NCBI GenBank assembly: GCA_963744145.1
Contig: CAVUSO010000001.1
Coordinates: forward strand, 6,720,001-6,784,000
DNA: 64,000 nucleotides
Direction: 5' to 3'
DNA from: an uncultured cyanobacterium
GTDB taxonomy: Bacteria; Cyanobacteriota; Cyanobacteriia; Cyanobacteriales; CAWUOF01
Shown: piece by piece, positions 1 to 64,000 of the stretch
How positions within the stretch are numbered: position 1 is the first letter of the stretch
Layout of the letters: each line of letters opens with the position of its first letter
Notes under the pieces: generated by a model
What the model saw: the letters and a program-made list of their open reading frames with translations, nothing else
The model's database searches: none
What the model was told of the DNA's origin: nothing
Made by a program: the position numbers and the translations under genes

Positions 1-1045
1 GAGTGCTACACCAACGTCCACTTGGTTCAGACGAATATTACGCAGGATCAGATTACGGGCTTCATTGGGCAGTGAAACCCCCACAAAAATTGTCCGTCCA
101 ATTCGATTCGCTTGTAATCCACTCAGACGGATCACATAATTGAACACATCTTGGACTGGTTCATTTTCAATGTCCAAGGAAATCAATGGACCGTCGCTCC
201 CAGCAGTAGCAGCTCCAGGTGCTGCTCCTTGACCAGGTGTAGCACTTGGGTTAGCAGTAAAAGCCAAATTTAGACCCGCTGATTTGGCTAATAAAATTAA
301 TACGTCTCGAGCTGGTGCATTTCGCAATACCAAGCGCGGTACTCGTTCAGCTGTTCCTAAATCGATCGTGTCGGGGGAGGTATCAATCGTAGTGGTGGTA
401 ATATCTCCGATCGGTGGTGGTACTGCTCTTGGTAAAAAAGGTGGTGCTGGGTTAACTGCTTGAGGAATACTATTTGGTGTGGTATTATCTTGCACCGTGA
501 CGTTCTGGATGGGGAACTAGGACATCAGGAGTTTGACTTTTCCCTGAATTTAGGGATTGGGGTGTCACATTTGGGCTAACTGATGTGGTAGCGGGCTCTT
601 GGGCGATCGCATTGGGTCCCGCTGGGAGAGTTGGGGCTGTACCGGGAGCAGCAATTACGTTGAACCCGATTGATTGAGAATTGCGATCGCCGATTTGTCC
701 AGTTGGTGCACTTGTTGTGCCACTAACTATCACCCGGATACTATGGGGATCAAGTTGAGTAACTACTACCGAAGCAATTCCCGGAGCCGGATTATCTTGC
801 CGAAAAGCCCCCCCATCAACCTGCAATTGAGTATTAATAATAGTAGCGACAAAGGAATTGCCCTGGGTGACGGTAAAAACCGCAGGACGTCCCATATTAT
901 CTGTATCTAAAAATAGATTAATGCCATTGCTAGTCGGATTAATCCGCACCCCTGTTACTTGAGTGACTGAAGCAGCCTGGACTGGTGCTTGCATCAAGAT
1001 GATGGCTGCGCCAATAATTCCTCCTAAGCTTTGATATTGCTTCAA
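1..1045 (-). CDS. pilQ: Type IV pilus secretin PilQ (AMIN N-terminal domain); runs off the window edge; one +1 frameshift near 502-514
   Basis: ORF 485-1045 has a signal peptide and AMIN-like domain. Removing one base near 502 continues into PPFLPRAVPPPIGDI...AERVPRLVLRNAPARDVLILLAKSAGLNL, typical of cyanobacterial PilQ. Lies downstream of pilMNO. Confidence 0.9.
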
Positions 1046-1118
1046 GGGTTCCTCCTAAAATCAAACTAAATATAACTAATCAAGCTTTAGAGGGTGTTAG
1101 TTTCCCTCGGATGGGACT

Positions 1119-1907
1119 TTAGTGTTTCGGTGGGGGAGTTGGTGTTGCTGGTGGTTTTGATGGATTAGCCGCCTCGGCAGCCGCATTAATAGCGTCTAGT
1201 TCCTCTTTAGTTAATGGCATCACTATTTGAATTTGAAAGGATGCTTTTACGTTTGGTTCTTGTAGTTGCTCGATTTTTCCATCTTTGGTCAGTATGGGAG
1301 ATAGGGTTTTATCATCAAGTTCAGCTTTAAAATTGTTGACCAATAATAATGGTTGCAGACGCTCTATATTCCGCATTGTTGATTGTACTTGATTAAAAGT
1401 ACCTTGCATTTCTACGGCAAACATCTGTCGTTTGATTTTACCGTTGGCATCTGGTCCGAGGGAGTCATCATCGATAATACCAGTATCTTTAGGATTTGTT
1501 GATACATTGGGTTCAAATTTAAACATTTGACCTTTGCTGGTCTCAATTTGTTTGTTTAAGTCCTGAGATAAGGTATTGATATTTTCTGGTTGAGCAAATA
1601 AACCTAAGACTTCCTTTTTGGTCTGGAGGGCTTCTTGTTGTTTAGCTTTGGATTCCTCCAGTTTTTTTACTTGTTGTTCCTGTTGTTGGATATCATTTTT
1701 AATCTTTTCTAAATCAGCTGTTAACTTGCCTTTTTGGTCTAAAGCTGGTAAGACCAGAATATAAAATAGGTAAGCTGCCCCAGCAACTAACACTACACCT
1801 GCGATCGCTCCTAAAATCATGGGAGTCAAAGTTACGCCTAAAACTGTAATGCCTGCTGGTGTTGCTTCACCTTCTTCTGCTCCAATTGCGTCTCCACCAA
1901 ATGTCAT
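1119..1907 (-). CDS. pilO: Type IV pilus assembly protein PilO
   Basis: N-terminal TM helix, coiled coil, GTFNQVQSTMRNIERLQPLL motif; operon position. Confidence 0.85.
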   Translation of the reverse strand: MTFGGDAIGAEEGEATPAGITVLGVTLTPMILGAIAGVVLVAGAAYLFYILVLPALDQKGKLTADLEKIKNDIQQQEQQVKKLEESKAKQQEALQTKKEVLGLFAQPENINTLSQDLNKQIETSKGQMFKFEPNVSTNPKDTGIIDDDSLGPDANGKIKRQMFAVEMQGTFNQVQSTMRNIERLQPLLLVNNFKAELDDKTLSPILTKDGKIEQLQEPNVKASFQIQIVMPLTKEELDAINAAAEAANPSKPPATPTPPPKH

Positions 1908-2728
1908 GGGGTAATCACCTCTAAATCTTTGAGTTTTTGGATGCGTGATTCTAAGCCAACTGCACCTTTCCCACCAATTTCTGTGATTAACTGAGAACTA
2001 GGAACATCAGTCATCGCCGTTTGAATTTTATAACTGACTAATGGCGGCAATTCTAAATCCGGGGAATTGGCTGCTTTTTGGATTTTGATCGGGTTGCTCT
2101 GGGCTAATTCCGCCTTCAAAATTTTGGTTTCTTTAGGTTGAAAAAAAACTGATTGTTGCAGAGCCAGTAAAAAGTCGTCAACGTCGTTAAACGAACGAGC
2201 GGAACCTGAAATTTCGATGATTTGTAGTGGAGGTGGTGTTGGTGGTATGGGGGCTGGTGGTTTAGCTCCTGGTTGTGGTGGGGGGGGAGGTGGAGCTTTG
2301 GGTTTTGGTGTAATTTTGGGAGCCTTTTGTTCAATCGTTTTTATTTGCACTCCTGCCGGAACGCTATCACGAATACTTTGTAATAAAGCTGACCAGGGTT
2401 TGATATAATCAAATGTCTTGGCTAAAGCTTTTGACTGGGTGTTCATTTCGGCAGTTTGGGCATTAAGCTGTTCGATTTCTTGGACTTTCGGAGCTAATAC
2501 TCCTTTTTTCCCTTCTAATCCATTGATATCATTTTTCAATGCTTCATTTTGGTTATTGGCGACAAACCAAAAACCTCCTACTAGCACTAGACACAATACC
2601 CCAACTCCCACTCCTGCATAGATTGGAGTTTTATCTAAATCAGACCCACTAGCTTTCGGTTTAGTGGGCTGTTCTGGTCCTTGGACAATCCCCCGGTCTT
2701 TGAGAAAGTTAATATCTATGCTATACAT
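1904..2728 (-). CDS. pilN: Type IV pilus assembly protein PilN
   Basis: MYSIDINFLKDR start (INxL PilM-binding motif), TM helix, PWSALLQ, Pro-rich insert. Confidence 0.9.
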   Translation of the reverse strand: MYSIDINFLKDRGIVQGPEQPTKPKASGSDLDKTPIYAGVGVGVLCLVLVGGFWFVANNQNEALKNDINGLEGKKGVLAPKVQEIEQLNAQTAEMNTQSKALAKTFDYIKPWSALLQSIRDSVPAGVQIKTIEQKAPKITPKPKAPPPPPPQPGAKPPAPIPPTPPPLQIIEISGSARSFNDVDDFLLALQQSVFFQPKETKILKAELAQSNPIKIQKAANSPDLELPPLVSYKIQTAMTDVPSSQLITEIGGKGAVGLESRIQKLKDLEVITP

Positions 2729-2734
2729 ACACTT

Positions 2735-3847
2735 TTATACCTCCCTTAGTCCTAACCCTAGCACTACACCTAATCCTGGTCTCTGAATTGGTGGAATTTC
2801 TTCATCAAATTCTAAGGATAAGGCTTCGACTGGGTCTACTTGAGTGGTTGGCAAACTAAGTCTTTGAGTAAAAAATTCATCTAGTTGTCCCAATGCACCT
2901 CCTGGGCCGGCTAAAAGCAACTGTGCTACTTCTAGGTTATCGCTTTGATTTAAATAAAAATCGATCGAGCGGCGCAGTTCGTCAGCTAATTCTCCTAATA
3001 CTCTGAGCATAGCAGCTACACCCGGATTAGTGCCACCCATGCCACCAGTGATTCCAGTCTGAATTCCATCTCCAGAACTGACGGGAATGGTCATTCCTTG
3101 CAGCAAATCAGTGTTTCGGGATGGGGGTAAATTCATCGCTTTGGAGAGGGCACTTTGAATCTGAAATGTGCCGATCGGCACTGTTCGGGAAAATTGTGGT
3201 ACTCCATCTACCACGATCGCAATTTCTGTGGTTTCAAATTCGATATCGACTAATACAACTGCTTCTTGGGGAGCAAATTGTTGTAATTGATTGCGAATTG
3301 TCCGAATTAAAGCAAAACTGCTCACTTCGATCACATCAAGTTGTAACCCAGCTTCGCGGAAGGTACTTATATATGCGTCTGTAACTTCTCGACGAGTTGC
3401 GACTAGCAGAACTTGAACTTTATCAATGCCATCGTCATCGACCACAGCACCTAATCTTTGATAATCTACATCTGCTTCTTCTCGCGGAAAGGGCAAATAA
3501 AGTCCAGCTTCTTGGTTCATGTAGTCTCGCAGTTCCATGTCGCTAAGTTCTGCGGGTACAGGGATTAAACGGATGACCGCTTCTCTGCCTGGAACAGCTG
3601 TGGCTACTCGCTTGATTTTAATTTTGTGGTCGGTCAGAGTAGTGCGTAATAAATCTGCCATCGTCGGAATATCATAGATTTGGCCCTCTTGAAATATCCC
3701 TTCGGGCACTTCTTCAGAAGCCAGGGTGGTCAATTTTAATTTCTGACCTTGTTGACGTAGTTGCACAATATTGAGCCTTTCTGGGGCTAATTCTACGCCG
3801 ATCCCTTGTGCCCGTTTGGAAAAAAACCGTTTGAAAAAGCTAACCAC
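2735..3847 (-). CDS. pilM: Type IV pilus assembly protein PilM (actin-like)
   Basis: GIGVELAPER, EAGLYLPFPREEADVDYQ, ELRRSIDFY, LGLGLREV motifs. Confidence 0.95.
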   Translation of the reverse strand: MVSFFKRFFSKRAQGIGVELAPERLNIVQLRQQGQKLKLTTLASEEVPEGIFQEGQIYDIPTMADLLRTTLTDHKIKIKRVATAVPGREAVIRLIPVPAELSDMELRDYMNQEAGLYLPFPREEADVDYQRLGAVVDDDGIDKVQVLLVATRREVTDAYISTFREAGLQLDVIEVSSFALIRTIRNQLQQFAPQEAVVLVDIEFETTEIAIVVDGVPQFSRTVPIGTFQIQSALSKAMNLPPSRNTDLLQGMTIPVSSGDGIQTGITGGMGGTNPGVAAMLRVLGELADELRRSIDFYLNQSDNLEVAQLLLAGPGGALGQLDEFFTQRLSLPTTQVDPVEALSLEFDEEIPPIQRPGLGVVLGLGLREV

Positions 3848-3989
3848 TGCTTTGCCTGTTTATTTACAAGTTGGAACAATTGATTCATCAATGATACGCC
3901 AAAGTTTTTGGATAGTAAGGCCGAAAAATATCGATAATTATACTTTTGAATGTTACTCGATTTGTCTGTAGTATTGCCATGTTCCCCAA

Positions 3990-5282
3990 ATGATGATGAT
4001 TAAAATGAAAATCTGGAAACGTTTAGGCATTTTTACGTTGTTAGGGTTGTTACTGAGTTGGGTAGTTAGTTGCAGTTTTGGCTCGGTAAATCCAGCAAAG
4101 TCAGGTGGCTCCCAAATTGAATTTTGGACAATGCAACTCCAACCTGAATATACTGATTATTTTAAGCAGCTAATTTCCACTTTTGAAAAGCAAAATCCTG
4201 GTGTGCAGGTCCGCTGGGTAGATGTCCCTTGGTCAGCGATGGAGAGCAAGATTTTAACCGCGGTAGCTGGCAAAACTGCCCCGGATGTAGTAAATTTAAA
4301 CCCTGATTTTGCTTCCCAATTAGCTGGACAAAATGCTTGGTTAGATTTGGATGCTAAGGTTCCAGCTCAAGTCCGTGATGTTTATTTGCCCAATGTTTGG
4401 AAAGCTAGTTCTTTGAATGGTAAAACTTTTGGTATTCCTTGGTATATTACCACAAAAATCACTATTTATAATCAAGACTTGTTGCAAAAAGCTGGGGTGA
4501 GTAAACCGACCGTTACTTATGAGGATTTGGCCCGCGTAGCTAAACAAGTCAAGGAAAAAACTGGTAAGTATGCTTTTTTTATTACTTTTGTGCCCGGAGA
4601 TTCTGGGGAAGTGTTGGAATCTTTTGTGGAAATGGGAGTAAATCTACTTGATGCTCAAGGAAAAGCTGCGTTTAATACAGCCCAGGGTAAAGCAGTGTTT
4701 CATTATTGGGTAGATTTATATAAAAATGGGTTGTTACCTAAAGATGTTTTGACTCAAGGTCATCGTCGGGCGATCGAATTATATCAGTCTGGGGAAACAG
4801 CTTTGCTCGCTACTGGTGCGGAGTTTTTGAAGCAGATCGAGAATAATGCTCCGACGATCGCTAAAGTATCTCGAACTGCTCCCCAGATTACTGGTTCAAC
4901 TGGTAAGAAAAATATCGCGGTGATGAATTTGGTGGTGAATCGGGAGAGTAAATTTCCCGATCTAGCCCTAAAATTTGCTCTGTTTGTCACTAATGATGAA
5001 AATCAGCTCTCTTTTGCTAAAGCTGCTAATGTTCTTCCTTCCACGGTTAAAGCGTTACAAGATAATTATTTTAAATCCCTCCCACCCAATCCTACTCCTA
5101 GTGATCAAGCACGTCTGGTTAGTGCTAGTCAAATGAAAGAAGCAGAAGTTTTGATTCCAGCGCTCAAGAATATTAATCGTTTGCAAAAGTTGATCTATGA
5201 GAATTTACAAGCTGCGATGTTAAATCAAAAAACTGTAGATCAGGCGATCGCAGATGCTGCTAATGGTTGGGAACATCTTTAG
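3990..5282 (+). CDS. ABC transporter sugar-binding lipoprotein (SBP family 1)
   Basis: Lipobox-like VVSC, IEFWTMQL, WVDVPW, APDVVNLN, GIPWY; the exact Met start is uncertain. Confidence 0.85.
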   Translation: MMMIKMKIWKRLGIFTLLGLLLSWVVSCSFGSVNPAKSGGSQIEFWTMQLQPEYTDYFKQLISTFEKQNPGVQVRWVDVPWSAMESKILTAVAGKTAPDVVNLNPDFASQLAGQNAWLDLDAKVPAQVRDVYLPNVWKASSLNGKTFGIPWYITTKITIYNQDLLQKAGVSKPTVTYEDLARVAKQVKEKTGKYAFFITFVPGDSGEVLESFVEMGVNLLDAQGKAAFNTAQGKAVFHYWVDLYKNGLLPKDVLTQGHRRAIELYQSGETALLATGAEFLKQIENNAPTIAKVSRTAPQITGSTGKKNIAVMNLVVNRESKFPDLALKFALFVTNDENQLSFAKAANVLPSTVKALQDNYFKSLPPNPTPSDQARLVSASQMKEAEVLIPALKNINRLQKLIYENLQAAMLNQKTVDQAIADAANGWEHL

Positions 5283-5438
5283 TTTAAGGTATCAAAATAT
5301 ACAGATTAACGATCATAGATCAAAATCCTAGTGAGGGAAAATAAATAATTTGGATTAAGAATGCCTAGGCTAGGGATTTACCGCTAGAATAGAAGCTAAT
5401 CATACATCTATTTTCTCCTCAAAGATTTTGGGTCAAAA

Positions 5439-5894
5439 ATGCCAAGAAAGGAACAAGGGTGGATCACTTTTCAATCTTCAGAAGAAGAACGACGAATTCT
5501 AGAAGAGATTAGTCAACAGACCCAGCGGACTAAAACCGAAATTCTGCGGGAAATGATTCGACATTTGGGACAGTCATTTTCTCCTAATTCCCCAGATGTG
5601 AATTTAATCGAGTTTTCCGAAGATTTAGATGGAGAAGAAAAATCCTTCGATCCGGAGACGGAGACCATATTGCAAAATGTAAAAATTAGTGCCCGTAATG
5701 TTTTAAAAGCAAAAGTAAAACGGATTTTAAAAACCGAGGTAAATGCGGAAGTGACTTTAGCGATCGCGCCAGGTGTAGAGTTGGTAGCAATTGTTACTAG
5801 TGCTTCTGCGGATAAATTAGGATTAAAAGTGGGTAAGCAAGTTCTAGCTGTGGTTAAATCTAGTAGCATTATGATTGCTGCAAGTGGGGCTTAA
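5439..5894 (+). CDS. Molybdate-binding TOBE (Mop) protein with N-terminal ribbon-helix-helix-like domain (cyanobacterial ModE-like regulator)
   Basis: ISARNVLKAKV and AVVKSSSIMI TOBE motifs; N-terminal QRTKTEILRE. Confidence 0.8.
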   Translation: MPRKEQGWITFQSSEEERRILEEISQQTQRTKTEILREMIRHLGQSFSPNSPDVNLIEFSEDLDGEEKSFDPETETILQNVKISARNVLKAKVKRILKTEVNAEVTLAIAPGVELVAIVTSASADKLGLKVGKQVLAVVKSSSIMIAASGA

Positions 5895-6051
5895 ACTTTT
5901 TCAACAACTCTAAAACCAAGAGTATTTTCTTAATCATTATGCTCAGGTTGGATCATCAGTAACCCGGGTATTATTAAGTATTTTCTCGTATTTCTGATTT
6001 TTTGCCTAAAGATTATCTTTCTATTAATTCTTATTTAAACGTATCATAGCT

Positions 6052-6116
6052 CAATCCGGTTTAGTTAAGCCTAATGGTCACTTTCAGGAAATCGAAGTGG
6101 TCTTAACCTATGATTG
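6052..6116. mobile_element. Small degenerate MITE with CAAT...ATTG termini (same end family as 31637-31763)
   Basis: Left end CAATCCGGTTTAGTTAAG, right end CTTAACCTATGATTG, internal hairpin; no target duplication visible. Confidence 0.45.
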
Positions 6117-6206
6117 ATAATTTGACCTTACTGGTCACTTTGCTTTGAGGGTAGGTAACCCAATAATTTTTCAGCATTTGTTTGTCCAGGGTAGCAGGGG
6201 AAATTA

Positions 6207-6222
6207 TGTGATCTAGATCACA
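6207..6222. promoter_or_regulatory. CRP (SYCRP1-type) binding site upstream of the diguanylate cyclase
   Basis: Perfect palindrome TGTGA-TCTAGA-TCACA, 124 bp before the ATG at 6347. Confidence 0.75.
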
Positions 6223-6346
6223 GCAAGATCCTCTTTTGAGTCATTCTCATAATTTGTAATTATCACGCTTTAGCAAATATTCCTATCACCACATATAAAT
6301 ATAAAAGCGCCTATATTGAAAAGTATAGAATACTAAAACATCAAAT

Positions 6347-7804
6347 ATGAAACCACAAAATTATTATCAAATTAACGAACAATTTCAACCATTTCTATCT
6401 ATATCTTTTGATCTTTTCTGTTGGTATCAAGCTGATGGCTATCTCTATCCACTCAATCAAGCATGGTCAGATATTCTGGGCTGGAGTATGGCTGAATTAA
6501 CTGCAAGTCCTTGGCAAGAATTTTTACACCCTGATGACATTATGATTAGCTTAGAAACTGTTCAAGCAGGTAATAAATCAACAGTAATTGAATTTGAACA
6601 ACGTTTTCGTCATCAAGATGGTAGCTATCGGTGGTTAGCTTGGCGGATCTATAATACTCAGGAAAATGGTGCTTATGCGGCAGTGGCTAAGGATATTACT
6701 CAACAGCAATTAACTGAAACATTAAAGATTAAAGAAAGTCAACCAGCAAAATTAGTTGGACAACAACAAACTGAACGAGAACGATTAATGGCTGGAGTGT
6801 GCGATCGCATTCGTCAGTCCTTAGATTTAGACACTATTCTTCATACTACTGTAGCGGAAGTCCGCGAGTTTCTCCATGCTGATCGAGTGTTGATTTATCG
6901 GTTTCAACCAGACTGGAGTGCTGTTGTGACCGTAGAATCGGTTGACCAACAATGGAAACCACTGTTGGGAACTGTTTGGGAAATTGCTGATTTTGTGGAA
7001 AATTGTATTCCTTATTATAAACGCGGACATATTTATGCAATCGATGATATTAATACTTCTGATTTAAGTACCTATTATCTGAATTTACTCAATGATATTC
7101 AAGTCACGGGATTGATGATTGTGCCGATATTGCAAGAACATAATTTATGGGGATTATTAGTTGCTCATCATTGTGCTTCAGCCGGTAAATGGCAAGCATT
7201 GGAAATTGATTTGTTAGCTTACTTGGCTAGTCATTTAGCGATCGCTATTCACCAAGCTGAACTTTATCAAAAATTAGCGATCGCCAATAAAAATCTCCAC
7301 CATTTAGCCACCAGTGATAGTTTAACTCAGTTAGCTAATCGTCGTTATTTTGATGAATATTTACAACAAGAATGGGAGCGCTCGACTAAAGAAAAAAAAC
7401 CTTTGTCCTTACTTTTGTGCGATGTTGACTTTTTTAAAGCTTATAATGATACTTATGGACACCAAGCTGGTGATGAATGTTTACAACAAGTAGCTGTTGC
7501 AATTAGTCAAACTCTCCCACGTCTGATCGATTTGGTTGCTCGCTATGGTGGGGAAGAATTTGCGGTCATTCTTCCTGATACAGATTTAGCTACAGCTAAG
7601 ATCATGGCAGAAAATATTTGTGAGTCGGTAAAAAGCTTGATGATTGCTCATGCTGGCTCTACAATTAATGATTATGTGACCATCAGTATTGGGATTGCAA
7701 GTATGATTCCTACTCCTGAACAAGATGTAGCGATCGCGATCCAAACAGCAGATCAAGCTTTATATCGTGCTAAAGCTGAGGGACGTAATCGATTTGTTTT
7801 TTAA
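6347..7804 (+). CDS. PAS-GAF-GGDEF diguanylate cyclase
   Basis: PAS (FLHPDD...RFRHQDGSYRW), CBCR-like GAF (ADRVLIYRF), DSLTQLANRR, RxxD I-site and GGEEF. Confidence 0.92.
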   Translation: MKPQNYYQINEQFQPFLSISFDLFCWYQADGYLYPLNQAWSDILGWSMAELTASPWQEFLHPDDIMISLETVQAGNKSTVIEFEQRFRHQDGSYRWLAWRIYNTQENGAYAAVAKDITQQQLTETLKIKESQPAKLVGQQQTERERLMAGVCDRIRQSLDLDTILHTTVAEVREFLHADRVLIYRFQPDWSAVVTVESVDQQWKPLLGTVWEIADFVENCIPYYKRGHIYAIDDINTSDLSTYYLNLLNDIQVTGLMIVPILQEHNLWGLLVAHHCASAGKWQALEIDLLAYLASHLAIAIHQAELYQKLAIANKNLHHLATSDSLTQLANRRYFDEYLQQEWERSTKEKKPLSLLLCDVDFFKAYNDTYGHQAGDECLQQVAVAISQTLPRLIDLVARYGGEEFAVILPDTDLATAKIMAENICESVKSLMIAHAGSTINDYVTISIGIASMIPTPEQDVAIAIQTADQALYRAKAEGRNRFVF

Positions 7805-7956
7805 CTAGGTTAGTTCTACCTCAATTGCTGATGTTGCAAAAATTGATCAATTATGGATTGACAATTACATATATATATGGTATGAAATAAAAATTGTGAA
7901 ATTTCTAGATGAAATAAATATTGTCTACTAAGTCTGATAATTTCTAAGTCTAAACT

Positions 7957-10608
7957 ATGACATCTGAGCCAAATCGATTAACTAAAACTGAATCTAGTAA
8001 TATTAATATCCGCAATGCTGACTATCGGGAATTAGATCGCAGTAAACTAACACCGATGATGCAGCATTATACAGAAGTGAAAGACAAATATCCCCATGCA
8101 CTTTTACTGTATCGGGTGGGAGATTTTTTTGAAACTTTTTTCCAAGATGCGATCGCGGTTTCTAGAGAATTAGAACTGGTTTTAACTAGCACCCAAGGTG
8201 GTAAAGAAATCGGACGAGTACCGATGACAGGTGTACCTCATCATGCGCTTGATCGATATGCAGCCCAATTAGTAGAAAAAGGATATGCGATCGTAGTTTG
8301 TGATCAGGTCGAAGACTCTGCTGATGCTGCTGCGGAACGTCGGATGGTTGATCGACAAATTACCAGAATTATTACTCCTGGAACAGTGTTAGAAGAAGGA
8401 CTACTTCCTGCTCGTCGGAATAACTTTTTAGCAGCAGTAGTGATTGCTAATAATTTGTGGGGATTAGCTTATGCAGATATTTCTACGGGAGAATTTTTAA
8501 CTACTCAAGCAGAAGAATTGGAGTTGTTAACCCAAGAATTAATGCGGTTACAACCAAAGGAAATTTTAGTTCCGACCGATGCACCGGATTTAGGAGGTTT
8601 GCTCAGACCCGGAGAGAAATCAGAACATTTACCTGAATGTTTACCAAACTCTTTTTGTTATGCGCTCAGAGGACAAAAACATTTTCGGTTGGTGGAAGCT
8701 AAACAAAAAATTATCTATAAATTTAAAGTGCGATCGCTCGAAGGACTCGGTTGTGATCACTTACCTTTAGCAGTACGTGCTGCTGGTGGATTATTAGAAT
8801 ATTTAGAAGATACTCACAAAGAAAGTCAAATTCCACTCCAACTACTTCGTACCTACGCGATTACTGATTATCTGATTATCGATTACCAAACTCGTCGGAA
8901 TTTAGAGATTACTCAAACGGTTCGAGATGGAACTTTTCATGGTTCTTTACTATGGGCTTTAGATCAAACTAGCACAGCAATGGGAAGTCGTGCTTTACGT
9001 CGGTGGTTATTACAACCACTTTTAGATTTACGGGGAATTTGCGCTCGTCACGATACGATTCAAGAATTAGTCGAAAATTCTGAACTGCGGCAAAATTTAC
9101 AAGAGCTATTAGCCCAAATCTATGATATAGAAAGATTAGCAGGTCGAGCTGGCTCTGGTAAAGCCAATGCTAGAGATTTAGTTGCTTTAGCAGATTCTTT
9201 ATCCAAGTTACCAGAATTAGCCAGATTAGCTGAACTGGGTAAATCCCCCTATTTACGCACTCTGCAAAAAGAATACCCAGAATTAGAACAGCTTGGGCAT
9301 AAAATTCGTGACTGTTTAGTCGAATCCCCCCCACTTCATCTGACTGAAGGTGGTTTGATTAAACCAGGAACATATCCCCAATTAGATGAAATGCGTCGTC
9401 AAGTAGAGGAAGATCATCAATGGATTGCTCAATTAGAAGTGACCGAGCGATCGCGAACTGGTATTCCCACGTTGAAAGTAGGTTTTAATAAAACTTTTGG
9501 CTATTATATTAGCATCACGAAATCAAAAACTGAACAAGCACCTGCTAACTACATTCGCAAACAAACCCTAACTAATGAAGAACGTTATATCACTCCTGAA
9601 TTGAAAGAACGAGAAGCAAGAATTTTGACAGCTCGTGACGATCTCAATGAGATGGAATATGAAATTTTTGGGAATCTCAGAGCTGAAGTTGGGAAACAAG
9701 CAGAATTAATTCGTCATATTTCCAAAGCGATCGCTGCAATTGACGTATTATGTGGTTTTACTAAAATTGCAGTAGAGCGAGATTATTGTCGTCCCCAAAT
9801 TGCTGAAAGTCGAGAAATTAATATTATTGATGGTCGTCATCCTGTAGTTGAACAATCTCTCCCTGCTGGTTTTTTTGTGCCAAATTCAACTAGATTAGGG
9901 AGGGAAGAAGAATTGTTAATTACTCAAAATTCTCAAATTTCTCTCGAAAATAATCATCCTGATTTAATTATTTTAACTGGACCAAATGCGAGTGGAAAAA
10001 GTTGTTATTTGCGTCAAGTTGGATTAATTCAATTAATGGCACAGGTAGGTAGTTTTATTCCAGCTAAATTTGGTAGTTTAGGAATTTGCGATCGCATTTT
10101 TACCCGTGTAGGTGCAGTTGATGATCTGGCTACTGGTCAGTCTACTTTTATGGTAGAAATGAATGAAACTGCCAATATTCTGAACCATGCTACCGCAAAA
10201 TCCCTGGTACTGTTAGATGAAATTGGACGGGGGACAGCAACCTTTGATGGACTGTCGATCGCTTGGGCAGTAGCTGAATATTTAGCCACCGAAATCCGTG
10301 CCCGGACAATTTTTGCTACCCACTATCACGAGCTGAACGAATTAGCCTCAATTTTACCTAATGTTGCTAATTACCAAGTAACAGTGAAAGAATTACCCGA
10401 CCAAATTGTCTTTTTACACCAAGTTCAACCTGGAGGTGCCGATCGTTCTTATGGGATTGAAGCAGGAAGACTAGCAGGTTTACCAAAAACAGTGATTCAA
10501 CGTGCCCGACAAGTGATGAGTCAGATTGAGCAGCATAGTAAAATTGCAGTGGGTTTACGACAAGGTAATCAAAACTTAACTAATCAAATAAAAGAGAATA
10601 TGGAATAG
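7957..10608 (+). CDS. mutS: DNA mismatch repair protein MutS
   Basis: [44 protein letters not shown]. Confidence 0.98.
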
Positions 10609-10710
10609 GTATGGGGAAATTGTCACACTTGCGGTTGTGGTAAAATTACTATTGATAATGATCCTACTCTGGTAAGTTATTTTACCAAAAGTAACTACTT
10701 TGAAAACCTT

Positions 10711-11063
10711 ATGACAGCAGATTTAAAGCAATTTTATAACGCCACCAATCCCACCAAAACTTTGGCAGTGGAAAATGCTGAGGATCGCAAGTTTTATATT
10801 GATTTTTCGACTGTCCGAGGTGGAAAATAACTCGTGCATCATTGGAAGATACCATCCGCGCCCGTCGTAATGAGATGGTAATGCCAATTTCTGATCATGA
10901 GTGGGAATTATTGCGTCAGGTTCAACAGCGGAAAAAAGTGAGTGGTGATCAGGGATATCAAACACTAATTCGCAGTCGGTTTGTATTTGAATATCGCGAT
11001 CGGGGTGAGTCTTGGTTTGATGTTAACCCAATTTTGGCAGAAGCGAAAGAATTACAATCTTAG
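10711..11063 (+). pseudogene. Internally deleted cyanobacterial P-loop/AAA ATPase gene (only the N- and C-termini remain)
   Basis: MTADLKQFYNATNPTKTL...FYIDFSTVRGGK* (10711-10830) is joined out of frame to TRASLEDTI...FVFEYRDRGESWFDVNPILAE; the Walker A/B core is absent. Confidence 0.7.
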
Positions 11064-11132
11064 GTAATGAGCAATGTTACGAAAGAAGAGATATGTGCTA
11101 AAATATTTTAGAGCAACAAACATAACCAGATC

Positions 11133-12000
11133 ATGTCCTTTGATAACCTGTGCAAACTTCTAGCAGAAAAAAATCCAGACCGTTTTGCTGGCTGGATTTT
11201 AGGGGAAATCCCAACCAACGTGCAAGTATTGAAAACGGAACTAAGTATTGAACCAATCCGAGCCGATGCGGTAATATTTCTGCAAACCTCTGACTGCATA
11301 TTACATTTGGAATTTCAGGTCAGACTAGAATCAGAGCCCCCCTTACTATGCAAGAATGCTGGATTATTGGGTTAGATTATATCGACTGTACCGCAAACCA
11401 ATTATCCAAGTAATCATCTTATTACTACCTCCCGCAGCAGGAACAGTAATTGAAACTGCATTTGTGTTCGGAACAACTTACCATGAGTATCGAGTAATTC
11501 GACTGTGGGAAGAAGACCCGACGATATTTCTGTCTGATCTAGCCTTACTACCCTTAGCAGCTTTAACCGCGACATCCCAACCAGAACAGTTGCTGGCACA
11601 AGTGGCACAACAAGTGGATAGAATAGAATCAGTCAAAGAGAAGCGAGAAGTATCCACATACATCCAAATCTTGGCGGGATTAAAGTTTAATCAACAGATT
11701 TTACATCGATTATTTCAGGAGAAAACCATGCGAGAGTCAGTGATTTATCAGGAGATTTTGCAAGAAGGTCTTCAACAAGGTCTTCAACAAGGTCTTCAAC
11801 AAGGTCTTCAACGGGAACGTGCCTTCACTCTTCGTTTGCTAACGCGAAAGTTTGGGACAATAGATGAGACAGTGCGATCGCAAATTTCTGTTCTCCCAGT
11901 TGCTTTACTAGAAGACCTTGGGGAAGCAATCTTTGATTTTGACTCGATGACGGATTTGTTAAATTGGTTAGCAACTCATGATCCTGGTTTAGTACCCTGA
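11133..12000 (+). CDS. Rpn-family PD-(D/E)XK nuclease / putative transposase with DUF4351-type C-terminus; +1 frameshift near 11345-11355
   Basis: DNLCKLLAE, TELSIEPIRAD, ILHLEFQ, RMLDYWVRLYR, MRESVIYQEI, (QQGL)n 12-bp tandem repeat, LEDLGEAIFDF. Confidence 0.85.
11728..12000 (+). CDS. Putative internally initiated small C-terminal protein (RpnS-like) in frame within the Rpn gene
   Basis: AGGAG at 11717-11721, 6 nt before the in-frame ATG of MRESVIYQE. Confidence 0.5.
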   Translation: MRESVIYQEILQEGLQQGLQQGLQQGLQRERAFTLRLLTRKFGTIDETVRSQISVLPVALLEDLGEAIFDFDSMTDLLNWLATHDPGLVP

Positions 12001-13062
12001 AGCATCCCAATTTAAAATCGCCTTATGAGTGATTTAAGCCAAGCTGAAGACATTAGTCCAGAAACCCAGAATTTACTGGCGGAATTGGCTTGGGAAATTG
12101 AAGCTTCTCAAGGAGAGTTTAAGCTGATTTTTGCTCGCTGTAATTATGTTAGTTGGCGATCGCAGTTAATCAATTCTCTCCAAAAAATTTGCTTAGTTGA
12201 GATTCGTTTGCTAGTTTTGCCAACAACCGAAAAAAACCTTTATGCTCCGATTCAAAAAGCATTGGGAGAGGGAGAAATAAAGGCTTTAATGGTGGTGGGA
12301 TTAGAAACTTTGGTAAATCTGGATTTAGTGCTAACTACCACTAATCAGGTGCGGGGTAATTTTCGCCAAAATTTTCAGTTTCCAGTAGTGTGGTGGATTA
12401 CGGATGAAGTTTGGCGAAAAATGCTCCGCTTGGCTCCGGATTTAGAAAGTTGGGCTACTACAACATTATTAGCGATCGCACCGACCAACTTAAATAATTT
12501 TTTGCAAGAGAAAGCGGCTCAATTGTTTAGTAATAAATTACATCTGAGCCGAGAAAGTTGTTTGGAATTACAGCAAGAATTAGCAGCAGCTCAGAAAGAT
12601 TTGTTGAATTATCCACAATTAAATCAGCGAGAAGTCATTGCTAATTTAGAATCTTTATTGGGATTTACTAACCAGACTAATAATCAAATTGATGCTGCCA
12701 TTGAACATTATCAAAAAGGTCGGGAGTTTTGGCGACAAGAGGGTTATGTAAAGCAAGAAGCAAAGTTATTAGTCTATCTGACCTATTGTGAGTATATTAA
12801 AGCTTTTCAACAGGGCGATCGCCATCATTCTGATTGGCAGTCTACTAAAAATTATCTGCAAGAATGTATCAGATTTTTGATTCAAAATCAGCGAGCAGAT
12901 TTAATAGCTGAATCCTTGTCTATTCTTGGGAAAGTTCTGCGTTATGTAGCGGATTGGGATGAGTTGCAAAAGTTAGTGGAAATAGCGTTACCAATCCATG
13001 AAACTGAACATCAGCAAATAGCATTAGCGCAGGATTATGGATTTTTATCTGAGATAGCTTTA

Positions 13063-13307
13063 TACCAATTCACCATGAAGATACATTGATGTATATTGAT
13101 CTGTGGGTGAGGGTGGGTTTTGATGATTAGTAGGTAAATGTCAAACATCTCGGTGAACCCACCCCTACAAAAACCCGCAAATAGAGGATAAAATTGGTAG
13201 GGGCAGGTTCACCAGTTAATTCTGCCACCAACAGATCACCATTATAAACCTGCCCTGACTCTAACAGATCAACCTCAGATTAAGTGCAATTTCATAGTTA
13301 ATTGGTA
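13063..13307 (+). mobile_element. 245-bp MITE (TACCAATT terminal inverted repeats, TTA target duplication) carrying two REP-like doublets
   Basis: TTA|TACCAATTCACCATGAAG...TTCATAGTTAATTGGTA|TTA; internal GAACCCACCCCTAC and GTAGGGGCAGGTTC...AAACCTGCCC. Confidence 0.9.
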
Positions 13308-14154
13308 TTAGCCAAAAACAATTGGAGCGATAGCAAAGAATTTGCCCAGAAAGCTTTAGGGGTTTACGATATAATTGCCGAAGTGCCGCAGGATGAAAGT
13401 CAAAGTCGTTATTTATTAGTTTTAGGTAGAGCTGAACAGCATTTAAACCAATATGAGCAGGCAATTGAGAAATTAGAAAAAGCGAAAGAAGTTGGTAATC
13501 CGGAGGATGATCCCCAGCTTTATTTAGATATATTAAAAGAGTTACATCAACTTTATTTTCACCAGAAAAAAGATTATATTAAAGCCTTTGAGATTAAGCA
13601 ATATCAGCGATCGATTGAGCAACAATATGGATTTAGAGCATTTATTAGTGCGGGGAGAATCCAGCCGCAAAGACAGACAAAATTAGCCCTAATTCAGACG
13701 GAAAGTCAAGATTACATCGCGCCAGAAATTGCCGCATCTGGGAGACAGCAGGATGTGGCAAACTTAATTGAAAGAATTGGGAGAACCGATCATAAACTAA
13801 TTGTAATTCATAGTAAATCGGGAGTGGGGAAAAGTTCGCTAATTAACGCAGGATTAATGCCAGAATTGAACCGAAAAGCGATCGGCACTCAAAATGTTAT
13901 CCCCATATTAATTCGGGTCTATACTAACTGGATTGAAGAATTAGGAAAACGATTGAATGAATACCTGGAAGAGCCGGAAATATGTTTAGATACACCGCTG
14001 AATTCTGCAACAGAAATTTTGGAGAAATTGCACCAATGTGACGCGAATAATTGGCGAGTAGTGCTAATTCTTGACCAGTTTGAAGAATTCTTTTTTGTCT
14101 GTAAAAATCCCCAGGAAAGGAGAGAGTTCTTTGAATTTTTAGGCAAATGTTTAA

Positions 14155-14397
14155 TACCAATTAACTATGAAATTGCACTTAATCTGAGGTTGATCTGTTA
14201 GATCAGGGCAGGTTTATAATGGTGATCTGTTGGTGGCAAAATTGACTGGTGAACCTGCCCCTACCAATTTTATCCTCAATTTGCGGATTTCTGTAGGGGT
14301 GGGTTCACCGAGATGTTTGACATTTACCTACTAATCATCAAAACCCACCCTCACCCACAGATCAATCTTATCAATGTATCTTCATAGTGAATTGGTA
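14155..14397 (-). mobile_element. 243-bp MITE, inverted copy of 13063-13307 (TAA target duplication)
   Basis: TAA|TACCAATTAACTATG...GTGAATTGGTA|TAA; reverse-complement match with scattered substitutions. Confidence 0.9.
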
Positions 14398-15936
14398 TAA
14401 CCATATTGCCGCTGAAAGTAGTGTTATCTTTGCGAGAAGATTACTTTCATTATTTAATTGAATGTAATCGATTATCGAGCATGAAGATTATTGGGAATGA
14501 TATTCTCAGCCAAAAAGTGCTTTATGCGATCGGTAATTTCTCACCTGATGAAACTAAAGCAATCATAGAAAGATTGCTCGATCGTTCTAATAATGATATG
14601 GAACCGGAGTTAATTGCAGAATTAGTTCAGGATCTAGCGAAGGAATTGGGGGAAGTACGTCCGATTGAATTGCAGGTAGTAGGAACGCAATTAGAAACTG
14701 AAAAAATTACCACCTTAGCAGCTTATAAAAATAGTGGTTTAAAAGCAGAATTAGTGACTCGTTATTTAGCTGAAGTGGTAGCTGATTGCGGTGAAGAGAA
14801 TCAGCAAGCAGCCAATATAGTTTTATATTTACTGACTGATGAAAAAGGCACACGCCCATTAAAAACTCGTGGAGAATTGGAAAAAGATTGGCAGATATTA
14901 ACAGACAAAGAAACCAGTAATTTAGATTTAGTGTTAAAGATTTTTGTCGAATCTGGGTTAGTGATATTGTTGCCAGAAAATCCGGCAGAGCGATATCAAC
15001 TTGTCCACGACTATTTAGCGGCGTTGATTCGTCAGCAACAAGAACCGAAATTAAAGGAATTGCGGTTAGAACTGGAAAGGGAAAAAGAGCAGAGAAAGCA
15101 AACTGAAGAAGAGTTAAAACAGTCGGAGAAAACTAAACAAATTTTAGCGGCAGCTAATCAAAAAGCCAAGCAGAGAATTCAGTTTGGTTCGGGTGTTTTG
15201 CTGGTCAGCTTAACTTTAGCAGTAGTAGTGGGAATATGGGCAGGAAAATCCACTATAGAAGCACAGCAGCTAATCGCAGAAGCTCAAGAAGGTACAAGGT
15301 TAGAACGAGAAAGTGTAAATGCACTCAAACAATTTGATTTTCAACAAATAGAAGCTTTACTAACAGCTATGCACGCAGGGCAAGACTTAAAAAAGCTAGT
15401 TAAAGATGGTAGACCATTGGAAAAATACCCTACCGTTAGTCCTCTACTCGCTTTACAGACGATTCTCAATGATATCCAGGAAAAAACTCTACTCAAATGG
15501 CATCAGGGAGAAATATTTAGTGCTAGTTTTAGTCCGGATGGACAGCACATCGTCACTACATCACATGACGAAAGAGTGCAGGTGTGGGATTTATCAGGCA
15601 ATTTACTAGCAATACTGGATAATAAAGCGACACGGGTGTGGGATTTATTGGGCAATTTGCTCGCCGAATTCAAAGGGCATCAGGGTTCTGTCAATAGTGC
15701 GAATTTTAGTCCTAGATCAACTGCTTGAACGCGGCTGTAATTGGTTACACGATTATCTCCAGACAGACGTGCCAGAGACAGATAAACAACTGTGCAAACA
15801 TTAATTTTGGTAGTTAAATAACCTTTAAATTAGGAAAAAATATAGTAGTCGCAATATTCAAAAACTTGGCTAATTCTTGAAGATTATCTGAATCTAACGC
15901 GATCGCGATAATTTTTAATTTCAACTGCGATCGCTC

Positions 15937-16860
15937 CTAAATCATCCTATTTACTTCTAAAACTATCGATCGCAACCATTGGCAATCCGGGGAATTTTCA
16001 GTCGTGCGATGCCAGCGCATAAACACCGAAAAACCTTTGATTGGGAGCGGCATTGGTAGCAGTTTCAACTGTTGATGGTTGGCAAAGGTGAGAGCAATCC
16101 GTTGGGCTAAGGTGGCAATTAAATCAGTCTCCGCCAAAATAAAGGGAACGGGCAGAAAATGAGGAATCGAGAGGGCAATACGCCGTTTGAGGTTTTGTTC
16201 AGCAAGTAGCATATCCACCCGCCCCATGCGATCTTCCTTCACCGAAACGAGCAGATGAGAAGCAGCAAGGTACTCTTCTAAAGAAAGCGTGCTACCAATC
16301 AGTGGATGATTGCGACGGCAAACGCAAACATAGCTTTCTTGGAACAGTAGTTGTTGATTGTGCCACGCAATGTTCTCAGGGAACACTCCACAAACAAGAT
16401 CAATTTCGCCACTATCAAGCAATGCCAGTAACTTCTGACGATCGCCCGATCGAATCTGCACGCTCACCCGTGGCGTTATCGTTTGTAGGGTTTGCATCAA
16501 CCGTGGCAGCAAGGTGAACTCCACATAATCAGACATCCCAATCGCAAAAACGCGATCGCTGGTCGCTGGGTCAAAGATGGATTGCGACCGTAATGCGGCT
16601 TGAATTTGTTGCAAAGCGGGGCGTAACTGCTGCTTGAGGGCGATCGCAGTTGGAGTAGGGCGAAGTCCGGTATTAGTCCTGATGAATAAGTCATCGTTGA
16701 TTAAACTTCGTAGTCTTGCCAGTGCATTGCTGGTTGCTGGTTGGCTCAAGCTCAATCGTTCTCCAGCGCGAGTCACATTCTGTTCGGTCATTAACGCATC
16801 AAAAACTACTAGCAGATTCAAATCAATGCCAGCTAAATTGATATGGTGAATATTGCTCAT
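15937..16860 (-). CDS. LysR-family transcriptional regulator
   Basis: IDLNLLVVFDALMTEQNVTRAGERLSLSQPATSNALARLR HTH; divergent from the two-gene operon. Confidence 0.95.
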   Translation of the reverse strand: MSNIHHINLAGIDLNLLVVFDALMTEQNVTRAGERLSLSQPATSNALARLRSLINDDLFIRTNTGLRPTPTAIALKQQLRPALQQIQAALRSQSIFDPATSDRVFAIGMSDYVEFTLLPRLMQTLQTITPRVSVQIRSGDRQKLLALLDSGEIDLVCGVFPENIAWHNQQLLFQESYVCVCRRNHPLIGSTLSLEEYLAASHLLVSVKEDRMGRVDMLLAEQNLKRRIALSIPHFLPVPFILAETDLIATLAQRIALTFANHQQLKLLPMPLPIKGFSVFMRWHRTTENSPDCQWLRSIVLEVNRMI

Positions 16861-17085
16861 ATAAATTATCCATTGGACAAATTCATCATGCCTGATCTAG
16901 TGTAAATCTGTGCAGTTTTTTGGATAGTATGCGAATGAGCTTAAAGAATATCAACCTAGTTCACCAGTAATTGAGTGCCCTCAACTTAACTTCTGGGGCA
17001 TTTCTGCTATGAATACTAGACATTCTGCATTTTTGCCGATCCACAAACATTAGCAGCCCATTTGCTCAACCTATCGTGAAAACCT

Positions 17086-18000
17086 ATGACTCAACTACTG
17101 CATATCCTACTTCAAACTACTATTCCCGCTACGGTTGATGATTGGGGAATTCATCGTTTTTCCCTACTACATCAATTTCTGTCTTCTCTTACAGATGGGA
17201 AAGGTAACCCAATTGCCCAAGTCACTGTCCGTGATCGAGAAGTTGATGCCAATGGCAATGATGCCATCCTCAGCAATCTAGATCAAACTCAGTTTGATCA
17301 ATTATGGTTGTTTGCAGTGGATGTGGGTAATGGATTAACTGAGTCCGATTGCAACGGGATCAATACTTTCCGTCAAAGAGGAGGAGGCATTTTAACTGCC
17401 AGAGATCATCAAGATTTGGGATCTTCTTTGTGTAAGCTGTCCGGTGTTTGTCATGCGATCGGGAACTCTCATTATTTTCATAGCCTGAACCCAGAACCTG
17501 ACTCCACCCGTCATACCTGCGATGACCAAGATACAACAACCATCTCCTGGCCCAATTACCACTCTGGACGGAATGGTGACTATCAGCGAATCATTCCAAC
17601 TGAGCCAAGGCATGAATTGTTGCATGATCCAGCCGCACCAAATAGAATAATTGAGTATTTCCCAGCTCATCCCCATGAAGGAGCGGTCGGTGTGCCCGAA
17701 GGAGATCCCACTGCTAGGGTGGTTGCCATGGGAAAAAGTTTGGTCACCAATCGATTGTTTAATCTAGCGGTTGCATTTGATCGCTCTATTGATCGCTTTG
17801 GTCATCACCTGGGAAGGGCAGTTGCCGTTTCTACTTTTCACCACTTCTGTGACTATAACTGGAATCCTGACATGGGCGGTCCTACATTTGTGACAGAGCC
17901 TCCTGGGAATGGGATGCTACTTGAAGCTCAAGCATTATTGGATATTCATACCTATGTCCGCAACCTGGTTCACTGGTTAGCTCCAGAAGAACAGCCGTAA
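17086..18000 (+). CDS. Conserved hypothetical protein, His-rich (possible GATase/ThuA-like fold)
   Basis: Long ORF with GGGILTARDHQD, NYHSG, PAHPHEG, STFHHFCDYNW; the fold is inference only. Confidence 0.6.
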   Translation: MTQLLHILLQTTIPATVDDWGIHRFSLLHQFLSSLTDGKGNPIAQVTVRDREVDANGNDAILSNLDQTQFDQLWLFAVDVGNGLTESDCNGINTFRQRGGGILTARDHQDLGSSLCKLSGVCHAIGNSHYFHSLNPEPDSTRHTCDDQDTTTISWPNYHSGRNGDYQRIIPTEPRHELLHDPAAPNRIIEYFPAHPHEGAVGVPEGDPTARVVAMGKSLVTNRLFNLAVAFDRSIDRFGHHLGRAVAVSTFHHFCDYNWNPDMGGPTFVTEPPGNGMLLEAQALLDIHTYVRNLVHWLAPEEQP

Positions 18001-18049
18001 AGATAAGCACTGAACCATTTGATTAAAAGTTCTCAACCGATACAAAGCC

Positions 18050-18688
18050 ATGAAGATTACATTTATTGGGGTTGGTAATGTGGGTGCGCCATTGGCAGAC
18101 CATTTGCAGAAATTAGGGCATTCGGTGGCGATCGCTGCCCGTGACCCCCATTCTCAGTCAGTACAAGCCGCCCTGAGTCGCAATGCCAACTTCGAGGTGA
18201 AGAAACCCATCGAAGCGGTAAATGCAGCAGAGGTTGTATTTTTAGCAACGCCATTTACAGCGAATGAGGCAGCCTTAGCAGAGATAAGTTCTGCTCTGGC
18301 TGGCAAAATTCTGGTAGATTGCACCAATCCGGTGGGTGCCAACCTATCACACGGACTGAAAAGTGAGTGGTCGGGCGCTGAGTTTGTTCAGAGTCTTGTC
18401 CCCACTGCCAAAGTCGTCAAGGCATTTACGATTTACGGACTCGAAAACTTAGAGAACAATCACTACCCTGGTTACGGCGACCTTAAACCAGCTATGTTGA
18501 TCGCGGGGGATGACGTCCTGGCCAAGCAAACTATCACTACCCTTTGCCAAGAGTTAGGCTGGGAACCTATCGATACAGGCAACCTGGCTATGAGTTTGCA
18601 TCTGGAACACATGACGCTGCTGTGGATTCAAATGGCACGGGTTCAAGGCTTGGGCACTGGGTTTGTCTGGGCGATGCTGCGGAAGTAA
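18050..18688 (+). CDS. NADP oxidoreductase (F420-dependent NADP reductase-like family)
   Basis: Rossmann GVGNVG, LVDCTNP, SGAE, VVKAF, AGDD motifs. Confidence 0.85.
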   Translation: MKITFIGVGNVGAPLADHLQKLGHSVAIAARDPHSQSVQAALSRNANFEVKKPIEAVNAAEVVFLATPFTANEAALAEISSALAGKILVDCTNPVGANLSHGLKSEWSGAEFVQSLVPTAKVVKAFTIYGLENLENNHYPGYGDLKPAMLIAGDDVLAKQTITTLCQELGWEPIDTGNLAMSLHLEHMTLLWIQMARVQGLGTGFVWAMLRK

Positions 18689-18849
18689 TTTTTTCTAGAA
18701 TCAAAGCATGAATGCGAGTCGGTTAGAAGCCTTTAGTGATAGTATAATTGCGATTATCATTTATTCAACAGTAATTAACCCCCATGTTTAAGTGGTGGTA
18801 TAATTATATTTTGGATAAAAATCTCAGCGCTACTTATCTTTAAGTATTC

Positions 18850-19175
18850 AGGTGGGGTGCAACATATATCAATAAACCACTTCCTTAAATAAGCGTAAAT
18901 TTTCTTCAGTAATGTAAGTTAATCGTTCGAGTTGATTTTGAACTTCCTGCATCGCTTTTTTAGTTAGTTTAACCCCAGTAGAATAGGTTTGACTTACTAA
19001 TTTAACCACCGGATTTTTACCTTTCTATATCATAGATTGAGCAAAGCATAATGCTGTCTCGATTTCATCTAACATATTCCCATTCCAATGATTTTCTAAA
19101 ACTGCCCAAGTTCTTTCTATTGGATTATACTTACTGTGATATGGGGGATAATAAGCTAGAGGTATAAAGTTGTAA
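18850..19175 (-). mobile_element. ISAzo13-family transposase remnant (C-terminal fragment with internal stop)
   Basis: Minus strand encodes LAYYPPYHSKYNPIERTWAVLENHWNG...KNPVVKLVSQTYSTGVKLTKKAM...KWFIDI. Confidence 0.8.
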
Positions 19176-19180
19176 TGATT

Positions 19181-20098
19181 TTAGTTCCTGCTCGTGGCGA
19201 TCGCTCTATCCTTCAGCAATTCCCGTTCAACCTCACCCAAAACTTTAGGCTCCATATCAAACAAATCTCGCAACACAGGTTTAATCTGTGGAAACTGGAA
19301 ATATTCTGTTAATGTGCCAATGGGATAATTAAATTGTTTGTAACGGTGTTTAAAATATAGCTCCACATTGCCCCGATGCTGCCACAATCCCAAAAGATTA
19401 ACTGCTATATCTGAGTAATAATTCTTTAAATCATAGACCACCTCACCTATTCGTTCCTCAATAGCTCGCTGAGTAATTCCAATCTTATACAGCAAATTAC
19501 CATCAACTTTAATCTCTAAGAAGTACAAATAATTTAACAGAATCCGTTTCAGTTGAGCTTGATAAATTCGCCAATCTGCTACTCGTTCATCAATTCCTAA
19601 ATAATTTCCTAATCTAGCTGATTTCTCTAGTCTTGCTAATTCAGCCAATATTAAAGGTTCCTGGACTTGGTTAAACGATCGCAACCCCAAAACCCCAACA
19701 GGAATCTTACCCAAATCAGTAAATTCATATTCTTTATTCTCGATTAAGTTAAATATTTTCTTCAGAATTAATTGCATAGTAATTAAATCTTTGGGAATGG
19801 GATAATTATGAGCGCCATAACTTTTCCACAGTACCTTAATTTGTTCTAATTGTTTCCCAGTAAGTTGAACATTAAAATTATCATAGAGCGGTAAACCGGG
19901 AAATGATTTATATTTAATCCGGGTAATTACCATTTTACAGGTTTCCTTAGTGTGGGCAAAATGATGCTTATTAACTTCTCCTTTCTTAGCTGTGAGACTA
20001 CCACCACAATATAAACAATAGAGGTTAGTTTTACCTTGAGGTACATCGTCAACACTTAATAACTGTCCGCTCAGTGAAACACCGTATTTTAACCACAT
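19181..20098 (-). CDS. Protein with CoiA-like N-terminal zinc finger and C-terminal GIY-YIG/T5orf172-like nuclease domain
   Basis: CLYCGGSLTAKKG...HHFAH...C; YLYFLEI...LYKIGIT.R.IEER; TEYF. Confidence 0.7.
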   Translation of the reverse strand: MWLKYGVSLSGQLLSVDDVPQGKTNLYCLYCGGSLTAKKGEVNKHHFAHTKETCKMVITRIKYKSFPGLPLYDNFNVQLTGKQLEQIKVLWKSYGAHNYPIPKDLITMQLILKKIFNLIENKEYEFTDLGKIPVGVLGLRSFNQVQEPLILAELARLEKSARLGNYLGIDERVADWRIYQAQLKRILLNYLYFLEIKVDGNLLYKIGITQRAIEERIGEVVYDLKNYYSDIAVNLLGLWQHRGNVELYFKHRYKQFNYPIGTLTEYFQFPQIKPVLRDLFDMEPKVLGEVERELLKDRAIATSRN

Positions 20099-20669
20099 AA
20101 ACTTATTAATTAACAGTTACTTTCTAATTATAACGAAGTGATTATTTATTAACAAAAGCAATATCCCTATAATTACTGCACTATTTATTCAATAGTAAGC
20201 TAACCATATCCGGAATAAATCAAATTAATTTTCAAATTAAACCCCATTTGTGGTAAAACTGGTTATGAATCAAGTCGCGATCGCACCTTGAAAATATGAT
20301 TTTTCTAATTGCTTAACTGAACTGCATTGACTGATAAAGCACTATTTCCAGACTTGGTTGGAATGTCCGATTGCTTGCTTTAGGACAATGTATTGCATCA
20401 ATAATAAAGATCTGACTTTATCTTATTAATTAATTACTTTAACATATTTTTATTTAAGGGTTTTAATAATGATAATCTAAGTATTGATTAAAACAAAAAT
20501 AAACCTTTAATCATCACCGAAGGTGATAAAAAATATGCGTCTCAATAAATATTATCCAAATAACGATTTTCGGACTTTGCTTATAAATTGACACTCCCAG
20601 GTGACGGAGTGATAGGATTATCGCACTCCTGGAAAACCACAATCGTGAGAAAATTCTCGCAGCACCGGA

Positions 20670-20722
20670 CACCCTCACCCATAGATCAATCTTATTAATG
20701 TATCTGCAAGCGTAAATTGGTA
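20670..20722 (-). mobile_element. Degenerate end fragment of the TACCAATT MITE
   Basis: CACCCTCACCCATAGATCAATCTTATTAATGTATC...AATTGGTA matches the right end of the 14155-14397 copy. Confidence 0.7.
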
Positions 20723-20739
20723 TGAATATCTATAATAAC

Positions 20740-21576
20740 TTAATTAATCAGATTTATAACTGGTTGACTTAATCTGGTTAAAAAAATCTCATCGTCCCGA
20801 GTAAAACTCGATCGCCAACATTCAGGAGCTTGGGGAAAAATTTTCGGATTATCATGTAAAAATTTGCCTGGTTTGATTTTATTTCTTAATAACAAAACTC
20901 CTCGAATATCAGCATCCTGAAAAATTGGCATTCCCATTAAACTACAAGACCGATAAAAAATTCTTGTATCGATTTTCTTCAGATTTTCGATTTCATCTCT
21001 ATAATCAGGATAGTCATATAAATCAAAGGGAATATTAATAATTTTTCTAGCTTCTATGACTAATTTAGTCCAACCAAAACTGTCAGGAAGTCTTATTTCC
21101 TTAATTTCCTGATCATAAAAACGTCCCTTTGTCCATACTTCTTGAGCAGATTGATCAATGATCCATAAAAAAGCGCGATCGCAGTTAAATAACCTCTGAA
21201 TTTCCTCTTGTGTACTCAGATGAGCTTCACTTAAGTCCTGTAATTTTTGGATCTGATGGAAAGGATTTTGGAGATATTTTTGATAAAAGTGAATCAGCAA
21301 AGTTGATAAATTCTCTAGGTGAGTAATTCCCTCTGCTTGAATCAAATTATTTACCCAAGAGGGAGGATGATCCAGATTCCAATTAGCTCTAACCCATTGC
21401 TCTAAGGTAAAATGATCATCGGTAGTTGATTCCTCTGATAACTTAAGTTTCCAAGCTACTGATAAAATTCGGTTAAACTCAATTATTACTTCGTCTAAAT
21501 TAGTCGGAATATAGACTCCAGTGGGAGAGTCTGGATCTTGATGGATATTAATTTGATATCTGTCGTTATTGTCCAT
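20740..21576 (-). CDS. DUF6794-like N-terminal domain fused to a CyaB1-like cyclic-nucleotide-binding GAF domain
   Basis: GVYIPTNLDE...HFTLEQWVRANWNL; GAF with CDRAFLWIID and NK...FPQAPECWRSSFTRDDE (NKFDE-type motif). Confidence 0.65.
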   Translation of the reverse strand: MDNNDRYQINIHQDPDSPTGVYIPTNLDEVIIEFNRILSVAWKLKLSEESTTDDHFTLEQWVRANWNLDHPPSWVNNLIQAEGITHLENLSTLLIHFYQKYLQNPFHQIQKLQDLSEAHLSTQEEIQRLFNCDRAFLWIIDQSAQEVWTKGRFYDQEIKEIRLPDSFGWTKLVIEARKIINIPFDLYDYPDYRDEIENLKKIDTRIFYRSCSLMGMPIFQDADIRGVLLLRNKIKPGKFLHDNPKIFPQAPECWRSSFTRDDEIFLTRLSQPVINLIN

Positions 21577-21626
21577 TTACTTATACCAATCCAGTTCAGT
21601 TAAACCAAAAATGTTACTGAGACGAC

Positions 21627-22727
21627 TTAGCTCAAAGTAATTTTTTCCATTCCATAAGGAAGATGATGAACAGAAATTGGTGTTTCTAGTCCTTTCAAAG
21701 CTAGGATACTCTCTTTCCAAGAGTAATTTTTAATTATTTCTCTCGCTCCCAAATCATTTAATAAATTATCAGTAAACGCAATATCATTACCTGTACTAGT
21801 ACCTTGTACTCTTGCTGCTGTATTCACCACAGTTCCGAAATAGTCAGGACGTTCATTCAGGGTAACACTAATACAAGGACCGACATCAATCCCAATTTTG
21901 AGAATTAATTTATCTTCGGAAGGTAATTCTAATTGTTGATTCAATTTAGCAATTTCATCGTGCATAGCGATCGCGGCTTTAAACGCATCTATAGGAGTAG
22001 TAAATGCCGCCATAATTGCATCACCAATAGTTTTTACCACTACCCCATTATGTTTGTCAACTACTTGAAATAATAACCCAAAATGCTGATGGACTAAATT
22101 ATAAGCTTGAGCATCACCCCGACGAGAATAGAGGGAAGTTGAACCGACCAAATCAGTAAATAAAATTGCGACTCGTCGAATCAAAAGACTTTCATTAGGA
22201 GGAATTGTTTCTCTGGGGAATAAATTGCGAAAAGTTTGGACTGTCATTAATTCATGTCCAGATATCGTCCCATAATGCTCCCGAATTTGTGCCCGAAACT
22301 CGACATCATTAGCTGAGAAATTTAATCTTCGTAAACTTTCATCAATACTAAAAGTCACACTAACATTTTCATCCGCATTAGTCATTTGGGTGCCATGACA
22401 ATAAGGACAAACATGATAGGTATGTAAGTCATTTAATCTTTTAGGTTTAATATTAACACCTTGACACATTCCACAGAATACTTCCCAATTGAGAGTCATA
22501 ATCCCCTCTTTCACCGCAATCACTAAAACTCGGAGAGTTTCCCGATCGCTTAACTGTAACCATTCCCCAATCCGACGGGGATTAGCATGATACAATTCTC
22601 GACGATCCGAACTTTGTAAAAACTTAACCAGTTGCTGTCGGACTTGAGAATTAATACCATATTTTTCTAAAGCTTCTACAGCTTTAGGAATTTTTTGGTA
22701 ATTAGGTCTAAAGAAAAAATTCCACAC
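21627..22727 (-). CDS. Class III adenylate/guanylate cyclase with DUF5939-like N-terminus (GTG start)
   Basis: ILFTDLVGST, VKTIGDAIMAAF, DYFGTVVNTAARVQ; N-terminal CxxC...CxxC. Confidence 0.88.
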   Translation of the reverse strand: MWNFFFRPNYQKIPKAVEALEKYGINSQVRQQLVKFLQSSDRRELYHANPRRIGEWLQLSDRETLRVLVIAVKEGIMTLNWEVFCGMCQGVNIKPKRLNDLHTYHVCPYCHGTQMTNADENVSVTFSIDESLRRLNFSANDVEFRAQIREHYGTISGHELMTVQTFRNLFPRETIPPNESLLIRRVAILFTDLVGSTSLYSRRGDAQAYNLVHQHFGLLFQVVDKHNGVVVKTIGDAIMAAFTTPIDAFKAAIAMHDEIAKLNQQLELPSEDKLILKIGIDVGPCISVTLNERPDYFGTVVNTAARVQGTSTGNDIAFTDNLLNDLGAREIIKNYSWKESILALKGLETPISVHHLPYGMEKITLS

Positions 22728-22990
22728 GCTTACAAATTCTCCTATTCTTACCAGACTTGAGTAACAGCATCCAATTTATGTGAAAAGTTGTAGATTCTGA
22801 GGACAAAAGTCCCTTAATTACCGCTGATGTACCCTAATCCTGTAACAGTGACAAAAGCGTCACATCCGGGAGATAATTGGATATTTATTCTTGATAATTA
22901 TATAATATAAATCATCTTTGCATTACAAATAAATTAGGTATTAGGCTAGAACCAAGACAATTTAGTCCCCGCGAGTTCTCCAGAAAAATT

Positions 22991-23719
22991 ATGAAAAAAG
23001 TCCAAATCTTGTCAGATCCCACTAGCTTGATTGAGCGATCGCTGTCCCTCATTCTAACCAAAATCGAAATAGCGATCCAAGAACGAGATATATGTACTAT
23101 CGTCTTAGCAGGAGGTAGCACCCCCAAACCATTATATGAAGCACTCGCTACCCAAAACTTACCTTGGGAAAAAATCCATATTTTTTGGGGTGATGAACGT
23201 TATGTGTCCCCAGAACATCAAGATAGTAATCAACGAATGGCCCGATTAGCTTGGTTAGATCGAGTTCCCATCCCAGCATCCAATATTCATCCTATCCCTA
23301 CTGACGCCAATAATCCCGCCGTAGATGCCCAAACCTACGAGCAGGAAATACGACAGTTTTTTTCAAGTGCCAACGAAGTTCCTATTTTAGACATAATTTT
23401 ATTAGGCATGGGAGACGATGCTCATACCGCATCTTTATTTCCCCAAACAGAAGCACTGAAAATCAGCGATCGCTTAGTCACAGTCGGCTATAAAGATGAC
23501 CAACCGCGCATTACCCTAACCGTACCATTAATTAATCGCGCTCGTTGCGTTATCTTTATCGTGGCAGGTGCTAATAAACAACCCGCTTTAGCTCAAGTCT
23601 TCGCACCCGTAGCTAACGACCTGATCTATCCATCTAGGCTTATTCAGCCCGAAGGAGAACTTTGGTGGTTGCTAGACGAAGCGGCAGGTCAAAAACTTAC
23701 TTATGATTTTGTGGAGTAG
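22991..23719 (+). CDS. pgl: 6-phosphogluconolactonase
   Basis: LAGGSTPKPLY, FWGDERYV, LLGMGDDAHTASLFP. Confidence 0.95.
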   Translation: MKKVQILSDPTSLIERSLSLILTKIEIAIQERDICTIVLAGGSTPKPLYEALATQNLPWEKIHIFWGDERYVSPEHQDSNQRMARLAWLDRVPIPASNIHPIPTDANNPAVDAQTYEQEIRQFFSSANEVPILDIILLGMGDDAHTASLFPQTEALKISDRLVTVGYKDDQPRITLTVPLINRARCVIFIVAGANKQPALAQVFAPVANDLIYPSRLIQPEGELWWLLDEAAGQKLTYDFVE

Positions 23720-23728
23720 GAAAATTGC

Positions 23729-24504
23729 ATGATTGTTTGTCCCAATTGCAATCACCAAAATCCTGATGGTGCAAACCAATGTGAATCTTGCTATACCCCT
23801 TTACCCAGTACCATTAGTTGTCCAAATTGTGGCGCTCAAATTCAGACTAATGCGGCATTTTGTGGTCAATGTGGCTTTAATTTGCAAGCAGGAGCCCCCC
23901 CTTATCACCGCAAGTGCCCCCCACCGTGGTTTCATCTCCTCCCATAGTCACCTTACCGACTACGGAAATTGCCCAGTCTGTCCCAGATGTAACTACACCT
24001 GAACCCTTAATTGAACTAGAATCAGCAGCGATCGCATCCCCACCCGATCCGGTAATCGCTAGCACCACCACCGCGGAAACTGCTACACCTCTAACCCTAC
24101 CAGTTTCCCCAATCCCAAGTGCTAACATCGCCACAACTCCAACTGAAGGTGGAGCAAAAACTCAACTGCAACAGATGATTGCCAAGTTGTTGCAGGTCCA
24201 AACTAATACCTTAATTGAACTACCTCAGCATTTATCCGTAATTCATCTTGGTAAACCTAATGACCAAATACCACCAGATATTGATGTATCAGGATTTCCT
24301 AATTCCGATATCGTCTCCCGTGTTCATGCGGATATTCGGGTCGAAGGAGATGGTTACTATATAGAAGACGTAGGTAGTTCTAATGGTACTTACGTAAATA
24401 ATTTTCCCCTTCCAAAAGGAAATCGTCACCGTTTACGACCAGGGGATCGAATTGCTCTGGGTAAGGGTGATAAGGTGACTTTTATATTCCAAGTTTCTTC
24501 TTAG
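23729..24504 (+). CDS. Double zinc-ribbon / Pro-rich linker / FHA domain protein; frameshifted in C-runs near 23895-23922
   Basis: MIVCPNCNHQN...CPNCG...FCGQCG in ORF 23729; FHA (LGKPND, VSRVHA, DVGSSNGTYVN) in ORF 23914. Confidence 0.85.
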
Positions 24505-24545
24505 CTTTCATTTAACCAGGTTGCACCTACTCATCGATCAACAAT

Positions 24546-24947
24546 GTGATTACTCTCACCCTTTTACACCCCCTCCAACCCACCCCAGTTCGCAGTTGGA
24601 CTTTCCCTGACAACTGCACTATCCGTATTGGACGCTCATCAGAAAACCAAGTAGTTCTCTACAGTGCTGTCGTCTCTCGACATCATGTCGAATTACATCA
24701 GACTGATTCCGTCTGGGAAATCGTGAATTTAGGTACTAATGGCACCTATCTAGACGGAAAACGAATTGCCAAAGTCAGCGTAATCGATGGTTTAATCGTT
24801 CAACTGGCTCGTTCTGGTCCAAGGATTCAAATTCATATTAATCAACCAGCTCGAAAACCTCCATCAAATAGTCTGGACACACTTTCTCCCGAAGATTTAA
24901 CCCAACCCGATCTAAAAGTAATTGAATCTCGCGAGGTATGTCCATGA
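24546..24947 (+). CDS. FHA domain protein
   Basis: IRIGRS, VSRHHVE, GTNGTYLDG. Confidence 0.88.
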   Translation: MITLTLLHPLQPTPVRSWTFPDNCTIRIGRSSENQVVLYSAVVSRHHVELHQTDSVWEIVNLGTNGTYLDGKRIAKVSVIDGLIVQLARSGPRIQIHINQPARKPPSNSLDTLSPEDLTQPDLKVIESREVCP

Positions 24948-25106
24948 AAACTGCTCATCTTGCTCCGACTCTAGTTCTCCTGAGCTAGAATATATTTAGC
25001 GCGATTTCCATTGTTGGAGCGATCGCGCGATTATTTTTTTGGGAATTACTTAAGAATCACTAGCGATCAAACTAAGTCATACCTATAGCATACTTAGAGG
25101 TTTTCT

Positions 25107-26231
25107 ATGAATACGCAACCATTAGTCGTGAAACGTAGTGAGTTAATTAATCAGTTAGTTTTAGATCGAACTACCACTGAAGAGGTTGGACACATAGAAG
25201 AATTGTGGCTCGACCAAAAATTACATCAAATATTAGGGTTTAATTGTAAATCAGGATTGTTAGGAGTTACCAAACGCCCCTTTACTTGGTCAGAAATTGA
25301 GACAATTGGTAGTGATAGTCTGATTGTTAATTTCCGTCGTGAAGAAAAAACAGCCCAAAAACCAGCTCAAGTAGCACCTTTAATTGAACATGAGGTTTGG
25401 ACGGATACAGGTAATAAAGTCGGTAAAATAATAGATTACCTGATTAATATTCAAACAGGTAAAGTGATCAATTATCTCTTTGTTTCTAGTGGTTGGCGCG
25501 GTGTTTTGGATGGGGTTTATTTATTGTCTCCAGCAGCGATTACTAGCATTGGTAGTAAAAGAGTCATAGTTGCTGATGCAGTAGTTCAAGAACCTCAGTT
25601 TTATACGGAAGGATTACAACAAAAAGTTGTCCAAGCTGTAGAAGGAATTAAAGATGATTATGTCAAAAAAATTGATTTAGAAGGAATTAAACGTGGTGCC
25701 CAAAATCTGGGTGAACAAGTTAAAGAAGGCGCTCAAAATTTGGGTGAACAGGTTAAAGATAAAGCCAAAGAAGTAACTGAACAAGTTAAAGAAGGCGCTC
25801 AAAATTTGGGTGAACAAGTTAAAGATAAAGCCAAAGAAGTAACGGAAGGCGCTCAAAATTTGGGTGAACAAGTTAAAGATAAAGCCAAAGAAGTAACGGA
25901 AGGCGCTCAAAATTTGGGTGAACAAGTTAAAGATAAAGCCAAAGAAGTAACGGGAAAAGCTAAAGAAGGCGCTCAAAATTTAGGTGAACAGGTTAAAGAT
26001 AAAGCCAAAGAAGTACAGGAAAACGCTCAAAATTTGGGTGAAAAAATCAAAGATAAAGCTAAAGAAGTAACTGAAAAAGCCAAAGAAAAACTTTTGGAAA
26101 TTAAATCACATCCTCCCAAACTCATTCCCGCTTTAGCAAGAGAAACTCCTGACGTTACTGAAACAAACACAGCAAAAATTTCCCCAATCAACTCACATCC
26201 TACTGAGTCCACTTCTCCCTCGGAAATATAA
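25107..26231 (+). CDS. Tandem PRC-barrel protein with C-terminal LEA/apolipophorin-like helical repeats
   Basis: Two PRC-barrel-like halves (EVWTDTGNKVGKIIDY), then GAQNLGEQVKDKAKEVTE repeats. Confidence 0.75.
   Translation: MNTQPLVVKRSELINQLVLDRTTTEEVGHIEELWLDQKLHQILGFNCKSGLLGVTKRPFTWSEIETIGSDSLIVNFRREEKTAQKPAQVAPLIEHEVWTDTGNKVGKIIDYLINIQTGKVINYLFVSSGWRGVLDGVYLLSPAAITSIGSKRVIVADAVVQEPQFYTEGLQQKVVQAVEGIKDDYVKKIDLEGIKRGAQNLGEQVKEGAQNLGEQVKDKAKEVTEQVKEGAQNLGEQVKDKAKEVTEGAQNLGEQVKDKAKEVTEGAQNLGEQVKDKAKEVTGKAKEGAQNLGEQVKDKAKEVQENAQNLGEKIKDKAKEVTEKAKEKLLEIKSHPPKLIPALARETPDVTETNTAKISPINSHPTESTSPSEI
25695..26090 (+). repeat. In-frame coding tandem repeat (33/54/66-bp units)
   Basis: Seven near-identical GCTCAAAATTTGGGTGAACAAGTTAAAGA cores. 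Confidence 0.9.
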
Positions 26232-26389
26232 AATTGTCCAAAATATCAATCATTATCCTGACATCCACCAGTTATCCCCATAAATTCTCCAGGAGAATTG
26301 TCAATGTTTCCTTTCAGTGATAGGCTAAGATCAGAACTGCTGAATTGATCAGCAATTTTACCTAAAAATTTTGCAAGCATCTAACAACG

Positions 26390-26836
26390 GTGATTACTTT
26401 AACCCTGCTTCATCCTACCGAATCTGTTCCTGTTCAAAGTTGGAGTTTTGAACCTGTACCAGTAATCCGGATTGGTCGATCAAAGGAGAATGACGTAGTG
26501 GTTTACAGTGCTGTAGTTTCCCGTCACCATGTTGAAATATGGAACAATCCATCCGGTTGGGAAGTAATCAACTTCGGTTCAAACGGGACTTTTGTCGATG
26601 ATAAACCAATCACCCAAATCCCAGTAGCAGATGGAATGGTGATTAGACTGGGAGGGAGTTCTGGACCAAAAATTCGGATTCGGATTGGAGCGATCGATCC
26701 CAAAGCAATGATCAAAACAGCGACAGTCAAACAAGCGTCAACCTCAAATCCAACTAATCAAATCAGCGAAAAGCAAACATTTCTCCGTCGTCGAGAACAT
26801 AAACCAGAGGAAGGAACTCAAACGGATTTTGATTAA
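26390..26836 (+). CDS. FHA domain protein (paralogue of 24546-24947)
   Basis: Same MITLTLLHP start, IRIGRS, YSAVVSRHHVE, GSNGTFVD. Confidence 0.88.
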   Translation: MITLTLLHPTESVPVQSWSFEPVPVIRIGRSKENDVVVYSAVVSRHHVEIWNNPSGWEVINFGSNGTFVDDKPITQIPVADGMVIRLGGSSGPKIRIRIGAIDPKAMIKTATVKQASTSNPTNQISEKQTFLRRREHKPEEGTQTDFD

Positions 26837-26851
26837 AATCCCCAATTTGCA

Positions 26852-26880
26852 GGAGAGCGGGTTGATCCCCGCTCCGCTCC
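26852..26880. terminator. GC-rich hairpin between convergent genes (probable terminator)
   Basis: GAGCGGG-N6-CCCGCTC between the FHA gene stop and the chlB stop. Confidence 0.5.
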
Positions 26881-26883
26881 ATA

Positions 26884-28410
26884 CTAAGCTCCCACAGCTT
26901 CCTTAGCTGCGTAAAGAACTTCTACGGTAATTTGAGCGATCCCTCGATCGCGAGCAAATTTTTCAGTATTGCGTTTGACTTTACCACGCACAAAACCAGG
27001 AATCTTATTTAATTCAGCTTGTCCTTCCTTCGTCCAAGTTAAATCAGATTCAGCGGAAATACCTTTATGAATAACTTCCTTAGTATCGTGACCACCAAAT
27101 ATTTCTAACAAATGGTCTTCCATCCCTAAAGTAAAGGAATTGTAAACTAAATCAGTCAATTGATTAGTACCTTCATAGCCTAAAAACGGTTTATAACCAA
27201 TCGGAAAATTTTGGACATGAATGGGAGCTGCAATTACACCACAAGGAATATTTAAACGCTTACCAACATGACGTTCCATTTGAGTTCCAAAAATTGCCGC
27301 AGGTTCCAGACGAGCGATCGCATCACCAATCTTACCATTATCATCACTAACTAACACTTCATCACAGTATTCACTGACCTGTTCCCGGAACCATTGTTCA
27401 TCATATTTACAATAAGTACCAGCCAAAACTACCCGAATCCCCATTTCTCTGGATAAGACTTTAGTCATAGCAGCAGCATGAGTATTATCGCCAAAGACTA
27501 CAGCTTTTTTACCAGTCAAATTTTGACAGTCAATGGAGCGAGAAAACCAAGCAGCTTGAGAAACATACAAGGTTTGTTCATTAATAAAATCTTCGTAATT
27601 AACCTGAGTTCCTAAATCATTAATCACCTGTTGAATCTTACGGATACAGCGAGCAGTTTCCACTACCCCCATCGGTGTAATATCAACATAAGGCATCCCG
27701 AAGTCTTCTTGCAGATAACTAGCTGTCATCAACCCAACTTCGCGATAAGGAACCAAATTAAACCAAGCGCGAGGGAGATTTTTTAAATTATGAACTGATG
27801 CACCTTCGGGAATTACCTCATTGACTTCAATTCCTAAATCAGCCATCAAACGTTTAAGTTCAGTACAATCATGGTGATTATGGAAACCCAAAGAGGTAAT
27901 CCCAATAATATTAACAGAGGGTTTTTCAGTCTTTCCTGATGGGAGATCACCTTTTTTCCGAGCTTTGGCAATATAGAACTGCACAATTTGTTGTAAAGTG
28001 CGATCGGCAGCTTGGATTTCATTAACACGATAGTGATTCACATCAGCCAACATCACATCACCATGAGATGACAATTGGGCTCGCTCCACAAAATTTTGCA
28101 GATCTTCTTGGAGAATGCTCGAAGTACAGGTAGGAGTCAGAACAATTAAATCAGGGTGTTCTTCACTATCCTTACGAGTGATATTATCTACCACCTTTTC
28201 CTGAGAACCACGGGCTAAAACATGGCGATCGACCGAACTAATAGTAACAGGGGTAAAATTCCGATCTCGTTCTAACATCGATCGCATCACATTAAAATAG
28301 TCATCTCCAATGGGAGCGTGCATAATTGCATGGACATTTTTGAAAGAACTAGAGACGCGCAGAGTCCCAATATGAGCCGGACCAGCATACATCCAATAAG
28401 CTAATTTCAT
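26884..28410 (-). CDS. chlB: Light-independent protochlorophyllide reductase subunit B
   Basis: True start [15 protein letters not shown] at 28410 (508 aa); PCP-red C-terminus [14 protein letters not shown]. Confidence 0.98.
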
Positions 28411-28620
28411 AAAATATTTCTCCCAAAAACGACAAAACCTAGATGAATTCGTTTTGATTGTCTCAGAGAAAGATGCTGGTGAATAGGGCAAAAAATCTGG
28501 TCTTCGCGATCGGCTAATTCCTCAAAGGTTTTTCCTGTCTGAGATTGAGCTAGCAATTAAAACAACATTAAGGTTGTTTTATCGCAATGATTCTTAACTA
28601 ATTGCTAATCGAGGGAAAAA

Positions 28621-28736
28621 CCGTTCGACTCCGCTCACGGGACACCTAACCCCCCAACCCCCTTCCCTCGTAGGGAAGGGAGAGAAGATCATTCTTGCTC
28701 CCCTTTCCTTTTACGGAGAGGGGTTGGGGGAGAGGT
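28621..28736. repeat. Cyanobacterial dispersed hairpin repeats (CCCCTTCCC...GGGAAGGG type plus a TTCGACTCCGCTCA hairpin)
   Basis: CCGTTCGACTCCGCTCACGG followed by ACCTAACCCCCCAACCCC...GGGGTTGGGGGAGAGGT inverted arms. Confidence 0.7.
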
Positions 28737-28789
28737 CAATCCGGGCGATCGATTGTCCCCCGAATAGGAAAGCCCCTACCGCATTTTGA

Positions 28790-31366
28790 TTATGCGTTAG
28801 CCCACAGAATTAACCGTGGCTCATAGGGACTACTGAGATGAGGGTGCTTAGGTAATACCCGTAAAGAAAAACCCTGCAAACCAGAGGAAGTATAGGTAAT
28901 ATCGCCAGTGTAAACACTTATATGATCACCATCTTTTCCTTGGTAACTCATCACAGTAGGAACACCATTAGTAATTTTGCCATCAATCCCGATCGGACCT
29001 TGATAGATTTCCACTTGCAAATCATCAGGACTAAGTCCAGCCAAACTTAATCGAGCTTTAACTGCTAAAGTTTGTGAAACTTTTACATCCGTACTTTCAG
29101 AAACATCAACATTGTGAATTTTAATGTTGTACCACTGATCAGCTAAGTGAATGCGCCAGCGCGAAAAATCCTTAGCCGAAGCGTAATCCTTAACAGTCAT
29201 CGCATCATAGCGATCGCTAGCCGGGAAATAACCTCGTAAAGCATATTCTCCTACCATCCGCGCCGTATTAAAAAACGGACAATTCAAACGGATGGCATCT
29301 TTCATTTTGGCAATCCAACGACGTGGAAGTCCGTCTAGATCACGTTCATAGAATAAGGGAATCACTTCTTTTTCGAGGAGATCGTAGAGAGCATTAGCTT
29401 CAATTTGATCTTGATAACCTAAATCCTCATAAACTTCGCCATTACCAATCGGCCAGCCAGTCCGGACATAATCCGCTTCATCCCACCAACCATCTAGTAC
29501 CGAGAGATTCAATAAACCATTCATAGCTGCTTTCATTCCGCTCGTACCCGAAGCTTCCCGAGGACGACGGGGAGTATTCAGCCAGACATCACAACCCGCT
29601 ACCATTAAGCGAGAGACGTGCATATCGTAGTTAGGAATAAAGACAACATTATGACTCATTCCTTCATCACGGATTGTATGCACAATCTCCCGGATCAGTT
29701 CTTTACCGGGGATATCCTGGGGATGAGCTTTACCGGCAATCACAAATTGGACTTGACGGTGCTTATTAGTCAGCATGATCTGTTTAATCCGGTCTAGATC
29801 CCTTAAAAATAGTGTTGCCCGCTTATAGGTAGCAAAGCGACGGGCAAAACCAATTGTTAACACTGAAGGATCAAGAACTTCTGCTGCTGCGGCAATATCA
29901 CCAGGAGATGCACCGCGATCGCGCAAGCTTTTTTGCAGATGCTCCCGCAAAAACACCACCATTTCCGAGCGACAGCGTTCGTGATTGCGCCACAATTCAT
30001 CATCAGGAATTTTCTCAACCCGATCCCATAGGGGTTGATCTGGAGCTGCGGCAGACCATTGCGGGCCAAAATAGCGATCATAGAGTTCCTGAGTGGATTT
30101 AGCTACACAACTGCGAGCATGAACTCCGTTGGTAATGGAAGTAATTGGCACTTCATCCACCGGTACTCCGGGCCACAAACCTTTAAACATCTCTCGCGAA
30201 ACTACCCCGTGGAGTTTGGCTACACCATTCACAAAAGTGGCCATCTTGATCGCCAGGATCGCCATACTGAAAGGTGAATCGAGAGCGCCACTATTTTCCC
30301 GTCCCAGGGCTAAAAATTGTTCCTTGGAGGAGCCAAAGTTATTAGCATAGTGCCCCAAGTAATACATGATTTTGTCTGGTGGGAATAGATCAATCCCTGC
30401 GGGGACAGGAGTATGGGTGGTAAAAATTTGACTGGAACGAGCTATTTGTCGGGCTTCGGCAAAACTCAGACCATTTTCAGCCATCATCACCCGAATCCGT
30501 TCTAACACTAAGAAAGCTGAATGGCCTTCATTCATGTGGTAAGTAGTGGGTTGGAGTCCTAGTGCTTTCAGCATTCGGACACCACCAATTCCCAACATCA
30601 TTTCTTGGTGAATCCGCATATCCAGATCACCACCATAGAGGCGATCGGTAATATCATGGTCGTATGCGTTGTTGGGTTCAATGTTAGTGTCTAGCAGATA
30701 CAGGGGCACTGTCCCAACTTGCACGCGCCAAACCCGAGCATAAACAGTACGTCCTGGATAGTCCACCCCAATGCGTAATTCTGAGCCATCGGGATGACGT
30801 TCTAGGTGTAGTGTCATGTTGTAAAAATCATTAATCGGGTAACGCTCTTGCTGCCAACCATCAGCATTTAGTTGTTGACTAAAATAGCCTTCTTGATACA
30901 GCAACCCAACACCGACTAAAGGTAAGCCTAAATCGCTCGCTGATTTGAGGTGATCACCAGCCAAAACACCAAGACCACCAGAGTATACGGGTAAACAATC
31001 GGCCAGACCAAATTCCATGGAAAAGTAGGCATAACAGTCGTTAGTGCTACCTGGTAATTTTTGGGTTCTATGCTTGCGATACCAAGTTCGCTCTTCGATG
31101 TATTCATCTAACTGACGCACAGCTCGATCCATTTGGGCTAGAAAACCCTCATCTTCGGCTGCTTCTTGTAGACGCTGTTGATTGATCGTCCCTAACATTA
31201 AAACTGGGTTGTGATGACTGGATTCCCAGAGATCCCGATCTAGACGCCGAAATAAGTCCTTGGTTTCTACATTCCAATCCCAGTGGAGATTATAGGCAAG
31301 TTTCCGGAGTGGTTCAAGCTGAGTAGGTAGTGAAGGAGAGACGTTAAATGTGCGAATCGGTTGCAT
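28790..31366 (-). CDS. glgP: Alpha-glucan (glycogen) phosphorylase
   Basis: YFSMEFG, YSGGLGVLAGDHLKSASDLG, ARRFATYKR, EASGTSGMKAA. Confidence 0.96.
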   Translation of the reverse strand: MQPIRTFNVSPSLPTQLEPLRKLAYNLHWDWNVETKDLFRRLDRDLWESSHHNPVLMLGTINQQRLQEAAEDEGFLAQMDRAVRQLDEYIEERTWYRKHRTQKLPGSTNDCYAYFSMEFGLADCLPVYSGGLGVLAGDHLKSASDLGLPLVGVGLLYQEGYFSQQLNADGWQQERYPINDFYNMTLHLERHPDGSELRIGVDYPGRTVYARVWRVQVGTVPLYLLDTNIEPNNAYDHDITDRLYGGDLDMRIHQEMMLGIGGVRMLKALGLQPTTYHMNEGHSAFLVLERIRVMMAENGLSFAEARQIARSSQIFTTHTPVPAGIDLFPPDKIMYYLGHYANNFGSSKEQFLALGRENSGALDSPFSMAILAIKMATFVNGVAKLHGVVSREMFKGLWPGVPVDEVPITSITNGVHARSCVAKSTQELYDRYFGPQWSAAAPDQPLWDRVEKIPDDELWRNHERCRSEMVVFLREHLQKSLRDRGASPGDIAAAAEVLDPSVLTIGFARRFATYKRATLFLRDLDRIKQIMLTNKHRQVQFVIAGKAHPQDIPGKELIREIVHTIRDEGMSHNVVFIPNYDMHVSRLMVAGCDVWLNTPRRPREASGTSGMKAAMNGLLNLSVLDGWWDEADYVRTGWPIGNGEVYEDLGYQDQIEANALYDLLEKEVIPLFYERDLDGLPRRWIAKMKDAIRLNCPFFNTARMVGEYALRGYFPASDRYDAMTVKDYASAKDFSRWRIHLADQWYNIKIHNVDVSESTDVKVSQTLAVKARLSLAGLSPDDLQVEIYQGPIGIDGKITNGVPTVMSYQGKDGDHISVYTGDITYTSSGLQGFSLRVLPKHPHLSSPYEPRLILWANA

Positions 31367-31636
31367 GACAAGGTCTCCAAGTCCAGTGATGGTGATTAAA
31401 CCCTTTAAGTTGCTGATTATTTCAGCAATTTAATGATCTAAGTTCCGATTAAATCTTGACCTATTGTGTATCCACTTAGACTAATATGCGACATTCACCC
31501 TAGAAGATTTTAATATTTAGTGAAAAAAGACCTACTTTAACCGCAAGTGGGTCATGCAATTGTCATTTGTACCAGCTTTTTTTTGCCAAGGTTAAGATAT
31601 TCTCAAGCAATTTACTCAAAAATATCGGTTATAATT

Positions 31637-31763
31637 CAATACGGTTCACAGTTAAGATTTTTTTGGAGTTCTCGGCAAAGAACCGGGCGAAGCATTCGGA
31701 TCTAAAATTAATGGATTTAAGTGATAAGTTATCGCCCGAATGCTTCGCCCCTACACTGGATTG
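31637..31763. mobile_element. 127-bp MITE with CAAT...ATTG termini, 10-bp target duplication and REP doublet cargo
   Basis: GGTTATAATT at 31627-31636 and 31764-31773; internal GGGCGAAGCATTCGG...CCGAATGCTTCGCCCCTAC. Confidence 0.85.
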
Positions 31764-31788
31764 GGTTATAATTATTTGATTTCTGAAT

Positions 31789-32247
31789 TTGGGATATATG
31801 AAAACTGATCTAGACCCAAACTCAAGGAAATTGGTGCCGAGTAACTGGCCGATCGAAAAATTGCCAGGATTAAGTCTTGAGGATGGAGCGAAATTAAAAG
31901 CTTGCGGGATTGAAACTACTGCACAACTGATTCAGCAAGGTAGCAATCTGGGCCAAAAACAATATTTAGCATCTCGGTTACAGGTTCATGTCCAATATGT
32001 GAAGAAATGGGTAGCCCTAGCTGATTTAGCGTCTGTCCCCAAGGTTGGTTGCCAGTATTGTGGGCTATTACTCCACGCTGGGATTTCTTCTTCGGCTCAG
32101 TTAGCCCGGACTCCCTTGCCGAAGTTACACCAACAAATTTTAAGACTACAAGTGGCAACGATGCAGCGTCGGGATCTTTGTCCATTAGCTAGTGATCTGC
32201 AAATTTGGATCAAACAAGCGCAATTGATTGCCAATATTTTAGGTTAA
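31789..32247 (+). CDS. DUF4332 domain protein (helix-hairpin-helix-like)
   Basis: WPIEKLPGL, KWVALADLA, VGCQYCGLLLHAGI; the start may be the ATG at 31798. Confidence 0.75.
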   Translation: MGYMKTDLDPNSRKLVPSNWPIEKLPGLSLEDGAKLKACGIETTAQLIQQGSNLGQKQYLASRLQVHVQYVKKWVALADLASVPKVGCQYCGLLLHAGISSSAQLARTPLPKLHQQILRLQVATMQRRDLCPLASDLQIWIKQAQLIANILG

Positions 32248-33042
32248 TCCGAGACGCGGCAAACCAGAGCCCGATGAGCCTGGAGTAGGTGAACCGGACT
32301 GAGGTAAACTCAGATAAGCAAGATTCGATTGAGTCCCGCTGGGTGGTTGGGCTTCTTGTTGTCGCATGATTACTTGATGATCGACATAAATCCCAATTGC
32401 ACCATCAAGTTTAGCTTGGGCTAGATTAGCTCCACTGAGATTGGCTCCACTGAGATTGGCTCCACTCAAATTAGCATTTAATAAGTTAGCACTACTTAAG
32501 TTTGTCCCGCTCAAATTAGCATCGCTTAGATCTGCATTTACTAATCGGGCATCACTCAGATCTGCATTGGAAAGATTGGCTCCGATCATTTGTGTATGTC
32601 CAAGATTAGCACCTTTGAGTTGGGCTCCAATCAGATTAGCATTCACTAGCTGGGCCCCGATTAAGTTCCCACCATCTAATTCGGCTCCACTTAAATTCGC
32701 TTCGGTTAAGTTAGCTTTGACTAAATTGCCACAAATTAGTTCAGCCCCGCTTAATTGGACCCCCGTCATCTGGGCTTCAAATAAGTTGATTCCTTTCGCA
32801 TCAACTCCGCTTAAGTCCGTATTGGTCAAGTCTGCTGCCACTAAATTGGCGAAACTTAAATCAGCACCACTTAAGTTAGCATTATTAAGCTGAGCCCCAT
32901 TTAGGTTCGCAAATCTTAATTTGGCTCCACTTAAGTCTGCCCCTTTGAGATTTAATCGTGGAAGGTGGGCATCATTTAAGTCCCCTCCTTGACATTGCTT
33001 GGTCTCGAGCAAACGTTTGATGTGTGTGTTATTTCCAGCCAT
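32239..33042 (-). CDS. Pentapeptide repeat protein
   Basis: Long A(D/N)LxX repeat tract; likely ATG start MAGNN at 33042. Confidence 0.92.
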   Translation of the reverse strand: MAGNNTHIKRLLETKQCQGGDLNDAHLPRLNLKGADLSGAKLRFANLNGAQLNNANLSGADLSFANLVAADLTNTDLSGVDAKGINLFEAQMTGVQLSGAELICGNLVKANLTEANLSGAELDGGNLIGAQLVNANLIGAQLKGANLGHTQMIGANLSNADLSDARLVNADLSDANLSGTNLSSANLLNANLSGANLSGANLSGANLAQAKLDGAIGIYVDHQVIMRQQEAQPPSGTQSNLAYLSLPQSGSPTPGSSGSGLPRLGLT

Positions 33043-33271
33043 ATTCCTTCTCAAAATGGCAGCCCTGGGAGTCTCTGAAATTAGAGATGATGGGCTATTA
33101 ATAGTAAGCAGTTTAGTTAGAGGGTTTACTTAGGTTAAGCTATTACTTACACCTAAATAAATAAAATCATTAAATTGCTTAATTATATAATAAAATTAGC
33201 GGAAAATTAGAGATATGGTAACAAAGGTATAGTGAAAAAGTTCTAAAAATGTTCTGGCTGGTGGAAGCCTA

Positions 33272-34219
33272 ATGAGTATAGATAAAATTGTTGAACAGGC
33301 AATCAAGATTGGCTATTTGACCCCAGAGATCGAAGCGGAACTTGGACGCTTCTGTGATCAGACGGTTGAATTATCCGTCGAAGACTATATGGCTTTGGAT
33401 CGTTTGATGGAGGTGCTCCTAGCTATCCCACCCACATCACCTCGCAAATATTTTGTCAATGTGATGGAAGGGTTGGTGATGGAACAGATCATTGGTCATC
33501 TCACCGAAATTGGTACTAACCGGGAATCGACTTTGGATTTAGGTGATATTGCTCCCTATGCCTTAAATAGATTACCCCATTTATATGCAACTACAGTAGA
33601 AGGGACGAATTTTCAACGTCAACGGGCCCAAGCAGAGTTGCAGGAGTTGATTGTTGAGCAGGTACAGAAAGCGATCGCAGTTAGTTTACAGCGACCCAAT
33701 CTCGGTCCAGATCGTCAACCTTTAAGGGTCAGAAAAGGAAAACGACTGAGTAAGCAGATGATTCAGCAGATGAATACCTTGCTCCAAAGTCAAGCACCGA
33801 ATTTGCCCAATCCCAGTGTTAATTATTCCGAATCCCGTCCCCTCTTACCACTGGTAATCGCTCCAGGACAGTTTCGCTTTCTGAGTGTACCAACAGGAGT
33901 TTGGTGCGCTCCACCAACGGCACCTGGGTTTCGTTATGCAATGACTTCTACGGCTTTATTTACTCGGATTCTGAATTTTCCTCAAGGGTTTGATGGTTTT
34001 TTCACTGTATCTGTAGGAGAAAGAATTCTGGGTCACTTTAATCATGGCGATCGACTAGATTTTATAGCTTTATGTGGTCGGGGGATTGCCGAATTCACGA
34101 TTATTGGGATCAAACCAGCTCAAAATGCTTCTGATGCTGATGTTTTTCCCGTCCAATTAGAATTTAGTCATCCCCTGGTGAGTTTTGAAATGCGATCGCT
34201 AGAGGAAAGTAAACCCTAA
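33272..34219 (+). CDS. CdgR-like ComFB-domain protein with an extra C-terminal beta-rich domain
   Basis: MSIDKIVEQA...YMALDRLM N-domain; ComFB core NVME...DIAPYALNRLPHLYATT; about 130-aa C-terminal extension. Confidence 0.75.
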   Translation: MSIDKIVEQAIKIGYLTPEIEAELGRFCDQTVELSVEDYMALDRLMEVLLAIPPTSPRKYFVNVMEGLVMEQIIGHLTEIGTNRESTLDLGDIAPYALNRLPHLYATTVEGTNFQRQRAQAELQELIVEQVQKAIAVSLQRPNLGPDRQPLRVRKGKRLSKQMIQQMNTLLQSQAPNLPNPSVNYSESRPLLPLVIAPGQFRFLSVPTGVWCAPPTAPGFRYAMTSTALFTRILNFPQGFDGFFTVSVGERILGHFNHGDRLDFIALCGRGIAEFTIIGIKPAQNASDADVFPVQLEFSHPLVSFEMRSLEESKP

Positions 34220-34291
34220 TGGGCTTTAGGGAAAATCCATTTTATAGTAAAAGTTCAAATTGATTTCCATCAATATGGGAAGTGTAATTGC

Positions 34292-35149
34292 ATGACTGGA
34301 TCGGCGAAAATTCAAAGTTTATACACTGATGGGGCTTGCTCAGGTAATCCCGGCCCAGGCGGATGGGGCGTGGTAATTTGTTATAGCGATCGCTCTATCC
34401 ATGAACTAGGTGGTCGTGATGGACAAACGACTAACAACCGGATGGAAATGCAAGCAGCGATCGCTGCTTTAAAGTTCCTGAGGGAATCTGGACAAAAAGA
34501 GCCAGTTACTCTCTACACTGATAGCGAATACCTCAAAAACGGTATTACCAAATGGATTCAAGGTTGGAAGAAAAAAAACTGGATCACATCAACCGGAAAA
34601 CCAGTACTGAAACCAAGACCTCTGGCAGCTACTTGATCAGATCAATAGTAAACAAATTAAATGGGAATATGTGCGCGGTCACTCGGGCGACCGATATAAT
34701 GATCGTTGTGATGCGATCGCGCGTGGTTTTGCCCAAAGTAAACCTCCAGCGCTCAAACAATTACCTACAAATAGTCCAATTGTTGCAGAGGTAACCGAAG
34801 TAGAAAGTTAAATAAAGGTATCATCTAAGTTTAATGTGCACGCTAACTTCCTCGCTGTAATTCGGCACTTATGGACGTAACCGCTAATTATTCGGCTGAT
34901 GCTCAGGAAAACTTACCTCGGGAGGTAAGGGTTGCCCAACTTAGCAACCTGGTAGAAACCCTACGGATGGCTGATGAAATCGCGCAAAAACGTTATCTAA
35001 TTACCAGTTCAGAACTAGCAGACTTAATGGATATCAATGCTAGCGCTGTCACCAGTCGAGGTGATAATTGGGTGTGGCGAAATTGGATTGTATCCAGGGT
35101 ACGCAGAGAAGGTAATCAAATTCTCTGGCAATTAGAACGGGTAGACTGA
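34292..35149 (+). CDS. rnhA: Ribonuclease HI with cyanobacterial C-terminal domain; frameshifted near 34610 and probably again near 34850-34870
   Basis: [23 protein letters not shown]. Removing one A at CTGAAACC gives KPVLNQDLW...WEYVRGHSG...[12 protein letters not shown] 34871 resembles the C-domain usually fused to cyanobacterial RnhA. Confidence 0.85.
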
Positions 35150-35444
35150 TTAGCACTAAACCTAATTTAGTGGGATGAGAGTTCGAGGGATTCAGAACTT
35201 TTACCGGAAATCATCGATACAAATCGATTTCCGGAGCGACAATTCCCTAGACAGAATCCCCAATCTGGGGTTTAATGGGTAAATTGGCCAAATGCTGGCC
35301 GGGTCTAGGACAGATTTGGATTGCCAAATCGATAAAATCCCACTAAAAACCTCTAATGACCGAGTACCCTAGTTAAATAGCAAATACATCCCACCAATCG
35401 CGTGAATGCAGACGAACCTCAACCTCAAAATTTGATTCGGCCTA

Positions 35445-36749
35445 TTGACGGCTGTGGCCATTGTTGTGGCCGACATGATCGGTACAGGTGTTTTTACCAG
35501 TTTGGGATTTCAAGCTGGGGACATTAAATCAGGTTTTGCTTTACTATTTTTATGGATAGTAGGTGGAATTCTGGCTGTCTGTGGTGCCCTTTCCTATGGA
35601 GAACTAGCAGCCGTAATGCCTAGATCCGGGGGCGAATATCATTATTTATCCAAAACTTTTCACCCAGCAATTGGCTTTTTGTCCGGCTGGATTTCCACGA
35701 CGGTTGGTTTTGCAGCACCGACAGCCGCAGCAGGAATGGCTTTTGGTCAATATTTTTCTCAAGTTTTCCCCCTACTTAATCCTCAAGCGATCGCGTTGGG
35801 GATAGTAATCACCATTGCGCTAATTCATCTCAAAGATTTAAAAATAGTAAGTTATTTTCAAAATATTTCGACAATTTTGAAAGTATCACTTATTGTGATT
35901 TTGATCGTTGCTGGACTTTTGGTTAGCCAACCCCAGACCATTAGCTTCCTACCAACTAGCGAGGATGGAGCGATAATTTTTAGCACTCCATTTGCGGTTT
36001 CTTTAGTATTTGTCATGTATGCTTATTCGGGTTGGAATGCTTCGATCTATATTGCCAATGAAATCAAAGACCCGGAAAAAAATATTCCACGTTCCTTATT
36101 AGCAGGCACCTTAATTGTGTTAGGGTTGTATTTGCTAACTAACTTTATTTTTCTTTATTCTACACCGATCGCCGACTTAGCTGCGGCCAAAGAAAAAGTA
36201 GCGGCGGTGGCTGCCCAAAATATTTTTGGGGAAATCGGTGGTAAGATCATCAGCTTGCTAATCTCAATTGGGTTAATATCAGCCATCAGTTCCATGACCT
36301 GGGCTGGTCCGCGGGTAACTCAAGTGATTGGTGAAGATATCCCATTTTTCAAGCTTTTAGCCCGAAAAAATGCAAAAGGAATTCCTTTCCTTGCGATCCT
36401 GCTCCAGTTAGGGATTGTAATTTTTCTAGTGATTACTTCTTCCTTTGAAACAGTTGTCACCTATCTAGGGTTTACCCTGACCTTGTCTTCTTTTATAACT
36501 GTTTTAGGTGTATTCGTACATAGATTTCGGTATCCCGATATGCCTCGACCCTATCAAACCTGGGGATATCCAGTCACACCGATCATCTTTTTGCTCATCA
36601 GTCTGTGGATGCTGATTTTTACTTTTCAAGGTAAACCAATGGAATCCTTAGCAGGATTAGGAACTATTTGTCTAGGATTACCTGTATATTTTATTGCTGC
36701 TAAAAATCAGTTAGTATCTTCAGAATCACAAATTTCCACAAAAGATTAA
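35445..36749 (+). CDS. APC-superfamily amino acid permease (true N-terminus probably upstream of a frameshift near 35438)
   Basis: MIGTGVF, YGELAAVMPRSGGEY, YAYSGWN, RPYQTWGYP; multiple TM helices. Confidence 0.9.
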   Translation: MTAVAIVVADMIGTGVFTSLGFQAGDIKSGFALLFLWIVGGILAVCGALSYGELAAVMPRSGGEYHYLSKTFHPAIGFLSGWISTTVGFAAPTAAAGMAFGQYFSQVFPLLNPQAIALGIVITIALIHLKDLKIVSYFQNISTILKVSLIVILIVAGLLVSQPQTISFLPTSEDGAIIFSTPFAVSLVFVMYAYSGWNASIYIANEIKDPEKNIPRSLLAGTLIVLGLYLLTNFIFLYSTPIADLAAAKEKVAAVAAQNIFGEIGGKIISLLISIGLISAISSMTWAGPRVTQVIGEDIPFFKLLARKNAKGIPFLAILLQLGIVIFLVITSSFETVVTYLGFTLTLSSFITVLGVFVHRFRYPDMPRPYQTWGYPVTPIIFLLISLWMLIFTFQGKPMESLAGLGTICLGLPVYFIAAKNQLVSSESQISTKD

Positions 36750-36770
36750 ATTGGCTGGGAAACACCTTCT

Positions 36771-37982
36771 ATGAATAGCAAGAAAATCCGCTCCGTTTTC
36801 GCTACAATATTACCGTTTTTGATTTTGATTCAGGCTTGTACAAATAAACCAGATCCTGTTGCTAATTCTCCTCAAGCTACTGGATCTCCAAAAGCTGATA
36901 AATCCACTAAACTACCAACCGGAGAAAAAACTCCTACTCCAACTGCTAATATTGACTCAGAAAAAGCCGCAAAGCTAACTAATGAAGCTAAGTTTCTTGC
37001 GGGTATAAAGGGAGATGAAAATGGGCAATTTGCAGCAAGTGAAAAAACCGCAGCTTGGAAAGATCATGCTAGCTATTTTGACGGTGCTTGGGACAAATTA
37101 AATAAACAACAAATAGCGAAAATAAAAAGCTGGTCAGACAAGGAATTAAAATCAATTAATGAATCACCTCAACCCATATTTTATCCCTTTAGTGGTCCAG
37201 ATTTTTTATATGGTTTTTCTTTTTTCCCAAAAGGAAGTAACTATATACTAGTTGGATTAGAACCGGTGGGAACTTTACCTGATCTCGATCAAAAATCTGA
37301 AAAGGTAATTGATCAGAAATTACAGGATATTGAAAAAGCATTGGGTGCAATTCTGCAATTAAGCTTTTTCCGAACTAATGATATGAAAGTGGATTTAGCG
37401 GATAAAGGTGTTGTCCCAATTTTATTTGTTTTTTTAGCCCGGACAGATAATAAAATCGTGGATCTGAATTATATCAGGCTGAAAAAAGATGGTACATGGG
37501 AAGTAGAAGGTAAGGATAAAAAAGATAGTCAAGGAGTAAAAATTGATTTCGTCTCCAAAGGAGATACTCAACCGCGATCGCTTTATTATTTCTCAGTGGA
37601 TTTATCTAATGATGGATTACAAAAAAATCCCGAATTTAATAAATTTGTGCAAAGTTTTGGGAAATCTACCACTTATCTGAAAGCTGCATCTTATTTGATG
37701 CACAATGAAGAATTTTCGACGATCCGCAATTTAATTACTTCGCAAAGTAGTACGGTTTTACAAGATGATTCGGGGATTCCCCTAAAAAACTTTGATCCGG
37801 CTAAATGGAATTTGGAATTTTACGGTAATTATACCCAACCGATCGCGCTATTTTCCAACAGATATCAAGATGACTTAAGGAGTAAATATAAAAGTGGAAA
37901 AGATATCAAACCTCTAGATTTTGGGATTGGTTATCAATATGAAGTCAATACATCGAATTTAATGTTAGCAACTTCTAAATAA
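36771..37982 (+). CDS. Conserved hypothetical lipoprotein
   Basis: Lipobox LIQAC; FYPFSGPDFL, SFFRTNDM, YLKAASYLMH, QDDSGIP motifs. Confidence 0.7.
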   Translation: MNSKKIRSVFATILPFLILIQACTNKPDPVANSPQATGSPKADKSTKLPTGEKTPTPTANIDSEKAAKLTNEAKFLAGIKGDENGQFAASEKTAAWKDHASYFDGAWDKLNKQQIAKIKSWSDKELKSINESPQPIFYPFSGPDFLYGFSFFPKGSNYILVGLEPVGTLPDLDQKSEKVIDQKLQDIEKALGAILQLSFFRTNDMKVDLADKGVVPILFVFLARTDNKIVDLNYIRLKKDGTWEVEGKDKKDSQGVKIDFVSKGDTQPRSLYYFSVDLSNDGLQKNPEFNKFVQSFGKSTTYLKAASYLMHNEEFSTIRNLITSQSSTVLQDDSGIPLKNFDPAKWNLEFYGNYTQPIALFSNRYQDDLRSKYKSGKDIKPLDFGIGYQYEVNTSNLMLATSK

Positions 37983-38042
37983 TCACGCATTGTGGAGATG
38001 AGAGCGTGATGATGAGAACGCTCTCATGTTCTTTATCAATGC

Positions 38043-38072
38043 AAACGCTGATGAACGCTGATGAACGCTGAT
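38043..38072 (+). repeat. Tandem 10-mer (GAACGCTGAT) x3, inverted relative to 38294-38343
   Basis: Directly visible. Confidence 0.85.
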
Positions 38073-38105
38073 GGGATTAATGGGATTAGAAATTTCGGAC
38101 GACTG

Positions 38106-38315
38106 GTAATTTCCCACAACAATACCGTCATACCAGACTTGAAGAGGCTTTTGCTGCTCAACCTGCAAACCAACTTTCCTCAACTCATGCACCAGGGCAT
38201 TTTCATAAACTCGCTCCAAAAAACCAACCCCCAGCGTATTACCCACCTTAAACGCACACCCAATAATCATCTCCGTTACCTGATTCAACTCCAATCTGCG
38301 TTCATCTGCGTTCAT
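38106..38315 (-). pseudogene. Truncated GxxExxY-family PD-(D/E)XK protein
   Basis: IIGCAFKVGNTLGVGFLERVYENALVHEL...YDGIVVGNY, after which similarity stops; the C-terminal half (ADL...ELK) is missing. Confidence 0.85.
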
Positions 38316-38343
38316 CTGCGTTCATCTGCGTTCATCTGCGTTC
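38294..38343 (+). repeat. Tandem 10-mer (ATCTGCGTTC) x5 overlapping the GxxExxY start
   Basis: Directly visible. Confidence 0.9.
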
Positions 38344-38413
38344 AAATACTAATATTTCTTAAAAGCATCTTTAACTTGAGGTAATAAATCTTCAATTAGT
38401 CACTGTAGAACAA

Positions 38414-38485
<72 letters not shown>

Positions 38486-38539
38486 ACAGACTATCATCAT
38501 AATCTAGTTCCAACTAATTTGCAACTAGATTGATCAATA

Positions 38540-39271
38540 TTAATCTCCTTGGGGGTATTCGTCCCATAAATTTGTCGTTTGTCGTAAACTGAGATGATCC
38601 CCGTTACCCAAAATCAAATGATCTAGCAGTGGGATTTGCAAATATTGGGCTGCAATTAATAATTGACGGGTCAAGGAAATATCTTCTTGACTTGGTTCTG
38701 TATTCCCTGATGGATGATTATGGGCAATAATTAAACGGGTGGCTCCTTGACGAATTACTTCTCGAAATATCTCCCGGGGATGAGCTAGAGTTTCGGTAGC
38801 AGTACCGATGGTAATTACTTTAGTCCCAAGTAAGCGATTTTTGACATCTAACAAAACCACCGCAAATCGCTCCTGACTTTTCCACATTAATTCGTGGGAA
38901 AGTGCAGCAGCAGCAGTGCTGGGACTATCGATGATGGTGAGATCCGATGGTCGGAACTGAAAAACTCGTTTTCCTAATTCGATCGCGGCGATAATAGTAG
39001 TAGCTTTAGCTGGACCCACACCATGAATTTGAGTCAATTCCTGAACACTGATATCTCGCAACACTTCTAATGGATCACGTTGGTGTTCACCTAGTTGTTG
39101 CAATATATATTGTCCCAAACCAACCGCGGAAAGTTTACCATGTCCTTGACCTGTACCTAGTAACATCGCGATTAGTTCTGCGGTAGCTAGGTTTTTCGCA
39201 CCATAAGCGATTAATCGTTCACGAGGTCGTTCACTAGCTGGTAAATCGATAATTCTCAGACTATAGGTCAT
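38540..39271 (-). CDS. radC: RadC / JAB-domain protein (UPF0758)
   Basis: ERPRERL, Hh[21 protein letters not shown]...S..D, LLDHLI. Confidence 0.95.
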
Positions 39272-39399
39272 TGTTCCGATCGCAAGTTATCAAAACAGCG
39301 CAGGGATTTTAGCCGAACTTTAGTCTTTTGAATGGCAATTTTCTAGAAAAAATGTGATTATTTCTGAATCAGTAGGATTACTCATCGCTAGCTGAAACT

Positions 39400-40005
39400 T
39401 TATTTACCCATTTTCACATGATATTTAATAAAATTGACTACTGTTTCTAATCCAATCTGATTTTTCAAATTAGTAAAAACCAAGGGTTTCTCTCCACGCA
39501 TTTTTTTAGCATCCCGCTCCATGATCCTTAAATCAGCACCGACTTGGGGAGCAAGATCAATTTTGTTAATTACCAATAAGTCAGATTTAGTAATTCCTGG
39601 ACCACCTTTGCGAGGAATTTTATCTCCAGCCGCAACATCGATTACATAAATGGTAAGATCTGCTAACTCTGGACTAAAAGTAGAAGCAAGATTATCACCT
39701 CCACTTTCCACAAATAAAATTTCTAAATCTAAAAATCGCTGTTCTAATTCTTCGATCGCAGCTAGATTAATCGAAGCATCTTCGCGAATTGCGGTATGGG
39801 GACATCCCCCAGTTTCTACACCAATAATCCGATCGCTGGTTAAAGCTTGACTTCTGACTAAAAATTCTGCATCTTCTTGGGTATAAATATCATTAGTTAC
39901 TACTGCAATCTGATATTCTTGTCTCATTTCCTTACATAAGGAATCAACTAAAGCAGTTTTTCCTGAACCAACTGGACCAGCTATCCCGATTCTGAGCGTA
40001 TTCAT
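39400..40005 (-). CDS. ureG: Urease accessory GTPase UreG
   Basis: [26 protein letters not shown]. Confidence 0.97.
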
Positions 40006-40008
40006 ATT

Positions 40009-40680
40009 TTAGCTGCGAAACAAACGAGTGTAAAGGGTTTCATGTTCCATACTAGCTAAAGCTAATCCCCATGTACAGCTATGGAGATCCTCATCTGCTA
40101 ATTTGATAATTATTTGAGTAGCATTATTAATATCTGAATGTAACTCTAGCAAGATTTGCTGTCCGACGGTTTGACCCAGAGGAATTAGTTTAATTCCAGC
40201 AGTGATCAAGTTGGTTGTCCAAGTATGCAAATAACTTAGTAAAGCATCTTTACAATTAATTTGCCATATTGATGCACCGATCGCATAAGCAATGGGATAA
40301 TGACATGGTTTCCCTATCCCTTGCGCGATCGCTTTGATCGGTAAATCTAAATCAATCAATAACCGCATTAAAGTATTACCCATTTGGGCACTTTGTAAAC
40401 GTAATTCTTCGGTTTCCTTTACTGCTGATATCCAATTATTCCATCTACTTAAACCGAACTGATCTCCCTGACTACAACAATGATAAGCTCGCACCATTAT
40501 CGCTGCTTCTAAACGAATTGCTCCATAGGACAATTCTTGTTTGATCCAATCTGCTAAACTTTCCCGATTTGCGATCGCACCTGATCCTACTAGAGTTTCT
40601 AATCCTTCTGAATAACTATAAGCTCCTACCGGTAAAACCGGACTAGCTAACTGTAATAATCCTAATAGGTTATTCATCAT
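40009..40680 (-). CDS. ureF: Urease accessory protein UreF
   Basis: LQLASPVLPVGAYSYSEGLE; HETLYTRLFRS C-terminus. Confidence 0.96.
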   Translation of the reverse strand: MMNNLLGLLQLASPVLPVGAYSYSEGLETLVGSGAIANRESLADWIKQELSYGAIRLEAAIMVRAYHCCSQGDQFGLSRWNNWISAVKETEELRLQSAQMGNTLMRLLIDLDLPIKAIAQGIGKPCHYPIAYAIGASIWQINCKDALLSYLHTWTTNLITAGIKLIPLGQTVGQQILLELHSDINNATQIIIKLADEDLHSCTWGLALASMEHETLYTRLFRS

Positions 40681-40686
40681 CTAATT

Positions 40687-41154
40687 TTAATGCTCATGTT
40701 TTTGTACATAAGCTCCGATTTCTGGTTGAAAAGGTACAGTTTCCTCCTTCACTTCTACTCCTAACTGGATCAGCATTGATTTTAAAACTGGATCGGGTAA
40801 TAGACGTAGATAACCCGAAGTAATTTCTAAAGCGATATGACGATTACCCAAATGATACGCAGCTCGGATTAAGTCTAAGGTTGTCTGAGCAGTTACGGTT
40901 ATGACTGGTTCTGGTTTAGCTACTACTCTGACTTGGAGACTACCATCTTCTGATCCTAGAATATCGCGATCGCGCAACACTGTACCTCTGGGTAAATGCA
41001 CATATAAAATCTGTCCATCTACCAGATAAGCGTGATTTCTGGTCTGAGTCCGTTCTTGGGCAGTTAAAGGAAGTTCAATATTAACATCCAGAGCCGTCGT
41101 CCTAGGTAAAAATTGGGTTAAATTTGGTAATTTCTGTCCCGCTAAAATATTCAT
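40687..41154 (-). CDS. ureE: Urease accessory protein UreE
   Basis: LPRGTVLRD, AAYHLGNRH, PFQPEIGAY. Confidence 0.95.
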   Translation of the reverse strand: MNILAGQKLPNLTQFLPRTTALDVNIELPLTAQERTQTRNHAYLVDGQILYVHLPRGTVLRDRDILGSEDGSLQVRVVAKPEPVITVTAQTTLDLIRAAYHLGNRHIALEITSGYLRLLPDPVLKSMLIQLGVEVKEETVPFQPEIGAYVQKHEH

Positions 41155-41503
41155 ATAATTTTATTTTTTTACTCTAATTGTATCTTTAAACACATTACTA
41201 GATTTTTAGCGAGCAAAAACCTAGTATTTAGGGGATTAATTTTTACCAAAATCCTTCGCTCAACCTCTAGGAAAGAGAATAGGGATGGAAAACATCTCTT
41301 GTGAAAGTAGAAAGCAACCATCCCCCATCTCAAGGAGAAACTTATGGCTTATAGACAAACTTATAATTAAGATAGTTCCTTCATATCATAATTTTATATT
41401 TCATTAATTACTTTATTTACAAATTTTAATTTTTTGGCAAAGGTCATTAGGAAAAAACCATAAAGATTTACTATATATTCAGTCTTTTCATGATTTTGCT
41501 GTT

Positions 41504-43591
41504 ATGCGTTACTGTTTTCATCCCCAGTGTGAAATGCCCCACCACCTTGATGGGACAGACTTTTGTCGGAGTTGTGGTACTAAACTCTTGCTCAAAGAGC
41601 GTTATCGAGCGATTAAACTACTGGGTGGGGGAGTTTTGGGTAGAACCTTTTTGGGTGTAGATGAAGACAAACCTTCTAAACCACTTTGTGTAATTAAGCA
41701 AATTTTTTTTCAACCCAATTTTAATTTTACTACAGAGCATCCTTTTCCAGCAAGCGAACAGCCTCAACCAGGATTGATAGAAAAGAACCATTACCACTCT
41801 GCTCAGGATCACCAAAACCTAGATTGGGAATTCTTTAATCACCTGACCATGAAGCTCGATGAACTAGGTCAACATCCTCAAATCCCCAATTTATTAGCAG
41901 CTTTTGGAGAAAATGGACATCAATATTTCGTCCAAGAATATATAGAAGGAAGAAATCTAGCGGAGGAATTAGGAGAAACTGGTGCTTTCACGGAAGTAAA
42001 AATTCGTCAGTTATTAAAAAGTTTACTACCTGTATTGCAGGTAATGCACGATCATCAGTTAATTCATCGGGATATAAAACCAGAAAATATCATTCGTCGT
42101 CGTTCCCATCAATCCCTGGTTAATAAAGGATATCTAGGGGATCTCAGTTTAGTGGATTTTGGTGCAGCGATATCAGTTGCCGATCGCTATTATAGTCTAA
42201 CCAACACAATCGTTGGTTCGGCTGAATATGCAGCTCCGGAACAGACTAAAGGACAAGCGGTGATTAGTAGCGATCTTTACAGTTTAGGGATCACTTGTAT
42301 CCATTTACTGACAGAACAGTCTCCTTTTACTCTCTTTGATCCTGAACAAGATTTATGGGTATGGCGATATTATTTAGATCAAGAACATAAGTGGAGATCG
42401 GGGAAAGCTCAAATTAGTGAGTCTTTAGCCAAAATCATTGATAAATTAATCGAAAAATCACCTAAAAAACGTTATCAATCTGCAACTGAGGTGATGAAAG
42501 ACCTAAATCATTGGATGATCTCTGCACCAGAGATTCCCCAAAAAACTAAATTAGCAGTAACCGCGCTAGGAGGAGCCGCGATCGCGATTTTCTTTGCTAC
42601 ACTTACTACCCATATCCAATATATTAATCCTATTCCCAAGACATCTTTTAATAGTCCAGAAATATATCTTTCCCAACCGAGTTCAACTGACTTGAGTTTT
42701 CCCCAGCACCAGCTCCAATTATGGCAAAATCTCACTGGAGTTAATGGTCCAGTTTGGTCTTTAGCAATTAGTCCAGATGGGAAAACTCTCGCGAGTGGTA
42801 GTTATAAAGATATTAAACTATGGCAATTAGGCAAAAATGAAACTAAAATGATTATTTCTGGACATACTGGTCCAGTTTGGTCGATCGCAATTAGTCCGAA
42901 TGGAAAACTGCTAGCTAGTGGGAGTGAAGATCACACAATCAAATTGTGGAATATCCAGAAAAGTCAATTATTAGCTACATTGAATGAACATTCAGCCGGA
43001 ATATTTGCGATCGCTTTTAGTCCTGATCATAATATTCTAGCTAGTGGGAGTGCGGATCAAACCATTAAACTTTGGAATGTCACGACCGGGGAATTAATTC
43101 GGACTTTGAGAGGTCACTCAGGTGAAGTTCAATCAGTAGCATTTAGTCCAGATGGCAAAATCTTAGCAAGTGGTAGCACTGATGGTACAGTAAAAGTGTG
43201 GAATTTGAGTAATGGTGAATTAATTCATACCTTAATTGGTCATACAGACGCAGTTTGGTCAGTTGCAATTAGTCCGGATGGGAAAACAATTGCGAGTGGG
43301 AGTTGGGATCATCAGATTAAGTTGTGGAATATTAATACAGGTAAACAGATTCAGACTCTGATTAGTCATACAGATAAAGTTCAATCAGTAACTTTTAGTC
43401 CAGATGGACATAGATTAGCTAGTGGTGATTTTGCTGGTACGATTAAACTTTGGGATTTAACGAACAATACCGCGATCGATAATATTAAAGCACATTCAGC
43501 TTTAGTACAGATGGTATTTAGTCAGGATGGTAAAGCGATCGCTAGTGGTAGTTTCGATCACACAATTAAAATCTGGAGAGTTTCTCCCTAG
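41504..43591 (+). CDS. Ser/Thr protein kinase (4-Cys N-terminus) - TM - WD40 repeats
   Basis: CVIKQ, HRDIKPEN, DFG, APE; hydrophobic segment; 7 divergent WD40 repeats. Confidence 0.92.
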   Translation: MRYCFHPQCEMPHHLDGTDFCRSCGTKLLLKERYRAIKLLGGGVLGRTFLGVDEDKPSKPLCVIKQIFFQPNFNFTTEHPFPASEQPQPGLIEKNHYHSAQDHQNLDWEFFNHLTMKLDELGQHPQIPNLLAAFGENGHQYFVQEYIEGRNLAEELGETGAFTEVKIRQLLKSLLPVLQVMHDHQLIHRDIKPENIIRRRSHQSLVNKGYLGDLSLVDFGAAISVADRYYSLTNTIVGSAEYAAPEQTKGQAVISSDLYSLGITCIHLLTEQSPFTLFDPEQDLWVWRYYLDQEHKWRSGKAQISESLAKIIDKLIEKSPKKRYQSATEVMKDLNHWMISAPEIPQKTKLAVTALGGAAIAIFFATLTTHIQYINPIPKTSFNSPEIYLSQPSSTDLSFPQHQLQLWQNLTGVNGPVWSLAISPDGKTLASGSYKDIKLWQLGKNETKMIISGHTGPVWSIAISPNGKLLASGSEDHTIKLWNIQKSQLLATLNEHSAGIFAIAFSPDHNILASGSADQTIKLWNVTTGELIRTLRGHSGEVQSVAFSPDGKILASGSTDGTVKVWNLSNGELIHTLIGHTDAVWSVAISPDGKTIASGSWDHQIKLWNINTGKQIQTLISHTDKVQSVTFSPDGHRLASGDFAGTIKLWDLTNNTAIDNIKAHSALVQMVFSQDGKAIASGSFDHTIKIWRVSP

Positions 43592-43674
43592 ATGCAAAAT
43601 TGAATTTTTCCCACCAGCAGTTTTTTCAGCTGATGGACTGATATTTATAGGAGTTTAACGGATCAGATTGAAAT

Positions 43675-43795
43675 AGACTTCTGGCAAAAGTCCTTATTGA
43701 GTAATTTATTGACAGGCAAGATGCCTGTCCCACAAGAGTTTTTTTGTTAGTGGGACAGGCATCTTGCCTGTCCTAGTTATTTTTGCAAGAAGTCT
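43675..43795. mobile_element. 121-bp MITE (AGACTTCT..GCAAAA terminal inverted repeats, AAT target duplication) carrying a GTGG-type REP doublet
   Basis: AAT|AGACTTCTGGCAAAA...TTTTGCAAGAAGTCT|AAT; GACAGGCAAGATGCCTGTCCCAC / GTGGGACAGGCATCTTGCCTGTC. Confidence 0.85.
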
Positions 43796-43808
43796 AATAT
43801 ATTAAATT

Positions 43809-44615
43809 TCAGTCTTCCTCAACTTCTATTCCAGCTTGACGCAATTTTGCCGCTAATCGCTCGGCTCGTTGACGTTCTTGTTCAGCCCGTTGACGTTCTT
43901 GTTCAGCCCGTTGACGTTCTTGTTCAGCTCGTTGACGTTCTTGTTCAGTGAATTCTTCTGACCATAATAACAATTCACCTGCCAGATTCCACCATCTCAA
44001 CCAATAGCCAGTTCTACCTTCATGGTATCCGTGCCAAACTCCTAAAAATAGGTCTAAACCTGGTATCCAATAACGTCCATTTTCATCAGGTTGTTTGATT
44101 TGGTAGTGTTCTCCTTCTAAGCTATAAACTTCTAAATAAGCTGTACTAGCTCGGAAAATCACATAAATCGGTACTTTCAGCACTTGCTCATAAAAAAACC
44201 ACTTTCCCACTCGTTGGGTAAATTCCACGGAATATTCCTCTCCATAAGTTGCGGAAAGAAATTCCATCACAATTTGGGGAATCGGTCCTTCTGTGTGGGG
44301 GGTGTAACTCCGACGCACTTCAGGGACATTTTGAGGTTTAACTGGTTTAACATAGAACCAGTCTGGTGCTTTACAGATTGTTCGTGGTTCCTCGTCTTCT
44401 GTTAATGGGAAACTAATTCCTGCACAGAGGGCTAGATTAGAAACTACTAAAGCATCTTGCATTAATTTGGGGATAGCAGCAAGAGCCTGTCGTAAAGCTG
44501 CAGCTAATAAGGGTTGGCTTTCGTCTTCTACGGGATCATCTGGTAGTTGAAAATCGGCTGGCAAAATCGGCCAGGTAATGATTAGTTCGGTCGAATTCGT
44601 TAATATAGCTGTCAT
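43809..44615 (-). CDS. Uma2-family (DUF820) PD-(D/E)XK protein
   Basis: LPDDPV, KAPDWFYV, VMEFLS, KWFFYEQVL, WLRWW; C-terminal (EQERQRA)x4 21-bp repeats. Confidence 0.9.
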   Translation of the reverse strand: MTAILTNSTELIITWPILPADFQLPDDPVEDESQPLLAAALRQALAAIPKLMQDALVVSNLALCAGISFPLTEDEEPRTICKAPDWFYVKPVKPQNVPEVRRSYTPHTEGPIPQIVMEFLSATYGEEYSVEFTQRVGKWFFYEQVLKVPIYVIFRASTAYLEVYSLEGEHYQIKQPDENGRYWIPGLDLFLGVWHGYHEGRTGYWLRWWNLAGELLLWSEEFTEQERQRAEQERQRAEQERQRAEQERQRAERLAAKLRQAGIEVEED

Positions 44616-44728
44616 AGATAATATATTATTTGGGTAAATCTAAATTTGCCAACACTTATTAAGCCCAATCCCTTGGCACAGATGAAGGGAAGAAGCTTAT
44701 AAGCCTAAATACTAGCGATCCTGGGTAA

Positions 44729-44896
44729 TAACAATTTAATGTGAAGTTGCACAAATCTAGATCCCCCTAAATCCCCCTTAAAAAGGGGGACTTTTAATTT
44801 TGGCTCCCCCTTAAAAAGGGGGACTTTTAATTCTGGCTCCCCCTTTTTAAGGGGGCTGGGGGGATCAATTCTATGCAGCTTCATCAAAAATTGGTA
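44729..44896. mobile_element. 168-bp MITE with TACCAATT-family ends (TAA target duplication) but CCCCCTTAAAAAGGGGG hairpin cargo
   Basis: TAA|TAACAATTTAATGTGAAGTTGCAC...TGCAGCTTCATCAAAAATTGGTA|TAA; three CCCCCTTWWWAAGGGGG units. Confidence 0.85.
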
Positions 44897-45075
44897 TAAA
44901 TTGTTGGCAGATCCGGTCTAAGATTATTACACAAAACTTGATTTCTTGTCAATCAGAGCTAGTTACTCTTCAATTTTAGTTACAAATACAACTAATTATC
45001 TCAGTTTACTTAAGTTTCTCATCGTCTTTCTAGGAAAGAATTAGGATATATTTAACTTCCTGAATCTTTTTCTGT

Positions 45076-47011
45076 ATGACCTATTGCCTCAATCCCGATT
45101 GCCAAAAGCCTGATCTTAACCCAGATATAATTAGGTTTTGCCAAAGTTGTGGCTCAAATTTGCTGCTCAAAGACCGTTATCGTGCGATCAAACTGATTGG
45201 TCAAGGTGGATTTGGCAGAACTTTCCTGGCGTTTGATCAAGATAAACCCTCTAAACCCTATTGTGTCATTAAACAATTTCTCTATCAAGGTGCTGGGGCA
45301 CAAAGAGCAGCTGAGTTATTTGAACAAGAAGCAGTTCGATTAGATGATTTAGGTAAACATGATCAAATTCCTGAGTTATTTGCTCATTGCTCGGTCGAGC
45401 ATCGTCAATATTTGGTGCAGGAATTTATTGATGGGGAAAATTTAGGGACTATTTTAGAAAATGAAGGTGCTTTTAGTGAAAAGAAAATTAAGCAGTTGTT
45501 GAATAGATTATTACCTGTTCTGGATTTTATCCATTCTCATCATGTTATTCATCGTGATATCAAACCAGAAAATATTATTCGTCGTGCCGATGGTCAACTG
45601 GTTTTAGTTGATTTTGGTGCAGCTAAACACGCTACTATCACTACTCTAGCAAAAACCGGAACTGTGATCGGTTCGGTTGAATATACCGCTCCTGAACAAT
45701 CTCGAGGTAAAGCCTTGTTTGCTAGTGATATTTATAGTTTAGGAGTAACTTGTATTCATCTGTTGACTCAAGTTCCTCCTTTTGATTTATTTAGTGATAG
45801 TGAAGATGTTTGGGTCTGGAGAAGTTATTTACCTAAGCCTTTACAAGATCGCCATCTTGGTGAAGTTTTAGATAAAATGCTCCAAAGAGCAACTAGCCGT
45901 CGTTATAATACTGCTAATGAGGTTTTGCAAGATTCTTCAGCCTCAATCTTTTGCTGTTAGTCGTATCCCATTAGTTCAGTCTTCGTTTCTTCCTTCTTCC
46001 CCGACTTCTAGGTTAGCCACATCAGGAATTTTTCCTCATGTTACTATTTTAGCACAACCCTGGAGATGTGTTCGGACTCTTCGAGGACATTCTAATTGGG
46101 TGTGGTCGATCGCGGTTAGTCCCGATGGACAGACTTTAGCTAGTGGTAGTCGGGATAAGACGATTAAAATTTGGCATATTGGGACTGGAAGGGATATTTT
46201 TACTCTGAATGGACATTCTAACTGGGTTTGGTCTGTATCGATGAGCCCGGATGGTCAAACTTTAGCTAGTGCTAGTGAAGATAAAACCATTAAAATTTGG
46301 CAAATTGGTTCTGCGGAAACAACCATCGCTCCACACCAAAATCAAAAAATTATTCCTAGTTCAGTTTTGTCTCCTCCATCTTTGTTATTTACTCTGAATG
46401 AACATTCTCGTTCTGTTTATTCGGTTTCGATCAGTGCAGATGGAAAAACTTTAGCTAGTGGTAGTGGTGATAAAACTATTAAAATTTGGCATTTGGGAAT
46501 ACCTCACTCGATTCAAACTCTCACTCGTCATTCTTTTTGGGTTCGTTCTGTGACTTTTAGTCCGGATGGGAACATTTTGGCTAGTGGTAGTTTGGATAAT
46601 GATCATACTATTCATTTGTGGCACCAGAATACTGGTAAATGGAGTCGGACTTTAATGGGACATCTAGGTTGGGTTCGTTGTTTAGCTTTTACTCCCGATG
46701 GTCAAATTTTAGCTAGTGGGAGTAGCGATCGCACGATTAAATTATGGCACTTAGATTCGGCTCAGGAAATTCGCACTCTACAAGGACATACGGATTTGGT
46801 TGGTGCGATCGCGTTTTCGACCGATGGACAGACTTTATTTAGTGGTAGTCGGGATGAAACGATTCGGGTCTGGGATCGAGAAACTGGTCAAGAAATTGGT
46901 ATTCTCAGAGGACACACTGGGGGAGTTAGCTCTCTAGCTCTTACTCCCGATGGGGAAACTTTAGTTAGTGCCAGTATTGACCATACCATTAAAATTTGGC
47001 GGTGCGATTAA
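45076..47011 (+). CDS. Ser/Thr protein kinase with C-terminal WD40 repeats; +1 frameshift near 45934
   Basis: GQGGFGRT, HRDIKPEN, DFG; removing one T in GATTCTT gives QDLQPQSF in frame with the 7-WD40 ORF. Confidence 0.88.
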
Positions 47012-47051
47012 TTAATTTTAATTTTCTCTCACTAAATGCGGCTTTAGTTCC

Positions 47052-48536
47052 ATGAATGAGATTAATTTCTATTATGAAATTTTAGGACTGAATCCTGGAG
47101 CATCTTCTGCCCAAGTAAAGCAAGCTTACCGTAAACTTGCTAAGGTTTGGCATCCCGATCGCTTTCATAATGAACCTGATCTGAAACGGGAAGCAGAAGT
47201 AAAGATTAAACAAATTAATCAAGCTTATGAGTTTTTAAAAAATTATCAATCTCCCCCAGTTAATGGAGCTTCTTCTGTTAATATTTCTCCGACCTATTCC
47301 CGTTCAGCTCAAGATTATTATCAAGAAGGGTTGAGTTTTTTTAAGGATGGAAACTATCCAGAAGCGATCGAAGCTTTTACGAGGGCAATTAAAAGTAATG
47401 ATCATTATATTCAAGCCTATAAATATCGTGCGATCGTCTGTGATAAGTTAGGATACCATCATCGAGCAGATGCTGATTTTCGCAAAGCTTTAGAATTGGA
47501 ATTAATGCAGAAAATGGCAAATGCGAAAAATAAAACACCTCCAGCATCAAAGCAATCAAGTTCATCTTCTCCACCACCCCGATCAACCACACCTCCACCA
47601 CCAAAAACCGCCCCATCTGTACCGCCAAAATCAGAAATATCTTGGCAATATACTAATACTTTACCAGCTCATGCTGATTTAGTCGCCGCGATCGCGATTA
47701 GTCGAGATGGGAGAATTTTGGTTAGTAGTAGTTTCGATAAAACTATGAAAGTATGGAATATGCGAACAGGTCAATTAATGTTTACCTTGTCAGGACATTC
47801 TGACCGAGTGCGTTGTATTGCAATTAACCGGACTGGGATGTATCTTGCAAGTGGGAGTGCAGATAAAACGATTAAACTTTGGCACTTAAACACTGGGAAA
47901 GAAATTCGGACTTTTGGAAATTGGTTTTCTGGACATACGGATGAAGTTTTGGCACTTGGATTTAATCCAGATGGACAAACATTATTGAGTGGAAGTGCAG
48001 ATAAAACCATTAAATTATGGCAGGTTCATAGTGGAAAGGAAATATATAATCTCTCCGAAAATTTAGCACCCGTATTAGCGATCGCGATTAGTCCAGATGG
48101 TAAAAGTTTTGTGAGTGGGGGGTTAGAAAAAGCTTTAAAAATTAGACAAATTAGTGATGGTAAATTAATCCGGGCGATCGCGAATAATTCTTCCTATATC
48201 CTCAGTTTAGCTGTGAGTCCCGATGGGCAAATTTTAGCGACTAGCAGTTTAACTGAAATTAAACTCTGGCAAGTAGCTACAGGTCAAGAAATTTGTACCC
48301 TTAGTGGTCATTCAGATTTGGTACATTCGATCGCGTTTAGTCCTAATGGCCAAATTTTAGCTAGTGGCAGTTTTGATCATAATATTAAACTATGGCAACT
48401 AAGCACAGCTAAAGAAATTGCCACTTTAGCTGGATATTTAGGGAAAGTTTATTCAGTTGCTTTTACTCCGGATGGAAAAACTGTAGTTAGTGGAATTCAA
48501 GACGGAAGTATTAAAATTTGGCGACTGGGCAGTTAA
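47052..48536 (+). CDS. DnaJ (J-domain) - TPR - WD40 protein
   Basis: YYEILGL...WHPDRF; TPR pair; Pro-rich linker; 7 WD40 repeats. Confidence 0.92.
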   Translation: MNEINFYYEILGLNPGASSAQVKQAYRKLAKVWHPDRFHNEPDLKREAEVKIKQINQAYEFLKNYQSPPVNGASSVNISPTYSRSAQDYYQEGLSFFKDGNYPEAIEAFTRAIKSNDHYIQAYKYRAIVCDKLGYHHRADADFRKALELELMQKMANAKNKTPPASKQSSSSSPPPRSTTPPPPKTAPSVPPKSEISWQYTNTLPAHADLVAAIAISRDGRILVSSSFDKTMKVWNMRTGQLMFTLSGHSDRVRCIAINRTGMYLASGSADKTIKLWHLNTGKEIRTFGNWFSGHTDEVLALGFNPDGQTLLSGSADKTIKLWQVHSGKEIYNLSENLAPVLAIAISPDGKSFVSGGLEKALKIRQISDGKLIRAIANNSSYILSLAVSPDGQILATSSLTEIKLWQVATGQEICTLSGHSDLVHSIAFSPNGQILASGSFDHNIKLWQLSTAKEIATLAGYLGKVYSVAFTPDGKTVVSGIQDGSIKIWRLGS

Positions 48537-48561
48537 TGTTTTGAGAGTAAAATCTGAATGA

Positions 48562-48956
48562 TACAGCCTACTCCAGGTTTATGAAGTTCATCAAGTTGAT
48601 CTGTGGGGCAGGGCGGGTTCATTAATACCTCGACTGCGCTCGGCACAAGGGTTATTTGTGTGTGGCAAGTTCATCGGTAACCCTACAGAGATTCACCAAA
48701 AAATCGATCAGGATTAGAGGATTACAAGATTAACAAGATTTGTAGGGGCAGGTGAATGAATTTATGATCACAATCAACCGGGATTTGTAGGGGCAGGTTC
48801 ACCAATCAATTCTGCTCCAAACCGATCACGGACAGGCAAGATGCCTGTCCCACTCATAAACCTGCCCAACCAACACAGATCACTCACAAGCGACTTTAAC
48901 CGATCGCCATTCATGCTAAATCTTACTGTACTTCATCAACCACCGAATCCGCTGTA
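48562..48956. mobile_element. About 395-bp composite MITE (TACAGC...GCTGTA ends) with nested REP hairpins
   Basis: Imperfect ~30-bp inverted ends sharing ATGAAGT.CA; internal TTGATCTGTGG..., GTAGGGGCAGGTTCACCAATCAATTCTG, CTCGACTGCGCTCGGCACAAG and GGACAGGCAAGATGCCTGTCCCAC. Confidence 0.75.
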
Positions 48957-48971
48957 ATTTTAATTGCAATT

Positions 48972-49242
48972 ATGAGCTATTGTCTAAATCTAGATTGTCA
49001 ACAGAAGGTGTTTTTGATCAAAACAAATTCGAGATTTACTCAATAGTTTACTACCTGTGCTAGAGTTTCTCCATTCTCATCAAGTTATTCATCGGGATAT
49101 TAAACCAGAAAATATTCTTCGTCGTGCTGATGGAATTATCAAAATTTGGAATTTAGCAACTCAAGTAGAAATTTATACAATATCAGCCCACACTGGTGGT
49201 ACTAATGGGTTAGCGATCGCTTCTAATCATCTCATCCTATAA
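48972..49242 (+). pseudogene. Multiply deleted kinase-WD40 gene remnant
   Basis: MSYCLNLDCQ | EGVFDQKQIRDLLNSLLPVLEFLHSHQVIHRDIKPENILRRADG | IIKIWNLATQ...AHTGG segments fused within 270 bp. Confidence 0.8.
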
Positions 49243-49299
49243 TATTGCTTCAACTCAGAATTACTGCTCACAATTAAGATGTGTTTAAGGTAATTTAGA

Positions 49300-52200
49300 T
49301 TAATTCTTCTTGATGCTGATATCGTCGCAAATATGTCTGTCACTTTCATTTACACCAGAATCAGGATTGTGCAAATAAGCGGATAACCATTCACAACCTC
49401 GTCCTAAAAGATAGTTTAAACCAAATTCTAACTTCCATAGTTTGATCGTCTTGTCTCCACTACCAGAGGCCAAGGTATGACCATCAGGGCTAAAACTTAC
49501 GCTACTGACCGCATTACTATGGCCAGAGAGAGTGCGAAGTTCCTGCCCTGTCTTGACATCCCATAGTTTGATCGTCTTGTCCCAACTACCAGAGGCCAAG
49601 TTTTTACCATCGGGGCTGAACCTTACGCTATGGACCGGATCTCTATGGCTAGAGAGAGTGCGAAGTTCCTGCCCTGTCTTGACATCCCATAGTTTGATCA
49701 TCTTGTCAAAACTACCAGAGGCCAAGGTATGACCATCGGGGCTGAAACTTACGCTAATGACCCCATCACTATGGCCTTCGAGAGTGCGAAGTTCTTTCCC
49801 TGTCTTGACATCCCATAGTTTGATCGTCTTGTCAAAACTACCAGAGGCCAAGGTATGGCCATCGGGGCTGAAACTTACGCTAATGACCCCATTATTATGG
49901 CCTTTGAGAGTGCGAAGTTCTTTCCCTGTCTTGACATCCCATAGTTTGATCGTCTTGTCATCACTACCAGAGGCCAAGGTTTGACCATCGGGGCTGAAAC
50001 TTACGCTAATGACCCCATTATTATGGCCTTTGAGAGTGCGAAGTTCTTTCCCTGTCTTGACATCCCATAGTTTGATCGTCTTGTCATCACTACCAGAGGC
50101 CAAGGTTTGACCATCGGGGCTGAAACTTACGCTAAAGACAAAAGAACTATGGCCTTTGAGAGTGCGAAGTTCTTTCCCTGTCTTGACATCCCATAGTTTG
50201 ATCGTCTTGTCAAAACTACCAGAGGCCAAGGTTTGACCATCGGGGCTGAAACTTACGCTATTGACCCCACGACTATGGCCAGAGAGAGTGCCAAGTTCCT
50301 GCTCTGTCTTGACATCCCATAGTTTGATCGTCTTGTCCGAACTACCAGAGGCCAAGGTATGACCATCGGGGCTAAAACTTACGCTAATGACCCCATCACT
50401 ATGGCCAGAGAGAGTGCCAAGTTCCTGCTCTGTCTTGACATCCCATAGTTTGATCGTCTTGTCCGAACTACCAGAGGCCAAGGTATGACCATCGGGGCTA
50501 AAACTTACGCTAATGACCCCATCACTATGGCCAGAGAGAGTACGAAGTTCTTTCCCTGTCTTGACATCCCATAGTTTGATCGTCTTGTCCTTACTACCAG
50601 AGGCCAAGTTTTTACCATCGGGGCTAAAACTTACGCTAATGACCCCATCACTATGGCCAGAGAGAGTACGAAGTTCTTTCCCTGTCTTGACATCCCATAG
50701 TTTGATCGTCTTGTCCTTACTACCAGAGGCCAAGGTATGACCATTGGGGCTGAAACTTACGCTAATGACCCCATCACTATGGCCTTTGAGAGTGCGAAGT
50801 TCTTTCCCTGTCTTGACATCCCATAGTTTGATCGTCTTGTCCTTACTACCAGATGCCAAAGTATGACCATCGGGGCTGAAACTTACGCTAATGACCCCAT
50901 CACTATGGCCTTTGAGAGTGCGAAGTTCTTTCCCTGTCTTGACATCCCATAGTTTGATCGTCTTGTCCTTACTACCAGAGGCCAAGATTTGACCATCGGA
51001 GCTAAAACTTACGCTGCTGACCCCATCACCATGGCCAGAGAGAGTGCGAAGTTCTTTCCCTGTCTTGACATCCCATAGTTTGATCGTCTTGTCCTTACTA
51101 CCAGAGGCCAAGATTTGACCATCGGAGCTGAAACTTACGCTATGGACAAAAGAACTATGTTTTACCAAACGGTTGTGTTCCTTAACATCAAAAATTGAGA
51201 TTCCCAAAGCTGCTGTCACCGCTATTTCAGATATATTTTCTTTTTGCATAGTTTTGCCGGCCTTAATCGCGGTAATTAAAGCATCAAATTTTTCGTCCCT
51301 TGGATATAATAGGGATAAAGCATATTCTCCCTGAGCTTTAATTCCAATAAGTTTAGCGTTTCTATCACTATCTAAAGCAATTTTGATAGCGATCGCAGCG
51401 ATGGCTACTAATAATGTCATTATCCCCAGCATCAGCCTTAACACGAGCAGTCCCCGTTTTTTCTGTTTTTCAACAGCATCGAACGCACGACTAGACTCAA
51501 TAAACTTAGTTTGTAACTCTGTTATCGGCGGTTGCTTTTTATACTTACTTGCTTTCTGAAACCAGTCATCTGCGATCGCAAACTCACTACCTCTGAGCAG
51601 CAAATCATTATTTTGATCTTGGTTTTCCCATTCGATCGCCCGACGCAGCCATTTAGTATGACTTTGAATATATTCTCGGTCAGTATCTAAAGTTTTTAAC
51701 AACTGATTAACATTAGCATAAAATTCCCCTTCCTTTTGCCGAAAATCAATCCACTGAACCTTAGCTAACTCAGGATGTAATTCAGTAGTATTGACATCTT
51801 GATGCAATACCGTAATAAACCGTTTATTAAGTTTAGCTGCATATTCAACCTCATCAGCACAGAAAGGAGAATTAATAGAACGTGGTGACAAAATAAACAG
51901 AAAATTGTCAGCACTCTCAATTCCCAGATAAATCTCTTTCTGAAAATCTGCCCCTGAAGCGATACTCTCTTGGTCAAACCAAGTTGTCTTTCCGCGTACT
52001 TGCAACTCATCATTTAAGACACGGGCTAGATCCGAATCAGATCTGGAATAAGAAATAAATACATCTAGAGATGCAGCAGGAGGTTGGTGCAAACTCGCAT
52101 CAATAAACTCCTTCTGTAAAGTAGTAGGCTGATGTAGAGTTTTCTGTTCTGCCCCCTCTAACCAAATTTTAGCATGGCGCAAATTATAACCCCGCAATAG

Positions 52201-53397
52201 AATACTAGGATTGCGTTTCTGTTCTTCCCACTTCAACGCCTTACTTAGCAACATTTTATGCTCTTCGTAATAGCTCTCCTCCTCCCTTAAAACATTCAGC
52301 AAATCATCTAAATCCTGACGTAAATCTGCCTCAGTCTGATTATCAGTAAAGTCAATAAATTGTAATCCTCTAATTACTGATGGAATTTGGGCTAAATCTG
52401 TTGGCTTAATTAATAAAGGAATAATCCTTTTATTCAACGAGAGAGCATAGTCAATTTCTTTCTGACAGTAATAAGATTTCAGGGCATCGGTCGAGATTAA
52501 ATAGACAACATTATTTGCTTGTTCAATCCCCCGATTAATTGCTTCATCAAATACTTCTCCAGTTTGAATATCGGTCTGATTTGTCCAAACCGTAATACTT
52601 TCTCGTAATAATATCTCCCTAACTAGGAGCATAGTAGAAACATCTACTTCCGAATAGGAGAGAAACACCTGAGTCATTAAATTGCTTGCATTCTTGATAC
52701 TTTCGCAAATTAACTCACATTGCAATAATGTAGGTTCACAAGGTGCTTGTTCTTCCTTAAATCTCTTTTTTAACCATAACTCTGCCGTCTTTCGTTCTTC
52801 ACCAATTAATAAATAGCGAGTTTGTTTCTGTTGCTTTTCCCACGCGATCGCGAGATTTAAGAAAACAGTATGTTGTTGCACATAGTCTTGATGACGATGA
52901 AAGATGTCGATTAAATCGCTCAATCCTTTCTCAAAATCATCATCTTCTCGAACATAGATCCAATTGATTTTGCCGATGACAGGGTGCATATTAGTATAAC
53001 TAGAATGTTTTCCCTTCTCCTGATAAATTTGCCATTCGGCTTCAGACTTACCAGGATTACGTTGTTGCCAAGTTTCCTGACTAATTTGTTCAACGTGCAG
53101 GAGGGGAATAATTCGTTTTTTTAATTTGATGGCTAGTTCAATTTCTTTGCCACAATACTCAGAATTGACGGAATGGGGCGCAATGATAAAAATAAAGTTA
53201 TCAGCTTTGGTGATCCCATCATCTATTTGATTTTGAAAATCAACACCCAAGGGAATATCATTAGCATCAAACCATACTTTTAACCCTTGATCCTGCAATC
53301 GTTGTTGAAGTTTGGCAGCAAAAGCTTTACTATCTGCCCGACCATAGGAAATAAAAGCGTCGTAAAATTGGGTACTTGGGACTTGAAAATCACTCAT
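49300..53397 (-). CDS. Triple TIR domain - transmembrane helix - 14x WD40 protein
   Basis: Three F(I/L)SY...S..C..E TIR modules; LLVLRLMLGIMTLLVAIAAIAIKIAL TM; 14 WD40 repeats; tail LLGRGCEWLSAYL. Confidence 0.92.
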   Translation of the reverse strand: MSDFQVPSTQFYDAFISYGRADSKAFAAKLQQRLQDQGLKVWFDANDIPLGVDFQNQIDDGITKADNFIFIIAPHSVNSEYCGKEIELAIKLKKRIIPLLHVEQISQETWQQRNPGKSEAEWQIYQEKGKHSSYTNMHPVIGKINWIYVREDDDFEKGLSDLIDIFHRHQDYVQQHTVFLNLAIAWEKQQKQTRYLLIGEERKTAELWLKKRFKEEQAPCEPTLLQCELICESIKNASNLMTQVFLSYSEVDVSTMLLVREILLRESITVWTNQTDIQTGEVFDEAINRGIEQANNVVYLISTDALKSYYCQKEIDYALSLNKRIIPLLIKPTDLAQIPSVIRGLQFIDFTDNQTEADLRQDLDDLLNVLREEESYYEEHKMLLSKALKWEEQKRNPSILLRGYNLRHAKIWLEGAEQKTLHQPTTLQKEFIDASLHQPPAASLDVFISYSRSDSDLARVLNDELQVRGKTTWFDQESIASGADFQKEIYLGIESADNFLFILSPRSINSPFCADEVEYAAKLNKRFITVLHQDVNTTELHPELAKVQWIDFRQKEGEFYANVNQLLKTLDTDREYIQSHTKWLRRAIEWENQDQNNDLLLRGSEFAIADDWFQKASKYKKQPPITELQTKFIESSRAFDAVEKQKKRGLLVLRLMLGIMTLLVAIAAIAIKIALDSDRNAKLIGIKAQGEYALSLLYPRDEKFDALITAIKAGKTMQKENISEIAVTAALGISIFDVKEHNRLVKHSSFVHSVSFSSDGQILASGSKDKTIKLWDVKTGKELRTLSGHGDGVSSVSFSSDGQILASGSKDKTIKLWDVKTGKELRTLKGHSDGVISVSFSPDGHTLASGSKDKTIKLWDVKTGKELRTLKGHSDGVISVSFSPNGHTLASGSKDKTIKLWDVKTGKELRTLSGHSDGVISVSFSPDGKNLASGSKDKTIKLWDVKTGKELRTLSGHSDGVISVSFSPDGHTLASGSSDKTIKLWDVKTEQELGTLSGHSDGVISVSFSPDGHTLASGSSDKTIKLWDVKTEQELGTLSGHSRGVNSVSFSPDGQTLASGSFDKTIKLWDVKTGKELRTLKGHSSFVFSVSFSPDGQTLASGSDDKTIKLWDVKTGKELRTLKGHNNGVISVSFSPDGQTLASGSDDKTIKLWDVKTGKELRTLKGHNNGVISVSFSPDGHTLASGSFDKTIKLWDVKTGKELRTLEGHSDGVISVSFSPDGHTLASGSFDKMIKLWDVKTGQELRTLSSHRDPVHSVRFSPDGKNLASGSWDKTIKLWDVKTGQELRTLSGHSNAVSSVSFSPDGHTLASGSGDKTIKLWKLEFGLNYLLGRGCEWLSAYLHNPDSGVNESDRHICDDISIKKN
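49435..51159 (-). repeat. 126-bp coding tandem array (14 near-identical WD40 units)
   Basis: CTGTCTTGACATCCCATAGTTTGATC recurs with an exact 126-bp period. Confidence 0.97.
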
Positions 53398-53557
53398 AGG
53401 AATGTTTAAAATATTTGTAGAGATTAATTTTACAATAAATGCTGTTCCCTCAATAAATTTTTGTAAAATATCCCGTGGTAACTATCCAAGTCATCAGGCT
53501 AATCTAGCAGTTAGAATCGCGATCGCTCATAACTAGCCTAAAGTTAATACTAACTAA

Positions 53558-53800
53558 TACCAATTGACTATGAAGATACATTGATCAGATTGATCTGTGG
53601 GTGAGGGTGGGTTTTGATGATTAGTGGGTAAATAGCAAAAATCTCGGTGAACCCACCCCTACAGAAATCCACAAATTAAGGATAAAATTCGTAGGGGCAG
53701 GTTCACCAATCAATTCTGTTACCAACAGATCGACCTGATAAACCTGCCCTGACCTAACAGATCAATGTCAAATTAAGTGCAATTTTATGGATCATTGGGA
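53558..53800 (+). mobile_element. 243-bp MITE, third full copy of the 13063-13307 family (TAA target duplication)
   Basis: TAA|TACCAATTGACTATGAAGATACA...CATTGGGA|TAA; same internal REP doublets. Confidence 0.9.
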
Positions 53801-53923
53801 TAAGGCAATTAATCAATATAGCGATCGCTCTTCATCTGTCTGAAAGTTTACGCTTGAGAATGCGATCGGAGTCTAGTCTCTAGTAAAATAGTATCTAAAT
53901 ACCAGTAATAACAACCACCAATT

Positions 53924-54562
53924 ATGGTACAGACTATTCAAGCTAAAGAAATAAACTTGCGCTATTTAATTGATAAATTTGGTCTTCAGCTAATGGAAGA
54001 TGACCAATTTTTCAGTGAATGGCAAAATAATTTGCCAGAAATTTCCGATTTAGATAAACAACTTTTAGATAAAGTGAAAGCAGGTTATATCAACCTACTT
54101 AATTACCCACCACTACTAGAAGATGTAGTCAGAATGGCTGTACTAGATCCGGTTTTATTTATCGGAGACTTTTACTTATATCCTTTTTACGTCAAATCGG
54201 AAGAATCCATTGATATTGCTTTAGAAGATGACAATATAATTATCAAAGGGAAGATTGACACATTAATTTTAAAAGATCAACTTTGGCTAATGGTAATTGA
54301 ATCTAAGAAAGCATCATTTTCCATTGAAGAAGGACTTGCTCAAATTCTTGTATATATGCTGGCTAATCCCAATCCAGAAAAACCGAGTTATGGGATGATT
54401 ACTACAGGGGGTAGTTTTATATTTATCAAATTAGTCAACGGAGAAATACCCCATTATACTACATCAAATATATTTGAACTTCGCAATCGTGGTAACGATT
54501 TATACCAGGTTCACCGCATCCTTAAAAATCTCTGTAAATTAGTGATTAACAATAGTTATTGA
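53924..54562 (+). CDS. Type I restriction HsdR N-terminal-like PD-(D/E)XK protein (stand-alone cyanobacterial family)
   Basis: LLEDVV, GKIDTL...VIESK...QILVYM...YGMITTG..F.F.KL. Confidence 0.75.
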   Translation: MVQTIQAKEINLRYLIDKFGLQLMEDDQFFSEWQNNLPEISDLDKQLLDKVKAGYINLLNYPPLLEDVVRMAVLDPVLFIGDFYLYPFYVKSEESIDIALEDDNIIIKGKIDTLILKDQLWLMVIESKKASFSIEEGLAQILVYMLANPNPEKPSYGMITTGGSFIFIKLVNGEIPHYTTSNIFELRNRGNDLYQVHRILKNLCKLVINNSY

Positions 54563-54602
54563 CATTTTTGAGATTTTAGATTAACTGGGGATTCTAATAA
54601 GT

Positions 54603-55022
54603 TCACCCATTTTCCTGATCAATTAGTGTTTCTGTTTCATTAGAATGAGAGAAAATTTTACCCAACATATATCGAGGTGGAAATTGGGCAAGATCTACCG
54701 CTTTAATCGGTTGAAACTGGGCAGAAGCTGGCACAAAACATATACCTGTTTTCTTTACTCCTGGCATGAAGCTATTTACTTGTTTAATGATAATTTTAAT
54801 ATGTTCGGTTAATTCCTCGGCGATCGATTGGCTAGATGCAACCATAAAAAAAGTCCTAATTCCCGTCGAATCAGCCACAAGAGCAAAATAGCTCTCTTGG
54901 AGAAGTTTTTGGATATCAGGCTCAAAAGATTGACAGAAATATTTTAATAAAGCTGCATACCAAGATTCATAGAGAATTTTATCGTCATCAGCGGTTGGGG
55001 AAAACATTACTAGCTCCTTCAA
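54603..55022 (-). CDS. Hypothetical protein
   Basis: 139-aa ORF with plausible composition; the start may be the ATG at 55007-region Val/Met codon. Confidence 0.5.
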   Translation of the reverse strand: MKELVMFSPTADDDKILYESWYAALLKYFCQSFEPDIQKLLQESYFALVADSTGIRTFFMVASSQSIAEELTEHIKIIIKQVNSFMPGVKKTGICFVPASAQFQPIKAVDLAQFPPRYMLGKIFSHSNETETLIDQENG

Positions 55023-55173
55023 GACTCTGCCTTGTTTTTCGACTGAAATATTCTAGATAATCTCAATATCTATGATCTGGACAAGATTTGCTGCGATCGC
55101 CGTCTTCAGTGTAGGTGATAGTTATCAGCTTTCTTTAGTGATAAAGTTTTGGCATTTTCAGTGATTTCTATCT

Positions 55174-55205
55174 ACTTTTGCAGTGATCAAGATCACTGCA
55201 AAAGT
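55174..55205. terminator. Perfect inverted repeat downstream of panC-cmk (terminator or stability hairpin)
   Basis: ACTTTTGCAGTGATC-AA-GATCACTGCAAAAGT. Confidence 0.6.
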
Positions 55206-55225
55206 CAATTCGTTAGCTTGGTTGT

Positions 55226-56776
55226 TTATTCGTTGCCTTGAATTTTCTGGTAATAAAGTTTAACAATCCGTTCGCGAACTTCCTCAATTTTCAGACCATC
55301 AGTGGAAATTTCCACCGCATCGGCTGCTTGTTCTAGGGGTGCTACCTGACGAGAGCGATCTTGATGATCACGTTGATTAATTGCTGTCTCTAATTGTGCC
55401 AAACTAATCAGACCATGACCCTGAGCTTGAAAATCCTGTTGACGACGACGGGCTCGTTCTTGGACCGAAGCAGTCAAGAAAATCTTGACATCAGCATCGG
55501 GGAAAACCTGAGTGCCAATATCACGACCTTCCGCTACCAGACCACCTTTTTTTCCATATCGCTGTTGTTGTTTTAGCAACGCTTGTCTGACTGCTGGTTG
55601 AGCGGCGATCGCTGACACTCGCTCTGTGACCTCTAGACTACGAATAGCTTGAGTGACATCAAAATTATTAATGAAAATTTGGGTAGGAAGCATCGGGGAT
55701 AATTTTTCTTCCCCATTTTCCCAAGTCTGAAAATTAATTTCACACAAACTGGCTAATTCAGCCACTGCGGGTTCATCATCAACGGGGATTTCTGAGTGTA
55801 AAACTAACCAAGTCAAAGCGCGATACATCGCACCAGTATCCAAATATAACAGCCCTAAATCTTGGGCCACTTGCCGCGCCACCGTCGATTTCCCAGCCCC
55901 TGCTGGTCCATCGATCGCCACAATTGGTTGACGATCGCGTAAAAGTAGATTATCAATTAAACGAGTCGAGCCAACCCGAGCCGCGAGCGCGAGCAATCCG
56001 ATGTCCTCAACCTCCTTTAAAGGAATCAAAGTAGTGGGATGAACCAATTCAACATACTCCATTTGTACATTTGGCATCAGCGCCAATTCAATTTTCACTC
56101 GTTCAATTATACTGGTGCTAACTCGCACTCCACTCCTAAACGCAATTTGTCCCTGCCGTAAACTTTGATATAAAATTGTCGCCTGTTCTTTTTCTGCTGG
56201 AGTGAGATACTGATTGCGGGAACTACAAGCCAATCCACTCGACTCCCGTAAAGTCGGACAAACGACGATCGTCACTGGAATATTTAGATCTATGACTAAT
56301 TTTTGAATAATTGCTACTTGTTGAGCATCTTTCTGGCCAAAATAAGCTCGCGTGGGCTGAACTATATTAAACAGTTTGACTACAATTGACCCGACTCCCG
56401 GAAAATGGCCAGGTCGAACAATTCCACACAAAACCGAGGTCATTGCTGGTGAGGGCAATACCTGAGTCGAAATATTGGTTATGCCCATTTCCTCAGCCAA
56501 GGGCATAAAAACTGCATCTACTCCCGCATCTTCACATTGCTTTAAGTCTTCAGCTAAAGTTTGGGGATATTTTTGCAAATCCTCATTTGGGCCAAATTGG
56601 AGAGGATTCACAAAAATGCTGACCACTACAATTTTATTTTCTTGACGCGCCCGTTGGATTAAACTCAAATGACCCAAGTGTAATGCTCCCATCGTGGGAA
56701 CAAAGCCGATTGACGCTATTGATGGAGATAAACCTAAAAAAGCACGTATGCCAGCAATAGTAGTTAATAGGCGCAC
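55226..56776 (-). CDS. panC/cmk: Bifunctional pantoate-beta-alanine ligase / cytidylate kinase
   Basis: FVPTMGALHLGH, SIFVNPLQF, FGQKDAQQ; AIDGPAGAGKST, EGRDIG; likely GTG start at 56776. Confidence 0.96.
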   Translation of the reverse strand: MRLLTTIAGIRAFLGLSPSIASIGFVPTMGALHLGHLSLIQRARQENKIVVVSIFVNPLQFGPNEDLQKYPQTLAEDLKQCEDAGVDAVFMPLAEEMGITNISTQVLPSPAMTSVLCGIVRPGHFPGVGSIVVKLFNIVQPTRAYFGQKDAQQVAIIQKLVIDLNIPVTIVVCPTLRESSGLACSSRNQYLTPAEKEQATILYQSLRQGQIAFRSGVRVSTSIIERVKIELALMPNVQMEYVELVHPTTLIPLKEVEDIGLLALAARVGSTRLIDNLLLRDRQPIVAIDGPAGAGKSTVARQVAQDLGLLYLDTGAMYRALTWLVLHSEIPVDDEPAVAELASLCEINFQTWENGEEKLSPMLPTQIFINNFDVTQAIRSLEVTERVSAIAAQPAVRQALLKQQQRYGKKGGLVAEGRDIGTQVFPDADVKIFLTASVQERARRRQQDFQAQGHGLISLAQLETAINQRDHQDRSRQVAPLEQAADAVEISTDGLKIEEVRERIVKLYYQKIQGNE

Positions 56777-56895
56777 TCTTAGTACTCCCCAAAAATTGAT
56801 TCGGGCTGCCAACTCCGGCTCGAACTTTTGGGGTGATCAAGACAAGCCTTTCCTACCATAATTTAGGAATGTGGTAGAGACGGTGATTGGACAAT

Positions 56896-58023
56896 TCACC
56901 TTCTGGCTTGTTGTTCGCCCAAAATTTCTAAGCGTACTGGCGCAACTCCAGTATGCACCATTCCTAGCATCTGAGCAGCACCAAAAGACAGGTCAATAAT
57001 CCGATCGCCCTCATAAGGTCCACGATCATTAATCCGCACAATCACCGAGCGACCATTATCTAGATTGGTGACTTTTACTTGTGTCCCAAAAGGGAGATCT
57101 TGATGTGCTGCGGTCATCTCATTCGCATCAAATATTTCCCCACTGGCACTTAGCTGGCCATCAAATCCTGGACCATACCAAGATGCCCATCCCGAGATCA
57201 CGCGGATGACAACTGGTCCAATGGCAATTTCTTGACCTTTGGGTTTGGGTTGACCAGGAATCTCTAGGATTGGTGGAGCATTAGCGATCAAACGACGTAG
57301 TCGATTAGTGATTTGGAGTGCGTCTTGCTGATAACTATGGGTAGTATTGGGCAATATCGCTTGAGAGTTAATTTCGACTAACTCTTGGCCATTGACCCGG
57401 ATGCTATAATGATTGTTTTTGCTGGGAGTTGGTAACAGGGAGATGGTTTTCTCGTCAGCCCCATCACGGCTGATTTGATTGAGTTTGGACGCGATCGCAC
57501 TAGCTTTCCACACTGGATCGGCTGGATTGTCCTGGGTGGTCGAGACAATATATTCCAAGGAGTTGTTCCAGTTGTTGCTAGATGGGGTAACTTCTCTAGC
57601 TTTACCCACATAGTTAAAAATGGGATGATTTTTCTGGGAACAACTATTCTGGGTGGCACCTGTTTGAGCTAGATTTTCGAGAGTAACCGGTCCAGTCCCA
57701 ATCAGGGTGATGACGGGAATATTGCGAACATAAACCGTTGCTGCGGTATGACCATCTAATTCATGGGTTTGAATTTTGGCGATCGCACTCAACGCTAGAT
57801 CATCACCACAGGTTTCTTCCCCGTGATTACATGATTGATATTCTCCAACTTTTTGCACCTCAAGCATTTGTTGGTTTGAATGCACCGTTGGTTGGTTAGA
57901 AGCTTTTGGTTTTGCTGGAGAACTAAAATCTGCTGCTACGGATTGCTGGGCCCGGCTTGATGAGATTGTCATCAGAGTTGTACCTAGCAAAACAGCAGTA
58001 GTCCAAGAAAATTTTTGTTTCAT
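56896..58023 (-). CDS. rlpA: Septal ring lytic transglycosylase RlpA family protein
   Basis: ASWYGPGF, TAAH..LPFGT, VRINDRGP, IIDLS; likely start MKQKFSW at 58023. Confidence 0.9.
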   Translation of the reverse strand: MKQKFSWTTAVLLGTTLMTISSSRAQQSVAADFSSPAKPKASNQPTVHSNQQMLEVQKVGEYQSCNHGEETCGDDLALSAIAKIQTHELDGHTAATVYVRNIPVITLIGTGPVTLENLAQTGATQNSCSQKNHPIFNYVGKAREVTPSSNNWNNSLEYIVSTTQDNPADPVWKASAIASKLNQISRDGADEKTISLLPTPSKNNHYSIRVNGQELVEINSQAILPNTTHSYQQDALQITNRLRRLIANAPPILEIPGQPKPKGQEIAIGPVVIRVISGWASWYGPGFDGQLSASGEIFDANEMTAAHQDLPFGTQVKVTNLDNGRSVIVRINDRGPYEGDRIIDLSFGAAQMLGMVHTGVAPVRLEILGEQQARR

Positions 58024-58385
58024 AAGCCATCTGTGAAGAGCACTTTTGAATCTAGTTTTGATTTGCTTTAGGTTGTCCTCAATCGCAATCAAATATCCTG
58101 ACAGACTCGTACTCGTTCTGTATTCACCTTTGGTTTTCCAACTGCAACAGATTAACATGAAGTTTTCTAATTGGGGATCAGTGTCCCCACGACCATCTTT
58201 ATAATTTTTGGAAAAAATTAAAGTTTACATCCCGGAAAAATGTGACAAGATAAGGGTTTTACGATTTTTGCCCCTACCCCGATTTTCGTGAAAAATTTAT
58301 CTAAAATTTATTTTTTTTATTAGGATAATATTGAGCTACTCGCCAAAATTAGGCCAATTCCTCGCCCCAGAAGCTGGTGATGATT

Positions 58386-58434
58386 AGACAAGAAAGCAAA
58401 AATAAATAGGACAGTCAAGATGACTGTCCCACAA
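58386..58434 (-). mobile_element. Degenerate end fragment of the 43675-43795 MITE family
   Basis: ATT|AGAC...GCAAAAATAAATAGGACAGTCAAGATGACTGTCCCACAA. Confidence 0.65.
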
Positions 58435-58480
58435 AGGATGTACAATACTTCGTGCAAATACTAGCTGAAACAGTATTTTC

Positions 58481-59512
58481 ATGGACTATCGAGACGCAGG
58501 AGTAGACGTAGCGGCGGGTCGCGCTTTTGTGGAAAAAATCCGGAATATGGTCCAAAGTACCCATCGACCAGAAGTTTTAGGTGGACTCGGTGGGTTCAGT
58601 GGTTGGTTCCAGGTGCCCGCAGGACTAAAGGAACCAGTTTTAGTATCAGGAACTGATGGTGTTGGGACTAAGCTCAAACTGGCTCAGACCCTGAATCAAC
58701 ATGGCACGATCGGCATTGATTTGGTGGCCATGTGTGTTAACGATGTCCTGACTTCTGGAGCAGCACCCCTATTTTTTTTAGATTACTTAGCTACTGGTAA
58801 ACTTAACCCAGAACAATTAACCCAGGTAGTTTCGGGCATTACTGATGGTTGTAAACAATCAGGATGTGCCCTATTGGGAGGAGAAACCGCAGAAATGCCA
58901 GGATTTTACCAACCAGGAGAATATGATCTGGCCGGATTTTGTGTGGGCATAGTCGAAAAGAGCAAACTATTAGATGGCTCTCAAGTCCAGTTGGGAGATT
59001 TGGCGATCGGGTTAACCAGTGATGGTGTTCACAGTAACGGCTTTAGCTTAGTCCGTCAAATTGTGGAGATGAGTAGATGTGATTGGTCTACATCCCCCCC
59101 GATGCTCGGAGGTAAAAGTTTAGGAGAAGTTTTACTCACACCGACTCGGATTTACGTCAAACCGATTTTAGGGGCTTTAACGACGGATCTGGTGATTCAT
59201 GGGATGGCTCATATCACTGGTGGTGGTTTACCAGAAAATCTCCCCAGAGCTTTGGGTGTTGATCAATCAATCCAAATTCACCCGGATAGTTGGCCCGTGC
59301 CACCGATTTTTCATTGGTTAGCTGAACAAGGCCAGGTGAGGGCGATCGAGATGTTTAATACTTTCAATATGGGAATTGGTTTTGTGGTGTTGGTGCCCCC
59401 CACTCAAGCAGAACTGATGCTCCAATGGTTAAGTAGCCAAAATCTGGCAGCCTATATCATTGGCGAAGTGATTCATGGTGAAGGTAAACTGATGGGGTTG
59501 CCTCATGGTTGA
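58481..59512 (+). CDS. purM: Phosphoribosylformylglycinamidine cyclo-ligase
   Basis: [37 protein letters not shown]. Confidence 0.97.
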
Positions 59513-59562
59513 CCATCAAACAGATCAACTTTTTTCTGAATAATCAATAGGTAAAAATAGCT

Positions 59563-60765
59563 GTGGCGATCGCAGAAAGCATTGGTATCGGTCTAGGAAT
59601 ATCGGCTCTGGGCTTAGGAGCGGCAGGATTAGCGCTAGAATTACAATATCGCCGCCGTCCTGGTAATGATTTAGAATTAACCCTAGGAGACTGGCAACTA
59701 GAAGTAACTGAACCCCAGCGTTATCTCTTGGTTGGGGAAATGGAATTTCAGAATCGGACCCAGAATTTAGAAATCATGTTGCCGGAAGTTAATGCTGAGG
59801 TAACTTTATTATCTAAAGGTAGTGTTAAAGGAATTTCTCATCAGATTGAAGTGATCCCGGCTCATGCAGATGCTCCCGCTCGAACTGATGGTTACTGGTT
59901 TGGGTATATTGTCAAAGTCAAAAAAACTACTCGGATTAAAGTTAAGCTGGAAATATTAGGCCAAGATTTAAGTCAATTGGAAACAGCTTGGATCAGGGTA
60001 AATTACGTTACTTATGGGCCACAAGGACGAGTCCCAAAAGTACGTCACGTAGTTGTCCCGTTAAAATACCCAGAACCAGTAGCAAATTTGGCTTGGCGTA
60101 CTGTCAATGATATCCAAGTTTTACCAATTCGGACTCATTTACTGAGTCATCTAGACGAGCCAGTGGCGATCGTCAAACGTTATATTCTGCCCTATAGTCA
60201 GCCCGGGGATGTGGTGACGATTGGGGAAACCCCGATCGCCATTATGCAAGGACGATGGCACCATCCCACTCAAGTGAAACCAGGATGGGTAGCTAAACGC
60301 CTATGTTATTTTTTTCTACCCACATCTAGTTTAGCGACAGCTTGTGGTTTGCAAAGCTTAGTTGATCTGGTCGGACCAATGCGAGTAGTAGCGGCTTTTC
60401 TGATTGGCGCGATCGCTAAAGTATTTGGTCAACCAGGAGTTTTTTATCAACTTGCGGGTGAACAAGCTAGACTCATCGATGATGTCACTGGCACTTTACC
60501 CCCTTACGATCAATTTATTGTTCTCGGACCAGAAAACCCCCAACAAGTTGTGGATGAGATTAAAAAAGCAACGGGTTTATCTGCGGCAATTGTAGACGTT
60601 AACGACTTAAAAGCAGTTAAGATATTGGCAGCAACCTCTGATGTTTCGAGCCAAATGCTCGAACAAGCATTGAGAAGCAATCCGGCTGGGAATGCTGATG
60701 AGCAAACACCTGTAGTTCTAGTTCGCCCCGATGGAAAGGCACAAGTAAACCAGAAAAATATCTAA
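59563..60765 (+). CDS. F420-0:gamma-glutamyl ligase (CofE)-like domain protein with N-terminal TM
   Basis: LPIRTHLL, IGETPIAIMQG, LIDDVTG, IVDVND, NPAGNADEQTP. Confidence 0.75.
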   Translation: MAIAESIGIGLGISALGLGAAGLALELQYRRRPGNDLELTLGDWQLEVTEPQRYLLVGEMEFQNRTQNLEIMLPEVNAEVTLLSKGSVKGISHQIEVIPAHADAPARTDGYWFGYIVKVKKTTRIKVKLEILGQDLSQLETAWIRVNYVTYGPQGRVPKVRHVVVPLKYPEPVANLAWRTVNDIQVLPIRTHLLSHLDEPVAIVKRYILPYSQPGDVVTIGETPIAIMQGRWHHPTQVKPGWVAKRLCYFFLPTSSLATACGLQSLVDLVGPMRVVAAFLIGAIAKVFGQPGVFYQLAGEQARLIDDVTGTLPPYDQFIVLGPENPQQVVDEIKKATGLSAAIVDVNDLKAVKILAATSDVSSQMLEQALRSNPAGNADEQTPVVLVRPDGKAQVNQKNI

Positions 60766-60839
60766 TTTGCTCTTGTTTACGATTTGACCAATAACTGTTT
60801 TTGCTGTCAATCGAGGCCCAAAAAGCGGCTTTACCTACG

Positions 60840-62018
60840 ATGAATCTATTTTTGCGCCAAAATCCAGATGTGATCGTTCGTCCCCTGCAATATCGGGACT
60901 TAGAAATGCTGGAACGACTTCTTCACCAAGCACCAGAAACTTTAACAGAGCTGGAATTGGGCTCTCTAATTGCTCAAATTGCACAGATTCGTCGCTGGTA
61001 TGGGCCGCTAAAGTGCTTGAGTCTATTTCCTAACCCGTTACAATATCTATTTTGGATATATGTAGTCCAGGCAGATGGCCAAATTCGGGGCATGATCAAA
61101 ATCTCGCCCTTTAATCGGACTCGGAGCACCTGGAGAGTCGATGAAGTAGTAGTTGACCCACAAGAATCTAGTCATGGAATTGGGTCTCAACTCCTCCGTC
61201 ATTGCTTTGAAGCAATTTGGGAAGCTAGAACTTGGTTGTTAGAAGTTAATGTCAATGACAAAACTAAAATCGCAATTTATCGCCAAAATGGGTTTCAACC
61301 CTTAGCGAAAATGACTTATTGGGCGATCGCACCGGACAAAGTGAAGGAATTAGCCGATCGCGAGCCAGATTTACCAAATCTTTTACCTGTCAGCAACGCG
61401 GATGCTCATTTGCTTTATCAACTTGATACAGCTTCTATGCCCCCCTTAGTGCGTCAGGTATTCGATCGTCATATTCACGACTTCAAAACTACCTTTTTCG
61501 GGGCTTTAATTGAAGGGTTTAAACAATGGTTCAATCAAACTGAAGTAGTTAGTGGCTATGTGTTTGAACCCCAGCGGAAAGCGGCGATCGGACACTTTCA
61601 AATGCGTTTGTGTCGTCAAGATGCTTTAGTCGCTCATGCTAGTCTGACAGTTCATCCTGCTTATACCTGGCTATATCCAGAATTACTCTCGCAGATGGCC
61701 CGAATTGCCCAAGATTTCCCACCTCAATCCTTATATCTAGCTTCGGCTGATTATCAGCAAGAACGCGAAGAATATTTAGAGCAAATCGGAGCGATCAGAA
61801 TTGCCCACACCCTCTTGATGTCTCGTTCGGTCTGGCATAAAATCAGGGAATCGAGGCGAGTTGCTCTGGAAGGACTTCAGTTGTCTGATGTCTTTCAGGG
61901 ACTTCAACCAGCCCATAAACCAATCCCAGGAAGAATGTCCTGGAGCAGTTCACCGCCGGTCGAACTGGGGACAGGGGAATCCCCACCAGAAATTACTGAG
62001 GTAGAACCAAATGGGTAA
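60840..62018 (+). CDS. GNAT-family N-acetyltransferase (cyanobacterial conserved)
   Basis: HGIGSQLLRHCFE, WLLEVNVND, YRQNGFQ; start uncertain (60801 or 60840). Confidence 0.8.
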   Translation: MNLFLRQNPDVIVRPLQYRDLEMLERLLHQAPETLTELELGSLIAQIAQIRRWYGPLKCLSLFPNPLQYLFWIYVVQADGQIRGMIKISPFNRTRSTWRVDEVVVDPQESSHGIGSQLLRHCFEAIWEARTWLLEVNVNDKTKIAIYRQNGFQPLAKMTYWAIAPDKVKELADREPDLPNLLPVSNADAHLLYQLDTASMPPLVRQVFDRHIHDFKTTFFGALIEGFKQWFNQTEVVSGYVFEPQRKAAIGHFQMRLCRQDALVAHASLTVHPAYTWLYPELLSQMARIAQDFPPQSLYLASADYQQEREEYLEQIGAIRIAHTLLMSRSVWHKIRESRRVALEGLQLSDVFQGLQPAHKPIPGRMSWSSSPPVELGTGESPPEITEVEPNG

Positions 62019-62109
62019 TTTATGGACAGGCAAGATGCCTGTCCCACAAGAGTTTTTGGGGTTGTGGGACAGGCATCTTGCCTGTCCTAGTTATTTTTGC
62101 AAGAAGTCT
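62015..62109. mobile_element. Left-truncated copy of the 43675-43795 MITE
   Basis: Near-identical REP doublet and right end TTTTGCAAGAAGTCT|ATT; overlaps the GNAT stop codon. Confidence 0.85.
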
Positions 62110-62129
62110 ATTGACATCAAGGGCAAAAA

Positions 62130-62591
62130 ATGGTGAAAATTTCCGCTTTAGGGTTAGATATAGGCTCGAAAAGGATTGGAGTGGCTGGTTGTGATGGCAC
62201 TGGTTTAATTGCCAGTGGTGTGACTACAATCGAACATAGATCCTTTGGGCAAACCGTAGCTCAATTAGAAAAAATTGTGCAAGAGCGTCAAGTCCAAGTT
62301 TTGGTAGTGGGATTACCCTATACCCTGACAGGTGAGATCGGCTCCCAAGCTCGAAAAGTCCAAAAATTTGCCAATTATCTGGCTCAAGCATTAAAATTAC
62401 CACTTGAGTATATAGATGAACGATTAACTTCCTTTCAAGCCCAGGAACTGATGAAAGCGGCCAAAATTTCTCCTTCACGTCATAAAGAGATGATTGACCG
62501 AAAAGCAGCAGCTTTGATTTTACAGCAGTGGTTAGATACCCGTCGAGAAATTAGGACAAAAGAGTCTCGTTCTGAGCCATTATGGCCCTAA
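62130..62591 (+). CDS. ruvX: Holliday junction resolvase-like protein RuvX/YqgF
   Basis: LGLDIGSKRIGVA, VVGLP, DERLTS, IDRKAAALILQ. Confidence 0.95.
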   Translation: MVKISALGLDIGSKRIGVAGCDGTGLIASGVTTIEHRSFGQTVAQLEKIVQERQVQVLVVGLPYTLTGEIGSQARKVQKFANYLAQALKLPLEYIDERLTSFQAQELMKAAKISPSRHKEMIDRKAAALILQQWLDTRREIRTKESRSEPLWP

Positions 62592-62693
62592 GATGAGCAA
62601 TATCGGTAAATATATTTTTCCAAACTATGTAAAATCCTTGCAGAATTGAAGTAGGATTGCCAAGTTAAGCATGGATGGTAAATAACCAAACAG

Positions 62694-63266
62694 ATGGATA
62701 AACAGGACATGAAACGGGATGCGCCGATAGTAACCTTGAAAGATGAAGCAGGGCTCAGTTTAAGTTGTTATATCGAACATTCCTTAGAGGTAGAAGGCAA
62801 AGAATACGTTCTACTACTTCCGGTTGACGCAACAGTAGAAATTTTTGCCTGGGATGTTGATGAGGAAACTCAATCAGATGATGAAGTTTTAGTAGATCTG
62901 GAAGATGAAGAGCTAAATGAAATTTTTCCAACTGCACGCGCTGTTTTAGAAGAACAAAATCTAGCTTTGCATCATACCGCCTTGACCCTAACGGTTACTG
63001 GGGAAATTCCTGAACATGACGAAGAAGATATCCTCACTTTAGACATAAATGATGATGATGATGATGATGAACGAGAACCAGAACAATTTCAGTTGCTGGC
63101 AAATTTTTATCATAAAGATCGGGAATATGCTATCTATACCCCTTTAGATCCATTACTCTTCTTTGCTCAAATGAATGAATTAGGGCAACCCGAATTACTT
63201 TCGCCAGAAGAATTTCAAAAAATCCGACCGACGCTAGAAGATCGGCTCTTTGATGAAATGGACTAG
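62694..63266 (+). CDS. DUF3727/DUF1292-family acidic protein
   Basis: CYIEHSLEV, YVLLLPVD, YAIYTPLDP; conserved ruvX-DUF3727-mltG order. Confidence 0.8.
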   Translation: MDKQDMKRDAPIVTLKDEAGLSLSCYIEHSLEVEGKEYVLLLPVDATVEIFAWDVDEETQSDDEVLVDLEDEELNEIFPTARAVLEEQNLALHHTALTLTVTGEIPEHDEEDILTLDINDDDDDDEREPEQFQLLANFYHKDREYAIYTPLDPLLFFAQMNELGQPELLSPEEFQKIRPTLEDRLFDEMD

Positions 63267-63382
63267 GCAGAACTTATTCATTATTCATTGTTCATTGTTC
63301 GCTGTTGATGGTAGTTACCTCCATGAACTTGGAACAATGAACTCCGAATGATGCAATCAGTAGGCTGGATTGATGACCAAAT

Positions 63383-64000
63383 ATGAATCGTATTTCTAAG
63401 TGGTTGTTTTATTTAATTTTATGTTCACTCTTGCTGGGAATTAGTACCTGGCAAGGATGGGCTTGGTGGAGTTGGGCGAGTGCGCCGATTTTGGCAACAT
63501 CAACAGCAACCCCCAATTTGACCAAAGCTGTGGAAATTAAAATTCCCCAGGGAACTTCGGCCCAGCAAATTGGTAGAGATTTAGAAACTGTTGGTTTAAT
63601 TCGTTCGAGTTTTGCATGGAATTTGTGGGCGAGATGGTTAGCCATTAAAGATACTCAGGGAGGTTTTAAAGCAGGTACTTATCAGTTATCCCCCAATCAA
63701 TCACTTGATGCGATCGCGAGGAAAATTTGGCTGGGTGATGTGGTGCAAACCAGTTTTACGATCCCAGAAGGATGGTCACTGCGAGAAATGGCTGCTTATT
63801 TCGAGTCTTTGGGCTTTTTTAAAGCTGATGAATTTATTGCAGTAGCTAGTCAAGTCCCTCAAGCTCAATTTCCTTGGTTGCCCGCTGGTTTGCCTCATTT
63901 AGAAGGCTTTTTATTTCCCGATACTTATCAGCTTGTGAGTACCCAAATTACACCTCAAGCTGTGGTCAAACAAATGTTAGAACGGTTTGAACAAGTGGCT
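63383..64000 (+). CDS. mltG: Endolytic transglycosylase MltG (partial, runs off the window)
   Basis: N-terminal TM, IKIPQGTSAQQIG, FKAGTYQLS, TIPEGWS, LEGFLFPDTY. Confidence 0.93.
   Translation, partial: MNRISKWLFYLILCSLLLGISTWQGWAWWSWASAPILATSTATPNLTKAVEIKIPQGTSAQQIGRDLETVGLIRSSFAWNLWARWLAIKDTQGGFKAGTYQLSPNQSLDAIARKIWLGDVVQTSFTIPEGWSLREMAAYFESLGFFKADEFIAVASQVPQAQFPWLPAGLPHLEGFLFPDTYQLVSTQITPQAVVKQMLERFEQVA

Follow-up and report, generated by a model that had tools for sequence, protein, structure and literature searches.

Locus and domain organization

The stretch of DNA analysed here (the window, 64,000 nucleotides from an uncultured cyanobacterium) carries a gene that, by ORF translation, is a single open reading frame of 1365 amino acids with an ATG start. 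The initial annotation, made from the letters alone, had read this frame as three TIR domains each with a glutamate of the enzymatic type, each followed by a W...LL.G helical module, then one hydrophobic helix behind a basic KKR, 14 WD40 repeats and a tail with two cysteines, with no NTPase motif. Every element of this layout was recovered (Table 1). A scan for promoters and terminators was uninformative, with 14 and 3 sites where shuffled sequences gave 12.9 and 3.9.

Table 1. Features of the TIR-triplet gene and their positions in the window
Feature	Position	Strand	Basis or remark
Whole ORF, 1365 aa	49300..53397	(-)	Stop codon at 49300-49302
TIR-A, about residues 13-166	52900..53361	(-)	Pfam TIR/TIR_2; TcpB alignment; invariant E85
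Catalytic-type Glu85 of TIR-A	53143-53145	(-)	Invariant in alignment
Helical module 1, residues 168-237	52687..52896	(-)	Module profile E 9e-28; W186, L196, L197, G199 and W208 invariant
TIR-B, about residues 243-370	52288..52671	(-)	Pfam ThsB_TIR/TIR_2; PDB matches; invariant E314
Glu314 of TIR-B	52456-52458	(-)	Invariant in alignment
Helical module 2, residues 373-439	52081..52281	(-)	Module profile E 1e-25
TIR-C, residues 446-567	51697..52062	(-)	Best Pfam TIR_2 stretch; Cat1 and SARM1 alignments; invariant E516
Glu516 of TIR-C	51850-51852	(-)	Invariant in alignment
Helical module 3, residues 572-637	51487..51684	(-)	Module profile E 2e-28
Single predicted TM helix, about residues 647-678, after EKQKKR	51364..51459	(-)	Hydrophobicity scan; kept in relatives
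Membrane-adjacent linker, residues 679-743	51169..51363	(-)	Conserved even in the paralogue without the helix
14 WD40 blades of 42 aa each, residues 744-1330, WRAP-like	49408..51168	(-)	Pfam; repeat analysis
C-terminal tail GCxWLxxYLHNPDSG...RHICDD with Cys1335 and Cys1357	49303..49407	(-)	Conserved

In Pfam the protein matches TIR_2 (PF13676) in three stretches, scoring 260.1 bits where the cut-off is 28, the TIR-C stretch covering positions 1-122 of the 122 in the model. Enzymatic TIRs carry their catalytic glutamate in an S-x-aromatic-C-x-x-E helix. The residues E85, E314 and E516 are kept in all 40 sequences of the family alignment, and in alignments with PDB sequences the glutamate of TIR-A lines up with that of Brucella TcpB and the glutamate of TIR-C with that of Cat1. 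The best PDB matches of TIR-B are the TIRs of Hydra TRR2 and of MyD88, and TIR-C matches SARM1 and Cat1, whose PDB entries describe an NAD hydrolase and a filament-forming TIR. A conserved insertion lies inside TIR-A at about residues 100-150. Judged by these glutamates, all three TIRs are of the predicted NAD-cleaving type.

The helical module of about 68 amino acids that follows each TIR is a genuine repeat, since a single profile matches all three copies with E values from 1e-25 to 1e-28, and its W, L, L, G and W residues are invariant in each copy across the 40-sequence alignment. No Pfam family covers the modules (residues 1-738, E up to 1), their profile found no match among PDB sequences at E up to 10, and a search of the ESM Atlas with the third module returned nothing informative, its best score of 0.77 being a lead only. 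The protein is devoid of the Walker A motif [AG]xxxxGK[ST], and Pfam places no NTPase family on residues 1-738. A STAND/NLR-type receptor, in which a P-loop NTPase stands between effector and repeats, was rejected because neither the motif scan nor Pfam revealed such an NTPase.

The C-terminal array matches WD40 (PF00400) in 14 stretches with 640.9 bits against a cut-off of 27, and among PDB entries it comes closest to the WRAP propeller 2YMU (E 3e-262). Its blades share a mean nucleotide identity of 87%, two of them being identical, and the variation is confined to few codons, at positions 2, 5, 6, 7, 9, 18, 19, 25 and 38 of the unit. In the nearest relative, which has 9 blades, the variable codons specify different residues. 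As read from these repeats, the predicted WD40 sensor is fast-evolving.

Family distribution and linkage to effector genes

Far from the isolated oddity that the label of an undescribed system might suggest, the gene is one of nine family copies in its own genome, and the family counts hundreds of members, mainly in filamentous cyanobacteria. Judged by the names of the hosts of its relatives, it concentrates in filamentous, multicellular cyanobacteria and in Ca. Parabeggiatoa. PD-T4-6-like kinases neighbour the gene, whose setting is not a classical defence island.

Among 80 related loci, an LSDAT_prok SLOG gene was found in 21, a patatin gene in 16 and a DUF4231/SLATT gene in 18. At least one of the three stands beside the family gene in 34 loci, leaving 46 without, and among the loci with full flanks 18 of 40 hold at least one. 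The genome under study contains a single fused LSDAT_prok-SLATT gene (449 aa), which lies 178 bp away from paralogue L003 and is encoded on the other strand. Adjacency of TIR and effector genes of the Thoeris type occurs at 34 of the 80 family loci and at L003, not at the window locus, where genes for SLOG, SLATT and patatin are all absent out to about 8 kb; we assume that the window copy would act on an effector in trans. In a sample of 301 genomes of the phylum, LSDAT_prok was present in 9 of 10 genomes with the TIR triplet versus 13 of 291 without it, an association that Fisher p-values overstate because the compared genomes share kinship. The triplet and LSDAT_prok lie within 8 kb of each other in 6 of the 9 genomes holding both. 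Both the 46 loci without such a neighbour and the 13 genomes that have LSDAT_prok without the TIR-triplet family count against a receptor-effector pathway; LSDAT_prok adjoins SLATT in 11 of 13 LSDAT loci of triplet-free genomes.

This linkage of the TIR-triplet family with an LSDAT-type SLOG, a patatin lipase and SLATT is what is new here. Given its anatomy and relatives that adjoin genes for membrane-damaging effectors, the protein looks like an outside-in immune receptor. The immune role put forward in the initial annotation thus gains comparative backing from the linked genes, although the window copy itself has no adjacent effector.

The window copy and the 46 loci without a SLOG, SLATT or patatin neighbour would also suit a self-contained suicide receptor, in which clustering by a ligand makes the three TIRs deplete NAD and arrest the cell with neither a messenger nor a separate effector; the matches of TIR-C to an NAD hydrolase and a filament-forming TIR agree with this. 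We consider it unlikely, as it is hard to see, unless a signal is read, why LSDAT_prok should be so strongly linked to the family and co-occur with it.

We attach a similarly low probability to a function other than defence against phages, namely self/non-self recognition or signalling between cells of the filament (in allorecognition, kin discrimination or developmental cell death) through the same TIR-to-effector chemistry. Such a function would fit the host range noted above, the several paralogues per genome, and a location outside classical defence islands, despite the adjoining PD-T4-6-like kinases. It would also fit the repetitive hypervariable arrays, which the WRAP literature, in the text available, connects with self-recognition and immunity. 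However, the effector types involved, SLATT and a patatin resembling the CBASS lipase, are those of anti-phage systems.

Membrane topology

The topology was assessed from simple hydrophobicity and charge counts, together with several comparative lines. The sole hydrophobic stretch (19-residue windows starting at residues 647-660, Kyte-Doolittle mean above 1.6 and maximum 2.54) is preceded by the basic EKQKKR, and two samples of relatives keep the helix in 112 of 120 and 129 of 141 members. The 15 residues before the helix hold more Lys and Arg than those after it in 106 of 112 relatives, while 5 show equal numbers and 1 the opposite bias (means 4.84 before and 2.32 after). The protein has no N-terminal signal peptide. 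In some relatives the place behind the helix is occupied by a CHASE2 domain flanked by further TM helices or by a dCache domain between two TM helices; FGE-sulfatase/lectin-like, WG-repeat or DM9 domains are found there in others. One relative, P0143, has the order TIR3-TM-dCache-TM-short RR loop-TM-WD40, and the two-helix hairpin between dCache and WD40 consequently places the WD40 part on the dCache side.

The cysteine pattern points the same way. Cysteines occur only at residues 82, 220, 227, 231, 311, 513, 1335 and 1357, so that the part behind the helix holds just the two of the tail. The WD40 array is free of cysteine in 81 of 120 helix-bearing relatives with at least five WD repeats (median 0%), and the median in their TIR part is 1.1%; in seven helix-less relatives the WD40 cysteine content ranges from 0 to 1.78%. 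As a control within the same genome, 13 of 19 WD arrays behind a helix are cysteine-free versus 2 of 16 without a helix (Mann-Whitney p 2e-4). Taken with the basic residues before the helix, the CHASE2, dCache and lectin-like swaps and the P0143 hairpin, these cysteine-poor arrays suggest that the TIR part probably lies inside the cytoplasm and the WD40 array outside it, as initially proposed.

Paralogue L006 and a minority of the relatives show a clean loss of the helix but retain WD40 and tail, from which it follows that a cytoplasmic sensor, whether functional or decaying, can occur as well. Three helix-less relatives were scanned and carried, one each, TPR, pentapeptide plus FHA, and WD40 domains. 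Such members, together with the classically cytoplasmic WD40 arrays of STAND proteins (in the available portion of the APAF-1 literature), would be expected if the helix were an anchor only and the WD40 part sensed intracellular proteins at the membrane. This arrangement is less probable than either alternative above: it would place the 646 residues of the TIR part outside without a signal peptide, and the charge bias, the CHASE2 and dCache swaps, the P0143 hairpin and the cysteine depletion all run opposite to it.

Comparison with known systems

Much of the predicted logic is familiar from Thoeris, in which TIR proteins work with SLOG or SLATT effectors (10.64898/2025.12.03.692087), and in this respect too the notion of an undescribed system has to be narrowed. 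According to the available part of that report, which predicts 29 types, type I relies on the SIR2-SLOG protein ThsA, whose SLOG reads 3'cADPR, type III combines several TIR proteins with a SLOG effector, and type VII pairs a TIR with the SLATT effector ThsH and a cADPR signal; it describes TIR proteins and effectors only, and no membrane-spanning TIR sensor. The family shares with Thoeris a TIR with catalytic-type glutamate whose gene is linked to one for a SLOG sensor and/or for a SLATT effector or lipase, and a predicted logic in which an NAD-derived signal is made and the cell is then damaged. Whereas ThsB of Thoeris is small and cytoplasmic, the protein studied here, at 1365 aa, is a predicted membrane receptor that combines three TIRs with a sensor probably lying outside the cytoplasm. 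Its linked SLOG is of the TRPM-like LSDAT_prok type, unlike that of Thoeris, and one effector gene would serve up to nine dispersed receptor genes. Membership in the type III ThcB4 equivalog (NCBIfam NF058526) was rejected because the protein scores 96.8 bits, below the cut-off of 220. The conflict systems built on LSDAT_prok SLOG and SLATT (Pfam PF18171, PF14015/PF18184), reportedly described by Burroughs et al. in NAR in 2015, have the identical sensor-effector pair, which is fused in the genome under study.

The propeller has its closest counterpart in the WRAP of Nostoc punctiforme Npun_R6612 (PDB 2YMU), with which it shares fourteen near-identical, recently amplified WD40 blades with few variable positions. 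A role in innate immunity was proposed for WRAP-type propellers in the text available of 10.1101/2022.03.13.484165, which cites Dunin-Horkawicz et al. (2014) for cyanobacterial STAND-WD40 and TIR-STAND pairs. While WRAP sits after a STAND ATPase, the present propeller is preceded by a TM helix that connects it to the TIR triplet, with no NTPase.

The initial annotation had also likened the architecture to that of a Toll-like receptor. The layout stands as described, and a single membrane pass, an ectodomain built of repeats and a cytoplasmic TIR part are probably common to both, but the likeness is one of analogy. In Toll-like receptors a signal peptide and an LRR ectodomain come first and a lone scaffold TIR stands at the C-terminus, whereas here the order is reversed, the three enzyme-type TIRs being N-terminal and the ectodomain made of WD40 repeats; with WD40 instead of LRR, three N-terminal TIRs and no N-terminal signal peptide, membership in that family was rejected. 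That the TIRs are non-catalytic scaffolds recruiting partners, as in animal TLR/MyD88 signalling, is highly improbable despite the closeness of TIR-B to Hydra TRR2 and MyD88, given the glutamate conserved in all three TIRs of every aligned sequence and linked genes that encode SLOG-type small-molecule sensors and not TIR adaptors.

Proposed mechanism and implications

We propose, at roughly even chances, that the protein is a type II single-pass receptor in a Thoeris-like pathway with a transmembrane TIR enzyme. We infer all biochemical steps of this model; its anatomy, the conservation of the glutamates and the helix, the charge bias, the domain swaps, the cysteine pattern, the gene linkage and the co-occurrence are direct observations. 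The cytoplasm would contain the three TIRs, each with its helical spacer module, and the periplasm (or thylakoid lumen) the hypervariable 14-blade WD40 double propeller with its cysteine-pair tail. A foreign or danger protein may bind the propeller face bearing the variable residues and cluster the receptor chains, upon which the TIRs, by analogy with known TIR enzymes, would form an active NAD-cleaving array and produce a signal derived from ADP-ribose. This signal would be read by the single LSDAT-type SLOG sensor of the genome, whose fusion partner is a two-helix SLATT membrane effector, while elsewhere the effector role may fall to a SLOG protein together with a patatin lipase. Membrane damage, then cell arrest or death, would be the outcome.

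The nine paralogues would then form a germline receptor repertoire with differing propeller surfaces and one common effector. More tentatively, it is possible that in filamentous cyanobacteria hypervariable propellers in the periplasm recognize phage or other foreign proteins ahead of entry or while it is under way, and that an NAD-derived messenger made by the TIR triplet acts on one shared SLOG-gated effector, a convergent TLR-like logic running on Thoeris chemistry.

If a membrane-spanning TIR enzyme does sense the periplasm in this manner, extracellular surveillance would be added to bacterial immunity, and the family would provide a tractable model of how ligand-driven clustering switches TIR enzymes on. 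It would also represent, in multicellular bacteria, a layout of many receptors and one effector with fast-diversifying sensor repeats. The link to SLOG sensors of the TRPM type (LSDAT) is also relevant to how ADPR-gated channels originated.

Architecture of the putative receptor gene

The architecture read from the sequence by the initial annotation is confirmed. Pfam detects three TIR_2 domains (260 bits against a cut-off of 28) followed by 14 WD40 repeats, and the glutamate claimed for each TIR domain (E85, E314 and E516) is invariant in an alignment of 40 sequences. The W...LL.G helical module noticed after every TIR domain is equally real, being a unit of about 68 aa in which W-LL-G-W is invariant throughout the same 40 sequences. 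Within the same genome, every match of the module profile except a single weak one falls in a triple-TIR paralogue. The reported absence of an NTPase motif also holds, as no Walker A motif was found in the ORF and no Pfam family other than TIR matched residues 1-738 at E up to 1. The glutamate of TIR-A, the N-terminal domain, aligns with that of Brucella TcpB and the glutamate of TIR-C with that of Cat1; TIR-C also matches SARM1, and TIR-B matches Hydra TRR2, Cat1 and MyD88. TIR-A carries an insertion in which W110, P115, W122, Y125, G129, H131, N136, N145 and W146 are invariant.

A single hydrophobic helix behind a basic KKR, again as first described, leads into a conserved linker; the 14 blades, each 42 aa long, come next, and the tail GCEWLSAYLHNPDSG...RHICDD closes the protein. 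The last 690 residues contain just two cysteines, both in this tail, in agreement with the two-Cys tail initially noted.

Positions of the receptor gene, its parts, neighbouring genes and two paralogues (G000:C1, contig of the same genome)
Feature	Position	Strand	Details
Receptor ORF	49300-53397	-	single ORF, 1365 aa
TIR-A insertion	52948-53100	-	conserved, ~50 residues, about residues 100-150; absent from TIR-B and TIR-C
Helical modules	residues 168-237, 373-439, 572-637		module profile, E 1e-25 to 1e-28
Hydrophobic helix	residues 647-678		sole strongly hydrophobic stretch; Kyte-Doolittle maximum 2.54; preceded by EKQKKR
Ser/Thr kinase-TM-WD40 protein	41504-43591	+	695 aa; WD array Cys-free
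Uma2-family putative endonuclease	43809-44615	-	ERQRAEQ repeat run at C-terminus
PD-T4-6-like kinase ORF	45076-45960	+	4.2e-129
7-blade WD40 ORF	45917-47011	+	other frame; overlaps the preceding kinase ORF
J-domain-like/WD40 ORF	47052-48536	+	J-domain-like N-terminus, Pro/Ser-rich linker, 7-blade WD40 part
61-aa ORF	49057-49242	+	kinase catalytic-loop fragment (HRDIKPEN) joined to WD40 fragments
Paralogue L006	G000:C1:71227-76341		exact TM-helix deletion; 20-21 blades, two extra Cys, one disrupted blade
Paralogue L007	G000:C1:76301-78634		short, 757-775 aa; TIR triplet, weak hydrophobic helix

The WD40 units share a mean nucleotide identity of 87%, units 6 and 7 being identical, and most of their codons occur in one or two variants. 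Variation falls at positions 2, 5, 6, 7, 9, 18, 19, 25 and 38, of which positions 5-9 and 25, judged from WD40 structures in general, presumably lie in top-face loops. At the amino-acid level the internal identity of the array (81%) is the highest of six paralogous arrays, the others ranging from 67 to 76%. The nearest relative, P0010, is 85% identical in the TIR part and has nine blades with different residues at the variable places. The best solved relative is the WRAP propeller 2YMU (E 3e-262); the WRAP literature ties such propellers to STAND ATPases and immunity. The combination of TIR triplet, TM helix and WD40 array is not described in the full-text literature searched, including the accessible portions of PMC7159879, PMC10907252, PMC8195603, PMC9503650, PMC7517822 and PMC9153377, although Burroughs et al. 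2015 or the supplements of the Thoeris preprint (10.64898/2025.12.03.692087) may list it.

Membrane topology

Since no N-terminal signal peptide was found in the receptor ORF, the TIR part (646 residues) would be expected to remain inside the cell, and four comparative lines (charge, domain swaps, the relative P0143 and Cys depletion) agree with this predicted placement. Among 120 listed relatives, 112 bear the helix; Lys and Arg are more numerous before it than after it in 106 of these, equal in five and fewer in one. In 129 of 141 further representatives, a helix lies no more than 60 residues from the last module. Domains replacing the propeller behind the helix include CHASE2 with additional TM helices behind it, dCache flanked by two TM helices, FGE-sulfatase/lectin-like domains, WG repeats, DM9 and multi-TM blocks, while the three helix-less relatives scanned carry TPR, pentapeptide plus FHA, and WD40, respectively. 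In five relatives (P0202, P0220, P0227, P0239 and P0254) the TIR triplet precedes 9 to 13 predicted TM helices that match no Pfam family, probably another output or sensor type.

P0143 may act as a natural reporter of the WD40 side: its predicted order, TIR3-TM-dCache-TM-17-residue basic loop-TM-WD40, would place the propeller on the dCache side in this one case. Cysteines, which have a median content of 1.1% in the TIR parts, are missing from 81 of the 120 arrays that have five or more blades and stand behind a helix; where the helix is lacking, four of seven relatives contain 0.9-1.8%. Within the same genome, Cys is absent from 13 of the 19 WD arrays preceded by a helix and from 2 of the 16 others (p 2e-4), these two being short fragments. 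The conserved pair of Cys at the end of a domain with no others would fit one disulfide in an oxidising compartment. Against an extracytoplasmic propeller stands the existence of family members without the helix. Taken by comparison, the reading of the gene as a receptor appears well supported.

The same genome also encodes four proteins (L091-L094), three with nSTAND1 NTPase heads and one with AAA_35, in which a TM helix precedes a WD40 array free of Cys. A similar tail with two Cys is present in L091 and L094; L092 and L093 have a different C-terminal region. This arrangement suggests that the TM-WD40 sensor module is common to several cytoplasmic signalling heads.

Paralogues and distribution

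The receptor gene is part of a family and not a singleton. It adjoins a PanC/Cmk fusion, an arrangement of domains typical of cyanobacteria, in a 7.7 Mb genome where 27 of the 28 TIR_2 matches group as nine triplets. Seven triplet genes retain the helix. L006, lacking exactly the helix and having a disrupted blade, is a cytoplasmic variant or, alternatively, a copy in decay, and another gene is broken by stops. L006 stands in tandem with L007, which has no WD40 repeats and in which the Cys tail is shortened. The Cys tail is present in every intact copy, and the eight translatable copies form one clade (FastTree, read from topology alone).

With the N-terminal 735 residues as query, 1467 of 7999 scored proteins matched at E up to 1e-3; the genome collection contains at least 789 matching stretches. 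The module profile matched 5036 representative proteins at the same E threshold and 279 at 1e-30. Source names are for the most part filamentous cyanobacteria, along with Ca. Parabeggiatoa. Elsewhere in the family TIR units occur in sets of five (A-B-A-B-C) and in larger sets.

Neighbouring genes in the window

Three consecutive WD40 genes lie upstream of the receptor gene in window coordinates, the J-domain-like ORF being the third. In the first, the kinase part matches the PADLOC models of the PD-T4-6 defence kinase along nearly their full length (1.9e-105). The second, which has no TM helix, looks like one kinase-WD40 gene split by a frameshift into two ORFs. The 61-aa ORF just downstream of the receptor gene is a kinase-WD40 gene remnant.

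Linked SLOG, SLATT and patatin genes

Clustering of the ORFs of 80 related loci revealed three recurrent neighbours: LSDAT_prok ("SLOG in TRPM, prokaryote"), patatin and DUF4231/SLATT (Pfam). The SLATT protein scores above its NCBIfam cut-off; the patatin stays below that of the NCBIfam CBASS lipase model (126 bits, cut-off 200) and matches CBASS phospholipase effectors in PADLOC at 2.5e-48. By profile, SLOG is present at 21, patatin at 16 and SLATT at 18 of the 80 loci, and at least one of them at 34. When the count is confined to the 40 loci whose flanks reach 4 kb or more upstream and 2.5 kb or more downstream, 18 have at least one of the three. SLOG-patatin-receptor and receptor-SLATT are the usual gene orders. 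In the tree, 31 of 78 receptor ORFs, on many different branches, lie no more than 3.5 kb from such a gene. The only LSDAT_prok match in the same genome is a fusion of SLOG and SLATT, 449 aa long, whose gene lies on the strand opposite to the paralogue L003 at a distance of 178 bp.

Among 301 sampled genomes of the phylum, a strong LSDAT_prok match occurs in 22 (leaving out three weak ones, E 2e-5 to 5e-4) and a TIR triplet (E up to 1e-50) in 10. Nine of these 10 encode LSDAT_prok, the remaining one being a 450-contig assembly, versus 13 of the 291 triplet-free genomes (Fisher p 1e-10, which overstates the association because related genomes are not independent). Six of the nine genomes that have both genes carry them no more than 8 kb apart. 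SLATT adjoins LSDAT in 11 of the 13 triplet-free genomes, which suggests that SLOG and SLATT are the core pair and the receptor one partner.

Comparison with Thoeris

In Thoeris, as set out in a preprint (10.64898/2025.12.03.692087), a TIR protein makes an ADPR-derived signal that an effector reads: SLOG reads 3'cADPR in type I, several TIR proteins accompany a SLOG effector in type III, and SLATT effectors respond to cADPR in type VII. This TIR-signal-effector logic fits the receptor family, which differs in that its TIR enzyme would itself be a transmembrane receptor. Ligand bound outside would cluster the receptor chains, clustering would activate the TIR triplets, and their product would open the SLOG-SLATT protein or activate the lipase; for the copy in the window, the effector would have to act in trans. 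We predict that the gene encodes Thoeris-like signalling with a membrane receptor.
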